This document shows, piece by piece, positions 1-13,481 of a DNA stretch of 13,481 nt. A program made the translations under genes and the position numbers. This DNA comes from Candidatus Jordarchaeales archaeon (GTDB taxonomy: Archaea; Asgardarchaeota; Jordiarchaeia; Jordiarchaeales; Freyrarchaeaceae), in the NCBI GenBank assembly GCA_038858525.1, contig JAWCFL010000045.1:1-13481 (forward strand), read 5' to 3'. How positions within the stretch are numbered: position 1 is the stretch's first letter; each line of letters starts with the position of its first letter. The notes under the pieces are model-generated. The model was not told the origin of the DNA and searched no databases. It saw only the letters and a list, made by a program, of their open reading frames with translations.

Positions 1-69
1 TCCCCCACTAAGAGCTAGCACCCTTAAGACGCACTCAGCCTTCCTCCTGCGAAGTAAGCTGTAATCCAC
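1..69 (-). CDS. Possible 5' end of a gene running off the left edge (MDYSLLRRRKAECVLRVLALSGG...)
   Basis: GTG at 69-67 follows a G-rich GGGAGGG/GAGGG tract. It is the only minus frame that stays open to base 1. Only 23 codons are visible, so no family can be assigned. Confidence 0.25.
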   Translation of the reverse strand, partial: MDYSLLRRRKAECVLRVLALSGG

Positions 70-146
70 CCCTCAAAACCCTCCCTTCGCCAGCTAAGAA
101 CAAAGCGCGCATCCATTACAGCACACATCTCCCAAATTGAACGCTG

Positions 147-170
147 CTTTACCCTAATTTAAAGGGCTAC
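147..170 (-). repeat. 24-nt hairpin element GTAGCCCTTTAAATTAGGGTAAAG (operator over a TATA box, or a degenerate solo CRISPR-like repeat)
   Basis: CCCT-N7-AGGG inverted repeat enclosing TTTAAAT and ending in AAAG. One copy only, just downstream of the CARF gene stop. Confidence 0.3.
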
Positions 171-196
171 TGAGAGCAAGGCGAGTCACGTTTAAA

Positions 197-1063
197 CTAC
201 TCCTTAACCTCACGCGCAGTGGCGCTACCAGTTTTCTTTGAGCTTGAACTCCACACCTTTTCAGTACAATTCCAAAGTACTTTCCCCACCTCCGTCGGAT
301 AAACTTCTCCCTCCTTCTCCTCAGCCCATCCAAGCCTTATCACGTGTTCTACAGTCCTCTTTCCATACCTGCTTTCAAGCGCCTTTTTCGCAACCGACCC
401 AACGACGGCCAAATTACCTATTAAAGATGTTAACTCTTCCCACCTTCTAAACTTGATGGGCATAGCAGGTATACGTATCACCTTCCTGAAGTGCTCGTGA
501 ACGTAGAACACTGGAGCACCAGTCCCAGGCGAGTTAGCTGCGAGAACCGCTATCGCCGCCTCTGGTTTAAACCCCCCAGTCGCGTGAACATACACCCTGT
601 CCCCCTCCCTCCTGTGGCGTCTTATGAGGCCCGTTATCGCACTGAATAAGTTCGCCAGCCCGTCACAGAACGTGTCAGGCTTACCCAGCCCGGGAACTTT
701 GACAGCGCTCACAGCTCCCCTACCACCGTACTCCTTCACCAAAATCTCCTCCAAGCACGATTTTAACACTTCAGCGCACACCTCGCCTATCATGGTGTCC
801 GAGAAGAGCAGGTAAATCCACTGCTGCATTCCCGCCTCGTAACCATCTGCTACCAGGTCGAGGAACGTGTTGAGCTCAGCGCTCGCATCCTTAGGATTCG
901 TCAGGACGAAGCTCGCCAGCCTACCGACAAGCTCAGCTTTGTCCATCCTCCCGTCGGCGAGCATCCTCTCGAGCTCCGGCAGTGTCCCGCCGACAACCCC
1001 CGCCCTCTGCGCGTTCGTAATTATCGAGGCGCCAACCAAGACCACGTGGGCTAAACCTGCCAA
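197..1063 (-). CDS. crn1: CARF + winged-HTH protein, APE2256/Sso1393 family (Crn1-like cA4 ring nuclease or cOA-sensing regulator), 288 aa
   Basis: Family motifs HVVLVGAS..N, SAELN, LLFSDT..G..CA..L, GL.NL, VHATGGFKPE and VFYVHE, plus a C-terminal wHTH ending VYPTEVGKVL. Start moved from 1159 to TTG at 1063, which follows a GGGGTGG SD and lies about 36 nt downstream of a TATA box. The crn1 symbol is by family resemblance only. Confidence 0.8.
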   Translation of the reverse strand: MAGLAHVVLVGASIITNAQRAGVVGGTLPELERMLADGRMDKAELVGRLASFVLTNPKDASAELNTFLDLVADGYEAGMQQWIYLLFSDTMIGEVCAEVLKSCLEEILVKEYGGRGAVSAVKVPGLGKPDTFCDGLANLFSAITGLIRRHRREGDRVYVHATGGFKPEAAIAVLAANSPGTGAPVFYVHEHFRKVIRIPAMPIKFRRWEELTSLIGNLAVVGSVAKKALESRYGKRTVEHVIRLGWAEEKEGEVYPTEVGKVLWNCTEKVWSSSSKKTGSATAREVKE

Positions 1064-1098
1064 GAAACCACCCCAACTAAGACTAGCCAGGCTGACTC

Positions 1099-1112
1099 TT
1101 TTATATTTTGAC
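1099..1112 (-). promoter_or_regulatory. TATA box (ATATAAAA) with upstream BRE-like bases for the CARF gene
   Basis: Minus strand reads GTCAAAATATAAAAG, at a suitable distance from the SD and TTG start at 1063. Confidence 0.6.
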
Positions 1113-1340
1113 GCGTAGCACGCCTCAAAGCCGAAAATCTCGCCCTTCAGAAATAACACGTCCAGAGATCTCTAACCTCCGTGATCCTTAACAATAAACA
1201 AGCAATCTAGGGAACCGCTCAAGCTTGGCGCCGGCATTTGTGAGCTACCGCCGTGTCACGCAAAATTTCAAAGCTCGTTTAGAACAATTGACGAAATTTT
1301 TCAAGTAATTTGGTCCAATTTCCAAAAATTTTTGTTTTTA

Positions 1341-1400
1341 TGAACCTTTGTTCAAGTAATATTTATATAATAAAAAACTCCTCTATTAACCGGAGGGAGG
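1341..1400 (+). promoter_or_regulatory. cmr operon promoter: TATA box TTTATATA (1362-1369), SD GGAGGGAGG (1392-1400), upstream palindrome TGAAC-N4-GTTCA (1341-1354)
   Basis: Read directly. TATA-to-SD-to-ATG(1408) spacing fits an archaeal leadered transcript. Confidence 0.7.
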
Positions 1401-1407
1401 AAAAGAA

Positions 1408-4400
1408 ATGGATTACTGGGATGGCAAAATAGCCGGCCTCCTCCACGACCCCCTTGACAAGGTTTTCAGAAAGGACCACTTTGTTTTCGCGGAAAATGTA
1501 GCATCTAAGATCCTGGGGTCTAGTGTTAATGTCGACGAGATTAAGGGCGAGATTAGAGCCCATCATTCAGGTGGATGCCTGCTATTCCCCGACAAAGCTG
1601 CCTCTGCATCTAATAGAACCCTCACCCCTCTCATTAACCCTCAGAAGGTGCTGCTCCAGAACCCTTTCTCCGGCGTCCTGTTCGATCTGAATCTCCCCTC
1701 CCCCTTCTCGTATGGTGACGCTGTTCCCCAGCTCACCGTGTCCTTACCCGCTGCTAATGGGAGGGAGGCTGCCCTCCGCGTGCTCAGCAAGCTTGTCGAA
1801 GTATACAAAGACATCTGGAGAGGCGTGAACGCCGCAGTCGTTAAGTCGCTCCTCCTACTTCCAGAGGACACGCGCATCCCATCATCACCGATGATCTCCC
1901 ACCTCCAAATGGTTAGCGCGCTGACCGACGCCACCAGGGTCGAGCCAGGCTTCTACATGGTTTACCTCGACATTGGCGGGGTCCAAGAGTTCATCTCGGT
2001 TTCGAGGAAGACCGTTGACTTCTGGGCTTCAAGCTACCTTTTATCCCTCGTCAGCCTCTCAGCACTCCTCCCACTAATGAGGAAGTTTGGCCCTCAGCAG
2101 ATTATCATCCCTTGGTTTCTCCGCTCCCCTCTCGTGGAGGCGTGCCTCTTCGGCCGCCAAGTGGACTTGAACGATGTTCTAAGCTCAACCATTCCGAACG
2201 CCGCGCTAATAGTAATCAAGGGAACGCCGGACGGCAACGTAGACGAGAAGAAGATAAGAGAGATGATGTACCATGGCATGGTCGAGTTCTGGAATAATGT
2301 ATGCGAAGTCCTCATCAAAAAGCTAAGGAGGGATTACGGCGTCGATGGGGGAGTGGAGGCGCAGGTTAGAAGGCATATGGAGTTCACGTCCATTTTCACC
2401 AAGATTAGGGTCGCCGTCCTGAACACTGCCCCCCTCCTAAGTGGAGAGAAACAGGGAGGATGGGCTGGCGAGGCTTATGAGAAGGCTCGCAATGAGGGGA
2501 AATTTAACCGGCTGGCTGAGCTCAAGAACGAGCTTGCAGGGCTCGATTTGGGTTACGAGAGCTATGCTCTCGAGGACTTCGAAGCTCTCGTGAAGACGCT
2601 CACAGTCGCTATGGGGTCACGGAAGCAGTATGAAGCTTTCAGCGCCGAGAAAGTTCCCAGGGGGAAGAGCAAGTGTAGCTTGTGCGGCATACGTGACCAC
2701 CTTGAGCTCGACGATAAAACCTGGGAGAAAATGGAGGAGAAGCTTGTCGTTGACCGCAATGAGCGGCTCTGCGCTGTTTGCCTGCTGAAACGTCTCCTCA
2801 GAGAAATTCTGCCGGAAGTTATAGGCGAGCTGGGCGGAAAAGTGAGTGTTGGGAAAGACAGGTTCAGGATACCCTCCGTGAGTGATGTTGCGACGGCATG
2901 GTTTAGAGCCTCGGTGCTCTCACTCATCCTCGCGTCAGCCGAGCTCAACCGCTTCGACGAGGCCTGCATGGCAGCCGAGGCTCTCCTAAAGTATTTAGAT
3001 GAGGCAGGTAAACTCGCCGGGAAGAAGCCGGAGGAGGATGAACGCGCCTTCCCGAACAAGCTAATCAAAGACCTTCACGATAAGGCTCTACACGTGCTCT
3101 CTAAGTTAGCTGAAGGTGCTGGGGGCGATTTCCGAGTTAAGATTGGCACTCTTTCGAGGCTCGCAGACGAGATGTGCTTTGCGGACTCCTCAGTTTTGCT
3201 GTTCGACGAGCTGACTGTAAGAGTAGCCCGCTCAAAAGCGGCGGATAGGGAAGCCCTGGAGAAGGTTAAAGGTAGTTATGAGGAAGCGTGCAGAGCACTC
3301 AAGGACCTCTGCGTGAGGAACAATAAACTAGTCGCGCTGGCTTCCGCGAAGCTTTTCGAGCACGTCTGCCTCCTCCTTAAGCTGAGTGGGGTAGGGGGGA
3401 ATAATGTTAGCTCGAAGATCGCGGAGGTCATACTGTCACCTCTCCGGGAGCCGTGCGAAATCGTCAAGAAGAAGGGGGACAAGAAGCTCTCTGTGCCGGT
3501 CAGCTTCCGCCCGCAGGAGAGGTTCGTCCTCTTGAGGATGGATGGCGACGACGTCGGAAAGTGGATTAGCGGCGAGCTCCTCCCACCGTGGCAGATTCTG
3601 ATCACACCCTCCGACGAAAGCCAGATAGTAAGTCACCGGAATATGCTCAAAGAGAAGACTGGCGACGACTTCAGCGACGTCTACTCCCGGAACAGGCCCA
3701 CGTCGCCTTCAACGCTATCCGTCCTCTCCATGGTCATCACTCTCAACATTCCAGTAGTTAAGTCCGTGGTGGAGGCGTTCGGCGGCTTCCTGATATATAC
3801 TGGAGGAGACGACGTGCTTGCCCTCCTCCCGCCAGAAGTCTGGCACTACGTCTACCTGCTTCTCAGGTTCCTCTACTCTAGGGAGATAATGGACAGCTTC
3901 AGGCTTGACGAAGACGGCCTCTACGTTTACGGCATGGGTGTGAGGGCAACCGCCTCCTTCTCCGTTGTCGTGGCGCACCACAAGGCTCACCTGAAACAGG
4001 TCATAAAATGCTCACACGAAATACTCGAGCGGTCAGCGAAGGAGCTGGCGAGGATGGAGGAGGGCGTAGAAGGGCGCGTCAAGGTAAAGGATGGGCTCTC
4101 CGTGGTGTTAATGTCGAGGTCGACCCCGATAACAGTCTGCGCGGTACCAAACGTGCTGATCAAAAGCGGAGGCAAGCTTCTCTCCATCAGGGAGCTCGAC
4201 AAGAAAGCCAGAAGGAAGGTTGAGGACAAAATCAGAAATCTGGAGGACGGGGCTGTTAAAGCCTGGATGGAGGAGTTCACCCACCTAATCAAGGTAATTT
4301 GCGGGCAGAGCGTCCACACATACCGAGACTTCTACAGTAACACTTCAGATCTCCACTTCGCCGGAGTATCGCCGGGCACAGGCGGAGTAATCGACTGGGA

Positions 4401-4827
4401 GACTAATAGCGTCTCGGGCAAAAATGTTGATGACATGGTTTACGTGCCATTATCAGATGCTGTTGCCCTATGTGACCTCACCGCGTCAGGCATTGTAAGC
4501 TCGAGGGCCTTCCACGACATTTACAGCTTCCACGAAGACACTTCGATCGGAGAGATGGGTTCCGAGAACTTGGACGCCGCGGTCACCCTTCTACGCGCCA
4601 GCCTAAAACACAAAGTCAAGAAAGAGAAAAAGGAAGAGGATGTGCCGTTGGCTGAAGTGCTCTTAAGGTCCGTGGAGAAGCTTCTGTCTGAAAGGTTCTC
4701 CGTGGGCGGAGGCAAAAGTGAGGGCGAGAGGAGGGGGACGGTGTTGAGCCTCCTCGAGGTTGTCCCGCTTTCGCTCATATTGTCCAGGTGCTTGGAAAAC
4801 GCTGTTTTGAGCTGTGGAGGGTGGTAG
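1408..4827 (+). CDS. cas10: Cas10/Cmr2, type III-B large subunit, 1139 aa
   Basis: N-terminal LLHDP (HD at 1444-1449); Palm1 DIGGVQEFISVSRKTVDFWASSYLLS; Zn finger CSLC...CAVC (2674-2781); Palm2 MDGDD (3538-3552) and YTGGDD (GGDD at 3802-3813). Confidence 0.97.
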   Translation: MDYWDGKIAGLLHDPLDKVFRKDHFVFAENVASKILGSSVNVDEIKGEIRAHHSGGCLLFPDKAASASNRTLTPLINPQKVLLQNPFSGVLFDLNLPSPFSYGDAVPQLTVSLPAANGREAALRVLSKLVEVYKDIWRGVNAAVVKSLLLLPEDTRIPSSPMISHLQMVSALTDATRVEPGFYMVYLDIGGVQEFISVSRKTVDFWASSYLLSLVSLSALLPLMRKFGPQQIIIPWFLRSPLVEACLFGRQVDLNDVLSSTIPNAALIVIKGTPDGNVDEKKIREMMYHGMVEFWNNVCEVLIKKLRRDYGVDGGVEAQVRRHMEFTSIFTKIRVAVLNTAPLLSGEKQGGWAGEAYEKARNEGKFNRLAELKNELAGLDLGYESYALEDFEALVKTLTVAMGSRKQYEAFSAEKVPRGKSKCSLCGIRDHLELDDKTWEKMEEKLVVDRNERLCAVCLLKRLLREILPEVIGELGGKVSVGKDRFRIPSVSDVATAWFRASVLSLILASAELNRFDEACMAAEALLKYLDEAGKLAGKKPEEDERAFPNKLIKDLHDKALHVLSKLAEGAGGDFRVKIGTLSRLADEMCFADSSVLLFDELTVRVARSKAADREALEKVKGSYEEACRALKDLCVRNNKLVALASAKLFEHVCLLLKLSGVGGNNVSSKIAEVILSPLREPCEIVKKKGDKKLSVPVSFRPQERFVLLRMDGDDVGKWISGELLPPWQILITPSDESQIVSHRNMLKEKTGDDFSDVYSRNRPTSPSTLSVLSMVITLNIPVVKSVVEAFGGFLIYTGGDDVLALLPPEVWHYVYLLLRFLYSREIMDSFRLDEDGLYVYGMGVRATASFSVVVAHHKAHLKQVIKCSHEILERSAKELARMEEGVEGRVKVKDGLSVVLMSRSTPITVCAVPNVLIKSGGKLLSIRELDKKARRKVEDKIRNLEDGAVKAWMEEFTHLIKVICGQSVHTYRDFYSNTSDLHFAGVSPGTGGVIDWETNSVSGKNVDDMVYVPLSDAVALCDLTASGIVSSRAFHDIYSFHEDTSIGEMGSENLDAAVTLLRASLKHKVKKEKKEEDVPLAEVLLRSVEKLLSERFSVGGGKSEGERRGTVLSLLEVVPLSLILSRCLENAVLSCGGW

Positions 4828-5956
4828 TCTGACGGCTAAGGGAACGCTCCTAGAAGTGGTTATGAAGCCGCGAGGGGAGCTGCTTTTCAGGACCCCAACC
4901 CCATTCTCCCTCGGAGGATACGCTGAGACGCAGCCACGCCCCTCGGAGTTCGGTGTAGCCGGGATGCTGCGCTCAGCCACAATGGACCTGGCGGAGGAGA
5001 GGGGCACCCCTCAAAACGTTCTGGAAAAGATCGTTGGGAGAGGAAAGGAGTATACCACTTATGACTTCTGCTGGAAGCTCGTTGGACCATACCTGATGAG
5101 GGGCAACGGCACTGTCTTCTACCCGATTCCATTCGACGTCTTCGTGGAGGGAGGAGAAGAGAGAAGGCGCCTACGCCTAGCTGACTGGCTAATCCCACAG
5201 CTCGAAGTAGTGGACGGTGGGCTCAAAGAGCTACTGGCTCCCTCAGCATTTAAGGGTGAAAGTGCGCGAAAGGAGTACTGGTTTGCCAGCTCGAAGCTCA
5301 TGGAAGAGTACCTTAATGGGGAAAATGTGTTTGATGAGAGTGACGTTGTTAGGGGCGAGAGCATCTATAGGCGGATGACGCATCCCCACGTGAAGCTGGA
5401 CAGGGAAATGAAGGCTGTCGAGATTGTGGAGGGGGAGGGAATGTACTTCGCCGTTGAGAAGCTCGCCCTCAGGGAGGGCTGGTCATTCATAGCTGGAGTG
5501 TGGCTTGACGGCTGCGAGCAACCGGAACTGGATAAGGTTAGAGACGCGTTCCTCGACCTAAACGGGAGGATTGCTAGGCTTGGGGGAGAAGGGGGACTAG
5601 TAAGCTTAGAAGTGAGGGAGTCTAAGTCTCTCCTAGAGGCAAAAGTGGAGGAGGACGCTGAAATCGAGGGAAGAGTTAGGCTCGTGCTGACCGCCTCAGC
5701 AGTCTTCGGGAACGGTGACAAGTCCTCCTTCCTCCCAGGACTGAGCGGCGTCGAGGGGTGTGCTTGCGCGCGCGCACTAGTTGGGGGTTGGGATTACGCA
5801 GCTAACAAGCCCAAGGAGCTGCGTTTGGGCGTAGCCCCAGGCTCCGTGTATTACCTTGAGAGAATTAAGCTGAGCGTAATCCTGGACAGGGTGCACGTTC
5901 ACCCTGATTACCGGAACGTGTTGGGTTCATGTTTAATAGCTAAGAGGTGGTTGTGA
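4814..5956 (+). CDS. cmr3: Cmr3 (Cas5-family RAMP), up to 380 aa; exact start uncertain
   Basis: Motifs LLFR...PF, PRPSEFGVAGMLRS, GPYL, PIPFD, H.KLDR..K, RLGGEGGL, GGWDYA.NKPK, VAPGSVYY. Position directly after cas10. Confidence 0.92.
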   Translation: MEGGSLTAKGTLLEVVMKPRGELLFRTPTPFSLGGYAETQPRPSEFGVAGMLRSATMDLAEERGTPQNVLEKIVGRGKEYTTYDFCWKLVGPYLMRGNGTVFYPIPFDVFVEGGEERRRLRLADWLIPQLEVVDGGLKELLAPSAFKGESARKEYWFASSKLMEEYLNGENVFDESDVVRGESIYRRMTHPHVKLDREMKAVEIVEGEGMYFAVEKLALREGWSFIAGVWLDGCEQPELDKVRDAFLDLNGRIARLGGEGGLVSLEVRESKSLLEAKVEEDAEIEGRVRLVLTASAVFGNGDKSSFLPGLSGVEGCACARALVGGWDYAANKPKELRLGVAPGSVYYLERIKLSVILDRVHVHPDYRNVLGSCLIAKRWL

Positions 5957-6859
5957 ATGAGTGAGGATGTGCCCTTCATTCCATCCATGTACGAGATCGT
6001 CGGAATAGCCTACTTCTGGTGTGAGACAGAGTTCTTCCCAGGCGGAGAGAGAGAAGCCGGCCCGGTGGATTTGACCGTTCAGAGGAACTTTAAGGGGATC
6101 CCCTACGTTAGGGGGAGCAGCATTAAGGGCGCGCTGAGATCCTTCTATGAACTCAACGGCAAGAGTAGCGAAGCCGAAATCCTTTTCGGCTCACCGGAAC
6201 ATGCTGGATGCCTAGTGCTGGAAAACGCCGAGATACTCGCCTTCCCCGTTAAGGCTGACAGGGAACTCTTCGTCTACGTCACTTCTCCAAGCCAGATTTC
6301 AGCTTACGTGAGAGACGCTAACAAGGTCGGCGTCAGCCTGGAAGAGGTGAGCGTCGGGGAAGGTGAAGCCTTGTCTGCGGCGCTTGAGGGGAAAATCGAA
6401 CTCATGGACGAAAAATACAGCCTCACATTGAAAAGGAACGATCACGTCAACAAGCTGGCTGGTAAAATCGCTGAGAAAGCGACTCCGAAGGTTAACGGAA
6501 AAACGGCTCCCGGTTACAGCTACCTTAAAGAGAAGCTCGAGAGGCTCATCGTGGTGGACGACGCTCTCTTCAGGGAGATAACTAACAGTGGCTTAGTCGT
6601 CGTTTTACGAATAGCACTCGACTACAAGACGAAGACCGTGACTGAAAAGGCGATGTTCTACCAGGAACTCATACCGGAAGGAACACTGCTCTACGCTCCA
6701 ATAATGAGGGCATTACGTTCCAGGTACAGCAAGGAGAGCAATGAAAGGGTTGAAGAGTTACTGAAGAAGCTGAATAAAGGTTTGCTCATTAACCTTGGAG
6801 GGGACGAAACCACCGGGAAGGGAGTGGTGCGAATAGTTGCGTGCGGGGTGGGCCAGTGA
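5957..6859 (+). CDS. cmr4: Cmr4 copy A (Cas7-family backbone RAMP), 300 aa
   Basis: VDLTVQR...IPYVRGSSIKGALRS, AEILAFPV, YVTSP, FYQELIPEGTLLY, NLGGDETTGKG. ATG abuts the cmr3 stop. Confidence 0.93.
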   Translation: MSEDVPFIPSMYEIVGIAYFWCETEFFPGGEREAGPVDLTVQRNFKGIPYVRGSSIKGALRSFYELNGKSSEAEILFGSPEHAGCLVLENAEILAFPVKADRELFVYVTSPSQISAYVRDANKVGVSLEEVSVGEGEALSAALEGKIELMDEKYSLTLKRNDHVNKLAGKIAEKATPKVNGKTAPGYSYLKEKLERLIVVDDALFREITNSGLVVVLRIALDYKTKTVTEKAMFYQELIPEGTLLYAPIMRALRSRYSKESNERVEELLKKLNKGLLINLGGDETTGKGVVRIVACGVGQ

Positions 6860-7254
6860 AAGAGGTTCAAGCAGCCCTAAAGTTCAGAGAGAAGCTGGGC
6901 ATCAAGGGCGACGAGGCTGCGGAGCTCTCAAGGAAAGCTAAGAGGATGTTCTCGATGACGCTGACGGAAGGCGCGATCTCAAGCTTCCTCTTCGCCTACA
7001 GCAAGGCGAAAAACGAGAACGTCAAAAAACTCCTCAGCAACTACGAGGAATACAAGAACCTCGAGAAGGAGGAGGGAGAGTGGGGGCTGATCGCCGCCTT
7101 CCTCATAAAGGAAGCCCTCTCAGACATGAAGCTTGACGGCGACCTCGTCAACCTGATGAACAAATTACACGAAAAGGACGTCAGAATGAAAGTTGAACGC
7201 GCCACCCTAAGATACCTCGAAGCCCTCGGAAAGGTCCTTGACGCATACTCGTGA
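6856..7254 (+). CDS. cmr5: Cmr5 copy A (Cas11 small subunit), 132 aa
   Basis: All-helical, with AKRMFSMTLTEGAISSFLFAYSK and RATLRYLEALGKVLDAY matching the Cmr5 pattern. Start set at GTG 6856 (GTGA overlap with the cmr4 stop, GGGGTG SD upstream). Confidence 0.85.
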   Translation: MKEVQAALKFREKLGIKGDEAAELSRKAKRMFSMTLTEGAISSFLFAYSKAKNENVKKLLSNYEEYKNLEKEEGEWGLIAAFLIKEALSDMKLDGDLVNLMNKLHEKDVRMKVERATLRYLEALGKVLDAYS

Positions 7255-7265
7255 GGTGAAGCCCT

Positions 7266-8663
7266 TTGAGCATGCACGTCGCATTCTTCGCGCTAACCAA
7301 CATACATCCGGGAGCCCCGGGAGGAGGGATAAGCGTCGCAGACCTCCCAGTGTACAGGGACAGGTTCTCGCTCGTGAAAATAAGGGGGGAAAGCCTGAAG
7401 GGCGCCCTCAGGTCGGCTGTCAGCCGCCGCCTCGGAGACCTAGAAGGCGCGCTTTTCGGCACGACAAGCCAGGCTGGCGCCTTCTCCATCCTAGACGCGG
7501 TCCTAGTCTTCGTCCCCGTCACGAGCGCCGAAAACGGTTTGATCTACCTTACCAGCCCCATGCTCCTCAGCTGCCTCGCAAGACACCTCGCAGTGGCGGG
7601 CGTGAAAGCCGCACAAAACATAGATTCGGTGGCATCAGCGCTCACGGGCCTCCCCCTAAACGAGTCCGCCTCAACGATTAACGACAACGAGGTAACTATC
7701 CTTGGGGAATTCACGTTCAAGAACAACCATGTTAACTGGTTAAATCCACTCAAGAACGCCCTTAAAATGGTTCAGCGGGCAGTCTCCGCCGACTTGCTGG
7801 ACATCATAGACAACCTTCTCGTCATAAACGACACAGCCGCCTCCATCCTCATCGAGAAGGCGCTCCCCATAAAACCGGGAGTTAAACTGAAAGGTCTCGA
7901 AGTCGAAGATGAGGTTTACCTGAAAAATGTGGAGCTCGGCCCATGGTTCGAGGAAGAAATACCGAAGTTCTCGGTTTTCTCCAGCGTCGTAATGTTCCCG
8001 CAAAGGAAAGTCGAAGCCGAGCTTGCGAGGGATGAAGCGAAGAGGTTCGTCCATGAAGCCCTAGTCGGACTGAGCGAAGCCCAACTCACCGTGAAGGAAA
8101 ACAAGGTGAAAGTGACGCTGAATCAGCAGTCCGTCAGCAGCCTCGTCAAGAAGTACCTGAGCGAAACCGCCCTGATAGTGGGAGGGCGAGAAACGCTCGC
8201 GAGGGGCTTACTCAAAGCGGCCGAGATGAGGTTCAACGGTGAATGGCCAGAGGTGAAGCGATCATGGAAGATGGCGGCGGGCGAAGAGCGGAAAACCAGC
8301 ATCTTCCTGGAACTGCTAAGGGAGACCGCCGGAGACCTGGAGAGGGCGGATGAGTTCGTCGGAAAGTTCTCCAGCCTCCCGGACAGGATCAGGAAGCTCC
8401 CACTGCTCTCCGTCTATCTCTTCTACACGAAGATCAAAGGTGATGTGGAAGGAAAAGGGTACAGAGAGGTGAGAGAAGTCATGAAAAGAATGAGAAACGA
8501 GGGGTTATTCAGCGAGGAGTGGATTATCGGCGACGGCGAGATAGCCAAAACCAAGACTGAAAGCACCAGCCAGCTGGTTCTAAGCTACAAGACTGTTTTA
8601 GAGGACATCACAAAGCTCAAGTATGTAATCAGAAGCTACGCCAAGAAAAAGGAGGTAGAGTAG
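7266..8663 (+). CDS. cmr4: Cmr4-Cmr5 fusion (Cmr4 copy B at about aa 1-325, Cmr5 copy B at about aa 336-465), 465 aa
   Basis: N part: TNIHPG...ADLPVYRD...IRGESLKGALRS, DAVLVFVPV, YLTSP, WFEEEIP, VGGRETLARG. C part: KFSSLPDRIRKLPLLSVYLFYTK and SYKTVLEDITKLKYVIRSY resemble Cmr5. SD GAGGTGA at 7253-7259 precedes TTG 7266. Confidence 0.85.
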   Translation: MSMHVAFFALTNIHPGAPGGGISVADLPVYRDRFSLVKIRGESLKGALRSAVSRRLGDLEGALFGTTSQAGAFSILDAVLVFVPVTSAENGLIYLTSPMLLSCLARHLAVAGVKAAQNIDSVASALTGLPLNESASTINDNEVTILGEFTFKNNHVNWLNPLKNALKMVQRAVSADLLDIIDNLLVINDTAASILIEKALPIKPGVKLKGLEVEDEVYLKNVELGPWFEEEIPKFSVFSSVVMFPQRKVEAELARDEAKRFVHEALVGLSEAQLTVKENKVKVTLNQQSVSSLVKKYLSETALIVGGRETLARGLLKAAEMRFNGEWPEVKRSWKMAAGEERKTSIFLELLRETAGDLERADEFVGKFSSLPDRIRKLPLLSVYLFYTKIKGDVEGKGYREVREVMKRMRNEGLFSEEWIIGDGEIAKTKTESTSQLVLSYKTVLEDITKLKYVIRSYAKKKEVE

Positions 8664-9524
8664 ATGGGCGAGGAAAAACGGGAAGGTCACTACAAGAACA
8701 TATATGAAGCATACCTCAGAAAAGCGACAGCACTCCTCCTAATGCTCGGAGAAAGCGGAAAAGGGGAGAAAAAAGGAAGATACGGGAAAGAAGACTACAA
8801 GAGGGAGCTCACCGATTGGATCTACAAAAAAGTAAACGAGAGAAAGGAGAACATATGCTCTAGATGCGAGAAACACTTGGAGGTCCTCAAAGCAGCGTAC
8901 GCCTCAGCTGGGAAGCACGTTGTCACTTGCGACATAACTTCAACTTCGAGGGTCATCGTCGACATATCGTCGCCCTTCGCGTGGCTGATAGACGAAGTTG
9001 GCCTCGCATGGGACTCACTGCTTGATGCTCCCATAATTTCCGGGATTAAGGGAGCTGTGAGGGCGGCCGCCGAATGGATGGACAACGCGCAGCTCGTCGA
9101 AGCGCTTTTCGGAAAAGCAAAGGACGAAAAGGAGGCACATCTTTCCCTTCTCTCGTTCACCGAAGCCTACCCCGTCAAGTCAAGAAACGAGCTGATCGTG
9201 AGAGACGTCATAACCCCAATGTACTCCCTAGAGAGGGGGACGGTGGAAGAGCACAGAGCTGAGCCGACACCAGTCAACTTCATCGCGATAAATAAAGGTG
9301 TAAAATTCAGGTTCCTAGTGATACTCAACTCGGACTACTACGAGAAGCTGACCAGCGACGTTAAAAGTTTACTAGGCGAAAACTACCCCCAAAACGTCGT
9401 GTCGAAGCTCGAAAAATATGTTAAGAAAGCTGTCGAGGAAATTGGGGTGGGGGGCAAAACATCCTCCGGGTACGGCTCATTCACCTTCACATCAATAAAA
9501 CTTGAAGGAGAAGTGAAAGCGTGA
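8664..9524 (+). CDS. cmr6: Cmr6 (Cas7-family RAMP), 286 aa
   Basis: EVGLAWD...P...IKGAVR, LFG, F.EAYP, DVITPMY, PTPV.F, GVGGKTSSGYG. SD GGAGGT upstream; ATG abuts the previous stop. Confidence 0.92.
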   Translation: MGEEKREGHYKNIYEAYLRKATALLLMLGESGKGEKKGRYGKEDYKRELTDWIYKKVNERKENICSRCEKHLEVLKAAYASAGKHVVTCDITSTSRVIVDISSPFAWLIDEVGLAWDSLLDAPIISGIKGAVRAAAEWMDNAQLVEALFGKAKDEKEAHLSLLSFTEAYPVKSRNELIVRDVITPMYSLERGTVEEHRAEPTPVNFIAINKGVKFRFLVILNSDYYEKLTSDVKSLLGENYPQNVVSKLEKYVKKAVEEIGVGGKTSSGYGSFTFTSIKLEGEVKA

Positions 9525-10873
9525 GGCACCTCGCAACGATAAAAATCAAAAGCCTAACCCCATCAGCAATAGGAGGATACAACCCTAACATCCACGACAA
9601 CATCTTCAGAGTAACATCCCTCAGGGGGCTAGCAGCATGGTGGCTAAGAGCTATAGTAAGCGGGGTGGCATACGACGAAGGAGACATAAACCACGATAAA
9701 AAAGCAACAGAAGCACAAAAAATAATATTTGGAGCAACTAACAAAAGCTCATTACTAGTCATTAGGACGAAGTTGGAAAATGTAAAAAATGTAAACACAA
9801 TAGGCACATCACTAACGGGGAGTGGCGAAAATCGCCTATCAATTAAACACATAAGACTCAGGCTTCTCCTAATGGGAGTACAGGATAAAATTAATACGCT
9901 TAAGGACATGCTGAAAAACTTCGATGCGACCATATGTGTTTACTCTTCCGCAAAGAAAACGAATTTGAAGGAAGTTCTTGGGCTGCATGCCATAATTATC
10001 TCCCTTCTTCTCGGAGGATTAGGGAAGGGTTCACGGAGGGCGATGGGGGCGGTCAAACTTTCATCGGTCGAACTTTCACAAAAAGTAAAGGAGTTCCTTC
10101 AAAAAGAGGGGTGCAGAGGACTGCTGCAAATATCCCAAAAAGTAGATGAAAACACGTTAAAGATGATTGTCGATGATGCTAGGAAGATCGCCGAAAAAAT
10201 GCTGAAAGAAGGGGTGCTGGAAGACATACAAACAGGAGAACTATCTTCATTTCCGAAGATACCATCGCTTAGCAAAAAGGCTGCCGAAATATATGTTAAA
10301 AAGCTAGAAGAGTTAAGAAACATGAGTTGCGAGAAGAGACTGGTCACCCTCAACGCCAAGATACTCGAAGAACTCTTCCTCAGAAGCCCAAACTTAAAAA
10401 GGCTTCCAAACATACTTCAGAACACGAAGCCATCTCAGAAAATTGTGAAACAAAGAGTTGTTAAAGTCTCGGAGGCCACCGCTTTAGGATCATACATTCT
10501 GGGTCTTCCAAGAGAAGCAAGAAACCCACCGGAAAAACATCGGTATAGAGTAGTCTTTAATACTACGACTACAAGTAGAAAAAAAGCTTCACAGGCTAAT
10601 GTGCCACAAGAACCCCGAAAACAGTATAGTGGCTTCGTAAAATTCAATGACAAAGATAAAGAATATGAGCATTACCGTAGGCCTTCTCCTGTTATTGTAT
10701 CGTTGCTGGATGAACAAACTGTTGTGATAACGCTTTTAAAGTCCTCCGACTGGCCAGAAGAACTACAATGGTTCACGACCAAAGAAAAAGAGGTAGAGGC
10801 GCGAGGCATAAACGACGCATACTCACTAGTCTCAAGCTACCTGTCAAGTAATTACCAGAAAATCTGGCCATGA
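9521..10873 (+). CDS. cmr1: Cmr1 (duplicated-RAMP subunit), 450 aa
   Basis: LTP..IGG, FRVTSLRGLAAWWLRA, IFGAT, LGGLGKGSRRAMG, LGLPR, RRPSPV. GTGA overlap with the cmr6 stop. Confidence 0.92.
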   Translation: MRHLATIKIKSLTPSAIGGYNPNIHDNIFRVTSLRGLAAWWLRAIVSGVAYDEGDINHDKKATEAQKIIFGATNKSSLLVIRTKLENVKNVNTIGTSLTGSGENRLSIKHIRLRLLLMGVQDKINTLKDMLKNFDATICVYSSAKKTNLKEVLGLHAIIISLLLGGLGKGSRRAMGAVKLSSVELSQKVKEFLQKEGCRGLLQISQKVDENTLKMIVDDARKIAEKMLKEGVLEDIQTGELSSFPKIPSLSKKAAEIYVKKLEELRNMSCEKRLVTLNAKILEELFLRSPNLKRLPNILQNTKPSQKIVKQRVVKVSEATALGSYILGLPREARNPPEKHRYRVVFNTTTTSRKKASQANVPQEPRKQYSGFVKFNDKDKEYEHYRRPSPVIVSLLDEQTVVITLLKSSDWPEELQWFTTKEKEVEARGINDAYSLVSSYLSSNYQKIWP

Positions 10874-10932
10874 TAGTATACTGAGAGTGGTGTTATTGGC
10901 TTCCTTCGCTTCCCTTAGCGATGCAAAAATGA

Positions 10933-10960
10933 GTTGCAAGAACCTATAAGGGCTTGAAAC
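10933..10960 (+). CRISPR. Solitary CRISPR-repeat-like unit GTTGCAAGAACCTATAAGGGCTTGAAAC (28 nt); not an array
   Basis: Begins GTTGCAA and ends TTGAAAC, like archaeal/bacterial type I/III repeats, with a central weak CCT/AGG stem. Lies 60 nt after the cmr1 stop. No second copy found by eye. Confidence 0.6.
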
Positions 10961-11008
10961 TTTCTGGAGCCTTTAGCCTCTCTGCATACTACTGTGCATC
11001 CCGCAATT

Positions 11009-11016
11009 TTTAAATA
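11009..11016 (+). promoter_or_regulatory. TATA box TTTAAATA for a leaderless RHH/protease transcript
   Basis: Box ends about 25 nt before ATG 11041. No SD precedes that ATG. Confidence 0.65.
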
Positions 11017-11040
11017 TTATTTATTTATTACGTATTTAGT

Positions 11041-11343
11041 ATGGGGACATTGACTATCTCGTTGAGCGATGAGGTTGAAGAGAAGCTTAGGCGTCTTGTG
11101 GGAGAGATGGGTTCAGGTAAGGGTTTAATGTCGAAGGTCATAGAGGACGCGTTAAAAGCGTATTTTTCCATGCTGGAGCGGAGGGAGAAGCGCTTCAAGG
11201 CTTACATGGGGGAGGAGCTGGTCGCCGAGGCGGGCGACCTCGAAGAGCTTGCCTCGGAGCTCAGAAAGAAAGGCTTAGACCCGAGAAGTGTAAGGGTCAT
11301 CTCATCGGAGCCGTTGAAGCCAGTCGTGAGGATGGGCTGGTAA
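11041..11343 (+). CDS. Ribbon-helix-helix (CopG-like) DNA-binding domain fused to a DUF5678-like domain, 100 aa
   Basis: N-terminal TLTISLSDEVEEKLRRL...MSKVIEDALKAYF fits the RHH pattern. C-terminal FKAYMGEELVAEAGDLEELASEL.K.G resembles DUF5678. Confidence 0.72.
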   Translation: MGTLTISLSDEVEEKLRRLVGEMGSGKGLMSKVIEDALKAYFSMLERREKRFKAYMGEELVAEAGDLEELASELRKKGLDPRSVRVISSEPLKPVVRMGW

Positions 11344-11344
11344 C

Positions 11345-11734
11345 ATGTTCATGGGAAAGACGCCGGTTCTCGAAGCTGCCCTGAGCAACCCTCTCCTCTC
11401 GGTAAGGTTTCCCGAGTCAGGTGGCTTACTCGCAGTCCTGGACACGGGCTACGAGGGTTTCGCCATAATTCCGCCTGAACTTTTTATGAAGCTGAGGCTA
11501 AACGAGCTTAGCCAGACGAAGAGGGTCCTCCTCACCCCGACGGGTAAGCATGTCGATTCGACTGGAACATACGGGAGAATCATCATCCCCGAACTGAAAA
11601 CCTTCAGAGACGGGTTCATAGAGACGACGGACGGAGTGGACGAGGTTATCCTCGGAACAGATTTCCTGAGCGGATTCAAGCTCACAATAAACTACTGCAC
11701 GATGAACCTCGAAATCACCCCATGCCGACTATGA
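11345..11734 (+). CDS. Clan AA (retropepsin-like) aspartic protease, AF_0612-like, 129 aa
   Basis: AVLDTGYEG catalytic motif (DTG at 11441-11449), flap region LLTPTG, and C-terminal VILGTDFL. Starts 1 nt after the RHH gene stop. Confidence 0.85.
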   Translation: MFMGKTPVLEAALSNPLLSVRFPESGGLLAVLDTGYEGFAIIPPELFMKLRLNELSQTKRVLLTPTGKHVDSTGTYGRIIIPELKTFRDGFIETTDGVDEVILGTDFLSGFKLTINYCTMNLEITPCRL

Positions 11735-11965
11735 AACAATAAGGGCCTCCTCACTCAAACTGGAGCCCGCCCCTCACCATCAACCATCCCCCCCATTTTT
11801 TCCTCCATCATCAGTCAAAGCCCCTTCCTCACCTGCAACTCTAGCCCTCAGCTCCCCCCAGGCACGGACTCAAGCAGAGAAAAGCCCAACACAACGAAAA
11901 ACAGATCCTCACTCAAGTTTGAAATGGCCCGATAGGGGCATCCGCATGTTTCCAGCCACTACTGG

Positions 11966-12409
11966 TTAGAGCTTCGCCATAGTCCTCGCGAAGCTCTCCG
12001 CTTTTCTCAAGTCATCCTCGTTCGGCCTACCCCTGTTAAATATCCTCGGGCCAAAGTTTGCCACGAAGCGGCTCTCCCCCTTGCAGGAGAACCCTCCCAG
12101 AAACTTAGCCCCCTTCTCCTCCAGTTTTTCTTTAATGTAGCCTATCGTTCTCTTATCCCCGGAGTTGTGGAACGTGCAGAAGGCGGCGCCTTTCTTCCCT
12201 GTTAAGGATGGAAGCCCCTCCAGAAACCGTATTATGGGCTTTGCTGGCCCAAAATAATGTACTGGGGTTCCGACACAGATCAGATCGTAGCCTGCAACAT
12301 CCCCTGCTTCCTCGACCCGCCTTAGGTCAGCGCTTAGCGCCTCGGCGATAACATTAGCGACCTTCTCAGTGTTCCCCGTCTCGGAATAATAGACGACGAC
12401 CACCCTCAA
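11966..12409 (-). CDS. Flavodoxin-like protein, 147 aa
   Basis: VVYYSETGNTEKVA FMN phosphate loop, DLICVGTPVH, KGAAFCT, F.CKG. Start moved to TTG 12409 behind a GGTGGTGG SD. Confidence 0.88.
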   Translation of the reverse strand: MRVVVVYYSETGNTEKVANVIAEALSADLRRVEEAGDVAGYDLICVGTPVHYFGPAKPIIRFLEGLPSLTGKKGAAFCTFHNSGDKRTIGYIKEKLEEKGAKFLGGFSCKGESRFVANFGPRIFNRGRPNEDDLRKAESFARTMAKL

Positions 12410-12475
12410 ACCCACCACCAGAGACAACCGGCACGCGTTAACCTGAAAAGCGTTACGCACACAAGCCAGCACCTC

Positions 12476-12499
12476 AAAAAATAAACGAAAAAAGAAAAG
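12476..12499 (-). terminator. Oligo-T archaeal terminator-like tract
   Basis: Minus strand reads CTTTTCTTTTTTCGTTTATTTTT right after the TAA at 12501-12503. Confidence 0.5.
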
Positions 12500-12500
12500 T

Positions 12501-12596
12501 TTAGAGGTTGAAGTTTTTCACGAAGACCCTCCTGGCCAAGCTTCCCTCTCTGATCATTGCGAAGTACGCTATGACCACAGCCACTATTATTCCGAC
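12501..12596 (-). pseudogene. 3' remnant of a membrane-protein gene cut by the IS (VGIIVAVVIAYFAMIREGSLARRVFVKNFNL*)
   Basis: Open hydrophobic helix followed by a basic tail, a stop and a T-tract. It begins exactly at the inferred IS right end and has no start or RBS of its own. Confidence 0.55.
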
Positions 12597-12760
12597 GATG
12601 AACCGTTGTCGGATAGTTAACTTTTTATAACTATCCGTTCCACCTCGGCTAAAGCCTCATGGGTGGCTTTCGCCGCCAACGGTAAAGGACGGCACATCGG
12701 AAGCCTCATAGCTATATTCCATGCAGCGACAAAGTGTCTATCCGCCTGGAACCCGCACCG
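12580..12760 (-). ncRNA. Predicted TnpB omega/reRNA (scaffold overlapping the tnpB 3' end, guide from the flank)
   Basis: Inferred only from the established architecture of IS200/IS605 TnpB loci. Boundaries are guesses. Confidence 0.35.
12610..12637. repeat. Perfect 10-bp inverted repeat CGGATAGTTA-N8-TAACTATCCG (IS right-end hairpin)
   Basis: Read directly. It overlaps the tnpB stop codon and lies about 10 nt from the inferred end. Confidence 0.85.
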
Positions 12761-13481
12761 CCTACACTTGAAGACATGCCCATTCGGCTTACTAATTTCG
12801 CCACACATCGGGCACGTCCTAGAGGTGTTCTCCGCATTAACGGTTTCAGGCTTAAAACCACGCTCCATCCCCTTATAGGAGATGTAGAACTGAACTCTTC
12901 TGAATGGTATGCTGTGGAGCCTCCTATTCATCACCCTACCATACCGTATCCTCTCCCTGATATGGGTGAGATCCTCCATTACAGGCTTAACGTTTTCCTC
13001 GGCAACCACACCAGCTATAATCTTCGCCGCCCTATGAAGTATGTTGTTTACTCTCCGCTTTTCCCTTCCAGAATACTTCGCCAGCAGCCTAGCCTTCTTT
13101 TCCCCCGAGGTCTTACCCTGAATGCTCCTCCTCTTCCTCAAGTACCTGCCTCTAACGTGTTTCGCCTCACTTATATCTATCTTGATGAACCTGACCTTAC
13201 CCGGCTTCACAACAGCCAAATCTATACTACACTCGTTAACATCGATGCCCAGCACGCCTTCGGACTTTCTCTCCTCAACCGTCCTCCTAAAAGTAACATG
13301 AAGGTAGTATTCGTTATTAAATTTTACAAGCCTTGAGCCTTTAACCTGCCAACCCATGAACTTCCTTGAATGCTCATGAACCCTGAACGGAATCGCGATG
13401 TGTCCTTTGTGCGTAGCCAGCCTTACGCATCCCCAACTGAACCAGAACAGGTGGGCGTCGTCCAAAAGAATGCTTATCTTT
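12617..13481 (-). CDS. tnpB: TnpB RNA-guided RuvC-family protein, 5'-partial
   Basis: YYLHV, RuvC-I VLGIDVNE, RuvC-II VMEDL, TSRTCPMCG...FKCRRCG Zn finger, RuvC-III ADRHFVAAWNI. The frame stays open to the window edge (KISILLDDAHLF), so 13465 is not the true start. Confidence 0.95.
   Translation of the reverse strand, partial: KISILLDDAHLFWFSWGCVRLATHKGHIAIPFRVHEHSRKFMGWQVKGSRLVKFNNEYYLHVTFRRTVEERKSEGVLGIDVNECSIDLAVVKPGKVRFIKIDISEAKHVRGRYLRKRRSIQGKTSGEKKARLLAKYSGREKRRVNNILHRAAKIIAGVVAEENVKPVMEDLTHIRERIRYGRVMNRRLHSIPFRRVQFYISYKGMERGFKPETVNAENTSRTCPMCGEISKPNGHVFKCRRCGFQADRHFVAAWNIAMRLPMCRPLPLAAKATHEALAEVERIVIKS

Follow-up and report, generated by a model that had tools for sequence, protein, structure and literature searches.

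Repeats that stand alone beside type III CRISPR-Cas loci are already known, and the situation is common (PMC10120712). Shmakov et al. (2023) found mini-arrays near 10–14% of type III systems and judged these unconserved, target-less elements to be degraded repeats; single repeat units (SRUs) were described in the same study (PMC10120712). In S. solfataricus, the single repeat-like motif of ncRNA60 is cut by Cas6-3 and accounts for ~1.5% of the reads of the CSM complex, the RNA itself having no known function, and Cas6 specificity ranges from strict to promiscuous (PMC4041471). Racrs, the solitary repeat units of viruses (Camara-Wilpert et al. 2023), are carried by viruses and plasmids, frequently with a promoter immediately upstream, and are not bound to cas genes (PMC10651486).

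The window analysed here, the whole stretch of 13,481 nt, carries a lone CRISPR repeat behind cmr1 at the end of a type III-B operon (Table 1), and no cas6, cas1 or array was found on this 13.5-kb contig. Our analysis points to the probable import of an array with repeats of a type I-B family, of which the lone repeat would be the leaderless terminal remnant, with no selected role.

Table 1. Features of the window around the lone repeat
Feature	Position	Strand	Remarks
Type III-B operon (cmr2, cmr3, cmr4, cmr5, second cmr4-like, cmr6, cmr1)	1408–10873	+	Genes abut or overlap
cmr1, last gene of the operon	9521–10873	+	TIGR01894 above cut-off
cmr1 3' flank	10874–10928	+	Conserved in a congener without a repeat behind the flank; not a leader
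5-bp hairpin	10906–10921	+	Part of the cmr1 flank; chance-level stability
Solitary CRISPR repeat	10933–10960	+	Host 30-nt array repeat minus 2 nt after position 10
Short stem-loop directly 5' of the expected Cas6 cut	10943–10952	+	Letters same as in the array repeat
Predicted 8-nt 5' tag, CTTGAAAC	10953–10960	+	Inferred Cas6 product; 8-nt rule from PMC5965381
Unique segment, 44 nt; last spacer or trailer flank	10961–11004	+	Ends at an AT-rich block common to relatives
20/22 antisense match to a HepT-like gene (C8 5288–5309)	10969–10990	+	Not above chance
AT-rich, TATA-containing block; probable RHH-protease promoter	11005–11040	+	Conserved in G001 and G004
RHH-like gene (11041–11343) and clan AA aspartic protease (11345–11734)	11041–11734	+	Separate unit; behind other genes in relatives

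The 28-nt unit aligned with a 30-nt repeat that makes up two further array blocks of the genome, on contigs C33 (eight copies) and C34 (four copies), at 28 of 30 positions with a single 2-nt gap after repeat position 10 (E = 1e-4, whole-genome search). Its local alignment score was 25, as against a maximum of 15 among 100 shuffled windows, and Rfam gave sub-threshold CRISPR-DR matches only, placed exactly on the unit. The preliminary description, which had recognized a 28-nt CRISPR repeat from the letters, is borne out by this match to the host arrays. The unit is intergenic, on the strand of cmr1 and 59 nt behind its stop codon. Its last 18 nt are exactly those of the array repeat, with cut site and handle intact, and its last 8 nt form the tag expected earlier. 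The 2-nt deletion leaves stem, tag and the first 10 nt untouched, and it falls in the linker whose change is tolerated by P. furiosus Cas6 (PMC5965381); the predicted register of the stem-loop was moved by one, and its folding was not significant. The sense orientation, assumed at the outset, is fixed by arrays at two loci (L034 and L077), where the identical 30-mer heads arrays behind cas1-cas2 and an AT-rich leader.

The repeat occurred once in the window, with no second or half repeat 25–50 nt to either side (best 14/30, background mode 13/30), and it is thus solitary, as had been reported. An active CRISPR array was rejected, as there is neither a regularly spaced second repeat nor an AT-rich leader with a promoter. 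A scan for direct repeats around the unit found no duplication bracketing it, and an off-target Cas1-Cas2 integration scar was rejected for this lack of a target-site duplication.

Upstream of the lone repeat, the AT content over 60 nt was 58%, compared with 70–78% in true leaders of the same repeat; no match to the L034 and L077 leaders was found there, and a pattern scan revealed no TATA-like box or other promoter of its own. Scans for sigma-70 promoters and intrinsic terminators, both ill-suited to archaea, gave nothing. No run of four or more T occurred between cmr1 and the repeat, the first T5 run downstream of cmr1 falling in the AT-rich block before the RHH gene; judged from the sequence, the repeat is probably read through from the cmr operon. 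In one metatranscriptome, contigs on the RHH and protease genes began near 11050 and none lay on 10798–11049, although such contigs cannot show small RNAs or absence and were given no weight. A hairpin had been pointed out ahead of the repeat; its position stood, but it proved unremarkable, with 102 perfect 5-bp hairpins in the window and folding no better than in shuffles (z = −0.5). It is kept, with one G-U pair, in a congener without the repeat and belongs to the cmr1 flank rather than to the repeat. The unique sequence before the next promoter, given earlier as about 45 nt, measured 44 nt; spacers of the same repeat family are 34–38 nt long (mode 36).

Other features of the neighbourhood were also recorded. 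The second Cmr4-like gene (7266–8663) encodes 465 aa, with ~145 extra C-terminal residues past the Cmr4 match, and the layout was equal in the related operons compared. Divergent from cmr2 lies a CRISPR-associated gene of the APE2256 family (197–1159, minus strand), which matched a ring nuclease model weakly, far below the cut-off. A TnpB-like ORF with Cas12f1-like TNB and IS605 OrfB domains occupies the contig end (12617–13465, minus strand) and is absent from the matching place in the G001 and G002 loci. In G001, the RHH-protease pair (L005:1890–3391) adjoins csa3 and a type I-A operon; the pair therefore borders different cas modules in two congeners.

Comparison with relatives placed the unit at a junction. 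The congener G002 (95% complete) retains cmr1 and the 55 nt behind it, hairpin included, with no repeat of either family there; the sequence beyond, read by eye, is apparently a decayed nucleotidyltransferase/HEPN-like sequence. Two near copies of the G002 sequence (L037 and L039) were counted with it as one lineage; their contigs are labelled Nitrososphaerota and Thermosphaera, are nearly identical to G002 after cmr1 and are probably misbinned. Three remoter cmr1 lineages (L040; L041/L050; L043/L052) showed no array and no match to the host repeat, a comparison that lone repeats of their own families would escape, and the related-locus search found no cmr1 relatives in the genome-contig collection. 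Conservation behind cmr1 orthologues, for which the preliminary description had proposed a check, is not seen in G002, which keeps the operon without the repeat; the distant lineages, in which a lone repeat of another family would be missed, weigh less.

Similarity to G001 and G004 begins at ~11005, in the RHH promoter block. Because the cmr1 flank is kept in G002 and the RHH block in G001 and G004, the repeat and the 44-nt segment are bounded on both sides by blocks that occur in relatives, though in different contexts. The segment had no convincing homology to the equivalent position in relatives (p = 0.06 and 0.73), the former value being too weak for us to accept homology to DNA upstream of the G001 RHH promoter. 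The G002 sequence past the hairpin resembled that promoter (p = 0.008) but not its counterparts in G004 and the window (p = 0.14 and 0.47), in AT-rich sequence; this is only a hint that ~75 nt may have been inserted. The weak likeness of window positions 10968–10985 to L040:5369–5400 (16 of 18 nt), which lies about as far behind a remote cmr1 orthologue, was rejected as chance (uncorrected p = 0.02–0.04, 28 comparisons, no repeat ahead).

A genome-wide search revealed arrays on three further contigs. The genes at L034, where the exact 30-mer follows a leader, are of type I-B, with Cas8b, Cas7/Csh2 and Cas1b above cut-off. No close I-B Cas6, Cas7, Cas1 or matching leader was found in the present genome, which is 92.7% complete and in 63 pieces, and the cognate I-B locus may be unassembled. 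An exact-pattern search of 200 other genomes of the phylum did not find the 30-nt repeat, and a search of four family members at two mismatches gave nothing beyond a chance match; two family members bear long arrays of a different repeat.

All three blocks of the 30-nt repeat in this genome, those on C33 and C34 and the window copy, are leaderless. The C33 copies stand behind four repeats of another family, the C34 block begins within the end of an ORF, and deviant repeat copies sit at block ends, the indel of the last C34 repeat falling where the window copy lacks its 2 nt. The C33 locus (L079:1026–1800, minus strand) reads as a hybrid array, in which a leader is followed by four relative-shared repeats and then eight 30-nt repeats, the first two of them mutated. 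L035, 98% identical to C34, carries repeats at a place that is empty in this genome, which shows the blocks to be labile. In this conspecific-like locus, at least three 30-nt repeats (L035:1–170, versus L080:3809) stand directly before the nuclease/HerA/Cas6 cluster of C34, with spacers that differ from those in this genome; no contig was found that bears the C34 nuclease-like gene and reaches an array. Further CRISPR-Cas loci of the genome include an apparent second III-B set with two adjacent Cas1-like ORFs (L082, contig C50), a RAMP cluster beside a third repeat family (L081, contig C49) and a second type I-A-like operon (C19:24788–31435).

Metagenome assemblies frequently break or collapse at arrays, and the sequencing runs containing the window were hot-spring metagenomes. 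It is nonetheless extremely improbable that the unit is a collapsed array or some other assembly artefact, or else a chance resemblance. Chance is opposed by the alignment score given above, and collapse of an array would leave an exact 30-mer. The lone repeat recurred without change in other assemblies of the species, at 11 loci, in a gap of 167–168 nt throughout; the only gap difference among these loci was one G inserted after 10990, which segregates in the species, and 10994 G>A was seen in one run. Single contigs from three DNA runs spanned the repeat with no joint or loose end at the unit, one of these runs representing a strain with a diverged cmr1 and an unchanged repeat; several of the samples stem from few studies and are not fully independent. 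The one longer gap, 438 nt in L024, was considered as a longer array in another strain and rejected, being an N-gap scaffold artefact with duplicated cmr1 sequence. Since the DNA flanking the unchanged repeat is also ~99.5% identical in the other assemblies, its constancy does not show selection.

The segment behind the repeat was then examined as a potential guide. No 11-nt seed match was found on five cas contigs, the cmr promoter included, and the sole 10-nt match there falls inside a gene; contig C19, covered by the genome-wide 11-nt scan only, gave no match. The best self match in the genome was the HepT-like gene listed in Table 1, covering guide positions 9–30. Its target site is identical in four other assemblies, and both variants of the segment (the insertion after 10990 and 10994 G>A) lie just past guide position 30. 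As good a genome match was obtained by 40–64 of 1000 shuffles under two lenient scorings and by 31–42% under strict scoring, and scores at least as good came from 4 real spacers in a set of 39, three of the four belonging to unrelated organisms. Only 5 of 14 positions flanking the match agree. Derivation of the segment from the HepT gene was tried and rejected, none of 53 homologues having the matching peptide and none of 40 relatives the 22-mer at three mismatches. The HepT/MntA-like pair lies at L046:942–1774 (C8:4941–5773); HepT keeps its RxxxxH motif. In the MntA-like protein, Gly replaces the first Asp of DxD, a residue present in nearly all homologues; this protein occurs on 22 contigs, so the antitoxin may be catalytically impaired.

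These observations permit the reading that the segment is a guide against the mRNA of the host HepT toxin: Cmr would pair through positions 9–30 and slice the transcript with Cas10 left inactive, tying toxin silencing to the cmr operon. Activation of Cas10 requires pairing next to the tag, and slicing by Cas7 needs no such activation (PMC11127173). The antisense placement within the ORF, the invariant target site, the position of the segment variants and the altered neighbouring MntA-like protein would fit such a guide, which we nonetheless hold very unlikely; with shuffles and real spacers scoring as well as they do, and with flanks unexplained by any HepT homologue, the match is treated as being at chance level, with a small residual probability. 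Even less probable is the full scheme, an RNA-level type III counterpart of CreTA addiction, in which the cmr mRNA would bear its own guide, Cas6 would free a crRNA-like RNA from its 3' end and Cmr would slice the HepT mRNA with no triggering of Cas10. A toxin guide of this kind, if true, would mean that a type III system operates a toxin-antitoxin tether through RNA, of which we found no description in the literature examined. A target outside the host is the alternative: the unit could be a one-unit array still active in defence, with the 36 nt that follow the repeat serving as a spacer against an unsampled virus and being expressed by read-through from cmr. The segment is long enough to hold a 36-nt spacer, it lacks convincing homologues at the same position in relatives, and viruses of the host group are thinly sampled (PMC13700489). 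Searches of IMG/VR gave no exact 18–21 nt match, a viral scan gave one 19-nt match that fails to extend, and BLAST against phage and plasmid records gave nothing significant (best E = 0.2). The 28-nt variant repeat was not found in viral contigs, one 18-nt match lacking the 5' half. There is also no closing repeat. A decayed repeat usually marks the trailer end of an array, and the DNA beyond it is not a spacer. A working unit is quite unlikely. The preliminary description had seen no convincing target inside the window, and the genome and the viral, phage and plasmid searches extend that result.

Processing of the repeat without any target was weighed as well. Two genes that might provide the postulated Cas6 in trans do lie elsewhere in the genome (C33:11454–12386 and C34:7340–8197). 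The unit might be a kept processing site at which Cas6 trims the cmr mRNA, either freeing a crRNA-like RNA for Cmr as a decoy or feedback signal or setting the 3' end of the mRNA. The sense orientation close behind the stop codon, the lack of T runs before the repeat, the intact tag and stem, and the precedent of ncRNA60 (PMC4041471) favour this idea. We consider it unlikely, as the site is missing behind the cmr1 of the congener and was not seen in the three remoter lineages, and as the precedent itself has no known function (PMC4041471). In addition, both host Cas6 proteins are 55–79% identical to orthologues in relatives that lack the 30-nt repeat, and tblastn gave no match between them and the I-B Cas6 that accompanies it. 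The regulatory or decoy role suggested earlier finds no support in these comparisons or in the target searches. Incidental cutting, as for ncRNA60, may occur, the tag and stem being intact and read-through being plausible; that a host Cas6 cuts the lone repeat is a real possibility, if the less probable outcome.

We therefore return to the remnant of an imported array, held with reasonable confidence and already named in the preliminary description as a fallback; it fits the evidence best. It draws on the identity of the repeat, its single copy, the missing second repeat, the absence of leader-like sequence ahead of it and its restriction to the species. The leaderless state of all three blocks, the lability seen at L035 and the terminal C34 repeat with an indel at the same site point the same way, as do the exact repeat with leaders in complete I-B loci, the lack here of close I-B Cas6, Cas7, Cas1 or leader, the negative result in 200 genomes of the phylum, the repeat-free G002 and the absence of a target above chance. 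Against it we count that the unit is unchanged in 11 loci and three runs, that the deletion spares tag and stem and that the I-B locus may be unassembled. The type I-B repeat family would have entered the species from other hot-spring archaea, a direction of transfer suggested by distribution only, and the imported array would then have broken up, leaving scattered blocks beside cas loci. The present unit would be the decayed end repeat, followed by a last spacer or by plain flank, left at the junction of the cmr1 3' flank and the RHH promoter. Such a remnant would be unable to gain spacers because it has no leader, and it is probably co-transcribed from the cmr operon. If it is cut, the cleavage site would lie beyond the cmr1 stop codon, and the product would be a target-less crRNA-like by-product with no selected function.

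As a relic, the unit is of little import, since it only adds to the solitary repeats seen next to type III loci. It would also document the break-up of an imported repeat family into leaderless fragments within a single Asgard species. With the predicted 5' end (10953) and both candidate Cas6 enzymes defined, it lends itself to a clean test of the cutting and loading of solitary repeats at type III loci.

Comparison with the described systems places the unit closest to the SRUs. It is nearly identical to a host array repeat, has no second repeat and lies in intergenic DNA flanking a cas operon, and it shares with SRUs and mini-arrays a position unconserved in close relatives and the lack of a target (PMC10120712). 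The type III cases of that study lie close to an array, whereas here the 13.5-kb contig holds none and the repeat is of a type I-B family for which the host's relatives gave no match. Like CreA of CreTA and the mini-arrays that repress cas promoters (PMC10120712), the unit combines a repeat with a spacer-like segment in a cas neighbourhood; unlike them, it has no degraded second repeat, promoter of its own, cas-intergenic seed match or conservation. A regulatory crRNA-like RNA of this kind was rejected on the absence of a degraded distal repeat and of a seed match of at least 10 bp (with PAM) in a cas or toxin promoter, together with the unconserved position. In that a single repeat might titrate Cas6 and backbone subunits, the unit resembles the Racrs (PMC10651486). 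The present unit differs from them in being chromosomal, as shown by synteny with the congener, in lying behind a cas operon without a promoter and in not being found in viral contigs; an RNA anti-CRISPR was rejected on its chromosomal place and the lack of an upstream promoter in the pattern scan. The leaderless locus F of S. solfataricus is similar in having no leader, hence no acquisition, and a sequence frozen across strains, and it differs in holding 88 spacers as against one repeat here (PMC4390879). A parallel in RNA terms is ncRNA60 (Sokolowski et al. 2014, PMC4041471). It too consists of one repeat-like motif in the vicinity of cas genes, and cutting it would yield an RNA with a crRNA-type 5' handle that can enter a type III complex. 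That RNA is expressed, cut by Cas6-3 and enriched in CSM, whereas the lone repeat is known from sequence alone; the stem, not kept in ncRNA60, is kept in the lone repeat, which probably falls within the 3' flank of the cmr mRNA.
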